From the NCBI GenBank assembly GCA_964471565.1, contig CAYYFK010000002.1, positions 849 to 64,848 on the forward strand: a DNA stretch of 64,000 nucleotides. The letters run 5' to 3'. This document shows, piece by piece, positions 1 through 64,000 of this stretch; the first letter of the stretch is position 1, and each line of letters starts with the position of its first letter. Under the pieces are notes generated by a model. That model had not been told where the DNA came from. It did not search any database and saw only the letters and a list, made by a program, of their open reading frames with translations. The translations under genes were made by a program, and so were the position numbers. This stretch comes from Candidatus Woesearchaeota archaeon (lineage in GTDB: Archaea; Nanobdellota; Nanobdellia; SCGC-AAA011-G17; PNOQ01).

Positions 1-268
1 GAATAAATAGTAGAGAAGGAATGCTCATCACACCAAAAGATCCGCTCAACTCGGGCTCATCTTGGGTATCAATCTTATAAATATCTATTTTCCCAGAATA
101 ATCCTTGGCCAATTCATCAATTATTGGGGAAAGCATTTTACAAGGCCCACACCAATCTGCATAAAAATCAATTATGGATGGTTTGTCTCCATTATATTTC
201 CATTCTTTATTCACAGAATAGTCAAAAATCTTTTCTCTAAATGATTCCTTTGTTAATTTTTTTACCAT
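1..268 (-). CDS. trxA: thioredoxin (partial; C-terminus lies beyond window start)
   Basis: Minus-strand translation from ATG at 268 gives MVKKLTKESF...DFYADWCGPCKML with the WCGPC active site; ends 4 nt upstream of the trxB stop. Not in ORF track because it is truncated. Confidence 0.8.
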   Translation of the reverse strand, partial: MVKKLTKESFREKIFDYSVNKEWKYNGDKPSIIDFYADWCGPCKMLSPIIDELAKDYSGKIDIYKIDTQDEPELSGSFGVMSIPSLLFI

Positions 269-272
269 TTTA

Positions 273-1208
273 TTATTTCCAATCTGTTGCGATTTCCTCC
301 CCTTTAATATATTTATATGATTCCAATCCGGCCTTTGCTCCTTCTCCAGCAGAAATAACCGTTTGCTTGTAGGGAACGGTTGAAACATCTCCTGCTGCAA
401 AAAAGCCAGGTTGAGATGTTCTACATCTATCATCAATTATTATTTCGTTCAATTTATTTCTTTTAACAAGATGTTTAATCCAATCTGTATCCAACTCATA
501 GCCAATTTCTACGAAAACACCATCAACTGCGAGTTCTTTTTTTTCTTTTGTTTTATTCTCTTCAATAGTAAGAGATTTAACAAATTTGTCTCCTTTAATC
601 TCTAGAGGGATATTGTTAGTTAGGATTTCAACATTTTTTAATTTTTTAACTTTTTCAACTGTGATTTCATCGGCCCTAAAATCTTCTCTCCGGTGAGTTA
701 AGTAAACCTTTTTGGCTATTTTACCCAATAATTCGGCGGCCTCAAGAGCAGAATTTCCTCCTCCAACAACAGAAACATTCTTATCGTGAAAAAATGGAGC
801 ATCACATGTAGCACAAGTACTAACTCCCTTGCCAAAAAATTTATCTTCTCCTGGGATGTCAAGTCTTCTGGCTGTTTTTCCAGAACCAAGTATAACCGCC
901 TTACTAGAATATATTTCTTTATCACTGGTTTCAATTTGGAATAAGTCTTTCTTTTTTTCTATCTTAGTAACTTTTTTTGTTATTAACTCTGCTCCAAATT
1001 TCTCTGCTTGAGATCTAAATTTGCTCATTAATTCTGGTCCAGGAATAAGTTCAAAACCAGGATAATTCTCAATATGGTCAGTCAATAAAGTTTGGCCTCC
1101 CCAATCTGGAGATAATATGGCTGTCTTTAATTTTTTTCTGCAAGTATATATCGCTGCCGTTAAACCAGCTGCTCCGCCACCAACTATTAAAACATCATAT
1201 GATTTCAT
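273..1208 (-). CDS. trxB: thioredoxin-disulfide reductase
   Basis: N-terminal FAD motif VLIVGGGAAGLTAAIY, redox-active CATCD, second GGGNSA NAD(P) motif; 311 aa is typical low-Mr TrxR. Confidence 0.85.
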   Translation of the reverse strand: MKSYDVLIVGGGAAGLTAAIYTCRKKLKTAILSPDWGGQTLLTDHIENYPGFELIPGPELMSKFRSQAEKFGAELITKKVTKIEKKKDLFQIETSDKEIYSSKAVILGSGKTARRLDIPGEDKFFGKGVSTCATCDAPFFHDKNVSVVGGGNSALEAAELLGKIAKKVYLTHRREDFRADEITVEKVKKLKNVEILTNNIPLEIKGDKFVKSLTIEENKTKEKKELAVDGVFVEIGYELDTDWIKHLVKRNKLNEIIIDDRCRTSQPGFFAAGDVSTVPYKQTVISAGEGAKAGLESYKYIKGEEIATDWK

Positions 1209-2290
1209 TTTTTTCTTTCCTCCACTCTTTTTACAGCAATTTCCATCGCTGCCTTTCTTGGTGAAATATTTTTTTTCTTTGATTTATCTAACATCTCTTT
1301 TGTATTTTCAGTTATATTCTTTTCCACTAACTTGAACATTTCTTCAGCAGTTCCATTTATAGTTTCAACATAAGAACTGATTACTCCTCCAGCATTAGCT
1401 ACAAAGTCTGGAATAACTAAAATTCCTTTTCCATGGAACCCCTCTTCAATCTCTTCAGACATTGCTATATTGCTCCCACAAACAACTAATTTAGCTTTTA
1501 CAGAATCTTTGTTATTTTCATTAATTAAATCTGGGATTGCTGCAGGAACTAAGATATCTACATCTAATGAAACAATCTCTTCAGATTTCAATTTTTTTCC
1601 ACCAGTGTAGTTTACTACGGAACCAGTTTCTCCCTTAATTCGCATTAATTCTTTATAATTTAATCCTTCTTCACTAAAGATGGTTCCTTTTGAATCTGAA
1701 ACAGCAACAACGCTTATTCCTTTTTCTTCCAAAAATTTCATAACAAAAGTTCCAACATTTCCAAAACCCTCTATTGCAACTTTAGGATTTTTTAGATCAA
1801 TATAATTAAAAGCAGTCAATAGGGCCTGATAGGTTCCAAAACCAGTACTTCCTAATTCATGAGGCAATCCTCCAAGCTCCTTAGGTTTTCCAGTAGCCGA
1901 ATTTTTATTACCATTTGCCTCAACTAAAACTTGCATTTCATGTTCTGCCATATTCATATCTGGTCCAGCGATATATTCAGAAGGTGCTAAATTTTTTAGA
2001 GATTTTCCAAATGAAGCAACAATACTATCTTTTTGTTCTTGAGTTAATTCCTTATCATTTGCAATTATGCCAGACTTTGCACCACCAAATGGAATTCCAG
2101 CCAGAGCATTTTTCCAAGTCATGGTCTCTGCCAATTTATAAACTTCTTCAACATCTACAGAGGAAGTCATTCTTATTCCTCCTTTACCAGGGCCCAAATT
2201 AGTATTATGGATTACAGTAATCCCTTTCATTCCAGTCTCAGGATCATAAACCTGAATAATTTTCTCAGGCCCAAATTTATCATATTTCAT
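1205..2290 (-). CDS. Glu/Leu/Phe/Val dehydrogenase family protein (short GDH-like)
   Basis: GGAKSGI catalytic-lysine motif and a GFGNVG Rossmann motif; 361 aa is shorter than canonical GDH; ATGA overlap with trxB. Confidence 0.7.
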   Translation of the reverse strand: MKYDKFGPEKIIQVYDPETGMKGITVIHNTNLGPGKGGIRMTSSVDVEEVYKLAETMTWKNALAGIPFGGAKSGIIANDKELTQEQKDSIVASFGKSLKNLAPSEYIAGPDMNMAEHEMQVLVEANGNKNSATGKPKELGGLPHELGSTGFGTYQALLTAFNYIDLKNPKVAIEGFGNVGTFVMKFLEEKGISVVAVSDSKGTIFSEEGLNYKELMRIKGETGSVVNYTGGKKLKSEEIVSLDVDILVPAAIPDLINENNKDSVKAKLVVCGSNIAMSEEIEEGFHGKGILVIPDFVANAGGVISSYVETINGTAEEMFKLVEKNITENTKEMLDKSKKKNISPRKAAMEIAVKRVEERKK

Positions 2291-2292
2291 TT

Positions 2293-2544
2293 TTACTCCT
2301 TTACAATTTCCTTTTCTTTTAAAAGGGCATCAATTTTCTCCTTGTTGAAACCAATTACAATTTTTTCACCTATTTCTAAAACAGGTACTCCCATTTGTCC
2401 AGATTTTTCAACCATCTCTTGAGCCTTCTCCTTATTGCTTCCAACATCTATCTCTTCAAATTCTATTCCTTTCTCTTTCAAGTATTCTTTGACCATAACA
2501 CAATATGGGCATGTTTCTGTTGAATATACTATTACTTTTTCCAT
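2293..2544 (-). CDS. glutaredoxin-like protein
   Basis: 83 aa with CPYC active site and GVP..V...I glutaredoxin fold signature. Confidence 0.75.
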   Translation of the reverse strand: MEKVIVYSTETCPYCVMVKEYLKEKGIEFEEIDVGSNKEKAQEMVEKSGQMGVPVLEIGEKIVIGFNKEKIDALLKEKEIVKE

Positions 2545-2553
2545 TTTTCCCTC

Positions 2554-2844
2554 CTAGCAAGTACATGTTTTATACTTTCTTAAATGTTTTTTCACATCAT
2601 TAAGAATGGGATCAATTGTATCTTTGTTTAATGAATATATCCTCTGTTTTCCTTCTTTTTCCATTGTAACAAAACCATTTCTCTCTAAACATTGAAGATT
2701 ATGACTAACCCTGCTTTGTTCCATTCTTAATTCTTTTGTGATTTGACTAACATTTTTAGAGTTTTCCTTTAAACATAATACAATACTCATTCTTGTTTCA
2801 TTGCATAATGTTTTAAAAAAACCAATATATGTTAAATCAATCAT
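2554..2844 (-). CDS. ArsR/SmtB-family HTH transcriptional regulator
   Basis: 96 aa with winged-HTH pattern (CNETRMSIVLCL...SQITKELRMEQSRVSHNLQCLERNGFV). Confidence 0.6.
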   Translation of the reverse strand: MIDLTYIGFFKTLCNETRMSIVLCLKENSKNVSQITKELRMEQSRVSHNLQCLERNGFVTMEKEGKQRIYSLNKDTIDPILNDVKKHLRKYKTCTC

Positions 2845-2885
2845 ATGATAAGAACATCATATGTTATATATAAAGCTTTCTAAAA

Positions 2886-4340
2886 TTATTTAATTTTTCC
2901 AAAAGCCAAATCCCCAGACAGTAAGTCTCTCATGATATTTTTTAACTCAGAAATTTTAACTCTGACTTGGCTCATTGTAGAAATTTCTCTTATTGTAACA
3001 TCTTTATTTTTCAGAGAATCATGATCAACAGTAATACAAAAACTAGTTCCAACCTCATCCATTCGCCTATATCTCCTACCAATGCTACCAGAACTATCAT
3101 AAACACAAACAAATTCTTTATCTAACTCATCAAAAACATCCTTTGCTAAACCATCTATATTATCTTTTTTCATTAAAGGAAATACTGCCACATCAATTGG
3201 GGCCATTCCCTTTTCAAAACCCAGCCAATCTCTTTTTTTATCATCAATCAGGGAATTTTCTAATAAAGCATATGTGGTTCTTTCTAAACCAAATGCAATT
3301 TCTAAAATTGTAGGATATTCTCCAGATACATTCATCTTTGTTTTAGAAAATTCAGAATGTCTTTTTAAATCATAATCGGTTCTATCATGAACTCCACACA
3401 ATTCAAACCAACCATATCTATCAGTATTAACCTCAATATCCCATGCATCATTTGCATAATGTACTAATTCGTGGGGATTGTGCTGTCTTATTCTAATTTT
3501 TTTCTCATCAAAGCCCATCCCCCTTACTAAATCATAAGCAACGTGAATCATAAATGCATAAGCTTCCTTCTTTAGATATTTTTTCTTTACAGTATCCCCA
3601 AGTTTAACTTTTTGTATCCTTTTAGAACCATATTTCATCAAAGGAAGACTATTTTTTCCAAACTCTTTAAATTTTTCATAATTTTTTATTTGTTCCTTTA
3701 GAATAAATAATTGAGATTCCGCTTGAGTAAATTCTCTAGTTCTAAAAACTCCCTGTCTGGGACTAATTTCATTTCTATACGCCTTTCCAATTTGAAAAAC
3801 TCCAAAGGGCAATTTCGTTCTAAAGAACCGATAGAATTCTGGAAAAAGTAGGTATGTTGTTGTAGCAGTTTCTGGTCTTAAAAATACCTCTTGATTTAAA
3901 CCAACATTAGTTTTCATCATTAAATTACGTTTTTCAACATTATCAAAACTTCCCTTGCCACAAGCTGGACATTTTATTTTTCTCTTTTTTAGAAGTGCTT
4001 TTAATTTTTTAGGATCAAGATCTTCAACATCTTCCATTAAGTGATCTACTCTATAAGCCGCTTCACATTTAGTGCAATAAGTAACATAATCAACTAACCC
4101 ATCCATATGCCCAGAAGCTTCCCAGACTGCTCTTGGCATTACGCTAGGACATTCAACTTCCCAGAAGCCAAAGCCCATAAATCCTTTCCTTAAAACATTC
4201 TCAACTTTATTTTTTAATAATTTTCCAAGAGGTCCCCAATCATAAAAACCAGCTAAGCCTCCGTTATATATATTTGGACTAGGTCCCCAAACGAAACCCC
4301 TTCTTTTTGCCAAATCTAAAACTTTATCATCAACTTTCAT
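2886..4340 (-). CDS. glyS: glycyl-tRNA synthetase (archaeal/eukaryal alpha2 type)
   Basis: N-terminal RRGFVWGPSPNIYNGGLAGFYDWGPLG motif typical of alpha2 GlyRS; class II core motifs. Confidence 0.8.
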   Translation of the reverse strand: MKVDDKVLDLAKRRGFVWGPSPNIYNGGLAGFYDWGPLGKLLKNKVENVLRKGFMGFGFWEVECPSVMPRAVWEASGHMDGLVDYVTYCTKCEAAYRVDHLMEDVEDLDPKKLKALLKKRKIKCPACGKGSFDNVEKRNLMMKTNVGLNQEVFLRPETATTTYLLFPEFYRFFRTKLPFGVFQIGKAYRNEISPRQGVFRTREFTQAESQLFILKEQIKNYEKFKEFGKNSLPLMKYGSKRIQKVKLGDTVKKKYLKKEAYAFMIHVAYDLVRGMGFDEKKIRIRQHNPHELVHYANDAWDIEVNTDRYGWFELCGVHDRTDYDLKRHSEFSKTKMNVSGEYPTILEIAFGLERTTYALLENSLIDDKKRDWLGFEKGMAPIDVAVFPLMKKDNIDGLAKDVFDELDKEFVCVYDSSGSIGRRYRRMDEVGTSFCITVDHDSLKNKDVTIREISTMSQVRVKISELKNIMRDLLSGDLAFGKIK

Positions 4341-4377
4341 ATTTCTTTAGAATTAGTATCATTTTTATAACTTTTGC

Positions 4378-4752
4378 TTAGAGTTCACTATCAATAATAT
4401 TAGAAAGAGAAGATATTACTTTTTTTAGCAATAATTTGTTTTCAATAGAATCTCTTAAGATTTTTAAATTCTCTATAGATTCATCCAAACTTTTCCAAAT
4501 TCTCTCTTGCCTTAAATCTCTTTTTTCAGCCCATTCTACATAGTCTCCATCAGCTTTAAAATCAAGGCAGGCCTTATCTTCAAATCCCTCTGGAACAGAG
4601 AAAACATAGACAGATTCATCAAATTCCCACCTTTCCTTTAATTTATAGCCAGTACGTATGCTTAGTAATTCAGAGATACCAGCCACACTAGAATATTTAT
4701 CACTCGGACTAACTATAATCTCTCCAGCAGAGTATTCTGGAATATGGGCCAT
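4378..4752 (-). CDS. hypothetical protein
   Basis: 124-aa ORF in operon orientation with flanking genes; no recognisable motif. Confidence 0.4.
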   Translation of the reverse strand: MAHIPEYSAGEIIVSPSDKYSSVAGISELLSIRTGYKLKERWEFDESVYVFSVPEGFEDKACLDFKADGDYVEWAEKRDLRQERIWKSLDESIENLKILRDSIENKLLLKKVISSLSNIIDSEL

Positions 4753-4776
4753 AAAAAAGAGAGTGCAAAATTTCTT

Positions 4777-5433
4777 TTAAATCTTACTAATATCTCTTAA
4801 AGAAACAATACCTTTTCCTTCCAGTCTTGGGCAACAAGTATTAACCCATACTTCAATATCATTAAAATCTTCCAATCTATTTACATCTATTTCATTTGCA
4901 ATAAAAACATAAGATTCTTTTCCACAAGTTTCTTTGAATTTTAGGGCAGCCTTTAATGAATTTTGTCCAGGCTTTGTAGAAACAATTATCCCAATCTTAT
5001 CTGCCATTAAATATTTGGAAATTTTAGCTTTACGTCTTTTTTCCAATAATTCTAATTCTGATTCAGCAAATTTTGAAAATTTTTCAGTCACAGGATTCAA
5101 AAAATATAATTTCTTAATTTTAGTTGAATCTATTAATTCTAATGGATGAAACTCTCCACTCCCGATAAATAAAAAAGCACCTACTTTGTCCTTTAATTGA
5201 ATTGCTTTCCCAGCATTGCAACCAACCATTTGTCCAGCAATAAAAACCTTCTTTCCTTCCTTTTCTAAATATTTTTTAACATCATCTAAATATTTCACAA
5301 ACTGAATAGAGGAAACCAGGCCAATACTTTTTTCTTTAATTTTTATTTTTTTTAAGGATTTATCTATATTAATCTCATCAACTTCGGCTGGTACAAAAAC
5401 AGTCTTAATTCCTTGAATATTTCTTTCTTCCAT
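4777..5433 (-). CDS. dph2: Dph2-like diphthamide biosynthesis radical-SAM enzyme, N-terminally truncated two-domain form
   Basis: Recalled similarity to Pyrococcus Dph2 from about residue 100 onward: VGCNAGK, FIGSGEFHPLEL, GIIVSTKPGQ, CCPR; first Cys-bearing domain is missing. Confidence 0.6.
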   Translation of the reverse strand: MEERNIQGIKTVFVPAEVDEINIDKSLKKIKIKEKSIGLVSSIQFVKYLDDVKKYLEKEGKKVFIAGQMVGCNAGKAIQLKDKVGAFLFIGSGEFHPLELIDSTKIKKLYFLNPVTEKFSKFAESELELLEKRRKAKISKYLMADKIGIIVSTKPGQNSLKAALKFKETCGKESYVFIANEIDVNRLEDFNDIEVWVNTCCPRLEGKGIVSLRDISKI

Positions 5434-5957
5434 TATTTTTTCTTAATCTTACTAACTTCAGCTTTATCCGAAATTATAGCAGAGTTTCCAGAGGGATCCT
5501 CTATAACTATTTTCATAGGAAGATCCCCAAACTTTATTTTTCTTATTTTCTTCAATAAATTCTTAGCAGATTTCTTAACAGAGGGATCATCAGTATTATC
5601 TCTTTGTTCCTCAATCACTTTTTCAAATTTTTCAATAACTCCTTCAACATTAGAAATAAAACCGTCTGAACCTTCACCTGGCTCCATACTCATCCTCAAG
5701 GTAGGAACCTTAACCAAAGCATTGGATGATTTCACAACTCTAACTTTCATATCTTCTTCAGAAGTTGTTTCAAATGTGACCTTTACAGGATCTTTCTCCT
5801 CAACAGCTTCAATATCTGCCTTAGAAAATCCACAATCTTCACAACAGATACTAAAAACAAAAGTTTTCCCAAAATAAGGAACATCTATTTCTTTTTCCAT
5901 TAATGTTGCCTTTTTCTTCCCACAAACTGGGCAAGGCTGATTTTTTAATTCATCCAT
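5433..5957 (-). CDS. ZPR1-type zinc-finger protein
   Basis: CPVCG...PYFG...ICCEDCGF pattern of the ZPR1 zinc ribbon plus jelly-roll; stop overlaps the Dph2-like start. Confidence 0.65.
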   Translation of the reverse strand: MDELKNQPCPVCGKKKATLMEKEIDVPYFGKTFVFSICCEDCGFSKADIEAVEEKDPVKVTFETTSEEDMKVRVVKSSNALVKVPTLRMSMEPGEGSDGFISNVEGVIEKFEKVIEEQRDNTDDPSVKKSAKNLLKKIRKIKFGDLPMKIVIEDPSGNSAIISDKAEVSKIKKK

Positions 5958-5991
5958 AAAAAGAAAGAATAGAAAATGTTTATAAAATTAT

Positions 5992-6405
5992 TTATTCTTC
6001 ACTTATCATATCTTCAGGAGTACTTTCTACATGGCTACCTGTTCTGTAAACTCCTGCGAAACCAGGTGTAACAACAATCCAGTCTTCTCCGAAGCCAGCA
6101 ATATCTCCTTCAATTGCATCACAAGTCTTTTTTAGCTTGTTTATAGCTCTTTTTAGTTCTACAGGGTCTCTTTCACGCAAAGGTTTTATATTAACTAAAC
6201 TGATAGTATACCCCTCTCTCAAAGAATCTAAAACTGGTTTTATATCAGTAAAATCATCAAGCGTAAAAGGCCTAACAACAATCTTTGCCTTAGGATCTTT
6301 TGAAGCGGCAGTCTCTAACTGAACATAATCCTCATTGAATTCATCAGGAAACTCCTCCTCATATCCTCCTCCCGTTGTCTTAAATTTTGAAAAAAATTCC
6401 TTCAT
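5992..6405 (-). CDS. sepF: cell division protein SepF (FtsZ anchor)
   Basis: 137 aa; VVRPFTLDDFTDIKPVLDSLREGYTISLVNIKPL...DAIEGDIAGFGEDWIVVTPGF matches the SepF/DUF552 core pattern. Confidence 0.7.
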   Translation of the reverse strand: MKEFFSKFKTTGGGYEEEFPDEFNEDYVQLETAASKDPKAKIVVRPFTLDDFTDIKPVLDSLREGYTISLVNIKPLRERDPVELKRAINKLKKTCDAIEGDIAGFGEDWIVVTPGFAGVYRTGSHVESTPEDMISEE

Positions 6406-6450
6406 TTTTACCTCTTTTGATGGGTAGCTAATTAAAATTTATAAAGATTT

Positions 6451-6705
6451 CTATTGTGGAATGCTCTCTAATTTACTCACTATATCCCAAATCTGTGTTT
6501 TTATATGGATTGGGATATTGGCATCCTCACTTAACTCATCAAGATCCTGCAATGATCTATCAACCCTTAGAGAGACAGCACCCTCATTATTAACTAAATT
6601 ATCATAAACTTCTCTTAATTTACACTTAACAACCTTTGGAGAATTCTCATCACTATTCAACTCATCTAACAATTCAATAATCTCACTAAATAATTCATTT
6701 GTCAT
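6451..6705 (-). CDS. hypothetical small acidic protein (occupies the Pcc1/UPF0147 position downstream of prefoldin beta)
   Basis: 84-aa helical acidic protein; assignment by gene context only. Confidence 0.35.
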   Translation of the reverse strand: MTNELFSEIIELLDELNSDENSPKVVKCKLREVYDNLVNNEGAVSLRVDRSLQDLDELSEDANIPIHIKTQIWDIVSKLESIPQ

Positions 6706-7027
6706 TTTTTAAGGATTTCATAACCTCTTCTTGCAATGGCATAATCTCCTCCCTAAGTTTTTCCTCTTGCTTTTCAATTTCTTTCATTTTTTTATCAATA
6801 AGTTCTTTCTTATCTTCAAGTTCTTTAACCAACTTATCCTTTTCAGATTTAACAACAATCTGTCCAACGATTTTATAAACTTCTTCAGAACTCTTAGACT
6901 CATGTAGGGCATTATCTAATTCTAAAACTTGCCCCTGAAAGCTTTGTTTTTGCATAAGAAAATTTTGTAACTTTTGCTCCATCATTTGCAAATTAGCCAC
7001 TTTTTGTTGAGCATCATTTCCTTCCAT
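6695..7027 (-). CDS. pfdB: prefoldin beta subunit
   Basis: 110 aa coiled-coil with QQKVANLQMMEQKLQNF...QGQ pattern typical of prefoldin beta. Confidence 0.7.
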   Translation of the reverse strand: MEGNDAQQKVANLQMMEQKLQNFLMQKQSFQGQVLELDNALHESKSSEEVYKIVGQIVVKSEKDKLVKELEDKKELIDKKMKEIEKQEEKLREEIMPLQEEVMKSLKNDK

Positions 7028-7029
7028 TT

Positions 7030-7167
7030 TTATTCCGCCTTAACCTTGACACTAAATGTTCGAGGTTTAAATAATATTTTTGAACCACAATATAGGCATC
7101 TAACCCGCTTTTTAACTATATCGCTTTTAACAATTTTTCCACAATTAAAACATTTATATTCTGCCAT
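7030..7167 (-). CDS. rpoP: DNA-directed RNA polymerase subunit P (Rpo12)
   Basis: 45-aa ORF MAEYKCFNCGKIVKSDIVKKRVRCLYCGSKILFKPR with the RpoP zinc ribbon; below ORF-track threshold; lies between L37ae and pfdB as in the archaeal exosome superoperon. Confidence 0.7.
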   Translation of the reverse strand: MAEYKCFNCGKIVKSDIVKKRVRCLYCGSKILFKPRTFSVKVKAE

Positions 7168-7168
7168 T

Positions 7169-7384
7169 TTATTCATCAAACGCGTAGGCCTTTCCAGCAA
7201 ATTTTACATTACAACTTTTACATTGCCAGATTCCAGCACTAACTCTCCTAACCTTATCTTTTAAACATTTTGGACAAGTATACTTCTTCTTTTGTTTAGC
7301 TTCTATCTTAGATAACTTCTGCTTAATTGGGCCACCATATCTGGCACCAAATCTTCCCGCACTTCCAACTTTTTTCTTTGCCAT
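7169..7384 (-). CDS. rpl37ae: ribosomal protein L37ae (eL43)
   Basis: MAKKKVGSAGRFGARYG...YTCPKC...WQCKSC zinc-ribbon pattern. Confidence 0.85.
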   Translation of the reverse strand: MAKKKVGSAGRFGARYGGPIKQKLSKIEAKQKKKYTCPKCLKDKVRRVSAGIWQCKSCNVKFAGKAYAFDE

Positions 7385-7446
7385 CGTTCTATTTAACTAG
7401 TAATTCTGTGTTAAATTTCCTTTTTTAAATGTTTCTATTAAAAAAA

Positions 7447-7519
7447 TGGGACTGCGAGGATTTGAACCCCGGTCTAGTGGCCCCAAACCACCAATGCTAC
7501 CAAACTACACCACAATCCC
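7447..7519 (-). tRNA. tRNA-Pro (anticodon TGG)
   Basis: Minus-strand GGGATTG acceptor pairs with CAGTCCC; anticodon stem GGTGG/CCACT, loop TTTGGGG (UGG, G37); T-arm CGGGG-TTCAAAT-CCTCG; discriminator A; no encoded CCA; TATA-like aaatttataat about 20 nt upstream. Confidence 0.8.
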
Positions 7520-7595
7520 AATTATAAATTTAGTGGAAATGTAACATTAATAAAGTTTACTAAAATTTTATAAGCTAAGATATAATGATAAAATT

Positions 7596-8219
7596 ATGGA
7601 TGAGAATACAACTCTTACAATAAAAGCTTACAATCAAACAGTTCCGGAGTATCATGAAAAAACAATTAGCTTATTGTCCAAAGAAGAAGCAAAAATTTTT
7701 AGAGAATATTTAGGAGACAATGCCTTAATTTTAGATCATGGTTCAGGTACGGGAAGAGATGCCAGGTTTTTTTCGGAAGCAGGATATAAAGTAACTGGTA
7801 TTGATTTATCACAAAAGATGGTTGATTTTGCTTCTACATTTGCACCAATGGTAGAGTTTAGAGTAATGGACATTAGAGATTTGGATTTTCCTGACGAAAG
7901 TTTTGATGGGGTATGGTCTGTTGCTTCATTATTACACCTGCCCAAATCAAATATACAAAAAGCATTAAAAGAAGCGTATAGAGTTTTGAAAAAAGGAGGA
8001 ATATTCTATTGTTCAGTTAAACAGGGAGAGGGAGAAGAGCTTATATCGGATAAAAGATATGGGGGAGAGATAAGAAAGTTTTATTCATACTTCCAACCAA
8101 ATGAACTAGAAAAACAGTTGCGTAAGGAAAATTTTGAAGTAATAAATATAGATATAGATGACTCCACCGGAGAGTATGCACAACATCCCTGGATTAATAT
8201 ATTCTCAAGAAAAAATTAA
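7596..8219 (+). CDS. class I SAM-dependent methyltransferase
   Basis: LDHGSGTGRD motif I, acidic motif II, 207 aa. Confidence 0.7.
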   Translation: MDENTTLTIKAYNQTVPEYHEKTISLLSKEEAKIFREYLGDNALILDHGSGTGRDARFFSEAGYKVTGIDLSQKMVDFASTFAPMVEFRVMDIRDLDFPDESFDGVWSVASLLHLPKSNIQKALKEAYRVLKKGGIFYCSVKQGEGEELISDKRYGGEIRKFYSYFQPNELEKQLRKENFEVINIDIDDSTGEYAQHPWINIFSRKN

Positions 8220-8226
8220 AAAAGAA

Positions 8227-8931
8227 TTATTTCTTTTCTTCCTCTTTAGGTTCTTCAGGCTTAACTTCTTCAGTTCCTTCAGCAGCAGGTTCTGTCCCTT
8301 CAGCAGGCTCTTCAGCCTTAGCTTCTTCCTCTTCTTTAGCTTTAGCTTCTTCCTCTTCCTTAGCCTTAGCTACCTCTGCCTGTTTCTTCTCCAAATCCCT
8401 AAACTCAGAATTTAATCTTTCTAATTTCTCAGAAGAAACCTCTGTAATCTCTTCGTTAATCTCTTTATCATATTTGCCTTCAGAAACTTCTTGAGAGGTT
8501 AATTTAGCTTCATTGCTTTCAACTAATAACCCCAAGCTTTGGCAACTACCTATAACCATTTTAACTGCAGATTTTAAATCATTAGCCAACATAGAATCTT
8601 TTTTCATTCTAGCAATTTTAACAATTTGTTCAATGGCTAGATTGCCAACTTTAGCATTGGCTTGATCTCCAGATCCTTTTTTAAGATTGATTTCAGTTTT
8701 AATTAACTCAGAAACAGAAGGACTTCCGACTTCAATTTCAAAACTTTTATCATCAGTTTCAACAATAACTTTAACTGGGACTTTCATTCCCTTGAAATCT
8801 TTAGTTTTTTCATTAATCTCTTCCAGAATAGCTTGAAGATTTACTCCAAGTGGTCCGAATGCCTTTCCCATTGCGGCACCAGCCGAAGCTTTTCCACCTT
8901 CAACAATAACATCAACAGTTTCTTTACTCAT
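8227..8931 (-). CDS. rpl11: ribosomal protein L11 (uL11) with about 90-aa acidic repetitive C-terminal extension
   Basis: Core GKASAGAAMGKAFGPLGVNLQ...IVKIARMK; C-terminal tail contains AKAKEEEE direct repeats; 234 aa versus about 160 aa typical. Confidence 0.8.
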   Translation of the reverse strand: MSKETVDVIVEGGKASAGAAMGKAFGPLGVNLQAILEEINEKTKDFKGMKVPVKVIVETDDKSFEIEVGSPSVSELIKTEINLKKGSGDQANAKVGNLAIEQIVKIARMKKDSMLANDLKSAVKMVIGSCQSLGLLVESNEAKLTSQEVSEGKYDKEINEEITEVSSEKLERLNSEFRDLEKKQAEVAKAKEEEEAKAKEEEEAKAEEPAEGTEPAAEGTEEVKPEEPKEEEKK

Positions 8932-9403
8932 TTTCTCCTTCTCCTTCCTCTCTCCTTATAACTTTAACGGAATCTAACTTAACAGTTATTGGAATGGGAA
9001 CTGCGGCCTCTAATAATTCAACAATAACATCTTCTTTTATCGAATCAATTCTAACTACTTTGGCTTGCTCTCTTTTGAAAGGGCCAGTGATAATTTCAAC
9101 GATATCATTCTTCTTAATATTAACTTCTGTTTTAGACTGTTCTAACATAGATTCTACTTCTGAATATTCTAATGGTTTATCTAATAATCCTCTTGCATAA
9201 GGGACTCTAGCAATCCCTTCTTCTGCGTCTGTTCTTGAAGCGGCTTCAACAAAAATATAACCTCTTAAGCCATGTGGTCTAAAAGCACTATAAATTTTAA
9301 TTCCCTTTCTTTCAGCATTTGCAGCTACAAAATCTAAAACCTGGTCCTCTCTATTTGCAGTAGTTCTTAAGGCAAATATATATGTTTTTTCTTCTTCGCT
9401 CAT
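8924..9403 (-). CDS. spt5: transcription elongation factor Spt5 (NusG homolog)
   Basis: NGN domain (YIFALRTTANREDQV) plus KOW (VEIITGPFKREQAKVVRID); classical secE-spt5-L11 order. Confidence 0.8.
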   Translation of the reverse strand: MSEEEKTYIFALRTTANREDQVLDFVAANAERKGIKIYSAFRPHGLRGYIFVEAASRTDAEEGIARVPYARGLLDKPLEYSEVESMLEQSKTEVNIKKNDIVEIITGPFKREQAKVVRIDSIKEDVIVELLEAAVPIPITVKLDSVKVIRREEGEGENE

Positions 9404-9594
9404 TTTGTCAATAATGCTCCTGCTAAATAAATTAAAAAGCCAACAAAACCAATCAATAAAGTACCTAAACCTGCCACTTTAAGAGTTATTTTATACTCTT
9501 CTTTATTTGGTTTTCTTGTAACCTTCAATACCCTTTTGTTTTGTAAAAGAAAGCTCTTAAGCTTCGATCCAAAACTTTGTTTCTCTTGCTCCAT
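9400..9594 (-). CDS. secE: preprotein translocase subunit SecE (Sec61 gamma)
   Basis: 64 aa, single C-terminal TM (GTLLIGFVGFLIYLAGALL); position upstream of spt5. Confidence 0.7.
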   Translation of the reverse strand: MEQEKQSFGSKLKSFLLQNKRVLKVTRKPNKEEYKITLKVAGLGTLLIGFVGFLIYLAGALLTK

Positions 9595-9692
9595 TCTCTA
9601 GTGCCTTTAACAATCAAGAATTTAAAAATGTTGCTTTTAATAGATTTATAAATGTTTCTACTCCCTATAAAAAGAACAATAAAAAAATAAAA

Positions 9693-10805
9693 TTAATCTA
9701 CGAACTCAATACCCAATTCCTGCTCAATATCTTTTCTTTTCTTATCTGCAGGAACATTCTTATGTCCGAATATTTGGGGGCTTTGAACTCCTGTAACGAT
9801 TAACATAACCCTTAAAGTTTTGTCCATGTCCTCAGAAACTTGCGCTCCCCAGATGATTTTTGCATCTTCATCTAGTCTTTGAGAAACACTTTCAACAACA
9901 CCCTTGGCTTCTGCTAATGACATATCGGATCCACCAACAATGTTAATCAGTGCGCCATCTGCTCCGGTTATATCAACATCAAGCAATGGATTGTTGATTG
10001 CGTGTTCAACAGCTTCCATTGCTCTATTTTCACTATCAGATTCGCCAACACCAATAGAAGCAGCACCTCCTTTTCCCATAACAGTCTTAATATCAGCAAA
10101 GTCTAGATTAACCAATCCTGCTTTTGTAACTAACTCTGCAATTCCTTTAACTGCATTAGTCAAGATTTCATCAGCTACCTTAAAAGAAGTGTGCAAAGGT
10201 AAGTCTGGAGCTAAATCTAGTAATTTATCATTCGGAATAACTATTAATGTATCTACAATATTCTCTAATTTTTCTAATCCAATAAGTGCATTCTCATATC
10301 TTCTTTGACCTTCCATTTCAAAAGGAATAGTAACTATGCCGACAGTGAGAATTCCCAATTTCTTAGCAATATCTGCAATAACAGGGCCACTTCCAGTTCC
10401 AGTTCCTCCACCAAGACCACAAGTAACAAAGACCATATCTGCACCTTTCAAAGAATCTCTTATCTCATGTTCGCTTTCTCTTGCAGCTTCCTCACCAACT
10501 TGAGGAACACTACCGGCTCCAAGTCCTTGAGTAAGTTCTCTTCCAATTAAAATTTTAGTATTAGCATTATTATATAATAAATCTTGAGCATCTGTATTAA
10601 TAGCAATTGTTTGTGCACCCGCAATTCCAACTTCAGAAATTCTATTAATAGTATTGTTTCCAGCACCACCAGCACCGACAACTTTTATTTTTGCCTTCTG
10701 TGCAGAAATTAATGATTCTAATTCTTCATCAATATTACTCAATTTTTCGGGCAACGCCCTAGAAATCGAATCAACAGATTTTGCATCTTCAATAAAGCTT
10801 TCCAT
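9693..10805 (-). CDS. ftsZ: cell division GTPase FtsZ
   Basis: GAGGAGNN nucleotide loop, GGGTGTG tubulin signature, T7 loop region; 370 aa. Confidence 0.9.
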
Positions 10806-10861
10806 CTTTAACCCCTTTAATAGTGTTATTTGGGGGAAATAATCTCAATATATAAAGTTAA

Positions 10862-11536
10862 TTATTCTTGAGTGGTTGCTTTGCTTTTTACCTCGGAAAA
10901 CTCAATAGAATTGATTTCTGGAACTAATTTAGATATTTTTTCCTTAACAGCATTCAACATAACGTCAGGAAGTTTTAGTTCACTCTTTATTATCATTTTA
11001 TCTGCGTTAACTTCAAGTTCATATTTGCTTGGATCCAATCTAAGGAACATTTTTAGCAAACTTTGAACCTTTTCTTTAGGATCATCCAAAATCTTTTTAA
11101 TTTTTACATCAAAAATCAAATCTTTACCTGCAAAGGGGTGATTAAAATCAACAGAAACCCTTCCACCAGACACGCTTCTAACAATCCCCATCATATTTTC
11201 TGCATTTATCTGCATCCCGGGATAAGGATTCATTTTTTGTTTTGTAAATAATGATTTAGAAACAACTCTAACTAATTTAGGATCTTTTGTCCCATATGCC
11301 TCTTCAGTCTCAATTTCAAAAGTATAATTTTTTTCTGTTTCAGATCCTTCTAAATTTTTATCTAGACCCTTTATTACCTGTCCCTCACCAACACAAACAA
11401 TTAAAGGTTCATAAGAGGGTTTTTGCAACTTATTTTGTTCTCCAATTTCTTTTACAGAAGTATCGAAAACTTGATCATTAGTGAACTTTCCAGTGTAGTC
11501 CAATTCAATAAAATCTCCTTTCTTAATCTTTGCCAT
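10862..11536 (-). CDS. FKBP-type peptidyl-prolyl cis-trans isomerase (long archaeal SlyD-like)
   Basis: GDFIELDYTGKF...VFDTS and CVGEGQVIKGLD FKBP core plus insert-in-flap domain. Confidence 0.75.
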   Translation of the reverse strand: MAKIKKGDFIELDYTGKFTNDQVFDTSVKEIGEQNKLQKPSYEPLIVCVGEGQVIKGLDKNLEGSETEKNYTFEIETEEAYGTKDPKLVRVVSKSLFTKQKMNPYPGMQINAENMMGIVRSVSGGRVSVDFNHPFAGKDLIFDVKIKKILDDPKEKVQSLLKMFLRLDPSKYELEVNADKMIIKSELKLPDVMLNAVKEKISKLVPEINSIEFSEVKSKATTQE

Positions 11537-11615
11537 AGGAAATTGAGAAAGACCACTCTATTTAAAGTTTACTCTCAATCAAAAACCTTATTAATCAAAC
11601 TAAATATTCATAAAT

Positions 11616-12377
11616 ATGTTTTTTGGACTTAGTGGAGGATGGGACATAGCACTTATTATTCTTTTATATATTCTCTCTGGCCTAAAAGTAGTTACTGAAT
11701 ATCAAAGAGGAGTTAGATTTACTCTTGGAAAGTTTACTAGTGTAATGAAACCCGGATTGAGAATAGTTTTTCCAATAATTCAAAAATGGAAAAGAGTAGA
11801 CATGAGAATCAAAGCAATAGATGTTCCCAATCAAGATTGTATGACAAAAGACAATGTTAGTTTAAATGTAAATGCAGTATTATATTACAAAGTAGATACT
11901 GCCCAAAGTGCAATATTAAAAGTTGAAAATTATAACTATGCAGTTTCACAATTAGCTCAAACAACAATGAGAGATGTTGTAGGGGAAGTTTCTTTGGACA
12001 AAGTACTTAGTGAAAGAGAGGCATTAAGTAAAAGAATACAACAAATTGTTGACAAAGCAACCGACCCATGGGGAATAAAAGTGGAATCTGTAGAACTAAA
12101 ACACATAGAATTAGCAGAGAATCTAAAAAGAACCATGGCAAAAGAAGCCGAGGCAGAAAGAGAGAAAAGAGCAGTAATTATCAAAGCACAAGGAGAGGTT
12201 GTAGCTGCAAAAGATATGGCAAAAGCAGCCACAATATTATCTGGCTCATCGGGCGCATTACATCTAAGAACACTTCAAACTCTAAATGATCTTAGTTCTG
12301 ACCAGAGCAATACAATAGTTTTTGCTACACCAATTGAAGTTCTTGAAGCATTTAAGGGATTAGCAAAGAAAAAATAA
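11616..12377 (+). CDS. SPFH/band-7 (stomatin/prohibitin-like) membrane protein
   Basis: N-terminal TM, then VVTEYQRGVRFTLGKF...IKAIDVPNQDCMTKDNV SPFH pattern, AEAEREK coiled-coil tail. Confidence 0.8.
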   Translation: MFFGLSGGWDIALIILLYILSGLKVVTEYQRGVRFTLGKFTSVMKPGLRIVFPIIQKWKRVDMRIKAIDVPNQDCMTKDNVSLNVNAVLYYKVDTAQSAILKVENYNYAVSQLAQTTMRDVVGEVSLDKVLSEREALSKRIQQIVDKATDPWGIKVESVELKHIELAENLKRTMAKEAEAEREKRAVIIKAQGEVVAAKDMAKAATILSGSSGALHLRTLQTLNDLSSDQSNTIVFATPIEVLEAFKGLAKKK

Positions 12378-12415
12378 TTAAAAACTATTATAAATTTCTT
12401 ACAACTCCTTATTTT

Positions 12416-12706
12416 ATGGTGAACTGGAGAGAAAATATAAAACAACCATTAAAATTATATCTAGACAAAGTAATAAAGAATTCTGCAGAACACAAAGACA
12501 CAATTGCTCAAGCTGAAGACAAAAAAACGGCACAACTTTGGATATCTCTAGCACAACTCTCAAAGGAGTTAAGAGAGTCAAAAATAAGAGTAAAATATTT
12601 AGAAACAATAGTGACAGAGTTGTTAGAAGAGAAGAAAAAAGGACTAAGATCTAAAAAAAAGAAGGAAGAAGTGGACAAATTAATAAAAACACTAAAGAAG
12701 TTTTAA
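12416..12706 (+). CDS. hypothetical coiled-coil protein
   Basis: 96-aa K/E-rich ORF downstream of SPFH gene; no motif. Confidence 0.3.
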   Translation: MVNWRENIKQPLKLYLDKVIKNSAEHKDTIAQAEDKKTAQLWISLAQLSKELRESKIRVKYLETIVTELLEEKKKGLRSKKKKEEVDKLIKTLKKF

Positions 12707-12747
12707 AACAATAATTTTATAAATATCTTTTTTTCTCAATTTAATGT

Positions 12748-13134
12748 ATGGATAAAAAAGTAGTGCACGCTTCTAGCCTAAAAGTTGGGGGATATGTCAT
12801 TTTTGATAACGTAGCCTGCAAGGTATCTTCAATAGATATCTCAAGAACAGGAAAGCATGGGCATGCAAAGGCAAGAATATCTGCAATCTCATTAACAGAC
12901 GGCACAAAGAAAGTAAAGTTATACCCTGGGCATGATAAAGTCGAGGTCCCGATAATTGAGAAGGAGGCGGCTCAAGTTCTTTCGGTATCTGGCGAAAAAG
13001 CAAACGTGATGGATATGAAAACATATGAAACATTTGATTTAGATATTCCTAATGATTTACAAGGAAAAGTAAAAGAAGGAGACCAAGTAACATATTGGAC
13101 AATATTGGGAGAAAAAGTATTAAAACAAAAATAA
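12748..13134 (+). CDS. eif5a: translation initiation factor 5A (aIF5A)
   Basis: Hypusination loop STGKHGHAK; SH3-like plus OB fold length, 128 aa. Confidence 0.85.
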   Translation: MDKKVVHASSLKVGGYVIFDNVACKVSSIDISRTGKHGHAKARISAISLTDGTKKVKLYPGHDKVEVPIIEKEAAQVLSVSGEKANVMDMKTYETFDLDIPNDLQGKVKEGDQVTYWTILGEKVLKQK

Positions 13135-13135
13135 G

Positions 13136-13303
13136 ATGGCAACTAAATTTCCAGAAGCACAAAGAAGACTTTTTATGAATGTTTTTGTGTGTAAAAAATG
13201 TAAGTCAAAGCGAAGATCAACAATGCAAAAGGTACTAGAAGGAAAAATAATTTGTAAGAAGTGTGGTTGCAAAGCATTTAGACCATTAAGAAAAGCAAAA
13301 TAA
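13136..13303 (+). CDS. rpl40e: ribosomal protein L40e (eL40)
   Basis: 55-aa ORF MATKFPEAQRRLFMNVFVCKKCKSKRRS...ICKKCGCKAFRPLRKAK with C4 zinc ribbon; 1 nt after the aIF5A stop; below ORF-track threshold. Confidence 0.65.
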   Translation: MATKFPEAQRRLFMNVFVCKKCKSKRRSTMQKVLEGKIICKKCGCKAFRPLRKAK

Positions 13304-13304
13304 A

Positions 13305-14522
13305 ATGATAGATGTAGATATCTTATTATTTGGATTATTGGTTTTATTCTTAGCAATATTTATTTTTAGAACAAGAAAGAAAATAGAATTACAAAAGATA
13401 GCTTATCCTTTCCTATATATGATAATTTATCGGACAAAGTTAGGGTTAGGAAAAATGGATTCCCTAGCAAATAGATTTCCAAAAACACTAAAGGTTTTGA
13501 GTTACATTTCTATTACAATTGGATATCTGGGAATGTTAGCCATACTAGTTTTATTAGTTAAGGGAGCGTACGAGTTTCTCTTTCTAAATATGCCCTCTCC
13601 TGTAGGATTAGTTTTACCAAAAGTTAAAATTGCGGCAGGGCTTCCAACGTTATCTTTTATGCATTGGGTAATTGCAATAATAATTCTAGCATCAGTACAC
13701 GAGTTTTCACACGGAGTATTTGCTAGATTAAACAAAATAAAAATTAAATCGTCTGGTTTTGCATTCTTGGGAATTTTACTTCCAATTTTGCCTGCAGCAT
13801 TTGTAGAGCCAGATGAGAAACAAATGAAAAAAGCACCAAAGAAAGCACAAATCTCAGTTTTATCTGCAGGGTCATTTGCTAATTTTATTACTGCTTTTGT
13901 AGTTTTTCTAATTATGATATTGGTTGCTGTCCCAATAGACTCATATTTTGCTGACCAACCTTCTGAATTGGTAATTAAAGATTTGGATGAAGGTGGACCT
14001 CTAAAAATTGCAGGAATTGAAAATGGAGATAAATTAGTAATGATTAATAGCCATGAGATATCAAAGGCAGAAGACATTTTTTTGGCCTTAGATGGAACAA
14101 TTCCTCACCAGACAATAGAGGTTGTAACAGATAAAGGAAGTTATCCAGTTACCCTTAAAGAGCATCCAGAAAACAATGCGATTGGATATATGGGCCTAAG
14201 AGAGATAGAGCTTTCTTGTAGTCCCCAAAGTTATGAAGGCTGTTCAAACATTAAATCAAAATCCCTTGGTTGGGTTTTTATGTTATTATATTGGTTATTT
14301 ATAATTAATCTTGGAGTTGGTTTATTTAATCTTCTACCATTAGGAATACTTGATGGGGGAAAGATGTTTTATTTGGCAGCATTACATTTTACAAAGAGTG
14401 AAACAATTTCAAAAAGAATTTACAAGTACATGAACATATTTTTAATAATGCTTCTGTTAACTTTGATATTACCTCAATTGTATGATGCTTTAATTGCTCC
14501 GTTAATTTCTCTTATAATTTAA
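13305..14522 (+). CDS. site-2 protease (M50 intramembrane metalloprotease) with PDZ domain
   Basis: HEFSHGVFAR HExxH in a TM helix, central PDZ-like segment, NLLPLGILDGG motif. Confidence 0.75.
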   Translation: MIDVDILLFGLLVLFLAIFIFRTRKKIELQKIAYPFLYMIIYRTKLGLGKMDSLANRFPKTLKVLSYISITIGYLGMLAILVLLVKGAYEFLFLNMPSPVGLVLPKVKIAAGLPTLSFMHWVIAIIILASVHEFSHGVFARLNKIKIKSSGFAFLGILLPILPAAFVEPDEKQMKKAPKKAQISVLSAGSFANFITAFVVFLIMILVAVPIDSYFADQPSELVIKDLDEGGPLKIAGIENGDKLVMINSHEISKAEDIFLALDGTIPHQTIEVVTDKGSYPVTLKEHPENNAIGYMGLREIELSCSPQSYEGCSNIKSKSLGWVFMLLYWLFIINLGVGLFNLLPLGILDGGKMFYLAALHFTKSETISKRIYKYMNIFLIMLLLTLILPQLYDALIAPLISLII

Positions 14523-16465
14523 AGAAAGATAGGATCATTGGTACATCCATTTCCTTGATCCCAATCAACTACACACTCCCAATTGACACAATTACAATGA
14601 CTGCCTGAGTCACAATATGCCCCTCCAGAATATGTAATATCTGGATAAATCCCTTCAGCAAGTGGGTATTGTAGATAGGATCCGCATATTTCCCAGCACT
14701 CTATTTGACCAGTAGATAAATTTGCGAGATTGGGGTTAAGATAAGTATTTTCACAACAAGCGTCGCTTGGATCGGAAGGATCTCCTCCAGTATCACAACA
14801 TATTGTATCTTGGAAAGTTTGACTCAACGGATTGCTCTGATAATCTAGGAATTCAGAGTAATCATTACAACCCAAAGGTATTTGGCAATCTTGATTATAC
14901 TCACATATTTCCTTCCAACCCCCTAGATTTGGTTGCGGATCACATGAAGCGCAACAACCAGGTCCAGATTCTTCTAAGTTATATCCTGCAACATCTTTTA
15001 AGATTTCGAAATAAATTGGTCTTGAGGTAATAGATAAATTTATCCAAGCCCTCACAAGATAATCTTCTCCAAACCCCTCATTTTCTATTAAAATATATTC
15101 GGTGGGGGAACCTAAGCTAGAAACATAGTTCACCGGCGTAGATTCAGTAACAACATCATCAGCAATGATACTTTCAGCATTGTTGTTGGTGAATGCAAAA
15201 TAGTATTTCCCCTCATAATTAAATAGGAATGGGCTCTCGGCACTAAATTGTCCATATCCTCTAGTTGCCTGTATTGGCTCTTGTAAAACCCACCCCCTAT
15301 CCAAATTATTTGAAGTTGCATATGCTACTACATTTTTATCAGAAGAATCATCAACTAGGGTACTCAAATACATTATCCAATTTCCATCTTCTTTTTTATA
15401 AACCATTGGATCTCTGCAGGCCCTCTTGCCTTGAGAGGTTTCAGCATCATCCCCCCAAAGGTTCCAAGATACATCACAATCTAAAATAAATCCTTGTTTT
15501 TCCCAATTATATGCATCAGTAGAGGTAGCTAACATTATTCTTTGAGCATAACATTGTCCGGCTCCAGGACAATCTTCCATTTTGACGCCAGTATAAAACA
15601 TATAATAAGTCCCTCCCTCATAGACAACATGCGGGGCCCAGACAGATAAAGAATCAAAATCCTCGGGATTGCTACTTACTTGAATAATCTCTGGATTGAG
15701 GTTCCAATTTACAAGATCTGTTGAAGTATAATGCAAAAACTCATTTTCAGCAAGAGGATCATAAGGTTTACAATAACTAGTTACACATTCACACCCCGGT
15801 TCAGCAGCACATTTAATTGACTTGATAGAGATAATATGGAAGTAACCATATTGGTCTTTAAAAAATGTAAAATCCTTCAATCCATATTCCGTAGATTGAT
15901 CAGAATACAAAATACTATCCGAGTAATCAGAGTACTCACAATTAAACTCACAACTTGGCCTTCCTTCTTCCCACACAAATTCACCAGGATCCGCCATTTC
16001 TTCACCACACTCCCTAACTGAAGAAGTAATAGCAGAAGCATATTCTACTGGAGTAACTTCCCCATCTAAATTTATACTCGGTATAATTTTAACAGAAGTA
16101 ATATCTCCATTGGCACAATTCAATCCATCTAAATGAACCCAGCCTTGTTGATAGGGGAGAATTACTTTATCTTTTGATAATATCTGTTGTCCACCCGTAA
16201 AATCAACAAGAATATCAATTTTCTCTATTATAACATTCCCATCATTTGCCACAAATACACATAAATTACTGTTATCACAATCAAAACCATAACCATAACT
16301 ATCCAACCCAACGACAGTATTAGCTACTTCAGTTTTTTGGCTCTCTTTATCTATTTCTCCTTTAAGAAAATCAAAACCCCAATTATAAACAAGTATAGAT
16401 GCAATTATAACAAACCCAACTATAAGGACAGTAGCAATTAAAGGACTAATACCTCTCTTTTTCAT
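14519..16465 (-). CDS. large secreted Cys-rich protein with class III (pilin-like) signal peptide and beta-propeller glycosidase-like core
   Basis: N-terminus MKKRGISPLIATVLIVGFVIIA resembles a prepilin-peptidase (KRG/IS) site; WAPHVVYEGGTYYMFYTG and RDPMVY motifs recall GH43/GH32 propellers; more than 40 Cys. Confidence 0.45.
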   Translation of the reverse strand: MKKRGISPLIATVLIVGFVIIASILVYNWGFDFLKGEIDKESQKTEVANTVVGLDSYGYGFDCDNSNLCVFVANDGNVIIEKIDILVDFTGGQQILSKDKVILPYQQGWVHLDGLNCANGDITSVKIIPSINLDGEVTPVEYASAITSSVRECGEEMADPGEFVWEEGRPSCEFNCEYSDYSDSILYSDQSTEYGLKDFTFFKDQYGYFHIISIKSIKCAAEPGCECVTSYCKPYDPLAENEFLHYTSTDLVNWNLNPEIIQVSSNPEDFDSLSVWAPHVVYEGGTYYMFYTGVKMEDCPGAGQCYAQRIMLATSTDAYNWEKQGFILDCDVSWNLWGDDAETSQGKRACRDPMVYKKEDGNWIMYLSTLVDDSSDKNVVAYATSNNLDRGWVLQEPIQATRGYGQFSAESPFLFNYEGKYYFAFTNNNAESIIADDVVTESTPVNYVSSLGSPTEYILIENEGFGEDYLVRAWINLSITSRPIYFEILKDVAGYNLEESGPGCCASCDPQPNLGGWKEICEYNQDCQIPLGCNDYSEFLDYQSNPLSQTFQDTICCDTGGDPSDPSDACCENTYLNPNLANLSTGQIECWEICGSYLQYPLAEGIYPDITYSGGAYCDSGSHCNCVNWECVVDWDQGNGCTNDPIFL

Positions 16466-16539
16466 GCCTTAAAAATGAAATTTTAGGTTTATATAAATTT
16501 CTATAACCTTTATAAATATATTTTATTCACTAAATTAAA

Positions 16540-17283
16540 ATGTTAATAGATGTACACTGTCATTTGGATTACAAAGATTTTGATAAAGATAGAGAAGAAG
16601 TAATTGAGAGAGCCAAAAATAATAATGTAAAAGTTATAATTTCTAATGGAACAGACTTAGAAAGCAACAAAAAAGTTCTAGAATTATCAAAAAAATATGA
16701 AATAATTAAACCAGCTTTTGGACTATATCCAGTAGAAGCAGAATCTATGTCAGAAAAAGAAATAGATAAATCTTTAGATTTCATTAAAAATAATAATCCT
16801 GTAGCCATCGGAGAAGTTGGTTTAGATTTACACAACGGAAAAGATATAGAAAAACAAAAACAGGTCCTAAGAAGATTAATAGAATTATCAAGAGAATTAG
16901 ACATACCAATAATAATTCATTCAAGGAAAGCAGAAGAAGAAGTAATAGAACTTCTAAAAGAAACTAAACCAAATAAAGTAATTTTACACTGTTTTTGCGG
17001 AAATAAAGAATTAACAGAAGAAGCAGAGAAACTAGGATATTTGTTTTCAATCCCCACATCAATAACCAGAACTAAGACATTCAAGAAATTAGCAAAGAGA
17101 ATACAGCTAAAATCCATATTAACAGAAACAGATGCACCATTTCTAAGTCCATACGAAGGAAAAAGAAACGAACCTTCTTTCATAAAGGAAACGATAAAGA
17201 AAATATCTGAAATAAAAGGAATAACAGAAGAAGAATTAGAAAAAATAATTTTCATGAATTATCAAAATTTATTCAAAAAATGA
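16540..17283 (+). CDS. tatD: TatD-family metal-dependent DNase/hydrolase
   Basis: MLIDVHCHLD start and conserved His/Glu/Asp positions (IIHSR, ILHCF, TETDAPF). Confidence 0.8.
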   Translation: MLIDVHCHLDYKDFDKDREEVIERAKNNNVKVIISNGTDLESNKKVLELSKKYEIIKPAFGLYPVEAESMSEKEIDKSLDFIKNNNPVAIGEVGLDLHNGKDIEKQKQVLRRLIELSRELDIPIIIHSRKAEEEVIELLKETKPNKVILHCFCGNKELTEEAEKLGYLFSIPTSITRTKTFKKLAKRIQLKSILTETDAPFLSPYEGKRNEPSFIKETIKKISEIKGITEEELEKIIFMNYQNLFKK

Positions 17284-18212
17284 ATGCAGGAAAAAAACAA
17301 CTAATAAAACAAGGATATAGATTTACGGGAGAGCATAGTTCTGTAAAAATATGTGAATGGACAAAAAGAGCTCTAAAAAAAGAAGGAGTTTGCTATAAAC
17401 AAAAATTCTATGGAATCAACACAAGTCAATGTGTACAAATGACTCCAACAATGGTTTGTCCAAATAGATGTCAATTTTGTTGGCGTTCTTTAGATTTATA
17501 CACTGCAGAAGAAATGAAAGAGATTGACAACCCAAAAGAAATAATAAAAAAATCAGTAGAGCAACAAAAATTATTATTGGAGGGATTTGGAGGAAATAAA
17601 AATATCGATAAAGAATTATTAAACAAAGCATTAGATCCAAAACACTTCGCAATTTCTTTAACAGGAGAACCTACAATATACCCAAAACTAAATGAATTAA
17701 TAGCAGAATTACACAAACAAAAATTCACCTCTTTCCTAGTAACAAATGGAATGTTTCCAGAGGCCTTAGAAAAGCTAGAAGAATTACCAACCCAACTATA
17801 CTTATCTTTAGACGCACCAACAAAAGAACTATATAAAAAAATAGATAATCCAATGTTGAAAGATTACTGGGAAAGATTCAATAGATCTCTAGAGTTTTTA
17901 TCAAAAGCAAAAACAAGAACAGTGATTAGGATAACAGCAGTAAAAGAATTAAATATGCTCAATGAAGAAGATTATGCTAAACTAATAAATAAATCAAATC
18001 CAATGTTTGTAGAAATTAAATCGTATTCTTGGGTAGGGGAATCAAGAGAAAGATTAACAGAGGAGAACGTTCCTTCTTATGAAGATTGTTTAAGCTTTGC
18101 AAAAAAAATAGCAAAACAAATAAATTATAAAATAATAGATGAACATAGAGAATCAAAAGCAATTTTATTAGCAAAAGAAGATTTTCCAGAAAGGATTTTA
18201 AATTTTAATTAA
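17280..18212 (+). CDS. taw1: tRNA 4-demethylwyosine synthase Taw1 (TYW1, radical SAM)
   Basis: KICEWTKRALKKEGVCYK N-terminal Cys cluster plus CPNRCQFCWR radical-SAM motif; about 310 aa as in archaeal Taw1. Confidence 0.7.
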   Translation: MNAGKKQLIKQGYRFTGEHSSVKICEWTKRALKKEGVCYKQKFYGINTSQCVQMTPTMVCPNRCQFCWRSLDLYTAEEMKEIDNPKEIIKKSVEQQKLLLEGFGGNKNIDKELLNKALDPKHFAISLTGEPTIYPKLNELIAELHKQKFTSFLVTNGMFPEALEKLEELPTQLYLSLDAPTKELYKKIDNPMLKDYWERFNRSLEFLSKAKTRTVIRITAVKELNMLNEEDYAKLINKSNPMFVEIKSYSWVGESRERLTEENVPSYEDCLSFAKKIAKQINYKIIDEHRESKAILLAKEDFPERILNFN

Positions 18213-18794
18213 TTTTCCTAGTGGTCCAGGATTAATCAAAATAGTTTTTCCAATTTTATCCATCTCTCCAAAGTTTTCATGTAGATGTCCAGATAAAGCC
18301 AACATTGGTTTATTTTTTTCAATAAATTTTCTGTAAGACTTATTACCAACATGATCAAAATATTCTAGATTATCTAGTTTATTTCCATATGGGGGCTGAT
18401 GTGTAATCAAAACAACTTTTTTACCTTTTATTCTTTTTTCAACCGATTTAGAAACTTTTTCAAATTCTTTATTTTCACTACTGAATCCATCTCCACCATA
18501 ACCAAAGAAAACATAATCATTAATTTCAAAAATACCTCTATGTAAATAAATAATATTCTCAAATTTATCACATATCTTTTTCATATCTCCTGCTTCTTCA
18601 TGGTTTCCAGGTATAACTAAGAAGGGAATTTTGATTTTATTCAATTTTTCTAAGATTTCCCGCAGATTCTTTTCAAAAATAGTTAAATCTCCAGGACAAA
18701 TTATTAAATCTGGTTTTTTTGATCTAGCCAGTTTAGTGACCTCTCTGATGATTTGTTCATTTCCATGTGGATCTGTAAAAGCTAAAAGTTTCAT
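18198..18794 (-). CDS. calcineurin-like metallophosphoesterase
   Basis: MKLLAFTDPHG, ICPGDLT, VIPGNHE and GHLH motifs. Track start at 18890 is over-extended; ATG at 18794 gives the canonical N-terminus. Confidence 0.7.
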   Translation of the reverse strand: MKLLAFTDPHGNEQIIREVTKLARSKKPDLIICPGDLTIFEKNLREILEKLNKIKIPFLVIPGNHEEAGDMKKICDKFENIIYLHRGIFEINDYVFFGYGGDGFSSENKEFEKVSKSVEKRIKGKKVVLITHQPPYGNKLDNLEYFDHVGNKSYRKFIEKNKPMLALSGHLHENFGEMDKIGKTILINPGPLGKLIKI

Positions 18795-18825
18795 AAAAAA
18801 ACAAAGAAAGAAATGGTTTAAAAAG

Positions 18826-18927
18826 TTATGTTTCGGCAAGATATCCTTGAAAATAGGCACTATCGTACTCATCCATAGCACCAATCTCAATAAGCTCTTC
18901 TTGGTCCTCTAAAACGTAAGGATTCAT
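18826..18927 (-). CDS. small acidic ORF (33 aa), translationally coupled
   Basis: ATG overlaps upstream TGA (ATGA); preceded by GGGGGTGAT Shine-Dalgarno-like sequence; MNPYVLEDQEELIEIGAMDEYDSAYFQGYLAET. Confidence 0.3.
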   Translation of the reverse strand: MNPYVLEDQEELIEIGAMDEYDSAYFQGYLAET

Positions 18928-19052
18928 ACTATCACCCCCTCTTGTTTAAAAAATCGTATAAAGTCATCATTAACAGAAGTCCAGAATTGTGCCTCGGAAT
19001 CTATTTTTTTAAATTCCTCCCAATTTACATATTTTGTTGGTCTTATAAGCAT
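18924..19052 (-). CDS. small ORF (42 aa) downstream of conserved promoter element
   Basis: MLIRPTKYVNWEEFKKIDSEAQFWTSVNDDFIRFFKQEGVIV; the track ORF (to 19115) reads through the promoter element, so the start at 19052 is preferred. Confidence 0.35.
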   Translation of the reverse strand: MLIRPTKYVNWEEFKKIDSEAQFWTSVNDDFIRFFKQEGVIV

Positions 19053-19083
19053 TTTATCACCTCTAACCAACTTATGGAACAAT

Positions 19084-19125
19084 CTATTTATATATCCTAT
19101 CCGCGTGCGTGGCAAGCTGGCAAGG
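19084..19125 (-). promoter_or_regulatory. TATA box plus upstream GC-rich direct-repeat box (copy A of a duplicated motif)
   Basis: Minus-strand CTTGCCAGCTTGCCACGCACGCGGATAGGATATATAAATAG, 37 nt upstream of the ATG at 19052; near-identical copy at 38084-38122. Confidence 0.45.
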
Positions 19126-19152
19126 AGAATTGTTACTTTAGAATTAAAACCA

Positions 19153-20559
19153 CTATTCTTTCAATTTCCATTTACCCTGGATTATAGGAATCATTTGAAC
19201 AAGTCCACCTTTGTACAAGACAGCATTTGCAGCCATCCATGAAGAAACATCGCCTTTATTATAGTCTAAAACTAATTCAGTACTTGTTCCAACAATAAAA
19301 GTATTTCTCTGTATTTCCGGGGTATGGCTATGCCCAGTAATACTTTTACCATGGGCATTTTCTCTACTTCTAATACTTCCTCTAGATCCAGAAATTCCTT
19401 TGTGTCCATGACTACCCAACTGCCAACCCCACCTTTTATAATCTGTATCTATTTTCAAAAAATTAACATTGGAAGGAATATCTCCCATCATTCTCAAGCC
19501 AACCTCAACCGGATCTTCTCCATCAATCATAGCTAGACCCAAATTCATTGCTATTTTCGTGTTCCAAGGCTCCTTAGTAAAATCTCCACTCTCTAGATAT
19601 CTATCCAAAAAGAAATGGTGGTTACAAGCAACAAGATTTACCTCCCTCTTCCCCATAAGTCTAGAAATCGTGCAAAGTTCATCATAAGCATTTGATAATT
19701 CCTCTTCAAGACTTAGTCTCCCCTTTTCCCAATTTTGGGCCCTACTCATTAAATTTTCTCTTTCATGGGGATTTACACTGTGTCCATTCAAAAAATCGTG
19801 CAAAAATAATCTATCTGGTTTGAAGAAATCTATCATTTCATAGTTGGCTTTCATAGTTTCTGGATCATCATCTCCAACATGTATGTCTCCTAAAACAAGG
19901 GCCTCAACTCCTGCCCATGCAGGTTTTCTTCCCTTATCATATTTGAGACCCATATCTATGAATTTTCCATTCTGCTGAGCCCTTATATGTCTAGCATTAT
20001 AAAAAGTATAATCAATAATCTCTACGACAACTGCCCCATACATATGGTCTCTTCTTGCAGCATCCCCCCTATGGTTACTAGGGTGGTAATTTGGATGTGT
20101 AATTACTCCGGTTGTCATCAAGAGTTTTGGTAAGTTAGCATTGCTAGCAGGAACCGCCTTCAATCTTTGTTTAGTATGTGGAAAAACTTTAGTACAATCT
20201 GTTTGAACAAACCTTTGCCTTCCTGAAGCAGGATCAACATTTTGAGGAGGAACCATCATATCGGACAACTCAATCCCCTCATTTAGTTTTTTAGTAAATC
20301 TATCATAAACATCGCTTCTTCCTCCAAAAAAAGGATGCATTGTTTCTTCGCTATTATCCATTCCAGGCATTCTTAGAATTATCATTTCCGCGCCTCTATC
20401 AGAACAGTATCTCTCTAAACCCCTTATTAATTCTTTATTCGGTGCCCCTCTAGAACTATCTCCTCTATATCTTTTAGCATGCTTTTCTGATTGAATGGCT
20501 TGAGCGGAAGTAATAACATAAATTCCCGATTTTGTTTCAGAAGAATTATTTTCGGCCAT
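19153..20559 (-). CDS. two-domain protein: unknown N-terminal domain plus C-terminal metallophosphatase-like domain
   Basis: LGDIHVGDDDPE, ACNHHFF, GSHGHKG and GHSHT motifs fit the calcineurin-like fold; Arg/His-rich and GC-richer than neighbours. Confidence 0.5.
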   Translation of the reverse strand: MAENNSSETKSGIYVITSAQAIQSEKHAKRYRGDSSRGAPNKELIRGLERYCSDRGAEMIILRMPGMDNSEETMHPFFGGRSDVYDRFTKKLNEGIELSDMMVPPQNVDPASGRQRFVQTDCTKVFPHTKQRLKAVPASNANLPKLLMTTGVITHPNYHPSNHRGDAARRDHMYGAVVVEIIDYTFYNARHIRAQQNGKFIDMGLKYDKGRKPAWAGVEALVLGDIHVGDDDPETMKANYEMIDFFKPDRLFLHDFLNGHSVNPHERENLMSRAQNWEKGRLSLEEELSNAYDELCTISRLMGKREVNLVACNHHFFLDRYLESGDFTKEPWNTKIAMNLGLAMIDGEDPVEVGLRMMGDIPSNVNFLKIDTDYKRWGWQLGSHGHKGISGSRGSIRSRENAHGKSITGHSHTPEIQRNTFIVGTSTELVLDYNKGDVSSWMAANAVLYKGGLVQMIPIIQGKWKLKE

Positions 20560-20612
20560 AAAAAAGATAGTTGTTTTTATTTTTTAAATAAATATGTAGT
20601 TCAAAATATATT

Positions 20613-21221
20613 TTAACTATACTTTTCTTTCAAACCAGAAAACCAATTCTCCAAAGTATTTGCTTTATCTTTCTCTATTCTCTCGCCAATAACCAAGCTT
20701 AAGGAATAAGGTTCTTTATTTTCAAGACTAGGAAAATCAAGATAAGTATCTTTTTGCCATCTTTTAAATATTTTATGTTTTAGAAAGTGAATTTCACCAC
20801 GAACAATAGTATTATTGGATAATAATTTCTCCAAAAGTCCGATTTCCTTAGCATATAAAAATCCTCCCTTAAATAAATTTAAATCAATCATATGGGGCCT
20901 GCCTCCTTCCACAGCTAGATTAGCAATTTCATTGCCAACATTCTCTCTTAAGTTATAATGAGTATTCATGCATTTATTGAAAGAACTATAATTGAGACTA
21001 ACTTCCAGAAAAGGAGTAATTTCCCTTTCAACAAAACTATTTATGTAATCGGGATCTCTAGATTTTTCTCTATCTGGAAAATCAACACCATTGGCTTTAA
21101 ATATAATCTCTCCACCAAAAACACTTAGTGGTAAAGTCCTTATCATCTCTTGGTATAATTTCTGAACTTCTTCCTCAGCAGTAATTATTAAATTATCCAT
21201 AAAAACAAGTAAGGGGGTCAA
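20613..21221 (-). CDS. hypothetical protein
   Basis: 202-aa ORF with no recognisable motif, directly downstream of orc1/cdc6. Confidence 0.4.
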   Translation of the reverse strand: MTPLLVFMDNLIITAEEEVQKLYQEMIRTLPLSVFGGEIIFKANGVDFPDREKSRDPDYINSFVEREITPFLEVSLNYSSFNKCMNTHYNLRENVGNEIANLAVEGGRPHMIDLNLFKGGFLYAKEIGLLEKLLSNNTIVRGEIHFLKHKIFKRWQKDTYLDFPSLENKEPYSLSLVIGERIEKDKANTLENWFSGLKEKYS

Positions 21222-21235
21222 ATATTTAAATCTTA

Positions 21236-22279
21236 TTAAAACTCACTCAACTTCTTATTATAATTAACAACTTTAGATTTTTCTCTCATTTCACCCAAAG
21301 AAATCATTTTATTTTTATCTAACTCTTCTAATTTCCTATGAAATGTCCTATATGAAACTTCTCCAGAATACAAGTCAAATAATTCCTTAACAGTCATTCC
21401 AGAATTTTCCTTAATTAAATCTAAAATTTTCCTTTCTTCATCTCCAAAATCTTCAACTTTTTTTATTTTGAAGTTATCCATCTTTTCAATTGCTTTTTCA
21501 CAATGCTCGATCAAAATTTTTCTAGAGGCTTTCATCTCAGCAATATTTCCACTTTCCCTCAACAAGAAAATCCCAGTACGAACATCCCCATTATCAAATG
21601 CTTTACTAGAAACTAACTCCAAAACCTCTTTTTCAACAGAATCAGGAACAAAAGCATAACTTGCCCTATTTTTCAAAATATCCAAGGTTTCTTCATAATT
21701 ATAAGGTTTAAACTCTAAAACATCAGAATTTAACCTAGATTTTATTCTGCTATCCAGATTAACTATCCAATCATGATCATTAGCAATCATCAAAATACAC
21801 TTTTTATAAAAATCTTCAGAAAAGTTATACAAAATATCTAAATCTTTTACTCTATCTACTTCATCTAAAACTACAACAACAGATTTTTTGTTAATAATCT
21901 CAGAAACAACTTTCATTAGCTCATCTGTTCTTTTATTATGTACCCATTTGTAATTTAGCTGTTCACAGATATCTATTAAGATTTTATAGCTAGTATCTTT
22001 TTTCCAGCAATTTACATAAACAGTAAGAATATCTTCAGTTTTTTCTTCTAATTCTCTTAAAACATGTTTTATCGCTACAGTTTTACCAATTCCAGGAGCT
22101 CCAAAAATAAATAAATTCCTTCCAGACTTTTTTTGGAATAATGGTTTTATTACATCTGCAATATAATGCTGCTGATTTTCTCTGTGAGGTATCTCTTTAG
22201 GCACATAATCGTAATCTAGAGCTTGCTCATTAATAAAAAGCGATTCATCATTATGTAGAATATCATCAAATAATCCCAT
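21236..22279 (-). CDS. cdc6: Orc1/Cdc6 replication initiator
   Basis: AAA+ Walker A FIFGAPGIGKT, Walker B VVVLDEVD, C-terminal winged helix; 347 aa. Confidence 0.85.
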   Translation of the reverse strand: MGLFDDILHNDESLFINEQALDYDYVPKEIPHRENQQHYIADVIKPLFQKKSGRNLFIFGAPGIGKTVAIKHVLRELEEKTEDILTVYVNCWKKDTSYKILIDICEQLNYKWVHNKRTDELMKVVSEIINKKSVVVVLDEVDRVKDLDILYNFSEDFYKKCILMIANDHDWIVNLDSRIKSRLNSDVLEFKPYNYEETLDILKNRASYAFVPDSVEKEVLELVSSKAFDNGDVRTGIFLLRESGNIAEMKASRKILIEHCEKAIEKMDNFKIKKVEDFGDEERKILDLIKENSGMTVKELFDLYSGEVSYRTFHRKLEELDKNKMISLGEMREKSKVVNYNKKLSEF

Positions 22280-22314
22280 AGAAAAAAGAAGAAGTAAAGA
22301 AGATATAAAGCTTA

Positions 22315-22668
22315 CTAAATTTCCTTCACACCATCCATGGTTGAAACCATCAACCTAAAACCTACACCAAGTTTCATCAAAGCAGAAACCAAAGCCATAT
22401 GTTCCTTGCCAGCTCCAGAAATAAAATTCACCCCAACTTCTCCAGAGACCATATCTTTTAGTTTTTCTTCCATTTCTTTGGCCAATTCTTCAACTTTGGA
22501 ATTAAAATTCAGAACAACTAACTCAGTTTTATCATTTACCTTGAAAGTATCTTTTCCAAAATCATTAGTTAATAAATAAATTTTATCCCACTCTTCACCA
22601 TTAATCAAACCATTAACATGCCCCCAAGTTCCCTTTCCAGTTGATAATACTGCTATTAAATCTGCCAT
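22315..22668 (-). CDS. hypothetical protein
   Basis: 117-aa ORF with Gly-rich STGKGTWGH segment; no confident family. Confidence 0.35.
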   Translation of the reverse strand: MADLIAVLSTGKGTWGHVNGLINGEEWDKIYLLTNDFGKDTFKVNDKTELVVLNFNSKVEELAKEMEEKLKDMVSGEVGVNFISGAGKEHMALVSALMKLGVGFRLMVSTMDGVKEI

Positions 22669-22704
22669 TTTAACTAAACAAATAATTAAACAATATATAA
22701 AGAT

Positions 22705-23034
22705 TTAGCTTTTCTTTGGTATAAGAATTTCTACTAATCCATCCAAGTGGGAAATTACAATTTTTTTTCGGTCTATTCCAGGTGGGAGCTCATAAGTAAA
22801 AAAACTTTTCTTCCCTTCCCCATTTTTAGCAACTACTTCAATATATCCCTTTCTAACTTTGCTAAACATTTCCTCATTAGAAAACTCGGGAAAATAAACC
22901 CCCAAACTAATAACGCCACTATTTTCAAATCCATCATGATTGGCAAGCTCATAACCTCTCATTTCTCGCATAAAACTATCATAAACTCTACGTTCGGTTC
23001 CAGCCATATCCAATTCTTTCTTACTATGTGCCAT
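22705..23034 (-). CDS. small heat shock protein (Hsp20/alpha-crystallin-like)
   Basis: C-terminal ELPPGIDRKKIVISHLDGLVEILIPKK resembles the sHSP beta-strand and IxI region; short at 109 aa. Confidence 0.45.
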   Translation of the reverse strand: MAHSKKELDMAGTERRVYDSFMREMRGYELANHDGFENSGVISLGVYFPEFSNEEMFSKVRKGYIEVVAKNGEGKKSFFTYELPPGIDRKKIVISHLDGLVEILIPKKS

Positions 23035-23113
23035 AAAAGAAGATAAGCAATTTTAATTTATAAACCTTTCACAAATCCAAAACTATTTAAATAATTATCA
23101 ATATTTCTTAGAT

Positions 23114-23569
23114 ATGCCAAAAACAATATCAAAAGATATTCCATTATCTGAAATTACCTTAAGGAGGTATGAAAAGCCTTACACAGCTTCTAAAAGAGAT
23201 TTAACAAGAAAATTGTGTTTATCTGTTGGTCTATTACAACCAGGAGATTCAAGGGACGTAATGGTGGATATACTTCAAGTATTAATGAAGAATAAAAAAG
23301 ACAAATTAGTGATGAACTCTGAAGAAATAAGAGATAAAGTGATTCAAAACAGGAAAAAATACAAACTTCCACTAAAGGGAGTAGCATCATCAAACGTAAG
23401 AAGACAACTAAAAAGATTAAAAGATATACATATTATAGAAAATGTAAAAACAGACTATAGAATAACTGAATTTGAAGAGTTACATTCTATCTTCGAAAAA
23501 AGAATAAAAAACTTCCACTTAAACAATATTCTAGAAAGAGTTGAAGAATATTTCAAAGCTTTAAAATGA
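23114..23569 (+). CDS. hypothetical winged-helix-like protein
   Basis: 151-aa basic protein; ATGA overlap with downstream methyltransferase. Confidence 0.3.
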   Translation: MPKTISKDIPLSEITLRRYEKPYTASKRDLTRKLCLSVGLLQPGDSRDVMVDILQVLMKNKKDKLVMNSEEIRDKVIQNRKKYKLPLKGVASSNVRRQLKRLKDIHIIENVKTDYRITEFEELHSIFEKRIKNFHLNNILERVEEYFKALK

Positions 23570-24084
23570 TTTACGAACCAGCAGAAGATTCCTTTCTTTT
23601 AAAAAAACAATTAAAGAATTTTATAAAAAAAGATATGAAAGTCTTAGACTTAGGAACCGGTTCCGGTATTCAAGCATTAGAAGCAAAAGCACTAGGGGCA
23701 GAAGTTTTGGCTTCAGATATTAATCAAGCATGTGTAAAACATACAAATAACTTAGGAATAAAAACAGTTCAATCAAATCTATTTGAAAATATAAAAGGAA
23801 CATTCGATATAATTATATTTAATCCACCTTACTTACCAGAAGAACCATTAGAACCAGAAGATTCAAAACTTTCAACAACAGGTGGAAAGAAAGGAAATGA
23901 AATTTTAATCAAATTCTTAAAACAAGCAAAAAATCATTTAGAGAAAAATGGAAAGATCCTAATTGTTTTCTCATCCTTAACTCCAGAGGTAGACAAACTT
24001 CTAAATGAAATGGACTACAAATTCAAAAAATTAGATGAAGAAAAAATAGACTTTGAAACACTATATGTATATTTAATTGAATAA
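23566..24084 (+). CDS. HemK/Mtq2-like N5-glutamine (release factor) methyltransferase
   Basis: DLGTGSGIQ SAM motif and NPPY catalytic motif; 172 aa like archaeal Mtq2. Confidence 0.65.
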   Translation: MIYEPAEDSFLLKKQLKNFIKKDMKVLDLGTGSGIQALEAKALGAEVLASDINQACVKHTNNLGIKTVQSNLFENIKGTFDIIIFNPPYLPEEPLEPEDSKLSTTGGKKGNEILIKFLKQAKNHLEKNGKILIVFSSLTPEVDKLLNEMDYKFKKLDEEKIDFETLYVYLIE

Positions 24085-24120
24085 ATACTTATAAACGAAT
24101 ATTTTTCTAAATCAAGCATT

Positions 24121-25125
24121 ATGTCAAGAGGACAAATTAAATTATATGCAAATAAATCTGGAGAACAATTTGCAAATAAAATTTCTGAAGAACTAAGCAT
24201 CATTTATAAGAAAAAAATACCTCTCTCTCAAATAGAAACTGACTACTTTGCAGATGGTGAAGCAAAAACAAAGATAGTAAAATCAAATGGAGACAACCCA
24301 GATGATACAGTAACCGGAAGAGATGTATATTTGGTTCAAAGCTGCTTTGATCCAACCAAAGAAAGAAGTGTTAATGATAATTTTTTAGAATTCTTAATCA
24401 CAGTAGATGCACTAAAAAGGAACGGAGCAAATAAGATAACTGCCGTTCTTCCATACCACCCTTTTTGTAGACAAGATAGATACAAGGAAAGAGAGCCATT
24501 AACATCAAGATTAATGATAAATTTAATGGAGGAGTCCGGAGTAAACAATGTAATCACTTGCGATATGCATTCAGATCAGCTTGGAGGATTTTATGAAGAG
24601 GCCAGAATAACAAATTTAAAAGCCAAAAGACTATTTTTTGAGTATTTAAGAGAAAACCATTCAGATTTCCTAGAAAATCTAACTGTAATTTCTCCAGACG
24701 TTGGAGCTTCTAAAAGGGGAGAGGATTATGCAAAAGAATTTCATTCAAGAATTGCTCAAGCTTTCAAGGTTCGTACAGAGGGGTCAGTAAATAAAATAGA
24801 TAAGTTAACTATAAAGGGAGATATAGAAGGAAACAATATATTAATCCCAGATGATATGGTAGATACTGCAGGAACATTAGAAAAATTATTCAGATATTTG
24901 GAGGATAAAAAAACATTAGATTCAATCGTCTGTTGCACACACGCATTATTGAATGATCCAGCAATAGAAAGAATAAGAAAAACAGGAGCAACATTGCTAA
25001 CAACAGATTCAATACCAAGAACAGAAGAATTTGAAGAGCAAAATCCATGGTATAGAAAAGTTTCTTTAGCTCCCTCCTTCGCACACATAATATATAGGCT
25101 TAATCACGACCAGTCCTTAAGTTAA
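24121..25125 (+). CDS. prs: ribose-phosphate pyrophosphokinase (PRPP synthetase)
   Basis: ITCDMHSDQLGGFY, VISPDVGASKR and ILIPDDMVDTAGT PRPP-binding loop. Confidence 0.8.
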   Translation: MSRGQIKLYANKSGEQFANKISEELSIIYKKKIPLSQIETDYFADGEAKTKIVKSNGDNPDDTVTGRDVYLVQSCFDPTKERSVNDNFLEFLITVDALKRNGANKITAVLPYHPFCRQDRYKEREPLTSRLMINLMEESGVNNVITCDMHSDQLGGFYEEARITNLKAKRLFFEYLRENHSDFLENLTVISPDVGASKRGEDYAKEFHSRIAQAFKVRTEGSVNKIDKLTIKGDIEGNNILIPDDMVDTAGTLEKLFRYLEDKKTLDSIVCCTHALLNDPAIERIRKTGATLLTTDSIPRTEEFEEQNPWYRKVSLAPSFAHIIYRLNHDQSLS

Positions 25126-25195
25126 TCAAAACATTTATAAATACACTAAATTCACAAGATTTAACCCATTATTACTACGTTAGTAGGAGGGAAAC

Positions 25196-25957
25196 ATGAA
25201 TAAAAAAGCAATATTAGAATCAATAAAGAAAATAAAGGAACTTTCTAAAAAGAGAAATTTTAATCAATCAATTGACTTAATTGTAAATCTTAAACAATTA
25301 GATCCAAAAAACTCAGAACAAAAAGTAGATTTATTCTTTCAATTGCCTAAAGATAAACAAAAGAAACCAAAGATTTGCGCACTTGTAGATAAAGAATTAG
25401 AAACAAAGGCCAAAATTTTTGATAAAGTTATTCTAAAAGACGATTTTCAAAAATATGCAAAAGATAAAAAATTAACAAAAAAATTAGCAGTAGAATACGA
25501 TTATTTCTTAGCTCAAGCAAATTTAATGGGAGAAATAGCTACATCTTTTGGTAAGGTTCTTGGACCAAAAGGAAAAATGCCAAATCCAAAGGCAGGATGT
25601 ATTGTTCCTCCAGTTATTCCAGCATTAGAACCAATAAAAAAGAAAATTGAATCAACAGTCAGATTTGTAATGAAAGATCAATTAGTTATGAAAGCTTCAG
25701 TAGGTTCAGAAGATATGAGCGAAGAAGACATAGTAGAAAATATTGATTTTGCATATAATACTATTTTGCATGCATTACCAAAAGAAAAGGATAATATGAA
25801 ATCTATATTCATAAAGCTTACAATGTCTCCAAGTGTCGAAGTAACTGACAAAGGACCAATATTACATTCAAAAGTTAAAGAAGTTGAAACACCTAAGGAA
25901 GAAGTAAAAGAGGTTAAGAAAGAGAAACCTAAGGAAGAAGTAGAGGACAAAAAATAA
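25196..25957 (+). CDS. rpl1: ribosomal protein L1 (uL1)
   Basis: FNQSIDLIVNLK, GKVLGPKGKMPNPK motifs; K/E-rich tail. Confidence 0.85.
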   Translation: MNKKAILESIKKIKELSKKRNFNQSIDLIVNLKQLDPKNSEQKVDLFFQLPKDKQKKPKICALVDKELETKAKIFDKVILKDDFQKYAKDKKLTKKLAVEYDYFLAQANLMGEIATSFGKVLGPKGKMPNPKAGCIVPPVIPALEPIKKKIESTVRFVMKDQLVMKASVGSEDMSEEDIVENIDFAYNTILHALPKEKDNMKSIFIKLTMSPSVEVTDKGPILHSKVKEVETPKEEVKEVKKEKPKEEVEDKK

Positions 25958-26862
25958 TGGCACATGTATCAGAAGCAAAGAAAAAAGAACTTGAACGAAT
26001 AGTTAATCTAATTAAAAAGTCCAAGAATATCGGAATAGTAGATTTGACTAATTTGCCTTCTGCACAATTTCAAAAAATAAAATCAAAATTAAAAGCAAAG
26101 ATGCAAGTTACAGTAACTAAAAAATCATTAATCAAATTAGCTTTAGAAAAAACAAAAGAAGAAAAGAAGGGAATAGAAGAACTAGAAAAAGATTTAGAAA
26201 AATGTATCCCTGCCTTACTTTTAACAGAAGAGGATGCTTTCAAATTAGCAAAGAGTTTAGATAAGAATAAAACAAATATGGCGGCAAAACCTGGACAAAT
26301 TGCTCCAAAGGACTTAATAATTCCACCAGGACCAACAAGTTTCACTCCAGGACCAATTATAGGAGAATTAGCACAAGCAGGAATTATAGCTGCAGTGGAA
26401 GATGGAAAGATAGTTGTACAACAAGAATCTACCGTTGCTAAAGAAGGAGACATATTGACAGATAAACAAACTTCTGTTTTAGATAAATTTGGAATAGAAC
26501 CAATACAAATTGGATTAAATTTGAAATCAATTTATCAAGATGGAGACATATTTAGATCAGATGTATTATCAATTAGAGAAGAAGAGTATATAGAAAATTT
26601 ACAAAACTCTGTAAGAGAAGCATTGAACCTTGCAGTTTTTGTATCATATCCTACTCAGGAAACTACTGAAATATTAATTCAGAAGGCAGAGCGAGAAGCT
26701 ATTGCCTTATCAACTAAAGTACCTGAATCTACTGAAGAAAAGGTAGAACCAGAAAAAGAGGAAACGAAGGAAGAGATAACAGAAGAGAAAAAAGAAGAAG
26801 CAACAGAAGAAACAAAGACAGATGAGAATAAAGAAAATAACAATCAGGAGGAAAGTGAATAA
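25957..26862 (+). CDS. rplP0: ribosomal protein L10 / P0 (uL10)
   Basis: N-terminal [30 protein letters not shown] and acidic stalk tail; overlaps L1 stop. Confidence 0.85.
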
Positions 26863-26882
26863 TAATTCACGGAGGTATCAAA

Positions 26883-27182
26883 ATGGAACTCATATATGCA
26901 GCATTACTCCTTCACAAATCAAGTAGTGAAATTAATGAAGAGAATCTAAAAAAAGTCATGGAATCAGCAGGAGCAAAAGCAGATGATGCTAAAGTTAAAG
27001 CATTAGTAGCAGCTCTTGATGGAGTAGATATAGAAAAAGCCATCAAGGAAGCCGCAGTTGTAAGTGCAGCTCCATCTTCAGAAAGTGGAGAAACAAAAGC
27101 TGAGGAAAAGAAGGAAGAAAAAGAAGAAGAAAAGAAAGATGAAGGTCAGGCAGCAGCAGGACTTGGAGCACTTTTCGGTTAA
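26883..27182 (+). CDS. rpl12: ribosomal stalk protein P1 (L12)
   Basis: [11 protein letters not shown] start, hinge, [10 protein letters not shown] tail ending GLGALFG. Confidence 0.85.
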
Positions 27183-27225
27183 ACTTTTTTCCCTTTTTTT
27201 ATATTTTCATAATAAGTGATGCGTA

Positions 27226-28071
27226 ATGGATAAAAACCAGTCGAGAAAACTAAAAGAAGAAATTATTCAACTAAAGAGAAGTTTAAATGAATTAAATGTC
27301 CAAAAAGAGAATTGGTTTTCTAAGAAAGAGAATTTAAAAAAAGATATTTCTGGGTTGATTGGAAAGATTAAATCTCTTAAATTAAAAAAAGATCAATCTA
27401 ATGAGAATATTCAAAAATTGAAATCAGAGAGAGATAAATACAACAAAGAAGTACAAGAATTAATAAAAAAATTCCAAGAGATGGACAAACAAAAACAAAA
27501 AGTTCTCAAAGAAAAGAAGATTAATTTTAATCCATCAAATTTAATAAAAAAAATTGAAGAATTAGAATTCATGGTAGAGACAGAAGGAGTTTCTTTTGAA
27601 AAAGAAAAAGCTATTATGAAACAAATAAATCAATTCAAAAAACAGCTCAAGGATGCAGGAGATGTTCAAGCATTATTTAAAGAATTAAAAGATTTTTCTG
27701 ATAAAATAACAGAAACTAAGAAAAAAGCAGAAGAAGCACACAAAAAAGTACAAAACGAATCAAAAAAAGCAAAAAGTTATTCTGAGTTTTTTGAATTAAC
27801 AAAAAAAATTAATGACATTAGAAAAGAACAAGAACAGGCATTCAAGAAGTTTATAGAATCAAAAGAAAAATTCTCTAAAGTAAATGAACAATTAAAAGAA
27901 AAATTAAAATCGGCAAAAGAAATGGGAGAACAGATTCTTTCAAAAAATACTAAAGATACAGAAAAATTCTTACAAGAAAAAGTTAGAGAAGTTGAAGAAA
28001 AACTAAAAACAAAGAAAAAACTTACAACCGATGATCTAATGGTTTTTCAAGGTTCTCAAGATAATAAATAA
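27226..28071 (+). CDS. hypothetical K/E-rich coiled-coil protein
   Basis: 281 aa of heptad-like K/E/Q repeats; no enzymatic motif. Confidence 0.35.
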   Translation: MDKNQSRKLKEEIIQLKRSLNELNVQKENWFSKKENLKKDISGLIGKIKSLKLKKDQSNENIQKLKSERDKYNKEVQELIKKFQEMDKQKQKVLKEKKINFNPSNLIKKIEELEFMVETEGVSFEKEKAIMKQINQFKKQLKDAGDVQALFKELKDFSDKITETKKKAEEAHKKVQNESKKAKSYSEFFELTKKINDIRKEQEQAFKKFIESKEKFSKVNEQLKEKLKSAKEMGEQILSKNTKDTEKFLQEKVREVEEKLKTKKKLTTDDLMVFQGSQDNK

Positions 28072-28457
28072 GACTTCTCCACACTATGTATGCCCCATTG
28101 CTCTCCACTTCTTTCCTTTCGAAGATCCAACAGTTTTCTTATTGCTATGTCATTCCCAGTTTTTGCCTTTTCATATAATCTACTACCAGAAGGAATCAAT
28201 CTCTCAAATTCTACTAATCTTTTCTCATGAGCCACCAATTCTTCCAGTGCCTTATCTTTTATAGATCCATCTGGTAGTGATCCAACCTCTTCCTCAGACA
28301 TACCAGGGTGTTCTGGTTTTGCTAAGTATGAGTAAACTCCCTGTGAATCCAAAAGTCTAAAAAGATTTGAAAAAGCTTCTTTTTCTTGTTCAGGTGTAGA
28401 AACATCCCATACGCAAGGTTCTTCCACCCTTTTCCCATAGATTAATATTTTTTTCAT
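28056..28457 (-). CDS. hypothetical protein
   Basis: 133-aa ORF convergent with and overlapping 16 nt of the coiled-coil gene; slightly GC-richer. Confidence 0.3.
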   Translation of the reverse strand: MKKILIYGKRVEEPCVWDVSTPEQEKEAFSNLFRLLDSQGVYSYLAKPEHPGMSEEEVGSLPDGSIKDKALEELVAHEKRLVEFERLIPSGSRLYEKAKTGNDIAIRKLLDLRKERSGEQWGIHSVEKSYLLS

Positions 28458-28571
28458 CTTACCTTTGGGAATATCTAATAAAATATAAAACTTTGTATTA
28501 GTTGGGGAAATCCGCTAAAAAATAATCCAAAAACCATAAATTAAATAAACCCCTACAAAAAGGGTAGAAAG

Positions 28572-29033
28572 ATGTTATACTTCGAACAAATCCTAACAAT
28601 TGCGCTTTTTACTCTGATACCCTTGCTAGAGCTTAGAGCAAGCATACCGATAGGAATTGGCATGGGTGTACCTTGGCCAATTGTTTTTATTACCGCAGTT
28701 GTAGCTAATATTCTACTGGGTCCACTAATTTATATTTTTCTAGATAAATTTATTCATTTACTAATAAGATATAAATTATTTAGAGTTCCTTATAATAAGT
28801 TAGTAAGAAGAACACAAAGAAGAATTCATAAAAAAGTAGAGAAATACGGAGAATGGGCGGTAGCGCTTTTTATAGCAGTTCCATTACCGGGAAGCGGAAG
28901 CTATTCTGGAGCGTTAGCAGCATATCTAATAGGACTAGGATATAAAAAATTCATAATTGCAAATATTATTGGAGTATTAATAGCTGGGATTATAATAACA
29001 TTAGCATCTTTAGGGCTTTTTTCTCTTCTTTAA
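28572..29033 (+). CDS. small multidrug-export-like membrane protein (COG2426-like)
   Basis: Four TM helices with LELRASIPIGIGMG and LPGSGSYSGALAAYLIG motifs. Confidence 0.45.
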   Translation: MLYFEQILTIALFTLIPLLELRASIPIGIGMGVPWPIVFITAVVANILLGPLIYIFLDKFIHLLIRYKLFRVPYNKLVRRTQRRIHKKVEKYGEWAVALFIAVPLPGSGSYSGALAAYLIGLGYKKFIIANIIGVLIAGIIITLASLGLFSLL

Positions 29034-29546
29034 AAAACTCTTTTCATAAAAATATTTCAAATCAGAATAATAAGGTATTTTATCTACTTTGAACTTCTTA
29101 ACCAAAAATATCCAAACCAAAGCAATATACACTCCAGAAACAAAGTTCCAGAACAAAAGATGAACTGCATCAAAATAACTAGCCCCGAATTCAACGTTTA
29201 AAACAACTAATATTACAATTCTTAGGAGATTCATGCCCAAAATTAGCAAACTTCCTAAGAGAAACATTTTCAAACCTTTTTTCCAATTTAAATTCTTTAA
29301 ACCAATAATAAGAATAAATAATAAATAATATGCTGCAGGGGCAACACAAGCCTCAATAAATTTAAATCCTGTATCCCCTATACCTATACTATCTCTAATT
29401 AGCAAAACATCATAAAACAAATTTAATAAAAAATAGCTCAAATTAACAGTAATTGGTGCCAAAATAACATAAAATATAGGATAACCAAGGGTAACACCCA
29501 AAATAATAAGAAATCTTACAATTAATTGATAATAATACTTAATCAT
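29010..29546 (-). CDS. archaeosortase/exosortase-like mini membrane protein (pacearchaeosortase-like)
   Basis: 178 aa, 5-6 TM; candidate active-site Cys (IEACVAPAAYY) and Arg (NLLRIVIL) in exosortase-like positions; divergent from a C-terminally anchored surface protein. Confidence 0.45.
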   Translation of the reverse strand: MIKYYYQLIVRFLIILGVTLGYPIFYVILAPITVNLSYFLLNLFYDVLLIRDSIGIGDTGFKFIEACVAPAAYYLLFILIIGLKNLNWKKGLKMFLLGSLLILGMNLLRIVILVVLNVEFGASYFDAVHLLFWNFVSGVYIALVWIFLVKKFKVDKIPYYSDLKYFYEKSFLKKRKKP

Positions 29547-29664
29547 AGCAATATCTTTAAGAAATAAACTTATAAAATTAACTCTTAGAAACCTATAGAA
29601 ACCTTTATAAGCGATTCACAACTCCACAAGTGTAACAAAATATCGATATTATGGGGGTTTCAGA

Positions 29665-31308
29665 ATGAACAAAAAAATATCATTTTTAGGAGTATTTTTG
29701 CTTTTAATAGCTGTTTTTGCTAATGCATCTGTAACTTCTGAAAATGTCACAGACTCAGTAAATCCGGGAGAAATAGTATCCGGAGAGTTCACGTTACTTA
29801 ATGATTATGGTACAAATTATTCAAATGTGACCTTTGAGTTGGGGATTTTAGGGTTAATTGAAGAAGATGTAACATTTAATCCAGAGATTATAACCCAATT
29901 TGACATTGATCAGGAAGAAACAGTTGAATTCAGTTTTAAAGTGCCAGAGCACCAAGAGACTGGAACATATACAGGAAAAATAACTGTAAAAGCAGATGAT
30001 GGAGCAACAGTTGTAGAAACTGATGCACTTGTATTTGATTTTGATGTTAATGAACAAAGAGCATTTAGTATAAGTCCAACTGAAGACACAATTTCTGTTG
30101 ATCAAGGAGAATCAGAAGATTTATTTCTTGATATCACAAACGATGGTAACGTTATTTATGACTTAGTAACACTTACTTTTGATTTAGATGAACCATTTGA
30201 AGATGATGGTGGAAATCAAATTGAAGTAACATTTGATCAAAACGATTTTACATTAAATCCAGGTCAAACAAAACAAGTTACTATAACAGTTACACCAGAA
30301 GAAGATCAATACTTGGGTTACTTAACTGAAAATATTCAGGTTATAGCTAAAGCTGGAGACATAGAAGATCTAAAAGAATTTGAACTAACTGTTGATACAA
30401 CATCAGATATCGTTGAAGTTGAATTAGACGACGACGATTTAGATGATGAATTAGAACCGGGCGATACATTCCATTTCGAAATAGATGTAGAAAACATAGC
30501 AGACTATGATTTGGAAGACATCGAAGTTAAGGTGTGGGTTATAGACATTGACAGTGGAAGCGACCTTTCTGAGAAAGCATCAAAATTTGACTTAGATCAT
30601 GGAGATGTTGATGATGTTAGATTTGATTTCGAAGTTCCGTTAAGTGTTGATGAAGAAGAATTTGATATCAAAGTAAGAGTGGAAGGAGAAGATAAAGACG
30701 ATTCAAGTAACAAATTTGAAGTTACAAAAATCTTCAGAAATCAAGTAGATGTAGTTAAAGATAATAGCTATGAAGTCTATTTCGATGATATCAGTTTGTC
30801 TTCAACTGACTTAAGATGTGATTCCGAATTTAGAGTCTCTTTTGACTTGATTAATGTCGGAGATAACAATCTAGATGATATGTATATTAAATTATTTATT
30901 AATGAACTTGATCTAGAATACACATCAGAGACATTCAACCTAGATGCTGATGACGAAGACGATAGAGATAAATCACTTCAATTTAATGTAAGGCTTCCTT
31001 CAAATCTTGAAAAGAATAGTTACGAGATGAAATTTTATGCATATGATGAAGACGATGATCAATTTGATGTTGAATCATATGTAATTAGCGTAACACCATG
31101 TCAAGGTATAGAAGATGCTGATGACGAAGAGATTGTAGTAACATCTAACCAAGATGATAATCAAAATGTTGTATTCCTACCTACAGGATGGGCAGGTCTT
31201 GGATTAAACCAAGATACATGGACAACAATATTTTGGATTTTGGGAGATATTGTCTTAGTGATTGTAGCATTATACTTCTTAGTCTTGTTATTCAAGAAAA
31301 GAAGATAA
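29665..31308 (+). CDS. hyper-acidic repeat surface protein with signal peptide and C-terminal TM plus basic tail (S-layer/sortase-substrate candidate)
   Basis: Signal peptide MNKKISFLGVFLLLIAVFANA; four repeats of about 110 aa; D/E runs (DDDDLDDE, DADDEDDRD); C-terminus LPTGWAGLG...IVLVIVALYFLVLLFKKRR. Confidence 0.55.
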   Translation: MNKKISFLGVFLLLIAVFANASVTSENVTDSVNPGEIVSGEFTLLNDYGTNYSNVTFELGILGLIEEDVTFNPEIITQFDIDQEETVEFSFKVPEHQETGTYTGKITVKADDGATVVETDALVFDFDVNEQRAFSISPTEDTISVDQGESEDLFLDITNDGNVIYDLVTLTFDLDEPFEDDGGNQIEVTFDQNDFTLNPGQTKQVTITVTPEEDQYLGYLTENIQVIAKAGDIEDLKEFELTVDTTSDIVEVELDDDDLDDELEPGDTFHFEIDVENIADYDLEDIEVKVWVIDIDSGSDLSEKASKFDLDHGDVDDVRFDFEVPLSVDEEEFDIKVRVEGEDKDDSSNKFEVTKIFRNQVDVVKDNSYEVYFDDISLSSTDLRCDSEFRVSFDLINVGDNNLDDMYIKLFINELDLEYTSETFNLDADDEDDRDKSLQFNVRLPSNLEKNSYEMKFYAYDEDDDQFDVESYVISVTPCQGIEDADDEEIVVTSNQDDNQNVVFLPTGWAGLGLNQDTWTTIFWILGDIVLVIVALYFLVLLFKKRR

Positions 31309-31371
31309 TTTTTCTTTTTTCTTTTTTAATTTTTGGTTAATTTTATATAATACCTTTCTAAATAATCCAAT

Positions 31372-32133
31372 ATGAGAAAAGAGGATGAAAAAAAAGTAGT
31401 TATAGAACTCAAGGGAGTTTGCAAATACTATCGTATGGGGGAGAACATTGTTAGGGCAGTAGACGGGGCCTCTCTAAAAATTAAGGAAGGAGATTTTGTT
31501 GCAATCATGGGGCCATCTGGTTCTGGAAAATCCACAATGATGAACCTAATAGGAAGTTTAGATGTTCCAACAAAGGGAAAGATATTTTTAGATAGAGAAG
31601 ATATTTCAACATTCAGCGAATCAGATTTAGCTCAATTACGTGGGAAAAAAATAGGATTTATTTTTCAATCATTTAATTTAATTAATAACCTTACTGCAAA
31701 AGAGAATGTTATGATTCCAATGATATTTCAAGACCATGATTTAGATGATAGGAATTTTAGAGCAAATAAATTAATGCAATTAGTTCAACTTACAGATAGA
31801 ATGCATCACTCTCCTGGAGAACTTTCCGGAGGACAGCAACAAAGAGTTGCAATTGCAAGATCATTAGCAAACTCTCCAGAAGTTATTCTTGCAGATGAAC
31901 CAACAGGGAACTTAGATACAAAAACTGGAGCAACAGTTATGGACTTCTTAGAAGATTTAAATAAAAAAGGCAAAACAATAATTATGGTTACCCACGATCC
32001 GGATTTGGCAAAAGACCATGCTGATGTAGTATATTGGCTAAAAGATGGAAAGATTGAAAAAGTAACAAAGAAAAAAAATGGGTGGAGCAAGGAACAAAAT
32101 AAAAAACTAAGCAATCCTAAGGAGAATAAGTAG
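31372..32133 (+). CDS. ABC transporter ATP-binding protein (MacB/LolD/FtsE type)
   Basis: Walker A GPSGSGKST, signature LSGGQQQRVAIARSL, Walker B ILADEPTGNLD, H-loop. Confidence 0.9.
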   Translation: MRKEDEKKVVIELKGVCKYYRMGENIVRAVDGASLKIKEGDFVAIMGPSGSGKSTMMNLIGSLDVPTKGKIFLDREDISTFSESDLAQLRGKKIGFIFQSFNLINNLTAKENVMIPMIFQDHDLDDRNFRANKLMQLVQLTDRMHHSPGELSGGQQQRVAIARSLANSPEVILADEPTGNLDTKTGATVMDFLEDLNKKGKTIIMVTHDPDLAKDHADVVYWLKDGKIEKVTKKKNGWSKEQNKKLSNPKENK

Positions 32134-32134
32134 G

Positions 32135-33358
32135 ATGATAAGTGATTTCTTCTCTCTTGCAATAAAAAACCTTAAACACAGAGGAATTAGGTCATGGCTA
32201 ACATTATTAGGAATATTTATTGGAGTAACAGCAGTAGTTTCTTTAATCTCGCTAGGAAACGGTCTTCAATTAGCTGTTGCAAGCCAGTTAGGAATTAGTG
32301 CAAATGAATTGGTCACCGTCCAAGCTGGAGGTTTAAGTGGTTTTGGTCCACCAGGAAGTAATGTAGTTGACCCACTTACTCAAGATGATGCAGATGCTAT
32401 AGAAAGGCTAAGTAGTGTTGAAAATGCTGTAAGAAGAAATATTAATTCTGGCAAGATAGAATTCAATGATGTTATTCAATTTAGGTATGTAGGGAGTTTA
32501 CCTGAAAACAAAGCAGATAGAGATTTGATATACACACAATTAGACACAGAAATACTTTCTGGGAGACTAATAAAAGGAGGAGATTCAGGAAAGGTATTAC
32601 TAGGTTATAATTTTTATAATAAACCAGAGGAATGGGATGGAAAATCTGCATCTATCGGAAAAAGCATATCTGTAAATGATAAAAACTTCGAAATAATTGG
32701 AATTCTTGATAAACAAGGAAGCATTATTATGGATAATGTTGTCGTTATGAATGAAGGGGATATGAAAGATCTCTTTGGATTTGGTGACGAAGCAGGAATA
32801 ATAGTTGTAGAGCCAAAAGATAAAGAAAAAATACACAAAACAAAACAAGATATTGAAAAATTAATGAGACAAAGAAGGGGAGTTGATGAGGGAGAAGAAG
32901 ACTTTGAGGTAAGTACCCCGGAAGCAACACTATCTACAGTAAATGACATACTTACAGGTGTTCAGATCTTTATAGCAATAGTAGCACTTATCTCTGTCTT
33001 TATTGGGGCAATAGGAATAGTAAATACTATGACAACCTCCGTTCTAGAAAGAAGAAAAGAAATTGGGATTATGAAATCAGTTGGAGCTAAAAATGGCCAT
33101 ATATTTTTACAATTTTTTATAGAATCTAGCTTACTAGGTTTAATAGGAGGAATAATTGGGGCAATATTTGGTACGATTATTGGACTTTCTGGAACAATTG
33201 CGCTAAATAATTTTATGGGGACAGAATTACCATTAAATGTGGATTTTGTATTAATATTTTTCTCTTTATTGGGCAGCTTTCTAATTGGGGGAATTGCAGG
33301 AATAGTTCCAGCAATGAAAGCAGCCAAACAAAATCCAGTGGAGGCACTTAAAGGATGA
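32135..33358 (+). CDS. FtsX/MacB-family ABC permease with large extracytoplasmic domain
   Basis: N-terminal TM, 230-aa external domain, C-terminal 3-TM FtsX module (SVLERRKEIGIMKSVGA); AAGGAG Shine-Dalgarno upstream. Confidence 0.8.
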   Translation: MISDFFSLAIKNLKHRGIRSWLTLLGIFIGVTAVVSLISLGNGLQLAVASQLGISANELVTVQAGGLSGFGPPGSNVVDPLTQDDADAIERLSSVENAVRRNINSGKIEFNDVIQFRYVGSLPENKADRDLIYTQLDTEILSGRLIKGGDSGKVLLGYNFYNKPEEWDGKSASIGKSISVNDKNFEIIGILDKQGSIIMDNVVVMNEGDMKDLFGFGDEAGIIVVEPKDKEKIHKTKQDIEKLMRQRRGVDEGEEDFEVSTPEATLSTVNDILTGVQIFIAIVALISVFIGAIGIVNTMTTSVLERRKEIGIMKSVGAKNGHIFLQFFIESSLLGLIGGIIGAIFGTIIGLSGTIALNNFMGTELPLNVDFVLIFFSLLGSFLIGGIAGIVPAMKAAKQNPVEALKG

Positions 33359-34560
33359 TAAGTTTAGAAAGTATAAGATACTCCCTGAGGAATCTAAAAC
33401 AAAATAAAGGTAGAAGCCTACTAACAATCTTCTCAATATTGGTTGGGATATCAACAATTTTCATTTTCATTAGCTTTGGTTATGGATTATATAATTACAC
33501 AAATGAACTAACCTCTAGCTCGTCAGCAGATAAGGTTCTTATAATGCCAAGAACAGCAGGAGGATTTGGAGCAGTAGAAGGAGTGGTACTAAACGATACT
33601 GACGTAGATGAGATAGAAAAAGCAGCAGGAGTGTATGATGCTACAGGGCTATATTATGATGCAGTATTAGTAAAACAAAATAGTGATCAAAGATATACCT
33701 TCATCATAGGCTATGATCCAAAAAAAGATTTTGTAATGGAGTCTTTCAATATAGATGTAGAAAAGGGGAGGCTACTAAGATCTGGAGATATGAGAAAAGC
33801 AGTCTTGGGATACAATTATTTAATTTCAGATAAAATATTCTCAAAAACATATGATGTAAATGACAATATAGAAGTAAATGGGATCAATCTAAAAGTTGTA
33901 GGTATTATGGAAGAAATTGGAAATCCACAAGATGATTCACAAGTATACATAAGCAACGATCAGTTTGAAGAGATGTTTCCAGACCAAGAATCATACGGAC
34001 AAATAATTGCCAAAGTAGATATAAAAGAGATAGAAAAAGTAAATGAAAATATAGAAAGAAACCTAAGGAAATCTAGAGATGTTGAAGAAGGAAAAGAGGA
34101 TTATTATGTCCAATCATTTGATGAATTAATTGAACAATTTGCCAGCGCTCTAAATATAATAATTGGTTTTGTTATATTAATAGCATTAATTTCTGTTCTA
34201 GTATCAACCATAAATACTGCGAATACAATGATAACCTCTGTGCTTGAAAGATATAAAGAAATAGGAGTATTAAAAGCAATGGGGGCAAAGAACTCAAGTA
34301 TATTTGAAATATTTTTATTCGAAAGTGCATTCCTCGGAATAGTTGCAGGAATAATTGGAGTAGCATTTGGATGGGGAATATCTTATTTGGCAGGAGTAAT
34401 ATTAAAGAGCATGGGCTGGGGATTCTTACAACCATATTTCTCTATATATTTATTTGTGGGGTTGATTTTATTTGCTGGAATAACTGGAGCAATCTCGGGA
34501 GTTTTTCCTGCAGTTAGAGCTTCAAAAACTAATCCAGTAGATGCATTAAGAAATGAATAA
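33355..34560 (+). CDS. FtsX/MacB-family ABC permease (second copy)
   Basis: Same architecture (SVLERYKEIGVLKAMGA); ATGA overlap with upstream permease. Confidence 0.8.
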   Translation: MISLESIRYSLRNLKQNKGRSLLTIFSILVGISTIFIFISFGYGLYNYTNELTSSSSADKVLIMPRTAGGFGAVEGVVLNDTDVDEIEKAAGVYDATGLYYDAVLVKQNSDQRYTFIIGYDPKKDFVMESFNIDVEKGRLLRSGDMRKAVLGYNYLISDKIFSKTYDVNDNIEVNGINLKVVGIMEEIGNPQDDSQVYISNDQFEEMFPDQESYGQIIAKVDIKEIEKVNENIERNLRKSRDVEEGKEDYYVQSFDELIEQFASALNIIIGFVILIALISVLVSTINTANTMITSVLERYKEIGVLKAMGAKNSSIFEIFLFESAFLGIVAGIIGVAFGWGISYLAGVILKSMGWGFLQPYFSIYLFVGLILFAGITGAISGVFPAVRASKTNPVDALRNE

Positions 34561-34579
34561 CAAAAAGTTTATATAGGAA

Positions 34580-35491
34580 ATGTACAAAATGATAAATATG
34601 AAAAAAGAGAGTTTTATTGGGAAAACAATATTAAGTTTAGTATTACTTTTAATTTTTGCAAGTCCGGCCATAGGGGCAACAGGTTCAGGGTGTGACTTGG
34701 GATCATCATTGATAAATCAAGATCCTTATCCAGCATTACCAGGGGAATATGTTGAGATATTATTCCAAATAGATGGGGTAGGAGATTGTGAAGAGGGCGC
34801 TGTAGCAGATTTGTTTTTAGAGTACCCATTTTCTTTAGATGGGGGAGACACAACACGGAGAATAGAATCCCCAACTTATATAGGTGGAGACCACAATTAT
34901 AATTGGAACATTTTATACAAAGTTCGAATAGATAGGGATGCACTGGAGGGAGATTATGATTTGGAGCTTAGATACACAGATGGAAGAGTATTGCCTTCAG
35001 ATGAGTATACTTTTGATAGATTTCCAATAACAATTGAAGATGGAAGAACAGATTTTGAAGTTCATGTAGAAAGCTATAATTTTGAAACTAGAAATTTAGT
35101 TTTAGAAATACTTAACATTGGGAACCAAGATATAGAGGCATTAACTATAGAAATACCAAAACAAGAGAATGTAATTATAAAAAGTTCAAACAGAAATATT
35201 GTTGGAGATTTAGACTCGAATGAATATACAACTGCAGATTTCGAGGCAATTCCTTCAGAAGGAGAAATAGTTATTAGATTACATTATACAGATTCAACTA
35301 ACGAGAGAAGGATGTTAGGAAAAACAGTTTACTATGACCCTGTATATTTTGTAGATTCTTTAGAGAATGTAAAACCAGACAAGACAACTACATATATAGT
35401 TGTAGGGATTATTGTTATTCTAGGAGTTTTCTTATTTTTAAGAAGGCGTAAAAAAAATAAGTCAAAAAAGAAAAACAAATTCGATATTTAA
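34580..35491 (+). CDS. secreted protein with C-terminal TM anchor and poly-Lys tail
   Basis: Signal peptide, 250-aa beta-rich ectodomain, C-terminus YIVVGIIVILGVFLFLRRRKKNKSKKKNKFDI; last gene of the ABC/FtsX operon. Confidence 0.5.
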   Translation: MYKMINMKKESFIGKTILSLVLLLIFASPAIGATGSGCDLGSSLINQDPYPALPGEYVEILFQIDGVGDCEEGAVADLFLEYPFSLDGGDTTRRIESPTYIGGDHNYNWNILYKVRIDRDALEGDYDLELRYTDGRVLPSDEYTFDRFPITIEDGRTDFEVHVESYNFETRNLVLEILNIGNQDIEALTIEIPKQENVIIKSSNRNIVGDLDSNEYTTADFEAIPSEGEIVIRLHYTDSTNERRMLGKTVYYDPVYFVDSLENVKPDKTTTYIVVGIIVILGVFLFLRRRKKNKSKKKNKFDI

Positions 35492-35566
35492 TTCTTTATT
35501 ATCATATTTTTAATATATGGCAAGCGCACTCCCCACCATTATACCAGAAGTTCTAAATAATAATAG

Positions 35567-36316
35567 TTAATATAACCTAAATTGGAAATTATTTCTACTC
35601 CAAAACCACAGGGGAGGATGCATATCTATCGGATTGATTTCAGTTCCATGAAGAATTTCACGCCATCTTTCAGAGATTTTTTCTTTAGTTAGAGACTCAG
35701 ACTCTTCTTTTGTGATTACTTCTAAAATTACGGAGCATTTTGTGATATGTGTATCAGGAGCAATTTCAATGAATTCAGAATTCTTCAATTTTATTTTACC
35801 ATACTCTTGGATAATAAAGCTCCAGTAATTGAAAATCTTTGGGCCAGAGAGATAAGGGAATCCTTTTTTGAATTGTTTTTGAACAATTTCTTTCAACTTT
35901 AGAAAATCATAATCCGCAGATTTCAATAAATTACTAATACTCCCCCAATTTTCTGAGATAGTTTTAGAGATTTTCTGCCATGTAGCAATATGTTTATTGG
36001 GTTGAAGTGCGATTTTATATTTCATCAAGTTCTCTCTTAATTTATCTTCACTAAGATTTGCAGAAGATTTAATATCGAAGACAATTTTTGTTTTAGAATC
36101 ATTAAAGGTTTTCAAAACAGATTCCCAAAGTTTGTAACTATCTCTCTGGTAATTCAAACTCATTGGTAAAGTGAAATAAACTAAACGAGCCTCTTCACCA
36201 TCTTCAGAAAAATCGGGATTTGAATCCTCTGGCATTTTCATATAGCCTAATTTGCCTAATCTATACGCATCTAATAAAATCCTACATTTAGAAATAATTT
36301 CTTCTTTAGAATCCAT
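35567..36316 (-). CDS. hypothetical protein (weak resemblance to HhH-type N-glycosylase/DNA lyase)
   Basis: 249-aa soluble ORF; no firm motif. Confidence 0.3.
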   Translation of the reverse strand: MDSKEEIISKCRILLDAYRLGKLGYMKMPEDSNPDFSEDGEEARLVYFTLPMSLNYQRDSYKLWESVLKTFNDSKTKIVFDIKSSANLSEDKLRENLMKYKIALQPNKHIATWQKISKTISENWGSISNLLKSADYDFLKLKEIVQKQFKKGFPYLSGPKIFNYWSFIIQEYGKIKLKNSEFIEIAPDTHITKCSVILEVITKEESESLTKEKISERWREILHGTEINPIDMHPPLWFWSRNNFQFRLY

Positions 36317-36443
36317 ATGATATCACTTCCTAAGATAAAGAGATTTCCTTTAAATCTTTATCGATTACGAATAAAATTAATAAGATGCTACGTAGGAATT
36401 TATTTAAATAATTTAGTGCACTGCTTCAGGATTAAGGTACTTA

Positions 36444-36514
36444 AGCGCACGCCCGGAATCGAACCGGGGATCAGAGGGTTGCAGCCTCTTGCCTTACCGC
36501 TTGGCCACGTGCGC
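36444..36514 (-). tRNA. tRNA-Cys (anticodon GCA)
   Basis: Minus-strand GCGCACG/CGTGCGC acceptor, anticodon arm AGAGG-CTGCAAC-CCTCT, T-arm CCCGG-TTCGATT-CCGGG, discriminator U; TATA ttttataaata about 25 nt upstream; overlapping track ORF 36317..36544 is spurious. Confidence 0.8.
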
Positions 36515-36533
36515 ACAATGGAAGTACATTCAA

Positions 36534-36547
36534 TATATTTATAAAAG
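36534..36547 (-). promoter_or_regulatory. TATA box for tRNA-Cys
   Basis: Minus-strand cttttataaatata centred about 27 nt upstream of the tRNA 5' end. Confidence 0.4.
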
Positions 36548-36575
36548 TTTTCTCCACCCAGATTTAACTAAAAAA

Positions 36576-37088
36576 ATGAAAATTTCAAGAAAAGTAAGAA
36601 ATGGAGTAACAATAGCAATACTATCTTTAATGCCATTCATAGCTAGCGATACAAGTAAAAAACAAACCGAACAAGTACTAAAAAAGGCTGAAAATATGAG
36701 ATTAATCAATGAATATGATATTTCTCAATTAAATCTTTCAACAAAAGAAGAAAAAGAGTTACAAGCAAGAGTAGAAGAAAAACTAGAAGCTTACACACCA
36801 AAAACAAAATTTGCTCTACCATACATTGGATCAGATGTAAAAACAGAATTACAAGGTATAGACAGAGAAGGGTTCACACTAAAATACAGATTAAATTCAG
36901 ATTTGCCAATCCAATTCAGATTGGGAATGGGGACAAAAACTAAAACAAAATTCAATGGAAATTCAAGTATAGAGGAAATAAACTTTGATCTGTCTAGAAA
37001 GATATTTGGAGCAAACACATTATACCAAGTCAATATATCCCAAGACAATCAACCAGAATATAGGTTCTCATTAAATTTTAATTTTTAA
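36576..37088 (+). CDS. hypothetical secreted/membrane-anchored protein
   Basis: Start moved to the internal Met (MKISRKV...) because the track ORF overlaps tRNA-Cys; N-terminal hydrophobic segment. Confidence 0.4.
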   Translation: MKISRKVRNGVTIAILSLMPFIASDTSKKQTEQVLKKAENMRLINEYDISQLNLSTKEEKELQARVEEKLEAYTPKTKFALPYIGSDVKTELQGIDREGFTLKYRLNSDLPIQFRLGMGTKTKTKFNGNSSIEEINFDLSRKIFGANTLYQVNISQDNQPEYRFSLNFNF

Positions 37089-37094
37089 AAAGAG

Positions 37095-37216
37095 CGGACC
37101 GGAAGGGATTTGAACCCTCGACCCCTAGCTTTCTTCAACTCAGTTTAGAAGGCCTACACAGAAGCATACTAACGCAAAACTTCTTTAGTGCTCTATCCAA
37201 GCTGAGCTACCGATCC
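37095..37216 (-). tRNA. tRNA-like gene with about 50 nt of intervening sequence (intron or introns; anticodon unresolved)
   Basis: Minus strand: acceptor GGATCGG pairs with CCGGTCC (U4-G69); canonical D-arm GTAGCTCAGCTTGGATAGAGC; T-arm GAGGG-TTCAAAT-CCCTT; discriminator G; about 70 nt between D-arm and variable region where only 17-23 nt are expected. Confidence 0.5.
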
Positions 37217-37217
37217 A

Positions 37218-38063
37218 CTAAAGTTTAAGAGCTCCAATATCATTTATAAATTTATCTACAACACTCTTTTTACTACACCAAATCACCCAAGAATTGTTCG
37301 CTTTATCAAAATAAGGGGGTCTTACAGAAAGTCCAACAAATCGAAATAATAAATAAACCTGATTTAAAAATTTCTTTGATTTTTGCCTTAATTGAAAACA
37401 TAATTTTCCTCTATGAAAATATTTATTCCCATCGCTATCCATCAATCCCCTTAGAAAATACTTTATATAAACAGAATCATTTTTTATTTTAGCTGGAACT
37501 CTAATGGAATCATATTTCTCACCAATAGGAATTTCATAATAAGTGTTCAAGAAAAATAATAAAGCCTTAGAATAGATACAAACATCATAACAGCCCTTGC
37601 CCTTATGACAACTTGGCCTAATTCCAAAAAGATGCTCCATTAATTCAGAAACGTGATTTATTCTCTCTTTCCCTTTAACAGCAATCCTAACAGAATAACT
37701 TTGCCTCTTTAATTCCCTTTCTTTACTTATACAAAGACATCCATCTCCTAACAACAAACCCAAAAAGTAATACAAACGAAAATCCACATTTTCTGGAAGA
37801 TTAATTGTATTCCCACTATTAATAGACAAAGAACTAACATTTACTCTTTCAATATTATTTTTTTCACAAATATCAATTAAACAAGAAACCGGAATAGGTC
37901 TTTCTTTTCGTTTCCAATAATAAATAGATCTTTCAGAAACCCCTTCAACCTCTTTAGGATTTAAATTTGAAATAGTTTCTTCAAGGGCAAGATCATTAAA
38001 AAGGATGCAAATATTCTTTTTATTCGATATCAATCTTTTTAAATCTTTAACACCCAATTCCAT
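37218..38063 (-). CDS. LAGLIDADG-family homing-endonuclease-like protein (two motifs)
   Basis: YYFLGLLLGDGCL and KYFLRGLMDSDGNKYF dodecapeptide motifs; start moved to MELGVKDL (ATG 38063) because the upstream 42 codons read through the promoter element. Confidence 0.65.
   Translation of the reverse strand: MELGVKDLKRLISNKKNICILFNDLALEETISNLNPKEVEGVSERSIYYWKRKERPIPVSCLIDICEKNNIERVNVSSLSINSGNTINLPENVDFRLYYFLGLLLGDGCLCISKERELKRQSYSVRIAVKGKERINHVSELMEHLFGIRPSCHKGKGCYDVCIYSKALLFFLNTYYEIPIGEKYDSIRVPAKIKNDSVYIKYFLRGLMDSDGNKYFHRGKLCFQLRQKSKKFLNQVYLLFRFVGLSVRPPYFDKANNSWVIWCSKKSVVDKFINDIGALKL
37243..37256 (-). promoter_or_regulatory. candidate TATA box for the tRNA-like gene, inside the 3' end of the LAGLIDADG ORF
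   Basis: Minus-strand taaatttataaa about 30 nt upstream of the tRNA-like 5' end. Confidence 0.3.
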
Positions 38064-38083
38064 GGTCTTCAATAGTGAAATCC

Positions 38084-38123
38084 ATTTATAAATTATTTCC
38101 GCGTGCGTGACAAGCTGACAAGA
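38084..38123 (-). promoter_or_regulatory. TATA box plus upstream GC-rich direct-repeat box (copy B)
   Basis: Minus-strand CTTGTCAGCTTGTCACGCACGCGGAAATAATTTATAAAT, about 21 nt upstream of the LAGLIDADG ATG; matches copy A at 33 of 35 upstream positions. Confidence 0.45.
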
Positions 38124-38172
38124 AAACCTTACTACAGCAAAGATTATAAAGATAAATAACTCCTCAAAATCA

Positions 38173-38550
38173 ATGGTAATGAAATACACGGCAAATCATA
38201 AGTACAGGCCAAATCTACAAGATGGAGATGTAGAATGTCCAATTAAATTAGAACAAGGCATCTTAGAATTATATGGAAAATATAAAACAGGATCTATTCA
38301 CAAGGGTCCAATGAAGAGAGTATTTGGAAGCAACTATGAAATTTTTAGTAGAAAAGTTAATAGATTAATAAGAGGATCAAGTGTTTCATTGGAAGACAGA
38401 GATAAATTAAAACTCAGCGATGGAAGAAGAATCAAAAGTTTATCCCTAGAAATATGTTTAGAAGAGGGGATAGAAAGAGCTAAGAAACAAAGAAAAGAAT
38501 ACGAAAAACTCTACAGAATCAGACCCGAAGTGGAGAGAATGCGATTCTAA
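38173..38550 (+). CDS. hypothetical basic protein
   Basis: 125-aa ORF divergent from the LAGLIDADG gene and upstream of leuS. Confidence 0.35.
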   Translation: MVMKYTANHKYRPNLQDGDVECPIKLEQGILELYGKYKTGSIHKGPMKRVFGSNYEIFSRKVNRLIRGSSVSLEDRDKLKLSDGRRIKSLSLEICLEEGIERAKKQRKEYEKLYRIRPEVERMRF

Positions 38551-38591
38551 CAATCCAAAAATATTTAAATATCTCAAATCAACAAATTCTT

Positions 38592-41195
38592 ATGAATTAC
38601 AATGAAATAGAGAAAAAGTGGCAAGAAGATTGGGAAAAAGCTCAAATCTATCAAGTAGATGAAGATTCAAAAAAACAAAAGTTCTACTGCCTAAGCATGT
38701 ACCCATATCCATCGGGTTCAGGATTACATATAGGTCACGCCTCAAACTTCTCAATAACTGATGTTTTTTCTAGATTCAAAAGGATGCAAGGTTTTAACGT
38801 TCTACATCCCATGGGATTTGACTCATTTGGATTGCCTGCAGAAAACGCCGCAATAAAAAACAACTCTCATCCAAAATTATTTACTGAAAAAGCGATAAAG
38901 AATTTCATAAAACAAATGAAAGAGCTAGGTCTTAGTTATGATTGGTCTAGAGTTATTTATTCTCACGATCCCGACTATTACAAATGGAATCAATGGTTAT
39001 TTCTACAAATGTATAAAAAAGGATTAGCATACAAAAAAACTGCTCCAGTTAATTGGTGTACAAAATGTAATACTGTTCTTGCAAATGAACAAGTTGTAAA
39101 TGGTTGCTGTTGGAGACATGAAGATACCGAGGTAGAAATCAAAGAATTAAATCAATGGTTTTACAAAACAACAGATTATTCCAAGGAGCTAGTTAAGGAT
39201 TTAGAAAAACTAGATTGGCCAGAAGAAATAAAACAAATGCAAAGAAATTGGATTGGAGAATCTGAAGGAACAATAGTAAATTTCAAATTAAAAGATACAA
39301 AAGAAGACATTCCAATTTTTACAACAAGAGTAGATACAATCTATGGAGTTACTTTTATGGTTTTTGCTCCAGAACATCCAAAAGTTCAAGAGCTAGTAAA
39401 AGGAACAAAGCATGAAAAAGACGTAAAAGAATTTACAAAAAAAGTAATGCTTCAAGATAAATTCGAAAGAACCGCAGAAGATACAGAGAAAGAAGGTCTA
39501 TTCACTGGAAAATATGCAATAAACCCCTTAACAAATGAGGAGATTCCAATTTACATAGGAAACTTCGTAATCCCCGATTATGGTGGTGGCGCAGTTATGG
39601 CAGTACCAGCCCACGATCAAAGAGATTTTGAGTTTGCAAAGAAATATGACATTCCAATAAAGGAAGTTATAATTCCTAAAGACAAAGTAATAGATAAATT
39701 AGAGAATGCTTATGTCGAAGATGGAATTCTAATTAATTCAGATAAATTCAATGATTTAAATAATAGAAAAGCAATCGAAGAAATAACAAAACACTTAGAG
39801 AAAAAGAGATTAGGAAACAAAACAACAAATTACAGATTAAGAGATTGGTTACTATCAAGACAAAGATATTGGGGAACTCCAATTCCAATTTTGTATTGTG
39901 ATAAATGTGGATTAGTTCCAGAAAAAGAAAAAAATCTTCCAGTAAAATTACCAGAAGATGTCAATTTCAAATCTGGGGGGAACCCGTTAGAAACTTCAAA
40001 AGAATACCAAAACGCAGTATGTCCAAAATGTAAGGGAAAAGCAAAAAGAGAAACAGACACAATGGACACATTTATTGATTCTTCATGGTATTTCTTAAGA
40101 TACTTAGATCCCAATAATGACAAGAAAATATTTTCTAAGAAAAAAGCAGATTATTGGATGCCAATAGACCTTTACATAGGTGGAAAAGAACACGCAACTG
40201 GCCACCTAATTTATTGTAGATTCATAACTAAAGTCTTGAAAGATCTAAAATTAATAAAAACAAAAGAACCAATTCAAAAACTTTTCAACCAAGGAATGCT
40301 ACATAAAAATGGAGTAGTAATGTCTAAGTCAAAAGGAAATGTAGTTACGCAAGAAGATATATCAGAAAAATATGGGATAGATACAGCAAGATTTTTCCTA
40401 TTTTCAATTTCTTCTCCAGAAAAAGACAAAGAATGGTCAGATAAAGGAATAGAAGGATCATTCAGAGTTATAAACAAAATTCTACCATTAGCAGAAAAAA
40501 AATTCTCAAAAGATAAAACTCCAGAGCTAGATAATATACTAAACAAAACAATAAAAAATATAACAGAAACGATTGAAAACTTACAATATAATTTATCAAC
40601 AATTTATTTAACGGAATTAATTAACTTCCTATCTAGAAATGAAATAACAAAGGAGTCCGTAGAAACATTAGCTAAGTTACTTTCTCCATTTACACCACAT
40701 ATAGCAGAGGAACTATGGAATAAATTAGGAAATAAAGAGTTTGCCTTAGAACAAAAATGGCCAAAATATTCAGAAGAAAAAATAAATCCGGAGATTGATG
40801 CTCAAGAAGAACTAGTAAAAAACACGATAAACGATGTTAAAGCAATTATGGATTTAGTCAAAATAGAACCAAAAAAAGCAACTATCTCAGTAGCAGAAGG
40901 ATGGAAATACGAATTAATTAAAAATTTTAAAGAAGAATTGAAAAAAACAAGAGAACTTTCAAAATTAATAAAAAAAGTAATGGTTCAAGAGCATGCAAAA
41001 GAGATTTCAAAAATAATTCCTTCATTATTAAGAAACGAATCTAAAATTCCAAAAGTAGTTTTAACACAACAAAAAGAGTTTAGAGTTTTAGAGAAAAACA
41101 GAGAATTATTAGAAAAAGAATTAAACATAGAAATAGAAATAAGAAGAAACAACGAAAAAGCAATGCCCTCTAAACCATCAATAAAAATTGAATAA
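38592..41195 (+). CDS. leuS: leucyl-tRNA synthetase
   Basis: HIGH variant (GLHIGHASNF), KMSKS variant (VMSKSKGN), CP1 editing insertion, Zn knuckles (CTKCNT, CPKCKGK). Confidence 0.9.
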   Translation: MNYNEIEKKWQEDWEKAQIYQVDEDSKKQKFYCLSMYPYPSGSGLHIGHASNFSITDVFSRFKRMQGFNVLHPMGFDSFGLPAENAAIKNNSHPKLFTEKAIKNFIKQMKELGLSYDWSRVIYSHDPDYYKWNQWLFLQMYKKGLAYKKTAPVNWCTKCNTVLANEQVVNGCCWRHEDTEVEIKELNQWFYKTTDYSKELVKDLEKLDWPEEIKQMQRNWIGESEGTIVNFKLKDTKEDIPIFTTRVDTIYGVTFMVFAPEHPKVQELVKGTKHEKDVKEFTKKVMLQDKFERTAEDTEKEGLFTGKYAINPLTNEEIPIYIGNFVIPDYGGGAVMAVPAHDQRDFEFAKKYDIPIKEVIIPKDKVIDKLENAYVEDGILINSDKFNDLNNRKAIEEITKHLEKKRLGNKTTNYRLRDWLLSRQRYWGTPIPILYCDKCGLVPEKEKNLPVKLPEDVNFKSGGNPLETSKEYQNAVCPKCKGKAKRETDTMDTFIDSSWYFLRYLDPNNDKKIFSKKKADYWMPIDLYIGGKEHATGHLIYCRFITKVLKDLKLIKTKEPIQKLFNQGMLHKNGVVMSKSKGNVVTQEDISEKYGIDTARFFLFSISSPEKDKEWSDKGIEGSFRVINKILPLAEKKFSKDKTPELDNILNKTIKNITETIENLQYNLSTIYLTELINFLSRNEITKESVETLAKLLSPFTPHIAEELWNKLGNKEFALEQKWPKYSEEKINPEIDAQEELVKNTINDVKAIMDLVKIEPKKATISVAEGWKYELIKNFKEELKKTRELSKLIKKVMVQEHAKEISKIIPSLLRNESKIPKVVLTQQKEFRVLEKNRELLEKELNIEIEIRRNNEKAMPSKPSIKIE

Positions 41196-41255
41196 CTTCA
41201 AACTAAATTGAACATAAAATAACCTTTATAAATCGAATTCTACCATTAAAATAAA

Positions 41256-41897
41256 ATGAAAGATGAGACATTTATGCTGTTATCAATGAAAGATTCAAAA
41301 AATGTAGCTAATGCTATGTCGAATGAAACAGCACAAAAAATAATTTCTTATTTAGCAGAACACAAAGAATCAACAGAATCAGATATTGCAAAAAATCTAA
41401 AGGTTCCGCTACCAACGGTACATTATAATATTCAACAATTAAAAAAAGCTAAACTAATTGATGCAAAAGAATTTTTTTGGAGTAAAAAAGGAAAAGAAAT
41501 GTTAGTTTACAAATTAGCAAAGAAGTATATTATAATCTCTCCTGACAATTCAGAGAATTCCTTATCAAAATTAAAAACCCTTCTTCCAGTTACCTTGTTA
41601 AGCCTAGTGGGCTCTGGAGCAATTTATTTTTGGCAGAAAGCAAAATTAACATCAACAAAACTAATTGGAACAGCCTCAGATGCATTTGCCAATGGCGGAG
41701 CGATGGAAAAAGCAGCATTGGACGCCAGTAAGGAAGAAATTGCTGGAAAAATGATGGCTGGTGGGGATCAAGTTGCAGATCTAACACAGGAGGTAGTAAC
41801 CAAAGTGATACCTCCAAACTACGCATTATTTTTCTTAATGGGATCATTATCAGTAATTCTATTAATTTTACTGCTCTCACTACTAAGAAGAAAATAA
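41256..41897 (+). CDS. membrane-anchored winged-helix (ArsR-like) regulator
   Basis: N-terminal HTH (TAQKIISYLAEHKESTESDIAKNLKVPLPTVHYNIQQLKKAKLI), central and C-terminal TM segments. Confidence 0.4.
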   Translation: MKDETFMLLSMKDSKNVANAMSNETAQKIISYLAEHKESTESDIAKNLKVPLPTVHYNIQQLKKAKLIDAKEFFWSKKGKEMLVYKLAKKYIIISPDNSENSLSKLKTLLPVTLLSLVGSGAIYFWQKAKLTSTKLIGTASDAFANGGAMEKAALDASKEEIAGKMMAGGDQVADLTQEVVTKVIPPNYALFFLMGSLSVILLILLLSLLRRK

Positions 41898-41988
41898 TTT
41901 TCACATAACTTTAATTCAGCTTAAAGCCTAAAAGACGTTTATATACAATCTCAATCTACTAATTTTATGAACTTTAAGGAGGTTCAAA

Positions 41989-43080
41989 ATGAAAAAATTA
42001 CTAAGCATGATGTTCATAGGACTCATAGTATTTTCAACATTGGCATTAGCCGTTGATGTAGATACTAGTGAAACACAAATGAAAGAGAATTGCTGGTACT
42101 TACCATCTCTAACTCCGCAGAAATGTGTAGATGAGTACGGACCAAACTACGTTCCGCATGAAAACGATGAAGTACAACTAGATATAGTTTTTGTTGTTGA
42201 TTCAACAGGATCTATGCATGATGAACTCAGAACAATAAAAGAAGAGTTAATCAATATAATGGATAAAATTAATTCAGGACAACCCAGACCAGACGTAAGA
42301 GTTGGAGTTGTAACCTACAGAGATTTTCCAGAAAATAGAAATGAATACTTAACCAAAAGCCACGAACTAACATATGATTTAGAAGAAATAGAAGATTTCA
42401 TAGGAAAGATTGAAGCTCGTGCTGGTGGAGATTATGAAGAAGCAGTTGAAATGGGATTACATAAAGCAATACATGATATGAAGTGGAGAACATCCTCACA
42501 TAAAGCAATATTGTTAATTGGAGATGCTCCTGCTAGGGACCACCATTATCAAGACCAACCAAATTATGGAAACTATCCAGAAGTAGAAGCACATGTAGCA
42601 ACAACAAGATTTGCTCCGGAGGATTGGAATCAACATAATTATGTTTCTTACAACTGGAAAGATGCAATAGAAGATGCACAAGATAGGAACATAAGAATAT
42701 ACACAGCATCCGGTTCAGGAATGAATCAAGAAGGGATAAATCAATGGAAGACAATTGCTGGGAAAACTGGAGGATCATATATTCAATTGATCTACGAAAG
42801 AAGAAATATAATTGAATATTATGAAGAAAGATCAATTCCAGTTGAATACATTCCAGAAGCAATAGAGGATCCAGATTATGAAGAATCTACAAATTCCATT
42901 ATGACTAACAATTTTGGACTCTTTGCCAGTAAATCCATGATGGGTATGGCTGAAGACGCTGGAGTAGATTATTCTGGTTCATTAGACGATATAACTGGAG
43001 AAATAGTTAAAGAACAAACCAACACACAAACAAAAAACTTTTTAGAGAAGATTATTTCCAAACTTTTGTTTTGGGAATAA
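41989..43080 (+). CDS. secreted von Willebrand factor A (vWA) domain protein
   Basis: Signal peptide; MIDAS DIVFVVDSTGSMHDEL; downstream T and D motifs (LIGDAP). Confidence 0.7.
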   Translation: MKKLLSMMFIGLIVFSTLALAVDVDTSETQMKENCWYLPSLTPQKCVDEYGPNYVPHENDEVQLDIVFVVDSTGSMHDELRTIKEELINIMDKINSGQPRPDVRVGVVTYRDFPENRNEYLTKSHELTYDLEEIEDFIGKIEARAGGDYEEAVEMGLHKAIHDMKWRTSSHKAILLIGDAPARDHHYQDQPNYGNYPEVEAHVATTRFAPEDWNQHNYVSYNWKDAIEDAQDRNIRIYTASGSGMNQEGINQWKTIAGKTGGSYIQLIYERRNIIEYYEERSIPVEYIPEAIEDPDYEESTNSIMTNNFGLFASKSMMGMAEDAGVDYSGSLDDITGEIVKEQTNTQTKNFLEKIISKLLFWE

Positions 43081-43169
43081 TTTCTCTTTCCTTTTATTTT
43101 AATCGAAAGTTATATATATTATATATATCCTTACTTCTTATAAAAATTTATTAAACGGAGGTGGACTTA

Positions 43170-43904
43170 TTGAAAAAAATAATTTTAAGTATGATATTCT
43201 TAGTATCCATGTTAGCAATTTCTAGTTGTGCAATAAACAATGAAGATGCAACAGGGAGTGTAGTAAAACCATCACTCACTACTCCTGGAGAAACTGATAC
43301 AAAAGATTCAACAATAGAGGGTACAAAAACAAATGAAAAGTCATTGGGTTTTTTAGATACAATAAAGGCCGCATTAACAAGAACTCAAGCAAAAAATACA
43401 GAACGACAAACAATTTCGAAATCAGACGTTCAAAGTACACAAAAAGATGACGGAGAATGGATATTCCTAAGGAATGGAACTAACGAAACAAACTGTCTAG
43501 ACGCAGATTACAATTATGATTTGAAAGTAACATTGCCAGATCTTGGTTTATTTGCAGGCTACTATCAAAATAAAAGTTTAGAAGCAGATTTAGATCACAA
43601 TGGAAATGTTTCTCTCTCTGACTTCGCATTATTTGGTAGTTATTACAACAATTGCGATTATTCAAATCAAACAGAAGATGTTTGGTGTGAAGACACAGAT
43701 GGAGGAATTAACTATTTTGTGAGAGGAACAGTAACAAATTACAACTATCCATGGACTAACTTTACAGATTACTGTTTAGATCACGAGGGATATTCTAATG
43801 TAATGGAATATTACTGTTTACCAAATAGTACTCTAGCAATGACAAACTATAATTGCTCTACAGGAAACAGCAGTAGTTGGTGTATGAACGGGGCATGTAT
43901 ATAA
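43170..43904 (+). CDS. lipoprotein-like secreted protein with dockerin/EF-hand-like Ca-binding repeats
   Basis: Probable TTG start 6 nt after GGAGGTG; ISSC lipobox-like site; DADYNYD and DLDHNGNVSLSDFALFG repeats; C-terminal Cys-rich module. Confidence 0.45.
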   Translation: MKKIILSMIFLVSMLAISSCAINNEDATGSVVKPSLTTPGETDTKDSTIEGTKTNEKSLGFLDTIKAALTRTQAKNTERQTISKSDVQSTQKDDGEWIFLRNGTNETNCLDADYNYDLKVTLPDLGLFAGYYQNKSLEADLDHNGNVSLSDFALFGSYYNNCDYSNQTEDVWCEDTDGGINYFVRGTVTNYNYPWTNFTDYCLDHEGYSNVMEYYCLPNSTLAMTNYNCSTGNSSSWCMNGACI

Positions 43905-43924
43905 AATAAATATTTTTTCTTTTT

Positions 43925-45664
43925 TTATTTTAAAACCGCTTTAATTCTTCTAACACCAGAACCAACAGATTTTTGCTTTACAACTTTAAACTTTCCCAAC
44001 TTTTTAGTATTAGGAACATGTGGTCCAGAACAGATTTCTTTTGAAAATTTACCGACTGAATAAACAAAAACTCTTTCGCCATATTTATGCTCAAAAACAC
44101 CTTCGGCACCAACCTCTTTTGCCTTTTTTACACTCATCTCTTCTCTAACAACTTCTAGCCCTTCTTTTATTTTTTCATTAACAAGATCCTCAATTTTTTT
44201 AACTTCATCCTTTTCCAACTTTCTATCAAAACTGAAATCAAATCGTAACCTCTCAGAATTAATATTAGATCCTCTTTGTTCAACTTTATTTCCTAAAACT
44301 TTTTGCAAGGCAGTATACAATAGGTGACAAGCAGTATGCAATTTAGTAGTTTCTTCAGAAGTATCAGCCAAACCACTCCCAAATTTTCCCTTAGTAGCAG
44401 TTCTACTCAATTTTTGATGTTTATTAAATTCTTTTTCATAGCCTTTAACATCAACTTTAATTTTCTTCTCTTTAGCCAATTCCAAGGTCATTTCCAAGGG
44501 AAAACCAAAAGATTGAAACAAAAGAAATGATTCCTTTCCAGATATTTTTTTATTTTTTGAAAACTTCTCAAATCTCCTCAATCCCTTTTCTAAAGTTTTT
44601 CCAAATTTAATTTCCTCTTTTTCAATTTCATCCAAAATAAATTTTTTCTTTTCCTTCAAATTAGAATAATCTTTCGAATTAATTTCAATAACTACCTCAG
44701 CTAATTCTTTAGTAAACTTTTTGTTAATCTTTAATAAATTCCCGTGTCTAATTGCAACTCGAATTAATCTTCTCAAAACATATCCTTGATCAACATTACT
44801 TGGAACAACTCCATCTCCAAATAGAAAAGTAGCTGATCGAATATGGTCACAAATTTTACGAATAGAAAATTCATTATCTAACTTAGCTAATCCCTTTATC
44901 TTATTTACAATGGGCAATAACAAACTGCACTCATAAAGATTTTCTTTTCCTTCTAGAATTGCATATATTCTTTCATAGCCGCCACCAAAATCAACATTTT
45001 TCTGTTCCAGTTCTTCATATTTTCCTTTAGAATCTTTATTGTATTGCATAAAAACATTATTCCCTATCTCGACCCAATTTTTATTTTTTACATCAAACTT
45101 ATTGGGCATTTCGTCATTAGATATCCAATAAAATATTTCAGTATCAGGACCACACGGACCAGTCTTACCTGCAGGACCCCAGAAATTTTCTTTCTTATCT
45201 AAATAAACGATTCTATCTTTTGGAATTCCCAAACTGCCCCAGATTTTAGCACTCTCTTTATCTTTTGGGACATTTTTATCTCCTTCAAATACAGAAATAG
45301 CAATTTTATCCTTGTCCAAGTTTAGCCAATCTTTTCCCGTCAGAAATTCAAATGTAAGCTTAATTGCCTCTTCTTTCCAATAATCTCCTAAAGACCAATT
45401 GCCAAACATTTCAAAGAAAGTTAAATGAACATCATCTCCAACTTCCTCAATATCTCCCGTTCTTAGACATCTTTGTACATTAACTAGCCTTTCTCCAGAA
45501 GGATGTTTCTCTCCAAGTAAAAATGGAACTAAAGGGTGCATTCCTGCAGTTGTAAATAAAACCGTGGGATCGTTCTCAGGAATTAAAGAGCTATTTTTTA
45601 TCTCTTTATGTTTTTTCTTTTTGAAAAATTCAATATATTTTTTCCTTAACTCTCTTGCTTCCAT
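43925..45664 (-). CDS. alaS: alanyl-tRNA synthetase, short form with bacterial-type catalytic N-terminus and editing domain, lacking C-Ala
   Basis: NDPTVLFTTAGM class II AlaRS signature; editing-site HTACH...CSGPH; 579 aa. Confidence 0.8.
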   Translation of the reverse strand: MEARELRKKYIEFFKKKKHKEIKNSSLIPENDPTVLFTTAGMHPLVPFLLGEKHPSGERLVNVQRCLRTGDIEEVGDDVHLTFFEMFGNWSLGDYWKEEAIKLTFEFLTGKDWLNLDKDKIAISVFEGDKNVPKDKESAKIWGSLGIPKDRIVYLDKKENFWGPAGKTGPCGPDTEIFYWISNDEMPNKFDVKNKNWVEIGNNVFMQYNKDSKGKYEELEQKNVDFGGGYERIYAILEGKENLYECSLLLPIVNKIKGLAKLDNEFSIRKICDHIRSATFLFGDGVVPSNVDQGYVLRRLIRVAIRHGNLLKINKKFTKELAEVVIEINSKDYSNLKEKKKFILDEIEKEEIKFGKTLEKGLRRFEKFSKNKKISGKESFLLFQSFGFPLEMTLELAKEKKIKVDVKGYEKEFNKHQKLSRTATKGKFGSGLADTSEETTKLHTACHLLYTALQKVLGNKVEQRGSNINSERLRFDFSFDRKLEKDEVKKIEDLVNEKIKEGLEVVREEMSVKKAKEVGAEGVFEHKYGERVFVYSVGKFSKEICSGPHVPNTKKLGKFKVVKQKSVGSGVRRIKAVLK

Positions 45665-45699
45665 AGAAACTAAAGACTAAACTTAATTTAAAAAACTTT

Positions 45700-47490
45700 T
45701 TAATGTCCAAAATATACAGAAAAGTTAGGTAACTTAAGTTTCTTCTCTTTATTTGTTCTAAAATTCAAAATATCAGAATCAATACAATTTTCTTCATTGT
45801 CACAAACAATGATTTGATAGTTATGCCATGTTTTTGGATGTAAGTCAGTTAAAACATAGTTATGTTCCATCTTATACTCTGTAGAAATTATCTCCATGTC
45901 TAAATCTCCTTCCCCATATCTCAAAGTAGAAGTACTGGCCTCGCTAGTATTAAATTTCACTCTAGCACTAGTAGGTTGTATTCCGTAAACTTGAATGTCC
46001 CAGATTTCAGGAATTTCATTAGAGGCAAATAAATGAGAACCCCCTCCCCATTCAAATTCATCCCTCAAATCAAAAAAAGTAAAATAACTAATGTTCTGAC
46101 TTCCAATAATCTGTTCATGCTCTCCTTGATAATAGTTATTATCAAAGAAGTTACTTCCACTTTCAATTACATCAACACTACTCCCAACGTAAATTGCAAG
46201 TTCCCCTAGATTAACAAACATAGTATTATTGTACCAACTAGAATTATACAATGGTCTTCCAGCGGATTCAGTATTATCTATCCTCATACATCTATCATAA
46301 TTGCAATTAACAACATTATCAAAAATTTTATTATTCCATCCAGCATTATCTACAATAGCAACAGTCGTAGCATTATAAACTTCATTTCCAAAAACCAAAG
46401 CATCATTATTTCCTTTCAAAGCCAGGCCATATCCACCACCATCAAGATAATTTCCACTAATTATAGAATTTTTAGTAAATCCAACAAACAAATTATGCTT
46501 ATATGTTTCCTCTGCTGGCATATACAATCTGTTTCCAGAAATATTTGCTCCAATTAAATCAAATTCCTGCTCAGACTCTGAACCAACAGCTATACCATAC
46601 CTATTCAAAGAATGGTAAATAAAAAATGAATTATTAACCATTCTTGGATTTTCAACATCTTTAATATTGGAATAAACAGTTATCCCATTACCATCTCCAA
46701 TATATAACTCATTATTCTCAATAATAAAGTTATCAGAATCTATAACTCTAATAAACGTAGCATATGTATCTAAAAAGAGAGGATTCTCTTCAGATCCAAA
46801 GATATTGTTTTTTATAGAAGAGTTGCTAGAATTAAATGCATATAGCAAACTTTCTTTTCCCGAAAAAAATTGATTATTTTCTATCCTACTATTTTTCAAA
46901 TTAGTTAATATAACTGGACTAAAATCCATATGGAGATTATCATAACCAAAAGTATTGTTCTCCATTACATTATTTTCTCCTCCTTTCAGAGAAATCCCAT
47001 AATCTAGAAAATTAATAAACTGATTATTTCTAAAAACCTTATTACCATATGAAGAATCCATCCCCAACACTGCAGAATTTTGTCCATCGAAAACAAATCC
47101 CTCAAAAATAGTCAATTCTGGACCAACAAATAAAATCATTCTATTTACATCAGGACCAACTTTCAGAACAACATTCCCCATCCCGATGAAAGTTCTATTT
47201 TCCTTTTCTTGATTAACATATAAATATCCTCCCCATTGGCTATCTTCAAGATATTCTCCTTCATAAATAAGGATTTCAGAGTTTTCGTTAGAGTTTTCTA
47301 AAGAATAAGCAATACTTTTCCAAGCAGTTTCATAACTCAATCCCTCTGAAGAGTCACTTCCATCAACCCTTACATGGTAAGTTTCTCCAAGAACAAATGG
47401 GGACACAAGAAAAAAAATGAGAAATATAACTTTTTTTGACATTGTAACCGAGGAAATGGGGCTTTTTTTATAAAAATTTATTATCTCCAT
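45700..47490 (-). CDS. secreted right-handed parallel beta-helix protein with C-terminal FN3/Ig-like domain
   Basis: Signal peptide; repeated NN.F/I..G...G.. coils (NNQF, ENNTF, IENNQFF, IENNEL); Asn-rich. Confidence 0.6.
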   Translation of the reverse strand: MEIINFYKKSPISSVTMSKKVIFLIFFLVSPFVLGETYHVRVDGSDSSEGLSYETAWKSIAYSLENSNENSEILIYEGEYLEDSQWGGYLYVNQEKENRTFIGMGNVVLKVGPDVNRMILFVGPELTIFEGFVFDGQNSAVLGMDSSYGNKVFRNNQFINFLDYGISLKGGENNVMENNTFGYDNLHMDFSPVILTNLKNSRIENNQFFSGKESLLYAFNSSNSSIKNNIFGSEENPLFLDTYATFIRVIDSDNFIIENNELYIGDGNGITVYSNIKDVENPRMVNNSFFIYHSLNRYGIAVGSESEQEFDLIGANISGNRLYMPAEETYKHNLFVGFTKNSIISGNYLDGGGYGLALKGNNDALVFGNEVYNATTVAIVDNAGWNNKIFDNVVNCNYDRCMRIDNTESAGRPLYNSSWYNNTMFVNLGELAIYVGSSVDVIESGSNFFDNNYYQGEHEQIIGSQNISYFTFFDLRDEFEWGGGSHLFASNEIPEIWDIQVYGIQPTSARVKFNTSEASTSTLRYGEGDLDMEIISTEYKMEHNYVLTDLHPKTWHNYQIIVCDNEENCIDSDILNFRTNKEKKLKLPNFSVYFGH

Positions 47491-47536
47491 AATATATTAT
47501 AGAAAATTATTTAAATGAAAAATATAAAATATAAAT

Positions 47537-50121
47537 ATGAAAAAAGGGGTTGTATTGTTATTTTTATTGCTAGTAAGTATATTCCAAGCTAGTGCTGCAA
47601 CTTACTACGTTTCTAAGCAAGGGAGTGATGCAAATGCAGGTACATCCTGGGCAGATGCATGGCTAACAATAAATAACGCAGAAAACAATGCAGGCGCACA
47701 TTCTTTAATCTATGTGGGGGATGGAACCTACAGAGAACAATCTTATGGATCAACAGATTATTTAGTCTTAGATAATGCTGTCCAGAATAGAACTTTTGTT
47801 TCTTTTAACAGATCTCAGGCAATAATCCAACCGAATAAAAGTACTGGAAGTGTAGTTGTAAGATTCATTGCTGGAGCAAACAATGTAACTTTCAAAGGCT
47901 TTGTATTAGATGGAAATAATACAGCCTCCTCAGGAATGTGGGCAGACCAAGGGACTGGGTATATCTTCCTTTACAATAATACATTTGTAAACACAACCAC
48001 CCAAGCAATCCACCTATACGATAACGGTGGTTCTTCAGGACCAAAACACAACTGGCATATAGGGGGAATGTGTTCAACAACACAAAAATAGGAATTCTTG
48101 GGTCTCACTCAGAGAATATCACAATCTTAAACAATAACTTCACATACAAACTAACAGACTCAGCAATAAAGATGTACTATGCAGGGTCTAATAACACTTT
48201 GATACAAGGAAATTTCTTCGAAAATAACTCCCAGACTAGACAGATATTAATAGATGATATAGGAACAAATTGTCAAATAAAAGACAATACATTTGGAAGT
48301 CCAAATGATTATATAACCAAATATTCAATAGAGTTAAACAGTGCACCAAATGTTTTAATAAAAAACAACACATTCTGGCAAGGTAATTTCTCTGCAGCTT
48401 GGGTTTCAATTTATGCTATTGGAAATAACAATTCTGGATTAAAGGTACAAAACAACAGATGGGGTAATGACACAGCTTTCCTAAATCTCTCAACAGGATA
48501 TGCTCTTTACGTAGTAAATGCATCTCACAGTATATATGAAAATAACTCTTTATACCTACAAGATGGAAAGGGAATTATCATAAGGGGATCAAAGAATGGA
48601 AGACACAAAAATATGACAATAAGAAATAACACTTTTGATCATGATGTAACTGCTACATCCATTCCAAACAGATTGTCTATAGCAATTGGGGGAGATAATA
48701 TTCTTAATAACGATGGAGACCTAAACGATACCATAATAGAAAACAATACAATAAGAATGGCAAGTGTACACACTAGCAAGCACCCACTATTCACAGCATC
48801 AAATTTCAACGTGACAATAAGATATAATACTGTAATTGGTGGAGGATATGGAATCTTATCCAAACATGACACGCTCTATAGAGCTTACAACAACACTATG
48901 GAGAACCAAACAAACTTTGAAGGGTTTGTAACAAGAGCGGGGCATAATATCTCTGTATACAACAATACTTTCCTTTGCCCAAACTATAACAGAACTGAAA
49001 GCCCATATGCCATAGTAGCAAAGAATGCTAATGAAGGCCCAGCAAGAAATGTAACTAACTTCCAATCATACAATAATAGATTCTACATGCACAATCAAAG
49101 TTACATATATGCCTTTTCAGAGAATGGAACAAATTTCTCAAATACTAACTTTACATCTCATGATAATATAATAATTTTAAATAATTCAAACCAGAATATG
49201 TCATGGGAAGTCAACAGTATAAATAGATATAATTTTACGGAGTTTCAAAAGAATTACACATTAGAAACAAATTCTATATTCTCGGCAACAAGAGAAGTTC
49301 CATGGGTTTTTAATAAATCAAGTAATGTATCTCATACAACTGGAACAATAAATTGGACTAGTCAAGAATCTGCAAATGCTTCTATAGATTATGGGACTTC
49401 TTTATCTTTTGGGACAACATATGGAAACACAAGTTTAGGACTATTTCATTCGATAAATATATCTGATTTAGTTAGGGGGACACAATATTATTATAACATA
49501 ACTATGTGTGATTATGAAAATAATTGTAATGAGACTGGACCATACAATTTCACCACATTAGTAGACGCTCAAGATGATTCTTCAGATGATTCTGGTGGAG
49601 ATAGCTCCCCAGATTATGTGGGAGTAGATTATTATGAACCCGATGCAGAAGAAATAGAAAATAGATTGATGTGGAGGGATGTTAAAGAAAGAGATTCAAT
49701 AAACTTCATATACAGAGATGAATCACACAGAATAGAAATAAGAAGATTTTTTTATGATAAATCCAAGATAGTAATCTTTTCTGAACCAAAAGAAGTGATA
49801 GTTTATTTTGGTAGAATAAAAAGAGTAGACCTGGACCTAGACGGAGAAGATGATATAATTGTAGAGGCAACAAAGCAAACAATATCAACTTTCAAAATAA
49901 GTATAAGAGAAATTAATATTCCAGTTTCAACAGAATATGAAGGGCCAGAAGAAGAAATTACAGGAGAATCAATCGCTCCAATCATAGAAGAAGATTACCA
50001 AGAAGAAACTTCTTACGGAAATTTAATCATTCCAATACTCTCACTATTCGCAATAATAGGAATAGCTGGAATATTATTGGTATTGGTAAGTTTAAAAAGA
50101 AAAAAGAAAAAATCAAGATAA
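47537..50121 (+). pseudogene. beta-helix surface protein paralog with C-terminal TM anchor, interrupted by a -1 frameshift at a G5 tract
   Basis: Track ORFs 47537..48091 and 48070(GTG)..50121 are colinear with the 45700..47490 paralog; a sixth G at 48062-48066 gives continuous ...HIGGNVFNNTKIG...; C-terminus IIGIAGILLVLVSLKRKKKKSR. Confidence 0.55.
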
Positions 50122-50490
50122 TTCTAATTTTTTTAATCTAGAACGAATATCATTGATCTCTTCGTCCAATTCAAATTTATGTTCTTTCTTTTCTGATATT
50201 TTTGTTGAAGTCTTTTTCTTGGTAGTTTTTTCTTTAATTTTCACATCATCAGATTTAGGAAGATGTTTCTTCAAAGAATTTGTCTCCTTTCCAATTTTTT
50301 TCATAACTACTACCAATTTTTTAAAAATTTCTGCCTTTTCTTCCTTGAATTTTTGATAACTTTCCCATTTTTTTAAAAGTTCAGCAGATTCAATGGCGGT
50401 CTCTAGAATATCTTTCCTTAAATGATCTGGTTGATCAACCTTCACATAAGTAATACTTTCTTCCTTTTTGGAAACCTTTTTTGCCGCCAT
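50113..50490 (-). CDS. hypothetical K/E-rich protein
   Basis: 125-aa ORF in tandem with 50497..50928. Confidence 0.3.
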   Translation of the reverse strand: MAAKKVSKKEESITYVKVDQPDHLRKDILETAIESAELLKKWESYQKFKEEKAEIFKKLVVVMKKIGKETNSLKKHLPKSDDVKIKEKTTKKKTSTKISEKKEHKFELDEEINDIRSRLKKLELS

Positions 50491-50496
50491 TTAATA

Positions 50497-50928
50497 TCAC
50501 ATTTCAAACAGTTTTCTATCAACATTGAGTAATTTTTCTTTTATTTTATCTAAATCAGAATTCCATTTTTCTAATTCTTTATTTTCTTCAGATCTTATTT
50601 TATGGATATCATCTAGTAAACCGTCTGCTTCACTACACAATTCTTTAATTTTGTGTATATCTTCTATTGCACCCTTATAGTTATCTATTTTAACAAAGAT
50701 TGGCTTATCTCCTGTAGGAAGAGAACTTTTTTTCCTTTCAACAATAACTGGCTTTTGTACTTTTATAGGGGCAGGTTTTCCTACTTCTCTTTTTATAGTT
50801 CCAAACTCTTGTCCATAATCAGGTAATTTTGGCATTTCAGAAGCAATTTTTGGCTTCTCTAATGGAATTGGATCAAATTCAGGAACTTTAGAATCGAGAT
50901 TCTTCTCTTTTTTCTTGAAAAAAGACAT
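50497..50928 (-). CDS. hypothetical protein
   Basis: 143-aa ORF, Pro/Lys-rich N-terminus and helical C-terminus. Confidence 0.3.
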   Translation of the reverse strand: MSFFKKKEKNLDSKVPEFDPIPLEKPKIASEMPKLPDYGQEFGTIKREVGKPAPIKVQKPVIVERKKSSLPTGDKPIFVKIDNYKGAIEDIHKIKELCSEADGLLDDIHKIRSEENKELEKWNSDLDKIKEKLLNVDRKLFEM

Positions 50929-51064
50929 TTTATTAACACCTCCAAAGATTATTAAAATTTTATTTTAGCATTATATAAACCTTCTTTACTATTTTAAAGT
51001 AGTAAACTTTATAAAGGCAAAGATTTTTAAATATCTTAGTATAGAAAACCAAGAATGGTGAAAA

Positions 51065-51604
51065 ATGGATGTTGTGATAGAAAAAGAAATAGAGAACCTT
51101 GTATCTCAATTAACTGGAGAAGAAGCCGTAAATGTAGTTAAGTATATTCTTTCCCAAGGGGAAAACGTATCCGAATTTTTAATTGCTGAAAAACTAGAAG
51201 CTCCAATAAATCATATTAGAAATGTTCTTTATAGACTTCAAGAAAACAACCTTATTACATTCACAAGAAAGAAAGATAAAAAGAAAGGCTGGTATATTTA
51301 TTACTGGACTTTTAATCACGCAGAAGCAAAAGCAACAATAAAAAGAATGAAAGACAGCCGAATAGAAAATCTTAGAAAAAGACTAGAAAGAGAAGATTCA
51401 AGTACATTTTATACGTGCTCATCTAAATGTTTGAGAATAAAATTTGATAACGCACTAGAAAATGACTTTAGATGCTCAGAGTGCAATAAAGTTTTAAAAG
51501 AAATTAGCAATACTAAAGTAATAAAAGAAATTAAAAAAGAGCTTTCAATGCTAGAAGAAACCTCTTCAGAAGAACATTCTACAATTGCAGAAGTAACTGC
51601 TTAA
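51065..51604 (+). CDS. tfe: transcription factor E (TFE, TFIIE-alpha homolog)
   Basis: N-terminal winged helix and C-terminal Zn ribbon YTCSSKC...RCSECNKVL; 179 aa. Confidence 0.7.
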   Translation: MDVVIEKEIENLVSQLTGEEAVNVVKYILSQGENVSEFLIAEKLEAPINHIRNVLYRLQENNLITFTRKKDKKKGWYIYYWTFNHAEAKATIKRMKDSRIENLRKRLEREDSSTFYTCSSKCLRIKFDNALENDFRCSECNKVLKEISNTKVIKEIKKELSMLEETSSEEHSTIAEVTA

Positions 51605-52164
51605 GGGCCAAAGAAAACTTTCGCTCCATCAAAAGGATCAAAAGGAATCATGTTGAAGATAAATAACATCAAGTTAATATTTCTAGTCATCAACCAAAAA
51701 TTTAAGGAACTATGAGACAATGTATCTTTCTTCGTTTTTATAACAATAAAAGAAACCCCCCAAAGTACTAAATTAGTTAAGGGTCCAGCAAAGGCAATTA
51801 ACCTATATACAAATGGAAGGGAATCAACCATTCCAGGGATAGTAACATACCCAGGAGCAATTATCAAGAAAGGAGAATTAATCAATCTTAAAACTAATCC
51901 CAAACCCAATCCAAAGTAGAAAATTTCAAAACTTGCACTATAACCAAAACTCATTGCAACAAATTTATGGGCTAACTCATGCAAAACAACAGCCGGTGCA
52001 GCTATTAACGTTGCAAACCACAGATCTTCCCATCTAAACCTCTTTTTATGCATCATATCATAAACAGTCTTAGGTTTTCTTGAGAATAAACCCATGAATA
52101 TAAATCCCAAAACTAGCGAAGTTGCAGCCAATTTTAAAATTTCTAAAAATGTGATTAAAACCAT
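51601..52164 (-). CDS. M50-like membrane metalloprotease (short S2P-family)
   Basis: HELAHKFVAMSFGY HExxH within TM helix; 187 aa, 4-5 TM. Confidence 0.55.
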   Translation of the reverse strand: MVLITFLEILKLAATSLVLGFIFMGLFSRKPKTVYDMMHKKRFRWEDLWFATLIAAPAVVLHELAHKFVAMSFGYSASFEIFYFGLGLGLVLRLINSPFLIIAPGYVTIPGMVDSLPFVYRLIAFAGPLTNLVLWGVSFIVIKTKKDTLSHSSLNFWLMTRNINLMLFIFNMIPFDPFDGAKVFFGP

Positions 52165-52200
52165 GATAAAATTAAACTTACTCCTTTTTTAAAAGTTTTG

Positions 52201-53397
52201 CTAAAGATAGCTGGCCAACCTTTTCTGCTTACTTTTCCTATGCATTAACTTACTAACCTTAAATAATTCATTAGCATCTACTCGGAAGTCTTTCATAATT
52301 TTGGCTCTAACATAATTCATCAAGGATTCTTTTGAGTCAAATTCTAAAGGGACTTTATTTTTCAAAGAGATTCTTGTACTCTCTCTGCAAACCCAGACAC
52401 CAAGGGGAAATTTATCTTCATTAGTAATAAACCTAAAAACTAAAACCGCTCCTTGTTTTCTTAATTCAGATAATTTCTCTAAAATTCCAATTCTGCATGC
52501 ATAATATCCTCCAGCAGTTTCTTCAACATAGCCTTTCTTCCCAAAATAATCTTCATAATCTGTTCCATAAAAATTTCCCGTTTTACTCCAGGGATTTGTA
52601 TTTAATGGAACTTCCATTTCAAACAATTCAAAACCCCATATATCTGGAAAAAACATAATCATATAATAATTTCCCAAATAACCAGAGAAATAAACCTGAT
52701 AATCTACTTCTTGGTAAAATCTAATGTCTTTTAGTAATTCTTTTCCCAGTGTGTCATCTGTTGCAGTTATACTCCATCTTGTAGGAACTAACCTTCTATT
52801 TTTTTGTTTTCCTAATAATCCAATACTTAAAATTTTACTTAAGAAATTCTCATCCATTCCTTTGTCATATAATTTATACAAACCTTCAACAGACTTCATA
52901 TCTCCATCAGAAACAGTCTTATCTACAACAGTTTTTATTTTTGGATTTTCTGTTAACTTAATATTTTTTACATTTGCATTATTACTCAATGGTTTTGCCA
53001 CATTTTCCATTTTAAGTATATTTTTTGGTTTATTTTTTAGAAAAACTTCCATATCTACAGGTTTATGTGCCATCCCAACTTCCTGACTTAGATCTAATAG
53101 TCTATTATCAAAGTTTTTTACACTGCTTTGAAACCTTGCGTTAACTAATTGTGCTCTTAATTTCAAAATATCTTGGTCTTTTAATCCTTGCTTAACCCAC
53201 TCTTTAGGATTATCCATTAGGTAAGAAGATTCTTCTTTTTGTGTAGGACTCAAAACTCCAACGTTTACTTTCGGATAACCAAATCTTCCAACAAAAACTG
53301 CTGGAGGAGAATTTCCAAAAAAGTCTAAACTATTTAGATTTAAATTAGAAAAATTGAATTTAATTACATCTCTTTGAGCATATCCACTCTTTCCCAT
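52201..53397 (-). CDS. Nre-family (DUF650/DUF651) protein, putative DNA repair
   Basis: PPAVFVGRFGYPKVNVGVLSP motif as recalled for archaeal NreA-like proteins; 398 aa. Confidence 0.4.
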   Translation of the reverse strand: MGKSGYAQRDVIKFNFSNLNLNSLDFFGNSPPAVFVGRFGYPKVNVGVLSPTQKEESSYLMDNPKEWVKQGLKDQDILKLRAQLVNARFQSSVKNFDNRLLDLSQEVGMAHKPVDMEVFLKNKPKNILKMENVAKPLSNNANVKNIKLTENPKIKTVVDKTVSDGDMKSVEGLYKLYDKGMDENFLSKILSIGLLGKQKNRRLVPTRWSITATDDTLGKELLKDIRFYQEVDYQVYFSGYLGNYYMIMFFPDIWGFELFEMEVPLNTNPWSKTGNFYGTDYEDYFGKKGYVEETAGGYYACRIGILEKLSELRKQGAVLVFRFITNEDKFPLGVWVCRESTRISLKNKVPLEFDSKESLMNYVRAKIMKDFRVDANELFKVSKLMHRKSKQKRLASYL

Positions 53398-53495
53398 AAA
53401 TTTAGTAGTTTTAACATCTTTAAATACTTAATTTGTGTACTTGACAATATATATTAGAAACCTTTATAAACAAAACTTTGCCCCAAATTCTTATC

Positions 53496-54059
53496 ATGTA
53501 TAAAAAACTAAGAAATCTTTGGAAATCTCCAGAAAAGTCTCTAATGAGAGACAGATTAATAGAGTGGAGAAGAGATCCAGCAATACTGAGGATAGATAAG
53601 CCTACTAATATTTCTTCAGCTAGGTCAATTGGATACAAAGCAAAAGAAGGTTTCATAATAGTTAGAGTGAGAGTAATCAGGGGCGGAAGAATGAGGCCCC
53701 AAATAAAGAAAGGTAGACGTTCAAAAGCAGCTAGAAGAAAAAAGATCGTTGGAATGTCATATCAATGGATAGCAGAACAAAGAGCTCAGAAATTCTATAA
53801 AAATCTAGAGGTATTAAACTCATACAAAGTAGGAAGAGATGGAAAACATTTTTGGTATGAAATAATCTTAATAGATCCACAACATCCAGTAATAAAAAAA
53901 GATAGAAAATTAAACATGCTTGGAAAAAAAGCAAACAAAAAGAGAGTAACACACGGTTTAACATCTGCAGCAAAGAAGAGTCGTGGACTAAGTAAAAAAG
54001 GAAAAGGTGCAGAAAAAATAAGACCTGGAAGAAGAGCTAACAAAGGACGTTCAAAGTAA
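53496..54059 (+). CDS. rpl15e: ribosomal protein L15e (eL15)
   Basis: MYKKLRNLWKSP...RLIEWRRDPAILRIDKPT...IIVRVRVIRGGR; start moved to Met7 of the track ORF. Confidence 0.85.
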   Translation: MYKKLRNLWKSPEKSLMRDRLIEWRRDPAILRIDKPTNISSARSIGYKAKEGFIIVRVRVIRGGRMRPQIKKGRRSKAARRKKIVGMSYQWIAEQRAQKFYKNLEVLNSYKVGRDGKHFWYEIILIDPQHPVIKKDRKLNMLGKKANKKRVTHGLTSAAKKSRGLSKKGKGAEKIRPGRRANKGRSK

Positions 54060-54090
54060 CTTTTATAAACTTATTTTATAGTTTTTATCC

Positions 54091-55122
54091 ATGCTTACGA
54101 AAACTCAAATACTAGAATTTAGAAAATATCTCAAAAAAGCAAAAAATCCACTATTTTTCTTTGATGATGACCCAGATGGATTATGTTCATATTTAATACT
54201 AAAAAAATATATTGACAAAGGAAAGGGAGCAGTACTAAAAACAACCTCAGTTTTAGATCTAAATTTATTTCACAAGGTTGAAGAATACAACCCAGACGTT
54301 ATTTTCATATTAGATATACCAATAGTGTCTCAAGATTTTATAGATAGGTGTGAAGTTCCAATTCTATGGTTAGATCATCATTCCCCAATAAAAAGAAAGG
54401 GAATAAAATACTTCAATCCTATGTTAAAATCCAAGAAAACAGTCCCCACAACACATATGGCTTATGAGATAACAGAAGAAAAAGAACTATTCCTAGCAAC
54501 CATAGGAACAATTTCAGATTGGTATTTGCCTAAATATACAAAAGAGTTTTCAAAAAAATATCCAGACATATTGTCACTAAAAACAAAAACTCCACCTGAA
54601 GCAATATTTGATTCAAAACTAGGGGAGTTAATTACTATTTTTTCCTTATCACTAAAAAAATCAACTTCAATAGTTCATAAAATATCAAATCTATTGCTAA
54701 AAATAGAAGATCCATATGAACTGTTAGAAGAAAAAACTTCTAGATCTAAATTTATTATTAGAGAAATAAAACAACTATTGGTAGATTATAAAGCAGTAAT
54801 GGACAATGTTGCAAAACAAAAACCAGGGAAAGATAAATTATACATTCTAGAGGTACCAAAAACAAAAAATTCATACATTAGTATTCTATCAAACTATGTT
54901 ATTTACAAGAATCCGAAGAAAATAGTTTTAGTAATAAGAAGAAAAGGAGATAAAATAATGATGAGTCTAAGGAGCCATAAAGTAAATATTCGCGACCCAT
55001 TAGAAAAAGCTTTAGATGGATTAGATGGGTTTGGCGGGGGGCATGAAAATGCATGCGGGGCATCAGTAAATACAGAACAATTTGAAGAATTTATTAAAAG
55101 GTTCAAGGAATATCTAAAATGA
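54091..55122 (+). CDS. DHH/DHHA1-family phosphoesterase (NrnA/RecJ-like)
   Basis: FFFDDDPDG motif I, LDHHSP motif III, C-terminal GGGHENACGAS DHHA1 motif. Confidence 0.7.
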   Translation: MLTKTQILEFRKYLKKAKNPLFFFDDDPDGLCSYLILKKYIDKGKGAVLKTTSVLDLNLFHKVEEYNPDVIFILDIPIVSQDFIDRCEVPILWLDHHSPIKRKGIKYFNPMLKSKKTVPTTHMAYEITEEKELFLATIGTISDWYLPKYTKEFSKKYPDILSLKTKTPPEAIFDSKLGELITIFSLSLKKSTSIVHKISNLLLKIEDPYELLEEKTSRSKFIIREIKQLLVDYKAVMDNVAKQKPGKDKLYILEVPKTKNSYISILSNYVIYKNPKKIVLVIRRKGDKIMMSLRSHKVNIRDPLEKALDGLDGFGGGHENACGASVNTEQFEEFIKRFKEYLK

Positions 55123-57023
55123 AAAAAATAATCTTATTACTAATAATTTTAATTTCAATAAACATAGCAACCGCCCAAGAGAATTACAATACTCATTCAT
55201 CTTTAGAGATTGATTTTTTACTAAATTCTCAAGTATCCCTAGTTGGTTCAGGAACATTAAATGAACTGACAGCCAGAGTATTCCTGGAGCCACAAAGAGA
55301 TGATCTACAAGAGATTTTATCTTCAGAAGAATCTTCAACTCCAAGTGCAGAAGTTTTCTCAAATGGTGAATTAAAATTTGTATGGGATGTTCAAACTACA
55401 GGCTATCAGTTTAGCACAAATAGAAAAATAAAAACTACTAACGTATTATTAAAAGTTCCAGATATAGAATTCCCTTACCCAGAGTTATCAACCGAATATC
55501 AAGAATACTTGCAATCCGAGGAAACAATAGACATAACCCCGGAGATTATCTCAAAAACATCTGAGATAATACAATCTGAAGATAATGCATATTTAACAGT
55601 ACACAAAATAGGAAACTGGATACACTCTAACATAGAATACGATTTAAATACATTAACTGAAAAAGCATCACAAAAGTCTTCATGGGTTCTAGAAAATGAA
55701 TACGGGGTATGTGATGAAATAACCTCTTTATTTATATCGATGGTAAGATCTGTTGGAATTCCTGCAAGATTTATTTCCGGGATGGCATATACAAATTCAA
55801 ACGATAATTTTGGAAATCACGGATGGGCAGAAGTATATTATCCAGATTATGGATGGGTACCATATGATGTTACTTATGGTCAACTTGGATGGATAGACCC
55901 GACCCATATTGCTTTACAAAAATCAAAAGATGTTGAGAGTTCAATAATTTATGAATGGCAAGCTTCGGGAGATCTAAGTTTGGACACATCTGGAGACATT
56001 TCAACAGTTTCCTCAATATCTAGCCTTGGGAGCACAATTCCCGCAGTTTTTGATACCTCTATTGTAGCATTAGCAGATAATGTTGCTCCAGGAAGCTATG
56101 TGCCAGTTCAAATAAAAGTAAAAAATCCATATAACGCATACTTATCAGACAATATAATAATAACAAAAGCACCAGGACAATTAGAAAATAATCAGAAATT
56201 AATTGCCTTAAAACCACTGGAAGAAAAAGATATATTCTGGATATTCCATCTCCCCGAAGATGTACCACCAAATTCTTTACACACTACCTCTGTGGAATTT
56301 ATGGACCTTTATGGTTCTAAAAAATCAACAACCATATCCTTTGCGGAAGGGAATGAATTAATAACTTTGGAAGATGCAGAGGAGATGGTAGCTGCCTTAT
56401 CAGTTGAGGAAGAAGAAGCATACTCGAATCAAATATTTTTAAATTGTAATCCAAAAAAATCTTATCTTTATTCATTTGAAACATTAAAAATAAATTGCTT
56501 AGTTAGAACATTCAATAATGAAATAAACGGATTAAGTTTATGTTTAGAAGAAACATGTGAACTTTTTGACATGCCACCAAATTCAGAAAAGGAATTTACA
56601 TTTGGATTTGATAGTAGTAAAAATACAATAAGAGCAATATTAAAAAATTCAGATATTGAAGTAAAAAGAAATATTATTGTTGGGATAATTGAAAAACCAA
56701 AAATAGAAATTTCAAAAATAGATATAACTGAGGTTAATTATGATGAAGAAATAGAAATACCAATAACAGTCTCAAGTCAAACTCCCTTAAAAAATATAAT
56801 ATTTAATCTAAATAGATTTAATCCGGTTAAGTTCAATGAATTAGAGGGATCAAAATCATTCACGTTCACAGTTAACTCTAAATATTTAAATTCTGAAAAA
56901 ATGGAAATTGAGTTAGAATATCAAGATGAATATGGGAATGAATATACTCAAAAACATTCTCAAAATATAAAAGTTAACAATCTACCATGGTACTGGAAAT
57001 TTATAAATTTATTCAGAAACTAA
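55119..57023 (+). CDS. secreted transglutaminase-like cysteine-protease-fold protein
   Basis: Signal peptide; catalytic core GVCDEITSLFISMVRSVGIPARFISG...HGWAEVYY...GWVPYD (Cys-His-Asp). Confidence 0.65.
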   Translation: MKKIILLLIILISINIATAQENYNTHSSLEIDFLLNSQVSLVGSGTLNELTARVFLEPQRDDLQEILSSEESSTPSAEVFSNGELKFVWDVQTTGYQFSTNRKIKTTNVLLKVPDIEFPYPELSTEYQEYLQSEETIDITPEIISKTSEIIQSEDNAYLTVHKIGNWIHSNIEYDLNTLTEKASQKSSWVLENEYGVCDEITSLFISMVRSVGIPARFISGMAYTNSNDNFGNHGWAEVYYPDYGWVPYDVTYGQLGWIDPTHIALQKSKDVESSIIYEWQASGDLSLDTSGDISTVSSISSLGSTIPAVFDTSIVALADNVAPGSYVPVQIKVKNPYNAYLSDNIIITKAPGQLENNQKLIALKPLEEKDIFWIFHLPEDVPPNSLHTTSVEFMDLYGSKKSTTISFAEGNELITLEDAEEMVAALSVEEEEAYSNQIFLNCNPKKSYLYSFETLKINCLVRTFNNEINGLSLCLEETCELFDMPPNSEKEFTFGFDSSKNTIRAILKNSDIEVKRNIIVGIIEKPKIEISKIDITEVNYDEEIEIPITVSSQTPLKNIIFNLNRFNPVKFNELEGSKSFTFTVNSKYLNSEKMEIELEYQDEYGNEYTQKHSQNIKVNNLPWYWKFINLFRN

Positions 57024-57352
57024 AACTAAGTTTCACAAAAGGATTACATAAACCTAGATTTCTATCCAATAAGGAAATAAATAGAATTAGATTACTTAAC
57101 GAAGCAAATAACCACGGAGTAGAGCAAGTTCTCAATAAAAAATACGCTATTTTGGTTTTTCATGATTCTTCATTTAGGAAACCAACTAAAAAAATAACAA
57201 AGAAAATAGGGAAAGAAACTATATTCCCGGCGATACCTTTCTCAGAAATAAAAAACTCTATTTCGGCTTCTCCTTCAAAAAAAATACATAAATATTTAAC
57301 AAAAAATATTAAAATAAAATCAGATTGGGCTTCTTTGTTAGTTGGATATTAA
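56987..57352 (+). CDS. hypothetical small basic protein (doubtful)
   Basis: 121-aa ORF overlapping the 3' end of the transglutaminase-like gene; K-rich; may be spurious. Confidence 0.2.
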   Translation: MVLEIYKFIQKLKLSFTKGLHKPRFLSNKEINRIRLLNEANNHGVEQVLNKKYAILVFHDSSFRKPTKKITKKIGKETIFPAIPFSEIKNSISASPSKKIHKYLTKNIKIKSDWASLLVGY

Positions 57353-58803
57353 TAACTCTTAGCAATATAAACAATTTCCTTTGCAGGTTTTCCACACACT
57401 ATACATTTTCCTTTAGCTTTCTCTTTTTTATTTGCTAAGGTTCCACGTACCTCTGCCAAAATATCTTTCTCAATTTTTTCAGCACATTTCAGTCCTTCTT
57501 CACTAACAGAGCACCAATCAACACGACCAATTTTCCCTTCATCCATAGCTCTCTTAAGTTCACTTTTAGTTTTACAATTAACAATCCTTCCGCGCATTAA
57601 TTTCCCAGAATTTTTTAATAGTCTATCATCAAATTCTTTTCCAAATTTATTTAGATTTTTTAATTCGGAAATAGATATATTGCTTTTCTCGCAAGTGTCT
57701 CTAACAAATAAAGTTAGTTTTTTATTTTTTACTTCTTTTTCACCAATTTCTAATCTAAACGGAACTCCCTTAAGTTCCCACTCATTAAATTTCCAACCTG
57801 GACTATAATCTTCTCTATCATCAATTTCGTAACTAATATCCATCAACTTAAGTGCTTTCTCAATTTTCTCAATATATTTTAAAACTTTATTTTTATTATT
57901 TTTCTTATATATAGGAACAACAACTAAGTTTATTGGAGAAATGCAATATGGCAAAACTAATCCTTTGTCATCTCCATGAGTTGAAATCACAGAAACTAAT
58001 ATTCTTGAAATTGCAGGACCATATGCAGTAGTATAAAGATATTCTTCTTTTTCATGTTTATCAGTAAATGTTGCTCCAAAAGCTCTGGAAAATATTTGTC
58101 CCATATAATGTGTTGAAGGTTGTTGAATTAATTTGCCATCAGGCATAATAACATCAGAACCAATTGTATACTCGGATCCAGCAAACTTATCCCACTGGGG
58201 TCGCTTCATAGCTAAAAAAGGAACACCAAACTTTCCGTGCATTATTGTTTCTGTGATTTCAATATCCTCTTGAACTTGTGCCTCGGCTTCTTCCCTAGTT
58301 GCAAAAGCGTTATGGGCCTCTATCCAGTTAAATTCTCTTCCTCTAATTAAAGGCCTAGTTGCTTTAGTATCATACCTAAAAACAGATCCCTTTTGATATA
58401 ATTTTAAAGGTAAATCTTTGTGACTTCTAACCCAGTAACCAAACATAGGTGTAAATACAGTTTCACTTGTTGGTCTTAATGCTAACTTTTCTTCATCTTT
58501 GCCTGTTTCCAACCAAAAAACTTCAGGAGTAAATCCTTTTACATGACTAGATTCTTTTTTTAAATTAGATTCTGGAATTACAGAGGGCATAATCACCGGT
58601 TTGTGTCCCTTTCTTTGTAGTTCTTTTTCATAAAGGGCATACATTTTTTCTATAGCCATAGTTCCCCAAGGTCTTATTATAATAAATCCTTTGGTTCCAA
58701 GCCTTAAATCTACTATCTCAGCTTTTTGAATAATTTGAGAATACCACTCTGAAAAGTTTTCATTCTTTTTTACAGTTAGTCCTTCCTGACTTTGTTTTTT
58801 CAT
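57349..58803 (-). CDS. proS: prolyl-tRNA synthetase (archaeal/eukaryal type)
   Basis: Class II motifs, anticodon-binding domain and C-terminal Zn-binding tail CIVCGKPAKEIVYIAKSY. Confidence 0.85.
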   Translation of the reverse strand: MKKQSQEGLTVKKNENFSEWYSQIIQKAEIVDLRLGTKGFIIIRPWGTMAIEKMYALYEKELQRKGHKPVIMPSVIPESNLKKESSHVKGFTPEVFWLETGKDEEKLALRPTSETVFTPMFGYWVRSHKDLPLKLYQKGSVFRYDTKATRPLIRGREFNWIEAHNAFATREEAEAQVQEDIEITETIMHGKFGVPFLAMKRPQWDKFAGSEYTIGSDVIMPDGKLIQQPSTHYMGQIFSRAFGATFTDKHEKEEYLYTTAYGPAISRILVSVISTHGDDKGLVLPYCISPINLVVVPIYKKNNKNKVLKYIEKIEKALKLMDISYEIDDREDYSPGWKFNEWELKGVPFRLEIGEKEVKNKKLTLFVRDTCEKSNISISELKNLNKFGKEFDDRLLKNSGKLMRGRIVNCKTKSELKRAMDEGKIGRVDWCSVSEEGLKCAEKIEKDILAEVRGTLANKKEKAKGKCIVCGKPAKEIVYIAKSY

Positions 58804-58862
58804 AGAACTCTTTGGATTAAACTAACTTTTAAAACTTTTCCTTCCTAAAAAACAAAATAAAG

Positions 58863-58936
58863 CGGGTCCGCCCGGATTTGAACCGGGATCCTTCGGGCCG
58901 AAACCGAAAATTCTATCCAGATTAAACTACGGACCC
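58863..58936 (-). tRNA. tRNA-Arg (anticodon TCG)
   Basis: Minus-strand GGGTCCG/CGGACCC acceptor, anticodon arm TTCGG-TTTCGGC-CCGAA, T-arm CCCGG-TTCAAAT-CCGGG, discriminator G; no CCA. Confidence 0.75.
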
Positions 58937-59086
58937 AATACGCTTAATGTCGAAATACGGCTTCATCGCAAGTTTACACATAAACTCCACCATTCGGCTC
59001 CACATCAAGCTGATTTTATAATCAAAATACACTTTAAATAGCTTACTACCAAAACAAATTTAAACTAAAAGCAATAAAATCTAACT

Positions 59087-61669
59087 ATGTCTCAATTCTA
59101 TAAATTAACAAAAGAGGAAACAATAAAGCAATTACAAACTAATGAAGAAATAGGACTAAAAAATTTAAAAGTAGACTTGAGAAGAAAAAAATACGGTTTA
59201 AATGAAATCACCCATGAAAAGAAGATTTCACCTTTTAAAATATTCTTTCAACAATTCATAAACCCCCTAGTATATATTTTAATAGCAGCAATAATAATAT
59301 CTTTAGCAATTCAACATTTTATAGATGCCTATGTTATTTTAGCTATTGTAATCTTGAATGCTGTTTTAGGATTTACTCAAGAGTATAAAGCAGAAAAGGC
59401 ACTAGAGATGCTAAAAAAGATGGCAGCCCAACATGCCAGGGTTTTAAGGAACGGACATACAAAAGTAATTGAAGCAACTAAATTAGTTCCAGGAGACATA
59501 TTAATTCTAGAAACTGGAGATAAAATTCCCGCAGATGCAAGAATAATAGAATCAGTTAATCTAAGAGTAAATGAAGCAGTTTTAACAGGAGAATCAATAC
59601 CAAAGGATAAAGTTACAAATCCAATAAAAGAAGATTCAGCACTAGCAGACCAACTAAATATGCTTTTTGCAGGAACAGTAGTCGCATACGGTCGAGGAAA
59701 GGCAGTAGTTACAGGAACAGGAAACAAAACAGAGTTTGGTAAGATTGCAGATTCATTACATTCAATAGAAGAACACATGACTCCCCTACAAAGAAAATTA
59801 GGGAAATTTGGAAAAAAATTAGGAATAATAACTTTGGGGATAATTACTGTTGTTTTCTTACTTGGTTTATTGAAAGGAATACCTTTCATAGATTCTTTAA
59901 TGACATCAATTAGTTTAGCTGTAGCAGCAATTCCAGAAGGACTCCCAGCCGTGGTAACTATTTCTTTAGCAATAGGTGTAAAGAGGTTAGTAAAAAATAA
60001 AGCGTTAATAAGAAAACTGGGAGCTGTAGAGACATTAGGTTCTACAACAGTTATTTGTTCAGATAAAACTGGAACAATTACCTCTGGGGAAATGACTGCA
60101 AAAGTAATATACGCTAATAACTCAATAATCAAGGTTTCAGGTTCAGGCTATTCTTTAGACGGTTCCTTTACTGAAAAAGGACAGACATTCAACCCAGAGA
60201 AAATAAATAAACTTCTAGAGGCGTCTTATTTATGCAACAATTCAAATCCACAAGAAAAACAAGGGGCCCCTACAGAATTAGCTCTAAAAATAGTATCACA
60301 AAAAGCAAAAGTAAAAACTAATTTTGAAAGAACAGATGAAATTCCGTTTGATTCTAATAAAAAATATATGGCAACAATAGATAAAAATGGAAAAACAAAG
60401 AACGCTCACGTAAAAGGAGCCCCAGAAATAATTCTAGAGATGTGTAGTCAAATTTTCACAGGAACAAGAACGAGGCCAATGACTGAAAAAGATAAAGAAA
60501 AGATAACAGAAATAAATGATAAGATGGCCAATTCTGCATTAAGAGTTCTCGCATTCGCATATTCTGAAGATGATTCAACAAAAAATCTAATATTTTTAGG
60601 ATTAATAGGGATGCTTGACCCTCCAAGAGAATCAGTTCCTGATGCAATTAAAATTGCTAAAAAAGCAGGAATAAGAGTAGTAATGATAACTGGAGACAAT
60701 GCACTAACCGCAAAAGCAATTTCTTCACAAATAGGAATAAAATCAGAGGTAGTAACTGGAGTTCAATTAGATAGGATGTCGGACGAAGCATTACTAAACA
60801 CAGTAAAACAAGTTTCTATTTTTGCTAGAGTTAATCCGGAGCATAAAGTAAAAATTCTAGAGGCATTTCAAAAAGATAATCAGATTGTAGCAATGACTGG
60901 GGACGGAATTAATGATGCTCCTGCTCTAAAAAAGGCAAATGTGGGTGTAGCAATGGGTATATCTGGAACTGATGTTTCAAAGGAAGCTTCAGATATGATT
61001 ATAATGGATGACCACTTTTCTACAATTGTAGGTGCAATAAAATATGGTAGGTCCATTTATGATAATATAAAGAAATTTGTAAAATTCTTGCTTTCTGCGA
61101 ACCTTGGGGAGATATCTGTAATCTTCTTTTCCTTGCTCTTTTCATTTCCACTTCCATTATTACCCTTACAGATATTATGGGTTAATATAGTAACAGATGG
61201 GCTTCCAGCCTTAGCTTTAGGAAGTGATCCAGCCGAGAAAGATATAATGAAGAGAAAACCACGTTCATCAAAAGAAACAATACTATCTGGAACGAAAGGA
61301 TTCATAATAACCACCACAATAGTAGCAACAATAATTGTTTTAGGTTTATTCTCACTAGAGTATTTTGTAACAGAGAACTTAGAGCGAGCTAGAACGATAG
61401 CGCTTACAACTCTCATATTTTTTGAATTATTCTTGTCATTTTCATGTAGGTCAAAAACAAAGAATATTTTCAAGTTAGGGTTTTTAACAAATAAATATTT
61501 AATCGGAGCAGTTTTATTATCTATAATATTGCATCTGTTCCTACTCTATACTCCACTAGCAGGAATATTTAGTTTAGTAGGATTATATTGGATGGATTGG
61601 GTAAGGATATTGAGTGCATCAATAATTGGAGTTGCAGTATTGGAAGTTAGGAAATTTTTCTTAAAATAA
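59087..61669 (+). CDS. P-type cation-transporting ATPase (Ca2+/type IIA-like)
   Basis: TGES, phosphorylation site CSDKTGTITSG, hinge MTGDGINDAPALKKANVGVAMG, ten predicted TM. Confidence 0.9.
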   Translation: MSQFYKLTKEETIKQLQTNEEIGLKNLKVDLRRKKYGLNEITHEKKISPFKIFFQQFINPLVYILIAAIIISLAIQHFIDAYVILAIVILNAVLGFTQEYKAEKALEMLKKMAAQHARVLRNGHTKVIEATKLVPGDILILETGDKIPADARIIESVNLRVNEAVLTGESIPKDKVTNPIKEDSALADQLNMLFAGTVVAYGRGKAVVTGTGNKTEFGKIADSLHSIEEHMTPLQRKLGKFGKKLGIITLGIITVVFLLGLLKGIPFIDSLMTSISLAVAAIPEGLPAVVTISLAIGVKRLVKNKALIRKLGAVETLGSTTVICSDKTGTITSGEMTAKVIYANNSIIKVSGSGYSLDGSFTEKGQTFNPEKINKLLEASYLCNNSNPQEKQGAPTELALKIVSQKAKVKTNFERTDEIPFDSNKKYMATIDKNGKTKNAHVKGAPEIILEMCSQIFTGTRTRPMTEKDKEKITEINDKMANSALRVLAFAYSEDDSTKNLIFLGLIGMLDPPRESVPDAIKIAKKAGIRVVMITGDNALTAKAISSQIGIKSEVVTGVQLDRMSDEALLNTVKQVSIFARVNPEHKVKILEAFQKDNQIVAMTGDGINDAPALKKANVGVAMGISGTDVSKEASDMIIMDDHFSTIVGAIKYGRSIYDNIKKFVKFLLSANLGEISVIFFSLLFSFPLPLLPLQILWVNIVTDGLPALALGSDPAEKDIMKRKPRSSKETILSGTKGFIITTTIVATIIVLGLFSLEYFVTENLERARTIALTTLIFFELFLSFSCRSKTKNIFKLGFLTNKYLIGAVLLSIILHLFLLYTPLAGIFSLVGLYWMDWVRILSASIIGVAVLEVRKFFLK

Positions 61670-61705
61670 AAAACTATATAAATAAAATTTCTAAAAATTA
61701 ACTTA

Positions 61706-62833
61706 ATGGACAGAAATCTATTTAGAGCATCTGCACTTTTATGTGGAACTGTAATCGGAGCAGGAGTTTTAGGAATTCCTTATGTGATAGCACAAGCAGG
61801 GTTTCTAACTGGACTTTTAACAATACTAATCTTAGGAACAGCCATATTATTCTTGAATTTATTCCTTGGTGAAATAGTACTAAGAACCCCGGGCAATCAC
61901 CAACTTCCCGGATATGCAGAGAAATATCTTGGAAAATGGGGAAAGAGAATTATGTTATTATCTATGTTTGCTGGAATATACGGGGCACTAATTGCATATT
62001 TAATTGGTGAAGGTACAACTCTTTCAGCAATCTTCGGATTTACTCCAATGGTTTTCTCACTAATATTTTTCGTGATAGCATCAATAATAGTCTTCATAGG
62101 TCTAAAAGCAATAACAAAATCAGAATTAATTTTTTCTACAATAGTTTTACTTTTAGTTCTAATAATATCGGCATTTGCAATTTTTTCAGGAAATTTTAAT
62201 TTAGAGAATCTATCTACTTTTAGTCTATCAAATTTGCTAATTCCTTACGGAGTAATTCTTTTTGCATTTGTGGGGGCTGCAGCAATTCCCGAAATGAAGC
62301 AATGTTTAATTAGAGACAGAACCAAATTAAAAAAAGCAATTATAGTTGGTTCAGGGATTCCAATAATATTCTATCTTATATTTGCCTTAGCAACCGTTGG
62401 AGTAACCGGAATAAATACAACAGAAGTGGCCACAATTGGCCTTGGAGAGACACTGGGTAATTCAGTAGTAATCTTCGGAAATCTATTTGCAGTATTTGCA
62501 ATGTTTACATCATTCTTAACATTAGCATTAGCAATGAAACAAATCTATATGTATGATTATAAAATAAAACACCTTTTGGCATGGGCATTAACAGTATTTG
62601 TTCCACTATTAGTTTTTTTGATTGGAGCTAAAAGTTTTATAAAGGTTATAGGAATAACTGGAGCATTTGCTGGAGGAATAGATGGAGTGCTACTAGTTCT
62701 AATGTTCTGGCAAGCTAGAAAAAGAGGAGAGAGGCAACCAGAATATAAACTTGGAAAAAAACATTTAATAGGATTATTACTAGTTTTAATTTTTATAATA
62801 GGAATAATAAATCAGATTTTTGAATTAATTTGA
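61706..62833 (+). CDS. aromatic/hydroxy amino acid permease (HAAAP/TnaB-Mtr-TyrP family)
   Basis: N-terminal SALLCGTVIGAGVLGIPYVIAQAGF signature, 11 TM. Confidence 0.6.
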   Translation: MDRNLFRASALLCGTVIGAGVLGIPYVIAQAGFLTGLLTILILGTAILFLNLFLGEIVLRTPGNHQLPGYAEKYLGKWGKRIMLLSMFAGIYGALIAYLIGEGTTLSAIFGFTPMVFSLIFFVIASIIVFIGLKAITKSELIFSTIVLLLVLIISAFAIFSGNFNLENLSTFSLSNLLIPYGVILFAFVGAAAIPEMKQCLIRDRTKLKKAIIVGSGIPIIFYLIFALATVGVTGINTTEVATIGLGETLGNSVVIFGNLFAVFAMFTSFLTLALAMKQIYMYDYKIKHLLAWALTVFVPLLVFLIGAKSFIKVIGITGAFAGGIDGVLLVLMFWQARKRGERQPEYKLGKKHLIGLLLVLIFIIGIINQIFELI

Positions 62834-62836
62834 CTT

Positions 62837-63262
62837 TTATTCAATTATTATTTCTGCAGGATCACTCCAATAACTTTCAATAACCGGACTATCGATGGCA
62901 GATACTCTATACACATAACGCTCTCCAGGAACTTGAGATCCTAAATTATCAATGTATTTAGTTTCCGAGTCTCCAGTGTAGATTATTGTAACACTTTCTA
63001 CCGTTTCGTTAAATCTGTAAATCTTAAACTCAAGATCTCTGTCATTAAATTGATTGGGCAAAGAATGATAATCCCAGTCCAAAGAAACACTGTAACAATC
63101 CTGACACAAGTTATTATCCTCTAATATTGCAGTCAGATTTGTCGGAGGAGCCAAAACAGATCGCGAATCCGGCCCAAATAAACTTTCAAGTCTACATCCC
63201 TCCAAAGCAACAAAACTAGACAATACGGTAACTCCAATTCCTAACTTTTTTGCAAGATTCAT
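62837..63262 (-). CDS. hypothetical lipoprotein with FN3-like fold
   Basis: Signal peptide with LEGC lipobox-like site; beta-rich 140 aa. Confidence 0.35.
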   Translation of the reverse strand: MNLAKKLGIGVTVLSSFVALEGCRLESLFGPDSRSVLAPPTNLTAILEDNNLCQDCYSVSLDWDYHSLPNQFNDRDLEFKIYRFNETVESVTIIYTGDSETKYIDNLGSQVPGERYVYRVSAIDSPVIESYWSDPAEIIIE

Positions 63263-63287
63263 TAATAATATATAGAACTAATAATAT

Positions 63288-64000
63288 TTAAGGATTTGTT
63301 CTTTGAATTGTTCTTGGAAATGCTATTGCATCTTTTATAGAATCTAATCCACAAATCCACCTAACCAATCTTTCAGTTCCCAAACCAAAACCAGAGTGGG
63401 GAACACTGCCATACTTTCTTGTATCTAAATAATATTTATAATCTTCAACTTTTTCACCAATCTTTTTCAATGAAGAAACTAATTCTTTAATGTCAGTATC
63501 TCTTTCACTCCCACCAATTAACTCTCCGACTCCTTCTGGGCCCAAAGCATCAAAACACAAAGCAACTTTTGAATTCTTTGGATCTTTAGGCTTGTAAAAA
63601 GCCATAGCTTCCTTGGGATAATGAGTAACAAAAACAACGGTATCATAAGCTTCCATTATCTTTTCTTCTTCAGTAGTTCTCAAATCTTTTCCCCATTTGA
63701 CTTTCATGCCTTTTTTATCTAATTTTTTCAGTGCTTCATCGTAGGTTATTCTTGGAAATTTTTTCTTTACAGAAGGTTCCAATTTCTTAATATCTCTCCC
63801 TATGATTTCCAGTTCTTTTTTATTTTCTTTTATAACTTTTTTCAAAACAAATTTAATCATTTCTTCAGCATAATTCATTAGTTGATTCAAATCACACCAA
63901 GCAACTTCCATTTCAGTATGCCAATATTCGGTTAAGTGCCTAGAAGTTTTTGATTTCTCTGCTCTAAACGAAGGAGCAATACAATAAATTTTCTCTAATC
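63288..64000 (-). CDS. asnS: asparaginyl/aspartyl-tRNA synthetase (class IIb; AsnRS-like), partial; N-terminus beyond window end
   Basis: Motif 2 region [23 protein letters not shown] continues upstream of the track start; motif 3 [15 protein letters not shown]...FPR; GGSER resembles AsnRS. Confidence 0.75.

What the first reader, a model, noticed from the sequence alone, without database searches (positions are those of the whole stretch)
19084..19125. Duplicated GC-rich direct-repeat box fused to a TATA box (copy A), an island of about 70% GC in 30% GC DNA
Minus-strand CTTGCCAGCTTGCCACGCACGCGGATAGGATATATAAATAG lies 37 nt upstream of a small-ORF operon (42-aa ORF, ATGA-coupled 33-aa ORF, then metallophosphoesterase). 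The 25-nt GC-rich part contains a tandem GCTTGCCA repeat followed by CGCACGCGG. An almost identical box (CTTGTCAGCTTGTCACGCACGCGGA, differing only C to T in each half-repeat) followed by a TATA box occurs at 38084-38122 in front of the LAGLIDADG gene. Position (BRE-proximal) and repeat structure suggest an operator for a dedicated regulator, or a shared mobile promoter cassette.
Basis: seen in the sequence. Interest (0 to 1): 0.6.

Follow-up and report, generated by a model that had tools for sequence, protein, structure and literature searches.

The report
Conserved archaeal promoter-upstream operator box
A 24-base GC-rich box set exactly 6 bases in front of a TATA box is a conserved control site shared by two, and in one relative three, promoters in a group of uncultivated Woesearchaeota; it is most likely the landing site of a still unidentified DNA-binding regulator, which makes it a real but fairly ordinary kind of element.

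Summary
CTTGYCAGCTTGYCACGCACGCGG occurs twice on the minus strand (19101-19124 and 38099-38122), with none expected by chance. Each copy lies 6 nt upstream of a TATA box.

The window is a Woesearchaeota (DPANN archaeon) chromosome. In related genomes the module 8-nt repeat + 8-nt repeat + GCACGCGG + 6 nt + TATA sits in front of the same genes:
- the ORF1-ORF2-metallophosphoesterase operon, in 8 species-level loci;
- the LAGLIDADG gene, in the window plus 2 relatives with the full box and 2 more with a single repeat;
- a second, unrelated LAGLIDADG gene in one relative.

Box and TATA are 85-100% identical across species, while flanking DNA is 35-55% identical. In two diverged relatives both repeats changed in the same way (CTTCTCA x2; CATGACA/CATGAAA), with spacing kept.

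RNA structure, a dispersed repeat, a tRNA or att fragment, an ORB and the I-DmoI target were all tested and rejected.

The best reading is an operator or upstream activating site, read by two identical DNA-reading units in tandem and phased against BRE/TATA, that defines a tiny regulon. The regulator is unknown. The LAGLIDADG protein and the operon's own small proteins are only candidates. It is a new member of a known kind, of moderate to low interest.

The parts
19101..19124 (-). Box A: repeat 1 CTTGCCAG (19124-19117), repeat 2 CTTGCCAC (19116-19109), GC block GCACGCGG (19108-19101)
   Evidence: orthologous copies in L001/L024, L002/L006, L003/L021-23, L012, L018-20, L027, L028
19087..19100 (-). 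6-nt spacer ATAGGA (BRE position, 19100-19095) and TATA box TATATAAA (19094-19087) of promoter A
   Evidence: Spacing is identical in all 12 distinct full-length boxes (and the third copy). Identification as BRE/TATA is inferred from archaeal promoter architecture.
19132..19137 (-). Upstream AGTAAC motif, 7 nt before box A (the related AGTAAG lies 5 nt before box B)
   Evidence: A recurring AGTAA[C/G]-like motif lies 4-7 nt upstream of the box in winA, L001, L018, L028, winB and L009. Weak evidence.
18924..19052 (-). ORF1, 42 aa, a clade-specific small protein with a Shine-Dalgarno GAGGTGAT; first gene driven by promoter A
   Evidence: The family has 15 database clusters with the invariant motif K..W.EF...DSEA.FW.
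18826..18927 (-). ORF2, 33 aa, acidic, ATGA-overlapped with ORF1
   Evidence: conserved even in L028
18198..18797 (-). Metallophosphoesterase, 199 aa, third gene of operon A
   Evidence: PF00149, 6.5e-20; orthologues; YfcE-like
38099..38122 (-). Box B: CTTGTCAG (38122-38115), CTTGTCAC (38114-38107), GCACGCGG (38106-38099)
   Evidence: orthologous copies in L009 and L013, single-repeat forms in L014/15 and L029/30
38085..38098 (-). Spacer AAATAA (38098-38093) and TATA box TTTATAAA (38092-38085) of promoter B. The ATG follows 18 nt after the TATA box, so the transcript is probably leaderless.
   Evidence: inference from archaeal promoter architecture
37218..38066 (-). LAGLIDADG protein, 281 aa (282 codons including the stop): an N-terminal extension of about 90 aa plus an I-DmoI-like double-LAGLIDADG core; driven by promoter B
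36444..36514 (-). tRNA-Cys(GCA), downstream of the LAGLIDADG gene on the same strand; this linkage is conserved across the protein family
21236..22279 (-). orc1/cdc6. In the least rearranged relative (L028) box A lies directly after this gene; in L027 only one 125-aa called ORF intervenes.

Best explanation
The box is a protein-binding cis-regulatory site, an operator or upstream activating sequence, that forms part of a composite archaeal promoter. The layout is [AGTAA(C/G)] - N4-7 - two tandem 8-bp direct repeats CTTGNCAN - GC block GCACGCGG - 6-bp BRE-position spacer - TATA box. Assuming TATA lies near -26, the box spans roughly -60 to -37.

The likely mechanism is that two identical DNA-reading units, either two subunits or two copies of one domain, bind head-to-tail to the two repeats. 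The GC block and the fixed phasing place this factor directly against TFB/TBP at BRE/TATA. From there it either recruits TFB, which is the usual position for archaeal activators, or occludes it.

The same factor thereby co-regulates a very small regulon. One member is the ORF1-ORF2-metallophosphoesterase operon next to orc1/cdc6. The others are one or two LAGLIDADG genes, the first of which is linked to tRNA genes.

Shown: the element is present, conserved and phased, it is restricted to these promoters, and its two repeats change in concert. Inferred: that it binds protein, and the direction of regulation (I lean towards activation, about 60:40). Unknown: the identity of the factor.
For: (1) The box is non-random and unique to two sites in 64 kb.

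(2) It is conserved at orthologous promoters:
- A-type in front of ORF1-ORF2-MPE in L001/L024, L002/L006, L003/L021-23, L012, L018-20 and L027, even where the gene upstream of the box differs.
- B-type in front of the LAGLIDADG orthologue in L009 (70% protein identity) and L013 (70%).

(3) Selection footprint across 9 species-level sequences:
- repeat 1: 85% identity
- repeat 2: 90%
- GC block: 97%
- TATA: 91%
- 40 nt upstream: 35%
- next 20 nt: 46%

(4) Spacing is invariant: 6 nt from box to TATA in all 12 full-length examples, and 15 nt from the proximal repeat to TATA in all 14, including the single-repeat forms in L014 and L029.

(5) The two repeats change in concert with the architecture kept. 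L027 has CTTCTCAA|CTTCTCAC. L028 has CATGACAT|CATGAAAT|GTACGCGA|GTGAGC|TATATAAA.

(6) A third copy with the same spacing lies in front of a second, unrelated LAGLIDADG gene on the contig that also carries an A and a B copy, all on the same strand.

(7) In collection scans every AT-rich hit falls in these gene contexts. The other hits are coding DNA of GC-rich genomes at about the number expected by chance.

(8) No RNA structure signal was found.
Against: - No binding or expression data exist, and all organisms involved are uncultivated.
- No conserved transcription-factor gene is linked to the box. The small wHTH genes next to box A in L012 and L018 are unrelated to each other and absent elsewhere.
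- An 8-bp repeat period puts successive sites on different faces of the helix, which is unusual for many dimeric regulators.
- Concerted change of two adjacent 8-mers could also arise by loss and re-duplication of one unit. Single-repeat forms do exist.
- More distant LAGLIDADG orthologues (38-47% identity; L016, L025, L026) have no box, so the B-type site is young.
Confidence: 0.65

Rival explanations
1. The box is the recognition site of the LAGLIDADG protein or proteins encoded next to it. Either the protein is a domesticated, I-DmoI-like homing endonuclease that binds its own promoter and the operon-A promoter as a regulator (as WhiA does, and as I-TevI represses its own gene), or it still cuts or nicks there.
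For: - Of the three box-bearing promoters on one contig, two drive LAGLIDADG genes, and these belong to two different families.
- The B-type gene family is single-copy, full-length, conserved at 37-70% identity and syntenic, which looks like a host gene rather than a selfish one.
- The model is confident (pLDDT 91) with an I-DmoI-like core (TM 0.8) plus an extra N-terminal domain.
- A 24-bp asymmetric site fits the footprint of a monomeric LAGLIDADG enzyme.
- Both metal-binding Asp residues are kept (25/26 and 26/26 sequences), so cleavage is possible.
- The DNA just upstream of box A is a hot-spot of gene-content change.
- Precedents for homing endonucleases acting as regulators are reviewed in PMC3384342.
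Against: - The two domains of a LAGLIDADG core read their half-sites in two-fold (inverted) orientation. Direct repeats that change in concert therefore do not fit that binding mode.
- Two LAGLIDADG proteins that share only about 32% identity over part of the core are unlikely to recognise the same 24-mer.
- More distant orthologues of the same family lack the box.
- The N-terminal domain gives no HTH hit in Pfam.
- Similarity of the box to the I-DmoI target is not significant (14/25 matches, 316 of 5000 shuffles do as well).
- An intact site kept beside the gene in many species is the opposite of a homing site.
Confidence: 0.15
2. The box and TATA are a promoter cassette that was copied between loci, perhaps travelling with LAGLIDADG genes. 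The similarity would then be shared ancestry rather than shared regulation.
For: The same module is found at three different genes. One of them, the second LAGLIDADG gene in L024, sits in an insertion between L11 and the tRNA-Pro/L37ae block that is present in L018 and L021.
Against: - Identity between copies stops at the edges of the box and TATA. The spacer is 68% identical, the following 20 nt 46% and the upstream 40 nt 35%.
- There are no terminal repeats or target duplications.
- Each copy is maintained at its own orthologous position across species whose proteins are only 61-70% identical, which requires selection on the box itself.
- There were no copies in 2.9 million viral contigs.
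Confidence: 0.08
3. The box is an origin-recognition-box-like site for Orc1/Cdc6, because box A lies directly downstream of orc1/cdc6 in L028, with one small ORF between in L027.
For: orc1/cdc6 lies 0-3 kb upstream of box A in every locus that reaches that far. Thermococcales have a second ORB cluster downstream of cdc6 (PMC1904270).
Against: - The box lacks the invariant TTCC...GAA core of ORB and mini-ORB elements.
- There is no cluster of repeats or AT-rich unwinding element nearby.
- Copies B and C are not next to cdc6.
- Strict phasing with a TATA box is a promoter property.
Confidence: 0.05
4. The box is a remnant of a tRNA gene or an att site flanking an integrated element, or it is part of a structured RNA.
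For: The two copies are direct repeats 19 kb apart. By eye, the plus strand of the box resembles the 5' part of tRNA-Cys.
Against: - The local-alignment score to tRNA-Cys (21) equals that of random places in the window (22, 21).
- No integrase was seen among the neighbouring genes that were scanned.
- The copies are conserved in genomes whose intervening content differs.
- Folding z-scores range from -0.9 to +0.7.
- The variable positions are not compensatory.
- There was no Rfam hit.
Confidence: 0.02

Closest known systems
Archaeal upstream activator sites immediately 5' of BRE/TATA (for example Ptr2 sites in Methanocaldococcus, TFB-RF1 site in Pyrococcus); named from established knowledge, not tested here
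   Same: It is non-coding and repeated, lies directly upstream of the BRE position, and has fixed phasing to the TATA box. It serves a handful of promoters.
   Different: The sequence is unrelated. The repeats are direct with an 8-bp period plus an extra GC block. No Lrp/Ptr2-type or TFB-RF1-type regulator gene is linked. Binding is not shown.
Tandem 8-bp operators of ribbon-helix-helix repressors (MetJ 'metbox' type), usually autoregulatory; from established knowledge
   Same: It consists of two abutting 8-bp direct repeats. It lies in the promoter of an operon that begins with a very small protein (ORF1, 42 aa), which would suit autoregulation.
   Different: ORF1 gives no RHH match in Pfam or PDB. 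Its model is an extended N-terminus plus one long helix rather than the beta-alpha-alpha fold. The system is archaeal, with a TATA/BRE promoter.
WhiA (DUF199) and I-TevI: homing-endonuclease folds acting on their own promoters (PMC3384342)
   Same: A LAGLIDADG-fold protein with an extra domain, conserved as a host gene, has a specific conserved site in its own promoter and in at least one other promoter.
   Different: WhiA has lost the acidic catalytic residues and carries a C-terminal HTH. Here both Asp residues are kept and the extra domain is N-terminal. No evidence shows that this protein binds the box, and the profile match to WhiA is only E = 0.32.
Origin recognition boxes (ORB / mini-ORB)
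   Same: The length is similar, it is a GC-richer island in AT-rich DNA, and it lies next to orc1/cdc6 (copy A only).
   Different: It has no TTCC/GAA core, no cluster and no unwinding element. It is tied to TATA boxes and to genes away from cdc6.

Membership tests
Promoter-proximal transcription-factor binding site (operator/UAS) of an archaeal promoter | Lies in non-coding DNA at a fixed position relative to BRE/TATA of the regulated gene | tested here: met
   There are 6 nt from box to TATA in 12/12 full boxes and 15 nt from the proximal repeat to TATA in 14/14.
Promoter-proximal transcription-factor binding site (operator/UAS) of an archaeal promoter | Conserved across species above the neutral background of the surrounding intergenic DNA | tested here: met
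   The box is 85-97% identical against 35-46% in the flanks.
Promoter-proximal transcription-factor binding site (operator/UAS) of an archaeal promoter | Repeated half-sites that evolve together | tested here: met
   L027 has CTTCTCA in both repeats and L028 has CATGACA/CATGAAA. Position 5 varies freely.
Promoter-proximal transcription-factor binding site (operator/UAS) of an archaeal promoter | Bound by a specific protein, and mutation changes transcription | not testable with these tools
   This needs EMSA or footprinting and in vitro transcription.
Dispersed repeat / MITE | Many copies, unrelated to gene starts, with terminal repeats | tested here: not met
   There are 2 copies in 64 kb, 3 hits in the genome collection and 0 in viral contigs, all at the same promoters.
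Origin recognition box | TTCC...GAA core; clustered copies around an AT-rich unwinding element next to orc1/cdc6 | tested here: not met
   The core is absent (sequence compared), there is no cluster, and only copy A is near cdc6.
LAGLIDADG homing site | Site present in the endonuclease-free allele and disrupted or altered next to the endonuclease gene, with half-sites in pseudo-two-fold arrangement | tested here: not met
   An intact box is kept beside the gene in 3 species. It consists of direct repeats. Cleavage itself is not testable.
att site / tRNA-gene fragment of an integrated element | Direct repeats that bound an element carrying an integrase and match a tRNA gene | tested here: not met
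   The tRNA similarity is at chance level. No integrase was seen among the genes scanned near the two copies, and both copies are conserved at orthologous promoters.
Structured RNA element | Stable fold and compensatory variation | tested here: not met
   Folding z-scores range from -0.9 to +0.7, there is no Rfam match, and the variable positions are unpaired.
WhiA-like domesticated LAGLIDADG regulator (for the neighbouring protein) | Loss of the catalytic acidic residues; an HTH domain; binds its own promoter | tested here: not met
   Both Asp residues are conserved, no HTH is detected by Pfam, and the profile match to WhiA is E = 0.32. Binding is not testable.

The most novel reading that the evidence does not exclude
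The box is the shared address of a small 'cut-and-control' circuit. A chromosomally fixed, catalytically intact I-DmoI-like LAGLIDADG protein, and in some genomes a second one, would recognise the box in its own promoter and in the promoter of the orc1/cdc6-adjacent ORF1-ORF2-phosphoesterase operon. It would act as an archaeal counterpart of WhiA or I-TevI autoregulation, or as a site-specific nickase or endonuclease. Occasional cleavage at box A would then explain why the DNA immediately upstream of that box is a hot-spot for foreign gene insertion (a T5 A1-like gene, an ABC transporter, small wHTH genes).
Probability: 0.15. Interest if true: 0.65.

Novelty: new member of a known kind. Interest (0 to 1): 0.35.

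Why it matters
Almost nothing is known about gene regulation in DPANN archaea, which cannot be grown alone. This gives a clean, comparative-genomics-defined cis-element with exact phasing to the core promoter, a defined mini-regulon and natural specificity variants (CTTGNCA, CTTCTCA, CATGACA/CATGAAA). It is therefore a ready-made substrate for in vitro binding and transcription tests with recombinant proteins. It also links an unstudied, vertically inherited LAGLIDADG protein family, which has intact catalytic residues and is tied to tRNA genes, with an orc1/cdc6-adjacent small-protein operon.

Tried and rejected
- **I-DmoI target.** The box matches the I-DmoI target at 14/25 positions, and 316 of 5000 shuffles do as well. 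The right half of that target was checked against PMC2847234; the left half came from memory. Rejected.
- **tRNA-Cys.** The box's plus strand resembles the 5' half of tRNA-Cys with a Smith-Waterman score of 21, the same as unrelated places in the window. Rejected.
- **RNA structure.** Neither strand of either copy folds better than shuffled controls, and Rfam finds only three tRNAs in the window.
- **Weaker copies.** Searches with up to 7 mismatches found none in the window, and an nhmmer profile over 360 kb of related loci found none apart from the third copy in L024.
- **ORB-like repeats near cdc6.** None found.
- **ORF1 as a ribbon-helix-helix protein.** There is no Pfam, NCBIfam or PDB match, and the AlphaFold model is one long helix. 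Left only as a weak candidate.
- **Divergent 125-aa gene at copy B as co-target or regulator.** It is not conserved; only 36 aa match in L013.
- **Small wHTH genes next to box A in L012 and L018.** They are not homologous to each other and are absent elsewhere.
- **Literature.** Searches for the box sequence and for Woesearchaeota promoters found nothing relevant.
- **Pairing A and B copies from more genomes.** Only two same-genome sets were obtained: the window and scaffold_1591.

Full report
**1. The observation**

The 24-mer is present twice, both times on the minus strand:
- copy A, 19101-19124: CTTGCCAGCTTGCCACGCACGCGG
- copy B, 38099-38122: CTTGTCAGCTTGTCACGCACGCGG

No other match exists with up to 3 mismatches, and shuffles give 0. 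Allowing up to 7 mismatches still gives none. The sub-motif CACGCACGCGG is also unique to the two sites.

Box A is 71% G+C in a window of 29-36% G+C. It is among only a dozen such islands; the others are tRNAs, coding DNA or one stretch not examined.

Each box is followed by a 6-nt spacer and a near-consensus TATA box:
- Promoter A then has a Shine-Dalgarno sequence and a 42-aa ORF. A 33-aa ORF overlaps it by ATGA, and a 199-aa metallophosphoesterase follows.
- Promoter B has an ATG 18 nt after the TATA box that opens a 281-aa LAGLIDADG protein.

**2. What genome this is**

The window encodes Orc1/Cdc6 and archaeal translation genes. A scan of one genome per GTDB species found the exact pattern only in three Candidatus Woesearchaeota MAGs. 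Viral contigs gave nothing.

A slightly relaxed pattern in 241 million metagenome records gave nine loci. Three are AT-rich Woesearchaeota-like loci in the same gene contexts. Six are coding DNA of GC-rich organisms, about the number expected by chance for 20 specified bases.

**3. Conservation at two orthologous promoters**

The A-type box with its TATA precedes the ORF1 orthologue in L001/L024, L002/L006, L003/L021-23, L012, L018-20 and L027. L028 carries a diverged A-type box at the same place, before an unrelated 60-aa first ORF followed by ORF2 and the phosphoesterase. This holds although the gene just upstream of the box differs from locus to locus:

| Locus | Gene(s) upstream of box A |
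|---|---|
| window, L024 | T5 A1-like gene |
| L018 | ABC transporter and a 94-aa gene |
| L021 | cold-shock protein and a 110-aa gene |
| L012 | ArsR-like gene |
| L028 | nothing; the box follows orc1/cdc6 directly |

The B-type box precedes the LAGLIDADG orthologue in L009 (70% protein identity) and in L013 (70%; one change, CGCGG to CGCAGG). In two orthologues at 50% identity (L014/15 and L029/30) only the proximal repeat GCTTGCCA remains, still exactly 15 nt from the TATA box. Orthologues at 38-47% identity (L016, L025, L026) have no box.

Anchored comparison of nine species-level sequences gives these identities:

| Segment | Identity |
|---|---|
| 40 nt upstream | 35% |
| repeat 1 | 85% |
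| repeat 2 | 90% |
| GC block | 97% |
| spacer | 68% |
| TATA | 91% |
| next 20 nt | 46% |

This is a selection footprint confined to the box and TATA. It is not the trace of a recent copy.

**4. Internal logic of the box**

The module reads as three 8-mers plus a 6-nt spacer and TATA:

CTTGNCAN | CTTGNCAC | GCACGCGG | N6 | TATA

In the two most diverged A-type promoters, however, both repeats carry the same changes while all spacings are kept:
- L027 (phosphoesterase 61% identical): CTTCTCAA | CTTCTCAC
- L028 (55% identical, with an unrelated first small ORF): CATGACAT | CATGAAAT | GTACGCGA | GTGAGC | TATATAAA

The same substitution arising in both units is very unlikely if they evolved independently. 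It points to two identical reading heads arranged in tandem. The alternative is loss and re-duplication of one unit under selection for two, and single-repeat forms do exist.

A short AGTAA(C/G)-like motif recurs 4-7 nt upstream of the box in several A and B copies, with a looser AGTATAAC before the third copy. I regard this as suggestive only.

**5. A third target**

A profile search of all related loci found one further copy, at L024 20055-20078:

CTTGCCAT | CTTGTCAC | GCACACGG | ATAGAA | TTTATAAA

Its spacing is identical. It lies in front of a second LAGLIDADG gene that is only distantly related to the first.

This copy is on the same contig as an A and a B copy, and all three are on the same strand. 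The gene sits in an insertion relative to L018 and L021. So two of the three box-bearing promoters in that genome drive LAGLIDADG genes. That is not plausibly chance, and it ties the element functionally or historically to this gene class.

**6. The neighbouring proteins**

*LAGLIDADG family.*
- It has about 60 database clusters of 274-305 aa at 37-70% identity.
- It is single-copy in the window.
- It is syntenic with leuRS in L009, L013 and L014, as in the window.
- A tRNA-Cys follows on the same strand in every locus examined. In L009, L025, L026 and L029 another tRNA lies between the gene and tRNA-Cys: an intron-containing one whose 5' end supplies the last codons of the ORF in L025 and L029, and an intronless tRNA-Arg(TCT) just after the stop in L026.
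- Both LAGLIDADG aspartates are conserved, in 25/26 and 26/26 sequences.
- The AlphaFold model is confident (pLDDT 91), and its core superposes on I-DmoI with TM 0.8 on the target.
- The N-terminal 90 residues give no Pfam match.

It therefore looks like a host-fixed and possibly still active endonuclease. It is not a WhiA-type dead scaffold.

*ORF1.* This is a narrow, clade-specific family of 15 clusters with no known homologue. Its model is an extended N-terminus plus one long helix.

*ORF2.* It is acidic and more widely conserved.

*Phosphoesterase.* It is YfcE-like.

**7. Mechanism**

The position corresponds to roughly -60 to -37 if TATA is centred near -26. This is an inference from archaeal promoter architecture. 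The strict phasing, the tandem repeats and the restriction to a few promoters all fit a sequence-specific factor that touches the TFB/TBP complex. Sites immediately upstream of BRE are typically activator sites in archaea (established knowledge), so I lean towards activation. Against that, the near-consensus TATA boxes would also suit repression.

The candidates are:
- a product of operon A acting in autoregulation. ORF1's distribution matches that of the full box, and L028, which has a different first ORF, also has different repeats. This is a single contrast confounded by phylogeny;
- the LAGLIDADG protein. The arguments for and against are set out in the Rival explanations section of this report;
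- an unlinked factor.

**8. Rivals rejected**

- Structured RNA.
- tRNA or att remnant.
- Dispersed repeat.
- ORB: the box has no TTCC/GAA core, there is no cluster, and only one copy is near cdc6.
- Similarity to the I-DmoI target.
- Mobile cassette: there is no flank identity.

**9. Verdict**

This is a real, conserved, lineage-specific promoter-upstream operator that defines a mini-regulon in a Woesearchaeota clade. It is a new member of a known kind. Interest is moderate to low (0.35).

Noticed in passing
window 19153-20559 (-): A 468-aa protein has no Pfam or NCBIfam hit but a strong match to PHROG 1745, 'DNA transfer protein' (E = 1.5e-86; from memory, the family of phage T5 A1). It carries metallophosphatase-like motifs (GDIHVGDDD, GHSHTPE). 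It occupies a variable slot between orc1/cdc6 and box A that holds unrelated genes in other species.
   Followed up: partly
L024 20055-20597 (same contig as L013): A third box copy with identical spacing to a TATA box lies in front of a second, unrelated LAGLIDADG gene. That gene lies in an insertion between L11 and the tRNA-Pro/L37ae block, and there is no counterpart in the window.
   Followed up: partly
window 36444-36514 and 37218-38066; L009, L013, L014, L016, L025, L026, L029: The LAGLIDADG gene family is always followed on the same strand by tRNA-Cys(GCA). In L009, L025, L026 and L029 another tRNA comes first; in L025 and L029 it contains an intron and its 5' end supplies the last codons of the ORF (C-termini such as ...APVAQPG). 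This suggests a co-transcribed protein-tRNA unit.
   Followed up: partly
window 18198-18797 (-): The operon's metallophosphoesterase matches PADLOC candidate defence model PDC-S10 (6.9e-22). This may only reflect the common fold.
   Followed up: no
window 53677-53701: An isolated GC-rich stretch, TCAGGGGCGGAAGAATGAGGCCCCA, has complementary ends (GGGGC...GCCCC). It was not examined further.
   Followed up: no
L012 350-628 (-) and L018 9293-9577 (-): Small winged-helix-type genes are transcribed divergently from box A in two species (ArsR family in L012, HTH_5 5.9e-09). They are unrelated to each other and absent from the window.
   Followed up: yes
window 19132-19137 and 38128-38133: A short AGTAA(C/G) motif lies 5-7 nt upstream of both boxes and of several orthologous copies. 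It may be a further part of the regulatory module.
   Followed up: partly

Follow-up and report, generated by a model that had tools for sequence, protein, structure and literature searches.

Does a small membrane protein gene, standing back to back with the gene of a strongly acidic exported protein, encode the enzyme that anchors this neighbour at the cell surface, and is such a pair new? DPANN archaea, to which this question applies here, are mostly uncultured and the construction of their envelope is largely inferred. The window, i.e. the whole stretch of 64,000 nucleotides that was analysed, comes from a Candidatus Woesearchaeota archaeon. A sequence-only reading of it had proposed a miniature archaeosortase of 178 aa at 29010..29546 and, as its substrate, the product of the divergent neighbouring gene. 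Both ORFs are present as claimed, the first on the minus strand, the second, of 547 aa, at 29665..31308 on the plus strand.

Identity of the 178-residue protein

The NCBIfam model NF033505, named 'pacearchaeosortase', matches the 178-residue protein with 139.6 bits (cutoff 80, E 1e-40). The alignment runs end to end, residues 6-170 of the protein corresponding to profile positions 2-166 of 167. The exosortase/archaeosortase signature TIGR04178 is recognized at residues 65-148 (34.7 bits, cutoff 23). The Pfam model PF09721 (Exosortase_EpsH) gives 17.1 bits, under its gathering score of 25.7, and its match is confined to profile positions 109-250 of 254; the 178-residue protein is thus the counterpart of the C-terminal portion of longer enzymes. 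No Pfam match to a CPBP (CAAX) protease or a rhomboid was obtained at E<=1. The hydropathy profile is that of a polytopic protein with about 5 hydrophobic helices. Judged by its sequence, the protein belongs to the exosortase/archaeosortase superfamily, of which it is a minimal member with roughly 5 TM helices. The initial reading was right in this respect, and the pacearchaeosortase model that it proposed to search is the very one that matches above cutoff. It had named three observations as speaking against it, namely no HMM similarity, a Cys and an Arg that are not conserved, and membership in an unrelated family; none of them was made. The enzyme is not unusually small as had been supposed, 178 aa being the median length of the family and the XrtF and XrtX models being similarly short.

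The Cys and the Arg that had been singled out, Cys67 and Arg109, are a family-invariant pair, and Cys67 is the sole Cys of the protein. Among 149 representatives, one from each 50%-identity cluster, R109 and H129 are found in all 149 and C67 and N106 in 148 each. C67, R109 and H129 are also invariant in 22/22 aligned sequences with identities down to 33%. In ArtA, the archaeosortase of Haloferax volcanii, Cys173 and Arg214 are experimentally critical and are separated by 41 residues (PMC9263693), against 42 between C67 and R109. The family-conserved motif K153...I157-P158-x-Y-S-D162, with P158 in 146 and D162 in 144 of the 149 representatives, is located outside the TIGR04178 match. Another arginine, R11, is invariant and lies outside the superfamily signature region. 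The AF2 model of the protein has a pLDDT of 86.7. With loop 84-93, which is positive, and the basic tail 150-178 both placed in the cytoplasm, C67, R109 and H129 would lie near the outer face of the membrane.

The two ORFs are divergent with a spacer of 118 bp, in which the minus-strand element TTTTATAA lies 24-32 nt ahead of the sortase ATG. The coordinates of all features are collected in Table 1.

Table 1. Features of the pacearchaeosortase locus (positions refer to the window)
Feature	Position	Strand	Remarks
Pacearchaeosortase gene	29010..29546	-	178 aa, ~5 TM helices, basic tail predicted cytoplasmic; NF033505, TIGR04178, hydropathy
Conserved motif K153...I157-P158-x-Y-S-D162	29061..29090	-	family-conserved, predicted cytoplasmic
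His129 codon	29160..29162	-	invariant, predicted outer end of TM5
Arg109 codon	29220..29222	-	predicted catalytic Arg, outer half of TM4; within NLLRIVIL
Asn106 codon	29229..29231	-	near-invariant
Cys67 codon	29346..29348	-	predicted catalytic nucleophile, outer end of TM3; within IEACVAPAAYY
Divergent intergenic region	29547..29664		118 bp, direct sequence reading
TTATAAAA	29570..29577	reads TTTTATAA on -	candidate promoter element, picked by eye
TATA-like TTTATAA	29604..29610	+	candidate promoter element, picked by eye
GGGGG, Shine-Dalgarno-like run	29653..29657		picked by eye
PACE-CTERM-type putative S-layer protein gene	29665..31308	+	547 aa; NF033506
Predicted Sec signal peptide, residues 1-21, MNKKISFLGVFLLLIAVFANA	29665..29727	+	putative cleavage after A-N-A
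Four tandem acidic all-beta (Ig/CARDB-like) domains	29728..31092	+	AF2 model, hhalign
Acidic disordered linker, residues 482-517	31108..31215	+	holds subfamily motif LPTGW at 31177..31191
C-terminal sorting signal, helix residues 518-546	31216..31305	+	FWILGD at 31231..31248; basic KKRR at 31294..31305

The divergent neighbour

The 547-residue protein is matched by NF033506, 'PACE-CTERM-PROT, putative S-layer protein', with 126.8 bits (cutoff 110), over profile positions 8-477 of 627 only. An S-layer function is termed putative here, the label of this model, itself worded 'putative', being its one source. The description of the neighbour as hyper-acidic and provided with a signal peptide is borne out: D+E amounts to 24.9% and the pI to 4.05, no other product of the 53 window ORFs with 150 aa or more being as acidic (mean D+E 13.8%, sd 4.3), and the N-terminal sequence is signal-like. 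Residues 1-21 have a low pLDDT and their pattern is kept in homologues.

The AF2 model (pLDDT 80.4) contains four beta domains, at residues 22-128, 134-246, 250-363 and 371-476. When the four segments of ~110 aa are compared by hhalign, 4/6 segment pairs reach 88-97% probability; no internal sequence repeat is detected by BLASTP at E<=10. The four tandem repeats initially described are therefore retained as four diverged tandem domains, but not as repeats at the level of the sequence. Pfam CARDB scores 25.0 bits, and the Foldseek matches are generic strings of Ig-like, MG or ASH domains. The linker that follows is predicted to be disordered, with a pLDDT <50 for residues 482-519.

The C-terminal sorting signal

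The protein terminates in ...FLPTGWAGLGLNQDTWTTIFWILGDIVLVIVALYFLVLLFKKRR. The C-terminal signal had to be validated by an HMM of our own and not by the curated model, since the NF033506 match stops at profile position 477/627. This tail HMM, trained on the tails of 19 other partners and built without the window protein, gives the 547-residue protein 66.5 bits; the next window ORF obtains 10.8. The tripartite C-terminus that had been described stands as far as the helix and KKRR are concerned, but LPTGW is limited to one subfamily. PTG occurs in only 16/33 partner tails and is missing from 17/33, which is the reason why LPTGW, tried as a universal sorting motif, was rejected as a family-wide signature. 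By contrast, 28/33 partners have W-x-x-[G/A/L]-D (also counted as [WF]xxxD) at the outward end of their C-terminal helix. This element within the helix, and not LPTGW, is the conserved sorting element.

Processing could alternatively take place in the upstream linker at LPTG, in the manner of a sortase and as the initial reading had it, the helix with its Asp acting as a retention or recognition element only. This we regard as unlikely. Within the subfamily of the window protein [LMY]-P-T-G-[WF] is kept even at 34-44% overall identity, the looser [PVI]-T-G is found in 21/33 partner tails, and the modelled disorder of the linker would make the motif accessible; against this, the 17 partners devoid of PTG accompany clear sortase homologues, [WF]xxxD is more widespread, and the characterised or curated exosortase/archaeosortase signatures (PEP, PGF) abut the helix (PMC6098224). 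Moreover, LPTG lacks one residue of LPXTG, the system contains no sortase-fold protein, and the tail of the 547-aa protein is matched neither by TIGR01167 nor by the Pfam anchor models.

Two further window proteins had been proposed as candidate substrates. Both lack W-x-x-[G/A/L]-D and their tails are generic TM-plus-basic anchors, which reduces the proposed set of three to one. For 34580..35491 the tail HMM score of 10.8 bits stems from an alignment on the TM/basic part that skips W-x-x-G-D, and 7% of its TM-shuffled tails reach the same score. TIGR01167 (LPXTG_anchor) matches it with 19.3 bits (cutoff 15.9) at profile positions 9-34 only, i.e. the TM helix and basic tail, the motif not being covered, and PGF_CTERM (TIGR04126) remains under its cutoff (11.3 bits, cutoff 24.5). 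The other candidate, 47537..50121, is a frameshifted gene that splits into the ORFs 47537..48091 and 48070..50121, each read in another frame; its tail HMM score is -2.7 bits.

Gene pairing across related loci

Related loci numbering 26 were compared, all from MAGs of Woesearchaeota, Pacearchaeota, Nanoarchaeia or Nanoarchaeota, or from one named only 'archaeon'. A partner gene adjoins the sortase homologue in 19 of ~21 informative loci. The partners are signal-peptide proteins of 445-651 aa, encoded upstream of the sortase homologue and on the opposite strand in every case but one (L026), and 8/10 of those tested passed NF033506. Partners of ~640-650 aa match this model to about position 616 and have one additional domain, the window target being a shorter four-domain variant. 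The enzyme/substrate pairing proposed for the divergent neighbour is thus upheld, both by the NF033506 score and by its recurrence. Searched against the 530 ORFs of the 26 loci, the tail HMM finds one match per locus at >=36.9 bits, the next best score being 10.6; the training of the model on neighbours in the other loci makes this result circular in part for these, though not for the window. Five related loci have a PAP2 lipid phosphatase gene next to that of the sortase homologue; within the window, tblastn found no PAP2 homologue.

Proposed processing of the target

What the analysis establishes is family membership, the conservation of three residues, of the gene pairing and of a C-terminal signal, and the presence of one ORF per locus that bears this signal. 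The locus, in a DPANN (Woesearchaeota-like) archaeon, very probably consists of a pacearchaeosortase and a single dedicated target, a highly acidic surface protein with four beta-sandwich domains that is a putative S-layer subunit. The N-terminal signal peptide would direct the target to Sec for export, and the C-terminal helix would keep it in the membrane for a time, KKRR facing the cytoplasm. The sortase, predicted to have Cys67, Arg109 and His129 toward the outer leaflet, would recognise this helix by the W-x-x-[G/A/L]-D at its outer end. Both catalysis and the position of the cut are predictions: Cys67 would cleave the target to form a thioester acyl-enzyme. If the analogy with ArtA of Haloferax applies, an amine-bearing membrane lipid, the presumed acceptor, may then receive the new C-terminus, which would leave the target lipid-anchored in place of helix-anchored. 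Cleavage by ArtA goes together with covalent lipid anchoring, for which a thioester/archaetidylethanolamine model was proposed (PMC7157517; PMC6098224).

The transfer step could be missing altogether if the enzyme were a maturation or release protease only, hydrolysis removing the helix and the target being shed or kept non-covalently in the lattice. From the Cys/Arg/His set nothing beyond the cleavage chemistry can be deduced, no PssA/PssD-type gene of lipid-headgroup synthesis was seen among the genes beside the locus in the window, and the extreme acidity of the target could favour a cation-bridged, non-covalent attachment. We nevertheless hold a pure protease for very unlikely: ArtA, the only studied relative, couples cleavage to covalent lipid attachment, the PAP2 genes beside five sortase homologues hint at a lipid link, and a cell with one surface-layer protein would lose its anchor. 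That the 178-residue protein is an unrelated membrane protease (CPBP/CAAX or rhomboid) or a co-located non-enzymatic membrane protein finds no support other than the sub-threshold score of the Pfam exosortase model and is effectively refuted by the NF033505 and TIGR04178 matches, the absence of CPBP and rhomboid matches and the conservation of C67, R109 and H129.

A more speculative reading goes further, and we put it forward as doubtful. The acidic residue in the outer half of the helix (W-x-x-G-D) might be read through an intramembrane charge pair with R109 or R11; the pair might form a strict one-enzyme, one-substrate system that is the sole cell-wall anchoring in Woesearchaeota and Pacearchaeota; and in some lineages the PAP2 lipid phosphatase might prepare or recycle the lipid acceptor. 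No description of any part of this reading was met in the literature searched.

Comparison with known systems

The closest known system is the pair defined by NF033505 and NF033506. Both window proteins exceed the curated cutoffs, the enzyme has 178 aa for a model of 167 positions, and the lineage (Woesearchaeota, Pacearchaeota, Nanoarchaeia relatives) and the adjacency of the genes agree, so that no essential difference is left. With ArtA the enzyme has in common the superfamily signature TIGR04178 and the nature of a polytopic Cys enzyme, and the substrate of ArtA is likewise an S-layer protein whose C-terminus consists of a motif, a TM helix and a basic tail (PMC6098224). ArtA is larger, with about 300 aa encoded by a 912-bp gene (PMC7157517); its predicted substrates number 9 in H. 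volcanii and as many as 52 elsewhere (PMC6098224), against one adjacent target here. They carry the motif PGF, and their genes do not cluster with that of ArtA, in contrast with the W-x-x-G-D motif and the adjacent gene of the present locus. No ArtA model matches the 178-residue enzyme at E<=1 and PGF_CTERM (TIGR04126) is absent from the 547-residue target; membership in the ArtA/PGF-CTERM system was rejected since no model matches on either protein.

A comparable minimal size is found in XrtF (TIGR04128, 174 positions) and XrtX (NF046081, 168 positions), which the catalytic half of the enzyme (about residues 61-154) resembles weakly (22.8 and 21.7 bits, respectively). These scores are far under the cutoffs of 90 and 170, and both families are bacterial and have different cognate signals; the 178-residue protein thus belongs to neither. 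Gram-positive sortases obey the same logic, a Cys transpeptidase acting on a C-terminal motif followed by a helix and a basic tail, whereas their fold and family are unrelated (PMC6098224); the 547-residue target contains LPTG, not LPXTG, and is matched by no anchor model.

Significance for archaeal surface anchoring

The pair is of a known kind, since curated NCBIfam models already name it (pacearchaeosortase and PACE-CTERM protein) and a protein 83% identical to the enzyme, its closest public homologue, is already annotated 'pacearchaeosortase' at NCBI. Standard annotation would name both genes automatically, and the initial idea that they could newly define the anchoring system of the lineage gives way to the two existing models. 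The new content is limited to the actual conserved signal, W-x-x-G-D, and to the removal of the two proposed extra substrates. In the literature searched, 'pacearchaeosortase' and 'PACE-CTERM' are not mentioned, no experiment on members of the family was found, and ArtA is the only superfamily member for which experiments were found. Among the natural exosortase/archaeosortase systems available, none is simpler than this 178-aa sortase and its one neighbouring target. Since the PDB copy searched contains no solved structure of the superfamily and the experiments found concern ArtA only, this pair could serve as a compact model for the structure and mechanism of these enzymes.

The enzyme and its putative S-layer target

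The 178-aa protein is a pacearchaeosortase. Basic (pI 9.6) and with about five hydrophobic helices according to sequence analysis, it scores 139.6 bits (cutoff 80, E 1e-40) with the NCBIfam model NF033505 'pacearchaeosortase', the alignment running from profile position 2 to 166 of 167, and 34.7 bits (cutoff 23) with the signature model of the superfamily, TIGR04178 'exosortase/archaeosortase family protein'. These matches are decisive for the archaeosortase-like identity proposed in a sequence-only reading; for the alternative raised there, a CPBP or rhomboid protein, the Pfam search returned no such family at E<=1. The Pfam model Exosortase_EpsH stayed sub-threshold (17.1 against 25.7) and its alignment was limited to profile positions 109-250 of 254, so that the enzyme is the counterpart of the C-terminal, catalytic part of longer enzymes. 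The closest public homologue (83% identity) is named 'pacearchaeosortase [Candidatus Woesearchaeota archaeon]' by NCBI, and the identical 178-aa sequence is found on at least 24 public metagenome contigs. A full-library profile search retrieved relatives in 161, 358 and 892 clusters (50% identity) at E<=1e-30, E<=1e-10 and E<=1e-3, respectively. The small size remarked on initially is the family norm, 178 aa being the median length of the best 149 representatives, and the exosortase models XrtF (174 positions) and XrtX (168 positions) are equally short.

The divergent gene, 118 bp away, codes for a putative S-layer protein with a signal-like N-terminal sequence, 24.9% Asp+Glu and a pI of 4.05, the most acidic of the 53 non-overlapping window ORFs of at least 150 aa (mean 13.8%, sd 4.3). 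It matches NF033506 'PACE-CTERM-PROT, putative S-layer protein' with 126.8 bits (cutoff 110), only profile positions 8-477 of 627 being aligned. Longer partners in other genomes reach about position 616, so the window target is a shorter, four-domain variant. The four tandem repeats described previously hold as domains, not as sequence repeats: BLASTP of the protein against itself found none at E<=10. Profile-profile comparison of four segments of ~110 aa gave probabilities of 95.9% (1 v 2), 97.2% (3 v 4), 94.0% (1 v 3) and 87.8% (1 v 4), and the AlphaFold2 model (pLDDT 80.4) contains all-beta domains at residues 22-128, 134-246, 250-363 and 371-476, followed by a disordered linker (482-519) and a single long terminal helix (518-546). 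Foldseek returned generic strings of Ig-like, MG or ASH domains.

Features of the window and PAP2 genes of related loci (L008 to L025, loci in other genomes carrying enzyme relatives)
Feature	Coordinates	Strand	Basis
Conserved sortase neighbourhood, second interval	27226..28071	+	
133-aa ORF	28056..28457	-	
PF06695 'small multidrug export' / VTT-like membrane protein	28572..29033	+	
Pacearchaeosortase, 178 aa	29010..29546	-	ORF listing
K-x-x-x-I-P-x-Y-S-D motif	29061..29090	-	
PACE-CTERM-type putative S-layer protein, 547 aa	29665..31308	+	ORF listing
MacB-type ABC transporter	31372..34560	+	
MacB-type ATPase	31372..32133	+	
FtsX/MacB_PCD permease	32135..33358	+	
FtsX/MacB_PCD permease	33355..34560	+	
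Secreted protein, 303 aa	34580..35491	+	
Beta_helix/NosD paralogue	45700..47490	-	
Signal-peptide ORF	47537..48091	+	
Beta_helix ORF, C-terminal TM, KRKKKKSR tail	48070..50121	+	
PAP2, L008	5262..5819		
PAP2, L017	5178..5783		
PAP2, L021	5322..5906		
PAP2, L022	2975..3511		
PAP2, L025	5281..5856		

Putative catalytic residues and predicted topology

C67 in IEACVAPAAYY, the sole cysteine of the enzyme, R109 in NLLRIVIL and H129 further along are invariant across 22 aligned homologues with identity down to 33%, as are R11, T33, N106, W133, W145, P158 and D162. Among the best 149 representatives, Cys67 and Asn106 are each kept in 148, Arg109 and His129 in all 149; the Cys and Arg singled out at the outset are therefore conserved. 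In archaeosortase A (ArtA) of Haloferax, Cys173, Arg214 and Arg253 were found critical by experiment, and the Cys-to-Arg distance is 41 residues (Cys173-Arg214) against 42 in the enzyme (PMC9263693).

The AlphaFold2 model of the enzyme (pLDDT 86.7) comprises helices 2-20, 23-42, 65-81, 88-120 and 122-151 and a small beta element (47-62). Two strongly basic stretches, the loop 84-93 (KNLNWKKGLK) and the tail 150-178, are for that reason placed in the cytoplasm. From this assignment and the modelled helices, all three residues would lie toward the outer leaflet: C67 and H129 at the outer ends of TM3 and TM5, respectively, and R109 within the outer half of TM4. A family-wide motif, K-x-x-x-I-P-x-Y-S-D (residues 153-162), predicted to be cytoplasmic, stands past the last TM helix and beyond the superfamily signature region (P158 in 146/149 and D162 in 144/149 representatives). 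Conservation is as strong for R11 and T33, which belong to the first two helices.

The sorting signal

The target C-terminus reads ...FLPTGWAGLGLNQDTWTTIFWILGDIVLVIVALYFLVLLFKKRR. Alignment of partner tails gave the consensus ...F-W-I-l-g-D-i-v-L-v-i-i-i-I-y-f-l-k-l-l-F-k-k-r-k, with [WF]-x-x-x-D in 28 of 33 partner proteins and an Asp within the hydrophobic run in 29. In the target, FWILGD occupies residues 523-528, within the predicted helix. The signature common to the family thus adjoins the helix and runs into it, like PEP and PGF in known systems (PMC6098224). LPTGW, first taken for the sorting signature, lies in the disordered linker (residues 505-509), and PTG, present in 16/33 partners, is confined to the window's own subfamily; the looser [PVI]-T-G occurs in 21/33. 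Cleavage at the PTG site within this subfamily is one of the two main live alternatives to the scheme proposed below. A profile of the tails of 19 other partners, built without the window protein (the tail HMM), scored the target tail at 66.5 bits.

Conservation of the pair and its surroundings

Scanning one genome per species yielded 26 loci with enzyme relatives, from MAGs of Woesearchaeota, Pacearchaeota, Nanoarchaeia or Nanoarchaeota and one labelled only 'archaeon'. About 21 of these loci had enough DNA upstream of the sortase gene, and 19 of them encode a 445-651-aa protein there, at 100 bp to 3.9 kb and on the opposite strand except in one locus (L026). These partners share a signal sequence at the N-terminus, an anchor helix at the C-terminus and a D+E content of 14-26%. 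Eight of ten tested passed the NF033506 cutoff; one scored 103.4 and one had no match.

The 3' end of the sortase gene overlaps the convergent PF06695 gene by 24 nt. Most related loci retain this neighbour along with a DUF7121 coiled-coil protein and ribosomal P0/P1/L1 genes, so the surroundings of the sortase are conserved core genome rather than an island. The 133-aa ORF has no Pfam or NCBIfam match at E<=1 and is called as a gene on three other public contigs carrying the window locus (L027, L028, L029). A gap of 63 bp separates the S-layer-like gene from the MacB-type transporter directly behind it; this order is the same in three related loci (L001, L003, L009), so there may be a functional connection with the export of envelope proteins or lipids.

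Five related loci encode a PAP2-superfamily lipid phosphatase (67-79 bits) directly upstream of the sortase homologue; four of these have it between sortase and target, and in L017 no target was found. The window has no PAP2 homologue. These neighbours may offer a clue to the part that lipid plays in anchoring.

Other candidate substrates

Two further proteins had been proposed as substrates, and this three-member set shrinks to one. The 303-aa secreted protein, with a C-terminal TM and a basic tail (orthologue in L001, 74..973), was rejected: it reached 10.8 bits with the tail HMM against 66.5 for the target, by an alignment of helix and basic tail alone that skipped W-x-x-G-D, and 7% of trials with a shuffled helix scored likewise. 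TIGR01167 LPXTG_anchor matched it at 19.3 bits (cutoff 15.9) through profile positions 9-34 only (TM and basic part); the LPXTG motif is thus absent and this automatic annotation is likely a false positive. The second candidate, 47537..50121, fails as a single-ORF substrate, being two ORFs in different frames with a tail at -2.7 bits. They overlap near 48064..48091, beside a G5 run (48064..48068) and an A5 run (48084..48088), and resemble a single gene for a right-handed beta-helix surface protein that a frameshift has split, whether a sequencing error, a pseudogene or slippage. The Beta_helix/NosD paralogue is divergent from them. Among the 530 ORFs of the 26 related loci, exactly one per locus matched the tail HMM (at least 36.9 bits; next best 10.6), a count that shows only the absence of additional matches since tails of those loci trained the HMM. 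The local substrate set is one.

Proposed mechanism

Homology with ArtA suggests the following scheme. After export by Sec, the target would stay parked through its C-terminal helix until the enzyme recognizes W-x-x-G-D. Cleavage by Cys67 would proceed via a thioester intermediate, to be resolved by an amine-bearing archaeal lipid, and the surface protein would end up lipid-anchored; the thioester and lipid steps follow the ArtA model (PMC7157517; reviewed in PMC6098224). The analysis establishes family membership, the conservation of residues and signal, and synteny, whereas catalysis, cleavage site, acceptor, outward active-site placement and S-layer identity are putative. Hydrolysis without transfer is the other main live alternative to lipid anchoring.

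Relation to known systems

Both proteins fall squarely within curated NCBIfam families, two in all, and PGAP would name them automatically; the pair is therefore already known as a kind. It differs from the ArtA system of Haloferax volcanii in enzyme size and motif, in its one adjacent target and in the lack of ArtA or PGF-CTERM model matches. In the literature searched, no paper named pacearchaeosortase or PACE-CTERM, and no structure or experiment was found for pacearchaeosortase. What is new beyond the known pair is the description of its sorting signal.

Follow-up and report, generated by a model that had tools for sequence, protein, structure and literature searches.

In bacterial systems, the role of accessory subunit is filled by MFP adaptors, LolA, EnvC, and TesA. 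In MacB and the Gram-positive MacB-like pumps (MacAB-TolC; Spr0693-0694-0695 of S. pneumoniae, PDB 5xu1; YknXYZ of B. subtilis), the permease has four TM helices and a Porter/Sabre ectodomain, and in Spr0694-0695 and YknYZ the ATPase and the permease are separate polypeptides, with a membrane-anchored extracytoplasmic third partner encoded alongside. LolCDE, an asymmetric type VII system, has two paralogous permeases, one ATPase gene, and an extracytoplasmic partner. Type VII systems also include the pure mechanotransducers FtsEX-EnvC and FtsEX-PcsB (PMC7668044, PMC6355983). The best solved relative of the ATPase described here is MJ0796 of Methanocaldococcus jannaschii (PDB 1f3o, 1l2t; E 5.6e-69), likewise an archaeal NBD of the MacB/LolD type; what it does physiologically has never been defined (PMC8277102). 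MJ0796 has been studied as the NBD only, unlike the whole module considered here; we found no mention of MJ0795 or MJ0797 in the literature, and no published description of such a module.

We analyzed a four-gene cluster of a DPANN archaeon that encodes an ABC ATPase, two permeases (PermA and PermB), and a membrane-anchored Ig-like partner, the fourth protein. The cluster lies in a 64,000-nucleotide stretch of DNA, hereafter the window. We consider it reasonably probable that the four genes encode one envelope machine, in which a type VII (MacB-fold) ABC system works with a dedicated partner of two Ig-like domains.

Organization of the four-gene cluster

Direct reading of the sequence located the four ORFs on the forward strand (table 1), in agreement with the four co-directional genes of an earlier sequence-only reading. 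That reading had given the junctions as ATGA or 2-19 nt; the ATGA overlap of PermA and PermB (33355-33358) and the 19 nt between the PermB stop (34558-34560) and the first ATG of the fourth gene (34580) were as described, but the spacer between the ATPase stop (TAG, 32131-32133) and the PermA ATG (32135) is 1 nt, not 2 nt. Shine-Dalgarno-like AAGGAG and GGAGG motifs lie ~10 nt 5' of the PermA and PermB starts. The Pfam matches, the ATPase motifs, the permease topology, and the features of the fourth protein with its more than 1,100 homologues demonstrated that these are real genes and not chance ORFs.

Archaeal transcription termination occurs at oligo-T tracts, and the T runs behind the S-layer gene look like a terminator separating that gene from the ABC cluster. 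A spacing of 22 nt from TATA box to ATG is typical of archaeal promoters, and the upstream TTTATATA element implies a putative promoter belonging to the ATPase gene, which, as the first gene of the cluster, is probably leaderless. The second TTTATATA box may give the fourth gene a promoter of its own. Because the orthologues of the fourth protein begin at a Met aligned with residue 7, and this box stands at the same distance 5' of the corresponding ATG, the true start is probably 34598, with a product of 297 aa.

Table 1. Features of the ABC cluster and its upstream boundary in the window
Feature	Coordinates	Strand	Remarks
Oligo-T runs	31310..31335	+	Directly 3' of the S-layer gene stop (31306-31308); terminator-like
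TTTATATA TATA-box-like element	31342..31349	+	22 nt 5' of the ATPase ATG
ABC ATPase, 253 aa	31372..32133	+	MacB/LolD/FtsE sequence type; all catalytic motifs intact
Permease A (PermA), 407 aa	32135..33358	+	4 TM and a MacB-type ectodomain
Permease B (PermB), 401 aa	33355..34560	+	Paralogue of PermA, same topology
Second TTTATATA box	34568..34575	+	Between PermB and the fourth gene; 22 nt 5' of ATG 34598
Fourth protein, 303 aa as mechanical ORF	34580..35491	+	Probable start 34598; Ig-like partner

Domains and folds of the encoded proteins

The ATPase scored 118.4 bits against ABC_tran in a Pfam profile search, above the gathering threshold, and carries the Walker A, Q-loop, LSGGQ, Walker B, and H-loop motifs. 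Its best NCBIfam alignments were the MacB NBD, LolD, and FtsE, all below the equivalog cut-offs, and its best PDB relatives were MJ0796 and 5xu1_A. Both permeases exceeded the Pfam gathering thresholds for MacB_PCD (84.6 bits for PermA, 74.0 bits for PermB) and FtsX (86.8 and 72.9 bits), each with four hydrophobic helices and a loop of ~235 aa between TM1 and TM2; they are 32% identical to each other (BLASTP, E 2e-58). The best Foldseek matches of the AF2 model of PermA (pLDDT 81.4) were MacB (5gko_A, E 7e-23, TMq 0.69) and then Spr0694-0695 (5xu1_M), structure comparison with 5xu1 giving 0.66/0.69; LolE, LolC, HrtB, and YbbP were also clear structural matches, and the ectodomain matched the isolated MacB and YknZ ectodomains (TMt 0.75). 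For PermB, the PDB matches were YtrF (9o9x), 5xu1_M, and MacB. The Pfam domains and the PermA model matches support the assignment of these genes to a MacB-type (type VII) ABC system. Both permease types were present in 65 of 80 related loci; PermA and PermB are thereby supported as distinct, separately conserved paralogues, and, by analogy, this agrees with a heterodimer of the LolCDE kind served by a single ATPase gene. The earlier proposal of two different FtsX permeases with large extracytoplasmic domains, which would form a heterodimeric MacB/LolCDE-like machine, is consistent with these results; on its question of MacB-PCD versus Lol-type ectodomains, both permeases matched MacB_PCD.

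As expected from its first description as a signal-peptide protein with a C-terminal TM and a poly-Lys tail, the fourth protein has a signal-like helix near its N-terminus and, at the other end, a TM helix (269-287) followed by a K/R tail. Its AF2 model (pLDDT 86.4) has strands at 41-152 and 159-252 and a helix at 269-298, and the protein is predicted to consist of a signal peptide followed by a pair of beta-sandwich (CARDB-like) domains and a C-terminal TM, with the K/R tail in the cytoplasm. The fold matched only generic tandem Ig-like proteins (TM < 0.4), and we found no enzymatic or known adaptor domain in it; therefore, the role of the partner is read entirely from its genomic context. 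We collected 1,194 homologues, and an exhaustive search yielded 1,782 clusters at 50% identity. Aligned with the three-domain COG1361 branch, the family was recognized as homologous (HHalign, probability 100%, E 5e-58), and the fourth protein belongs to the COG1361 lineage in shortened form and is the dedicated partner of the transporter. The COG1361 family travels with membrane exporters, and its label 'S-layer protein' is a misnomer.

Conservation of the module across relatives

Our synteny census of the two-domain branch covered 80 related DPANN loci, 48 of which had enough flank on both sides. Of these 48, 47 had a permease no more than 3 kb from the fourth gene, and 45 had an ATPase at a distance of up to 10 kb; in the reverse test, the partner was found beside PermA homologues in 3/3. 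In the three-domain branch, the ATPase gene is directly upstream of the partner gene (58/59 loci) and the permease gene downstream (53/54), with 4-nt overlaps on both sides of the partner gene, and all 26 loci with full flanks contained both ATPase and permease. The architecture of the partner varies with that of the permease: the two-domain form, carried by 214 GTDB species genomes, pairs with two permease paralogues (65/80 loci), and the three-domain partner with one permease in 57 of the 58 loci having a full-length permease. The homology, fold, and topology of every part are established here, as is a very tight genomic coupling that does not depend on gene order. The four-gene cluster is real and widely conserved, and the results support the fourth protein as a genuine conserved partner of the transporter. 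Synteny in relatives, on which the sequence-only reading had staked its proposal, thus holds for the four-gene module, but not for the module together with the neighbouring surface genes.

In 72 related loci, the fourth gene was convergent with the others, on the opposite strand, in 43, co-directional in 25, and divergent in 4. Since the partner is mostly on the opposite strand in relatives and has a probable promoter of its own in the window, strict co-transcription is not the rule.

Across related loci, median identity was 70% for the ATPase (63 loci), 58% for the permeases, and 45% for the fourth protein, compared with 27-43% for the S-layer protein across clade genomes (80% in the nearest relative, L006); on this comparison, the partner evolves like a machine component, not a surface coat. 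In a mirror-tree analysis, the divergence of the partner ectodomain tracked the permease ectodomains (partial r 0.52 and 0.47, given the ATPase) much better than the permease TM domains (0.14 and 0.16), which is suggestive only and could reflect the shared fast evolution of extracellular regions.

Proposed machine, alternatives, and comparison with known systems

By analogy with the solved MacB, LolCDE, HrtBA, and YbbAP, we infer complex formation, transport direction, and partner function as follows. An ATPase dimer would assemble with a PermA-PermB heterodimer and a type I membrane protein of two Ig-like (CARDB-type) domains. Binding and hydrolysis of ATP in the cytoplasm would act, by way of the long TM1/TM2 helices, on both large extracytoplasmic domains. 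By opening and closing on the outer face of the membrane, these would engage a substrate in the outer leaflet or pseudo-periplasm and expel or extract it without carrying it across the bilayer; we found no clue to its identity. The Ig-like partner, anchored beside the permeases via its own TM helix and standing beside or over their ectodomains, may act as a non-MFP accessory subunit, that is, as a guide, cap, or acceptor. We further propose that the module derived from a wider archaeal three-gene module (ATPase, COG1361 protein of three to four domains, single permease) by duplication of the permease and loss of the middle domain(s) of the partner. The ancestral archaeal module, with its single permease gene, has a homodimeric permease; thus, the heterodimer would have arisen independently of LolCDE.

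It is unlikely that the complex moves no substrate and, like FtsEX, uses ATP to switch the conformation of the Ig-like partner and thereby control an envelope process, for example division-site or S-layer remodelling. Type VII mechanotransducers exist, the partner is tethered to the membrane and is not an enzyme, and the module lies among housekeeping genes in very small genomes; no regulator adjoins the window cluster, neither DUF7343 nor TetR as found beside ancestral modules. However, the permease ectodomains are full MacB_PCD (Porter and Sabre; profile positions 1-206 of 207), not the small FtsX loop; FtsX structures ranked far below MacB, Lol, Hrt, and YbbP for the PermA model (8ymc, E 8e-7 vs 7e-23); and the window proteins did not reach the NCBIfam FtsX and FtsE cut-offs. 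Moreover, homologues of the partner occur with true transporters, the MMPL exporters, and ancestral modules carry divergent HTH or TetR regulators, typical of inducible efflux.

We regard as quite improbable a Lol-like heterodimer that removes lipid-anchored proteins or lipids from the outer leaflet and passes them on to the Ig-like partner, which, if true, would possibly be relevant to lipid handling in lipid-auxotrophic DPANN cells. The LolCDE layout, the clear structural matches to the membrane extractors LolE, HrtB, and YbbP, and the conservation of the module in reduced DPANN genomes point in this direction, but LolC/E are poorer matches than MacB and Spr0694-0695, by sequence as well as by fold, and the permeases scored 64.9 and 68.1 bits against lolCE TIGR02212 (cut-off 362). 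In addition, the cluster contains no LolA-like gene, the orthologue alignment places the invariant Cys of the fourth protein outside any lipobox context, and the ancestral permease is homodimeric.

The cluster does lie downstream of an archaeosortase-like/surface-protein pair, as noted earlier: the first member of the pair is a pacearchaeosortase in NCBIfam (139.6 bits, cut-off 80) and the second a PACE-CTERM putative S-layer protein (126.8 bits, cut-off 110). The envelope-assembly or extrusion function that was suggested from this proximity, in which the ABC system would extract, extrude, or assemble sortase-processed surface proteins, perhaps with the fourth protein itself a substrate of the sortase, is very doubtful. 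The window shares the six-gene order of sortase, S-layer protein, ATPase, PermA, PermB, and fourth gene with L002, L006-L010, L013, L014, and L017, and the C-terminal TM and basic tail of the fourth protein superficially resemble a sorting signal (weak TIGR01167 match). However, only 8 of the 80 related loci had a sortase no more than 10 kb away (6/48 with full flanks), all in the window's own clade (at least 56% identity); relatives at 58% identity or below, such as L003, L012, and L015, already have no sortase nearby, and none was seen among the three-domain modules examined. The S-layer orthologues share [FY]LPTG[WF], ~15 aa, FW[IV]xGD, a TM helix, and 3-4 basic residues; in the orthologue alignment, the fourth-protein family has neither motif and ends in a K/R tail of 15-25 aa instead, and the NCBIfam search gave no NF033506 match. 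This census weakens the proposed tie, and, given the terminator-like T tract and the TATA box between the S-layer and ATPase genes and a fourth protein without the PACE-CTERM motif, a functional link to the pair is not supported.

That a generic antimicrobial-peptide or drug exporter merely neighbours an independent surface, S-layer, or adhesin protein is extremely improbable and essentially refuted by the censuses. In its favour, NCBI names the relatives 'COG1361 S-layer family protein', the tandem Ig-like fold is generic, as in adhesins, and the fourth gene often lies on the other strand, with a promoter of its own. Against it, adjacency recurs in three orientations and in two deep branches, in one of which the partner gene lies between the ATPase and permease genes and overlaps both; the fourth protein evolves much more slowly than the real S-layer protein; and Thermoplasma and Ferroplasma, in which no S-layer was visualised, have predicted COG1361 genes (PMC10354927).

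Compared with the MacB-like pumps, which gave the best sequence and fold matches and share its permease fold, ATPase type, separate polypeptides, and anchored third partner, the proposed machine has two different permease subunits rather than a homodimer, no outer-membrane duct, and an archaeal host, and is far from the NCBIfam MacB equivalog cut-off. Its partner is a C-terminally anchored Ig-like tandem, not an N-terminally anchored MFP/HlyD adaptor, so 'tripartite' in the MacA-TolC sense does not apply. With LolCDE, it shares the paralogous permeases, single ATPase gene, fold, and a dedicated extracytoplasmic partner, but scores far below the Lol family cut-offs and has no LolA-type partner. 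The three-domain DPANN COG1361 modules, equally tightly coupled, have an ATPase 59% and a permease 31-32% identical to those of the window; they differ in one or two extra middle domains of the partner, which does not have the conserved Cys pair of the window family, in gene order and permease number, and in the divergent DUF7343 HTH regulator often present (10/26 loci). Haloarchaeal COG1361/CARDB relatives adjoin MMPL/RND exporters in 4/4 loci from four genera. These ectoproteins are homologous to the fourth protein (HHalign, probability 99.3%, E 4.5e-20) and share its layout of signal peptide, tandem CARDB-like domains, C-terminal TM, and basic tail, although they have 4-5 domains rather than two, the exporter belongs to an unrelated, proton-motive-force-driven superfamily (MMPL, RND-superfamily), and TetR-type regulators are adjacent in Haloarcula and Haloferax. 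Although the window partner is unrelated in fold to bacterial MFP/HlyD adaptors, has no lipoyl, beta-barrel, or hairpin domains, and is anchored at the opposite end, the COG1361 partner may be their functional analogue, as a membrane-anchored extracytoplasmic accessory beside exporters of more than one superfamily.

The ABC ATPase, the two permeases and the layout of the cluster

All four plus-strand open reading frames that the sequence-only reading had proposed as an operon were found at exactly its coordinates, and only the start of the fourth gene was refined. The cluster region lies shortly downstream of the archaeal ribosomal protein genes L1, L10 and L12, the G+C content of the window is ~31%, and no further copy of the ABC system was found within the window. 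Read from the sequence, the ATPase and PermA genes are 1 nt apart, PermA and PermB overlap by ATGA, and 19 nt separate PermB from the fourth gene; AAGGAG and GGAGG occur ~10 nt before the two internal permease starts. The interval between the stop of the S-layer gene and the ATPase start contains oligo-T runs and a TTTATATA box, the latter 22 nt before the ATPase ATG; thus, the ABC cluster looks like a separate transcription unit whose first gene is leaderless. The fourth gene probably starts at 34598, because its orthologues begin at a Met aligned with residue 7 in the family alignment and another TTTATATA box lies 22 nt upstream of this Met. Beyond the cluster, a mechanical open reading frame with a TTG start overlaps at its 5' end with a tRNA-Cys(GCA) gene; it either has a more internal start (gene callers predict a 170-aa product in L178) or does not represent a gene. 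Between the ABC cluster and leuS there is a gene for a free-standing homing endonuclease of LAGLIDADG-like type, and the genes at this position in L002 and L178 gave a faint PF14528 LAGLIDADG_3 match.

Coordinates of the features discussed, in the window and in loci of relatives (L numbers)
Feature	Location	Coordinates	Strand	Basis or remark
Sm_multidrug_ex/VTT-domain membrane protein	window	28572-29033	+	PF06695, 110.7 bits
Pacearchaeosortase	window	29010-29546	-	NCBIfam 139.6 bits, cut-off 80
PACE-CTERM putative S-layer protein	window	29665-31308	+	NCBIfam 126.8 bits, cut-off 110
PACE-CTERM sorting signal	window, C-terminus of S-layer gene	31150-31305	+	orthologues in L006-L017
Oligo-T runs	window	31310-31335		
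TTTATATA box	window	31342-31349		
ABC ATPase gene	window	31372-32133	+	ORF and Pfam ABC_tran
PermA gene	window	32135-33358	+	ORF and Pfam MacB_PCD, FtsX
PermB gene	window	33355-34560	+	ORF and Pfam MacB_PCD, FtsX
Fourth gene	window	34580-35491	+	ORF; without Pfam match at threshold
tRNA-Cys(GCA) gene	window	36444-36514	-	
Mechanical ORF	window	36489-37088	+	TTG start
Homing-endonuclease gene	window	37218-38189	-	LAGLIDADG-like
leuS	window	38592-41195		
Winged-HTH protein	window	41256-41897	+	C-terminal TM
Secreted protein	window	41989-43080	+	vWA-like by eye
Inserts in relatives	L173	6212-6943		
	L174	4605-4913, 7516-8607		
Three-domain COG1361 modules, preceded by DUF7343 regulator and small-protein genes	L004	5167-6306		
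	L089	4170-5264		
	L090	3844-4945		
COG1361-MMPL loci	L091, L175, L176, L177			haloarchaeal megaplasmids

The ATPase motifs were all present (Walker A GPSGSGKS, Q-loop, LSGGQ, ILADEP and THD). The top NCBIfam alignments were to the MacB NBD, LolD, DarD and FtsE, and the PDB relatives were MJ0796 of M. jannaschii, the best solved, and 5xu1_A. We assigned the protein as an NBD of the MacB/LolD/FtsE type that is predicted to be catalytically competent.

Both permeases exceeded the Pfam gathering thresholds for FtsX (25.5 bits) and MacB_PCD (27 bits), with 86.8 and 84.6 bits for PermA and 72.9 and 74.0 bits for PermB. Hydropathy placed TM helices at residues 22-40, 278-296, 323-341 and 372-390 of PermA and 21-39, 268-286, 319-337 and 358-376 of PermB; the loop between TM1 and TM2, where the large extracytoplasmic domain was placed, spans ~235 aa in each, and the secondary structure of the PermA AF2 model (pLDDT 81.4) agreed with the hydropathy helices. 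The two proteins are paralogues (32% identity, E 2e-58), and genes of both types were present in 65 of the best 80 loci, out of 214 GTDB species genomes with a relative, which bears out the earlier claim of two different FtsX permeases with large extracytoplasmic domains. Their sequence matches to MacB (5lil, 5gko, 5nik), the MacB-like pump 5xu1 of S. pneumoniae and YtrF were far stronger than those to LolC/E and FtsX. With the PermA model, Foldseek ranked 5gko_A (MacB) best (E 7e-23, TMq 0.69), 5xu1_M reached TMq 0.66 and TMt 0.69, and LolE, YtrF, HrtB and YbbP followed, with FtsX far lower; the PermA ectodomain matched the isolated MacB and YknZ ectodomains (3ftj, 5f9q) at TMt 0.75. On the question of MacB-PCD versus Lol-type ectodomains that the sequence-only reading had raised, MacB_PCD was found in both permeases and the Lol cut-offs were missed. 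Indeed, none of the cluster proteins scored high enough for the MacB, LolCDE or FtsEX equivalog models of NCBIfam; since the type VII features are present, we therefore class the cluster, on sequence grounds, as a type VII/MacB-fold superfamily member outside any characterised family.

The fourth protein and its linkage to the transporter

Hydropathy agreed with the predicted signal-like N-terminal helix, C-terminal TM helix and Lys/Arg tail of the fourth protein. Its AF2 model (pLDDT 86.4) consists of two beta-sandwich domains followed by the TM helix; Foldseek against the PDB returned generic tandem Ig-like matches only (TM < 0.4), and the sequence had no significant match in the PDB. We found 1,194 homologues in a 90%-identity cluster database (~290 aa, all from DPANN MAGs, annotation almost nil), and an exhaustive profile search yielded 1,782 50%-identity clusters at E <= 1e-3. 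An alignment of 35 sequences revealed the conserved blocks INQDPYPAxPG, YPFSLD, FEILNxGxxDIEALTxEIPKQ, GDLDSNEYTTADFEA and YTDSxNERR, and a variable TM helix followed by a K/R tail of 15-25 residues. In addition, an invariant Cys follows the signal peptide and forms a pair with another, near-conserved one; it is missing from the longer, three-domain relatives, and we read the pair as a putative subfamily-specific disulfide. A lipoprotein reading of this Cys was rejected, there being no lipobox and residues -3 to -1 being variable, including E, T and D.

No Pfam family matched the fourth-protein family at threshold; the window protein lacks a CARDB match, and weak CARDB matches were seen in only 8 of the 35 aligned members (best E 0.0015). 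Distant members are 330-580 aa long with one or two extra CARDB-like domains, and the three-domain relatives do carry CARDB or NPCBM_assoc matches in Pfam. NCBI names these longer relatives 'COG1361 S-layer family protein'. An HHalign comparison of the two-domain branch (A1) with the three-domain branch (A2) gave a probability of 100% (E 5e-58) with the middle domain as the sole large gap, and by homology we place the fourth protein in the COG1361 lineage.

The closest GTDB relatives were MAGs labelled Woesearchaeota, Pacearchaeota or Nanoarchaeota. Synteny of the four-gene module, on which the sequence-only reading had staked its proposal, held in these relatives: in the 48 loci with >=3 kb of flank on either side, a permease gene lay <3 kb from the fourth gene in 47 and <10 kb in all 48, and an ATPase gene lay <10 kb from it in 45. 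The nearest permease gene converged on the fourth gene in 43 loci, pointed the same way in 25 and diverged from it in 4. In the reverse test from PermA homologues, a fourth-protein homologue was encoded beside PermB or one gene off in 3/3 loci. The cluster is often broken in relatives by unrelated inserts, yet the genes stay together (L173, L174 and many others); the inserts include a nucleotidyltransferase gene that separates PermA from PermB, small open reading frames that follow the ATPase gene and precede PermA, and a DUF2130 gene ahead of the fourth one, and the ATPase-to-partner distance reaches 7.5 kb. Several marine metagenomes (L178-L180; JGI 3300007510, 3300008952; SRR8062323) contained 21 contigs with the identical cluster and an identical fourth protein; thus, the organism is recurrent in those samples.

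The linkage was equally evident for the three-domain branch in a census of 80 metagenome loci, where the ATPase gene was directly upstream of the partner gene in 58/59 loci with room, a permease gene was downstream in 53/54, and both were present in all 26 loci with full flanks. The three-domain partner gene has 4-nt start/stop overlaps on either side. Where a full-length permease match was present (58 loci), 57 loci had a single permease gene and one had three; PermA and PermB are equally distant from the single permease. Permease number and partner architecture change together, because one permease accompanies the three-domain partner and two accompany the two-domain partner. A divergent DUF7343 HTH regulator gene is frequent at three-domain modules (<3 kb away in 10/26 full-flank loci). 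This regulator is membrane-anchored, and a small secreted or membrane protein of ~150 aa also precedes the modules; in L090, an extra 106-aa Cys-rich lipoprotein-like open reading frame lies between the ATPase and COG1361 genes. The winged-HTH protein encoded downstream of leuS in the window has the general design of the DUF7343 regulators, and the gene for the secreted protein follows it.

Across 63 loci, the proteins had median identities to their window counterparts of 70% (ATPase), 58% (each permease) and 45% (fourth protein). In the 47 genomes with all four proteins, ectodomain divergence of the fourth protein correlated with that of the two permease ectodomains (r 0.72 and 0.68); given the ATPase, partial r was 0.52 and 0.47 for the permease ectodomains versus 0.14 and 0.16 for their TM domains. 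This co-divergence fits a contact between ectodomains, but it is suggestive only and could also be explained by shared fast evolution of extracellular regions.

Proposed mechanism and rival explanations

Given the parts, folds, topologies and genomic coupling observed for the four-gene system, we infer a mechanism from the solved MacB, LolCDE, HrtBA, YbbAP and FtsEX systems (PMC5985334, PMC12646458, PMC7668044). By analogy, an ATPase dimer would drive a heterodimer of PermA and PermB, the ectodomains of which would work at the membrane's outer face, and the Ig-like partner, held alongside the permeases by its own TM helix, would serve as an accessory subunit; the substrate would be handled at this face by mechanotransmission, not carried through the bilayer. 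We consider it reasonably probable that the ATPase, the PermA-PermB pair and the Ig-like accessory form one such outer-face machine.

An FtsEX-like transducer that transports nothing is the foremost alternative, though an unlikely one: the ATPase aligns with FtsE but scored 210.7 bits against a cut-off of 264.85, the permeases scored 56.6 and 40.6 bits against the FtsX_Gpos cut-off of 225, and FtsX has a small extracellular loop where the window permeases have a full-length MacB_PCD ectodomain. The next, which we regard as improbable, is the extraction of lipids or lipid-anchored proteins by a Lol-like system. Two paralogous permeases with one ATPase are indeed the LolCDE arrangement; however, the permeases reached 64.9 and 68.1 bits against the TIGR02212 lolCE cut-off of 362.45, the ATPase reached 229 bits against the TIGR02211 LolD cut-off of 307.75, and the cluster contains no LolA-type gene.

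The sequence-only reading had linked the cluster functionally to the adjacent archaeosortase and S-layer genes. Both genes gave pacearchaeosortase and PACE-CTERM family matches, which therefore place the window in DPANN archaea; a literature search on pacearchaeosortase found no paper. The S-layer orthologues (n=10) end in [FY]LPTG[WF], a stretch of ~15 residues, FW[IV]xGD, a TM helix and, last of all, 3-4 basic residues. The LPTG core is reminiscent of LPXTG, the motif of bacterial sortases, though its cognate enzyme is a member of the exosortase/archaeosortase family. Identity of the S-layer protein was 27-43% in all genomes of the clade, except for 80% in the nearest relative, L006. A sortase homologue lay within 10 kb in only 8/80 loci (6/48 with full flanks), all from the window's own clade at >=56% identity, and it was already missing from L003, L012 and L015 (56-58% identity). 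The fourth protein was rejected as a sortase substrate, since all 35 aligned sequences lack the sorting signal and carry the long K/R tail instead; no NF033506 match was found in it. This scarcity, the missing motif, and the T-tract and promoter between the two units make the adjacency a likely clade-specific accident of gene order, and the sortase-linked function very unlikely. The genes for the Sm_multidrug_ex membrane protein and the pacearchaeosortase are convergent, with 24 nt of overlap at the 3' end of the latter, and the order L1, L10, L12, coiled-coil protein, Sm_multidrug_ex, sortase, S-layer recurs in L002, L006-L010, L013, L014 and L017; there are hints of a sortase-linked role for this small membrane protein. 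That the four cluster genes are neighbours by coincidence, a reading to be set beside their linkage in both branches, has scarcely any probability.

COG1361 proteins and comparison with known systems

A tblastn search of plasmids with a three-domain member detected a CARDB protein of Haladaptatus, encoded directly beside an MMPL transporter (RND superfamily). COG1361/CARDB proteins were present in 38 haloarchaeal plasmid records; the gene lay directly before an MMPL gene in 4/4 inspected (Haladaptatus, Haloarcula, Haloferax and Halobacterium), with an adjacent TetR or HTH regulator gene in three of them. These haloarchaeal proteins are built like the DPANN ones, with a signal peptide, domains in tandem, a TM helix near the C-terminus and a basic tail, and HHalign of the three-domain branch against them gave a probability of 99.3% (E 4.5e-20, 306 columns). 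No description of the COG1361/CARDB-MMPL pairing was found in the literature searched.

In the literature found, COG1361 genes were always presumed to encode S-layer proteins or adhesins. They are predicted in Thermoplasma and Ferroplasma, and S-layers have been visualised only in Picrophilus (PMC10354927). Because of the exporter coupling and these genes without a visualised S-layer, the 'COG1361 S-layer family protein' annotation, though widely propagated, is probably wrong and its label a misnomer; the same context, tight exporter coupling and the Thermoplasma and Ferroplasma genes, argues against S-layer formation by the fourth protein. Judged by sequence and neighbourhood, the family looks like an exporter accessory.

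A broader joint reading is possible, though we hold it only tentatively. COG1361-type proteins would be the archaeal counterpart of bacterial periplasmic adaptors, not S-layer proteins: a single homologous family of C-anchored Ig-like tandem ectoproteins acting as physical partners of at least two unrelated exporter superfamilies (type VII/MacB ABC in DPANN, MMPL/RND in Halobacteria). For Woese-, Pace- and Nanoarchaeota, the window version would be a core envelope machine, the asymmetry of its permease would reflect a partner docked 1:1 onto a single ectodomain, and it might move lipids or amphiphiles in cells unable to make their own.

MacB-type and COG1361 genes are routinely annotated in archaea; a partner for an archaeal type VII ABC system, or a connection between MacB-type and COG1361 proteins, was described in no paper found in the literature searched. 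New in the window is a putative type VII ABC machine whose partner is not an MFP but an Ig-like protein with a C-terminal anchor, and whose heterodimeric permease evolved independently. The analysis identifies a class of candidate partners for the archaeal type VII systems, coupled to exporters deeply and almost invariably, and marks a conserved envelope machine in the very reduced genomes of DPANN. The small DPANN complex would suit cryo-EM, and the COG1361-MMPL pairs are testable, as they lie on megaplasmids of genera with genetically tractable species. If COG1361 proteins are general archaeal exporter adaptors, the significance would be wider than the window's system.

To our knowledge, it is the extracytoplasmic partner (MacA-TolC, LolA, EnvC/PcsB or TesA) that defines each type VII ABC system characterised so far, and we know of no partner or function for the archaeal members, including the textbook NBD MJ0796. 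Compared with MacAB-TolC, in which the NBD is fused to the permease N-terminus, the window has separate genes, and its ATPase, PermA and PermB scored 236.8, 124.8 and 101.8 bits against the MacB NF007826 cut-off of 966. No counterpart of the MacA-type MFP/HlyD adaptor was found beside the pump: a Pfam scan of ten neighbouring proteins detected no HlyD, biotin-lipoyl or MFP domains. Whereas MFP/HlyD adaptors have lipoyl, beta-barrel and alpha-hairpin domains and an N-terminal anchor, the fourth protein lacks these Pfam matches and shows an Ig-like tandem of two beta-sandwich domains with a C-terminal anchor in its AF2 model; thus, the likeness between the two would be one of function only.
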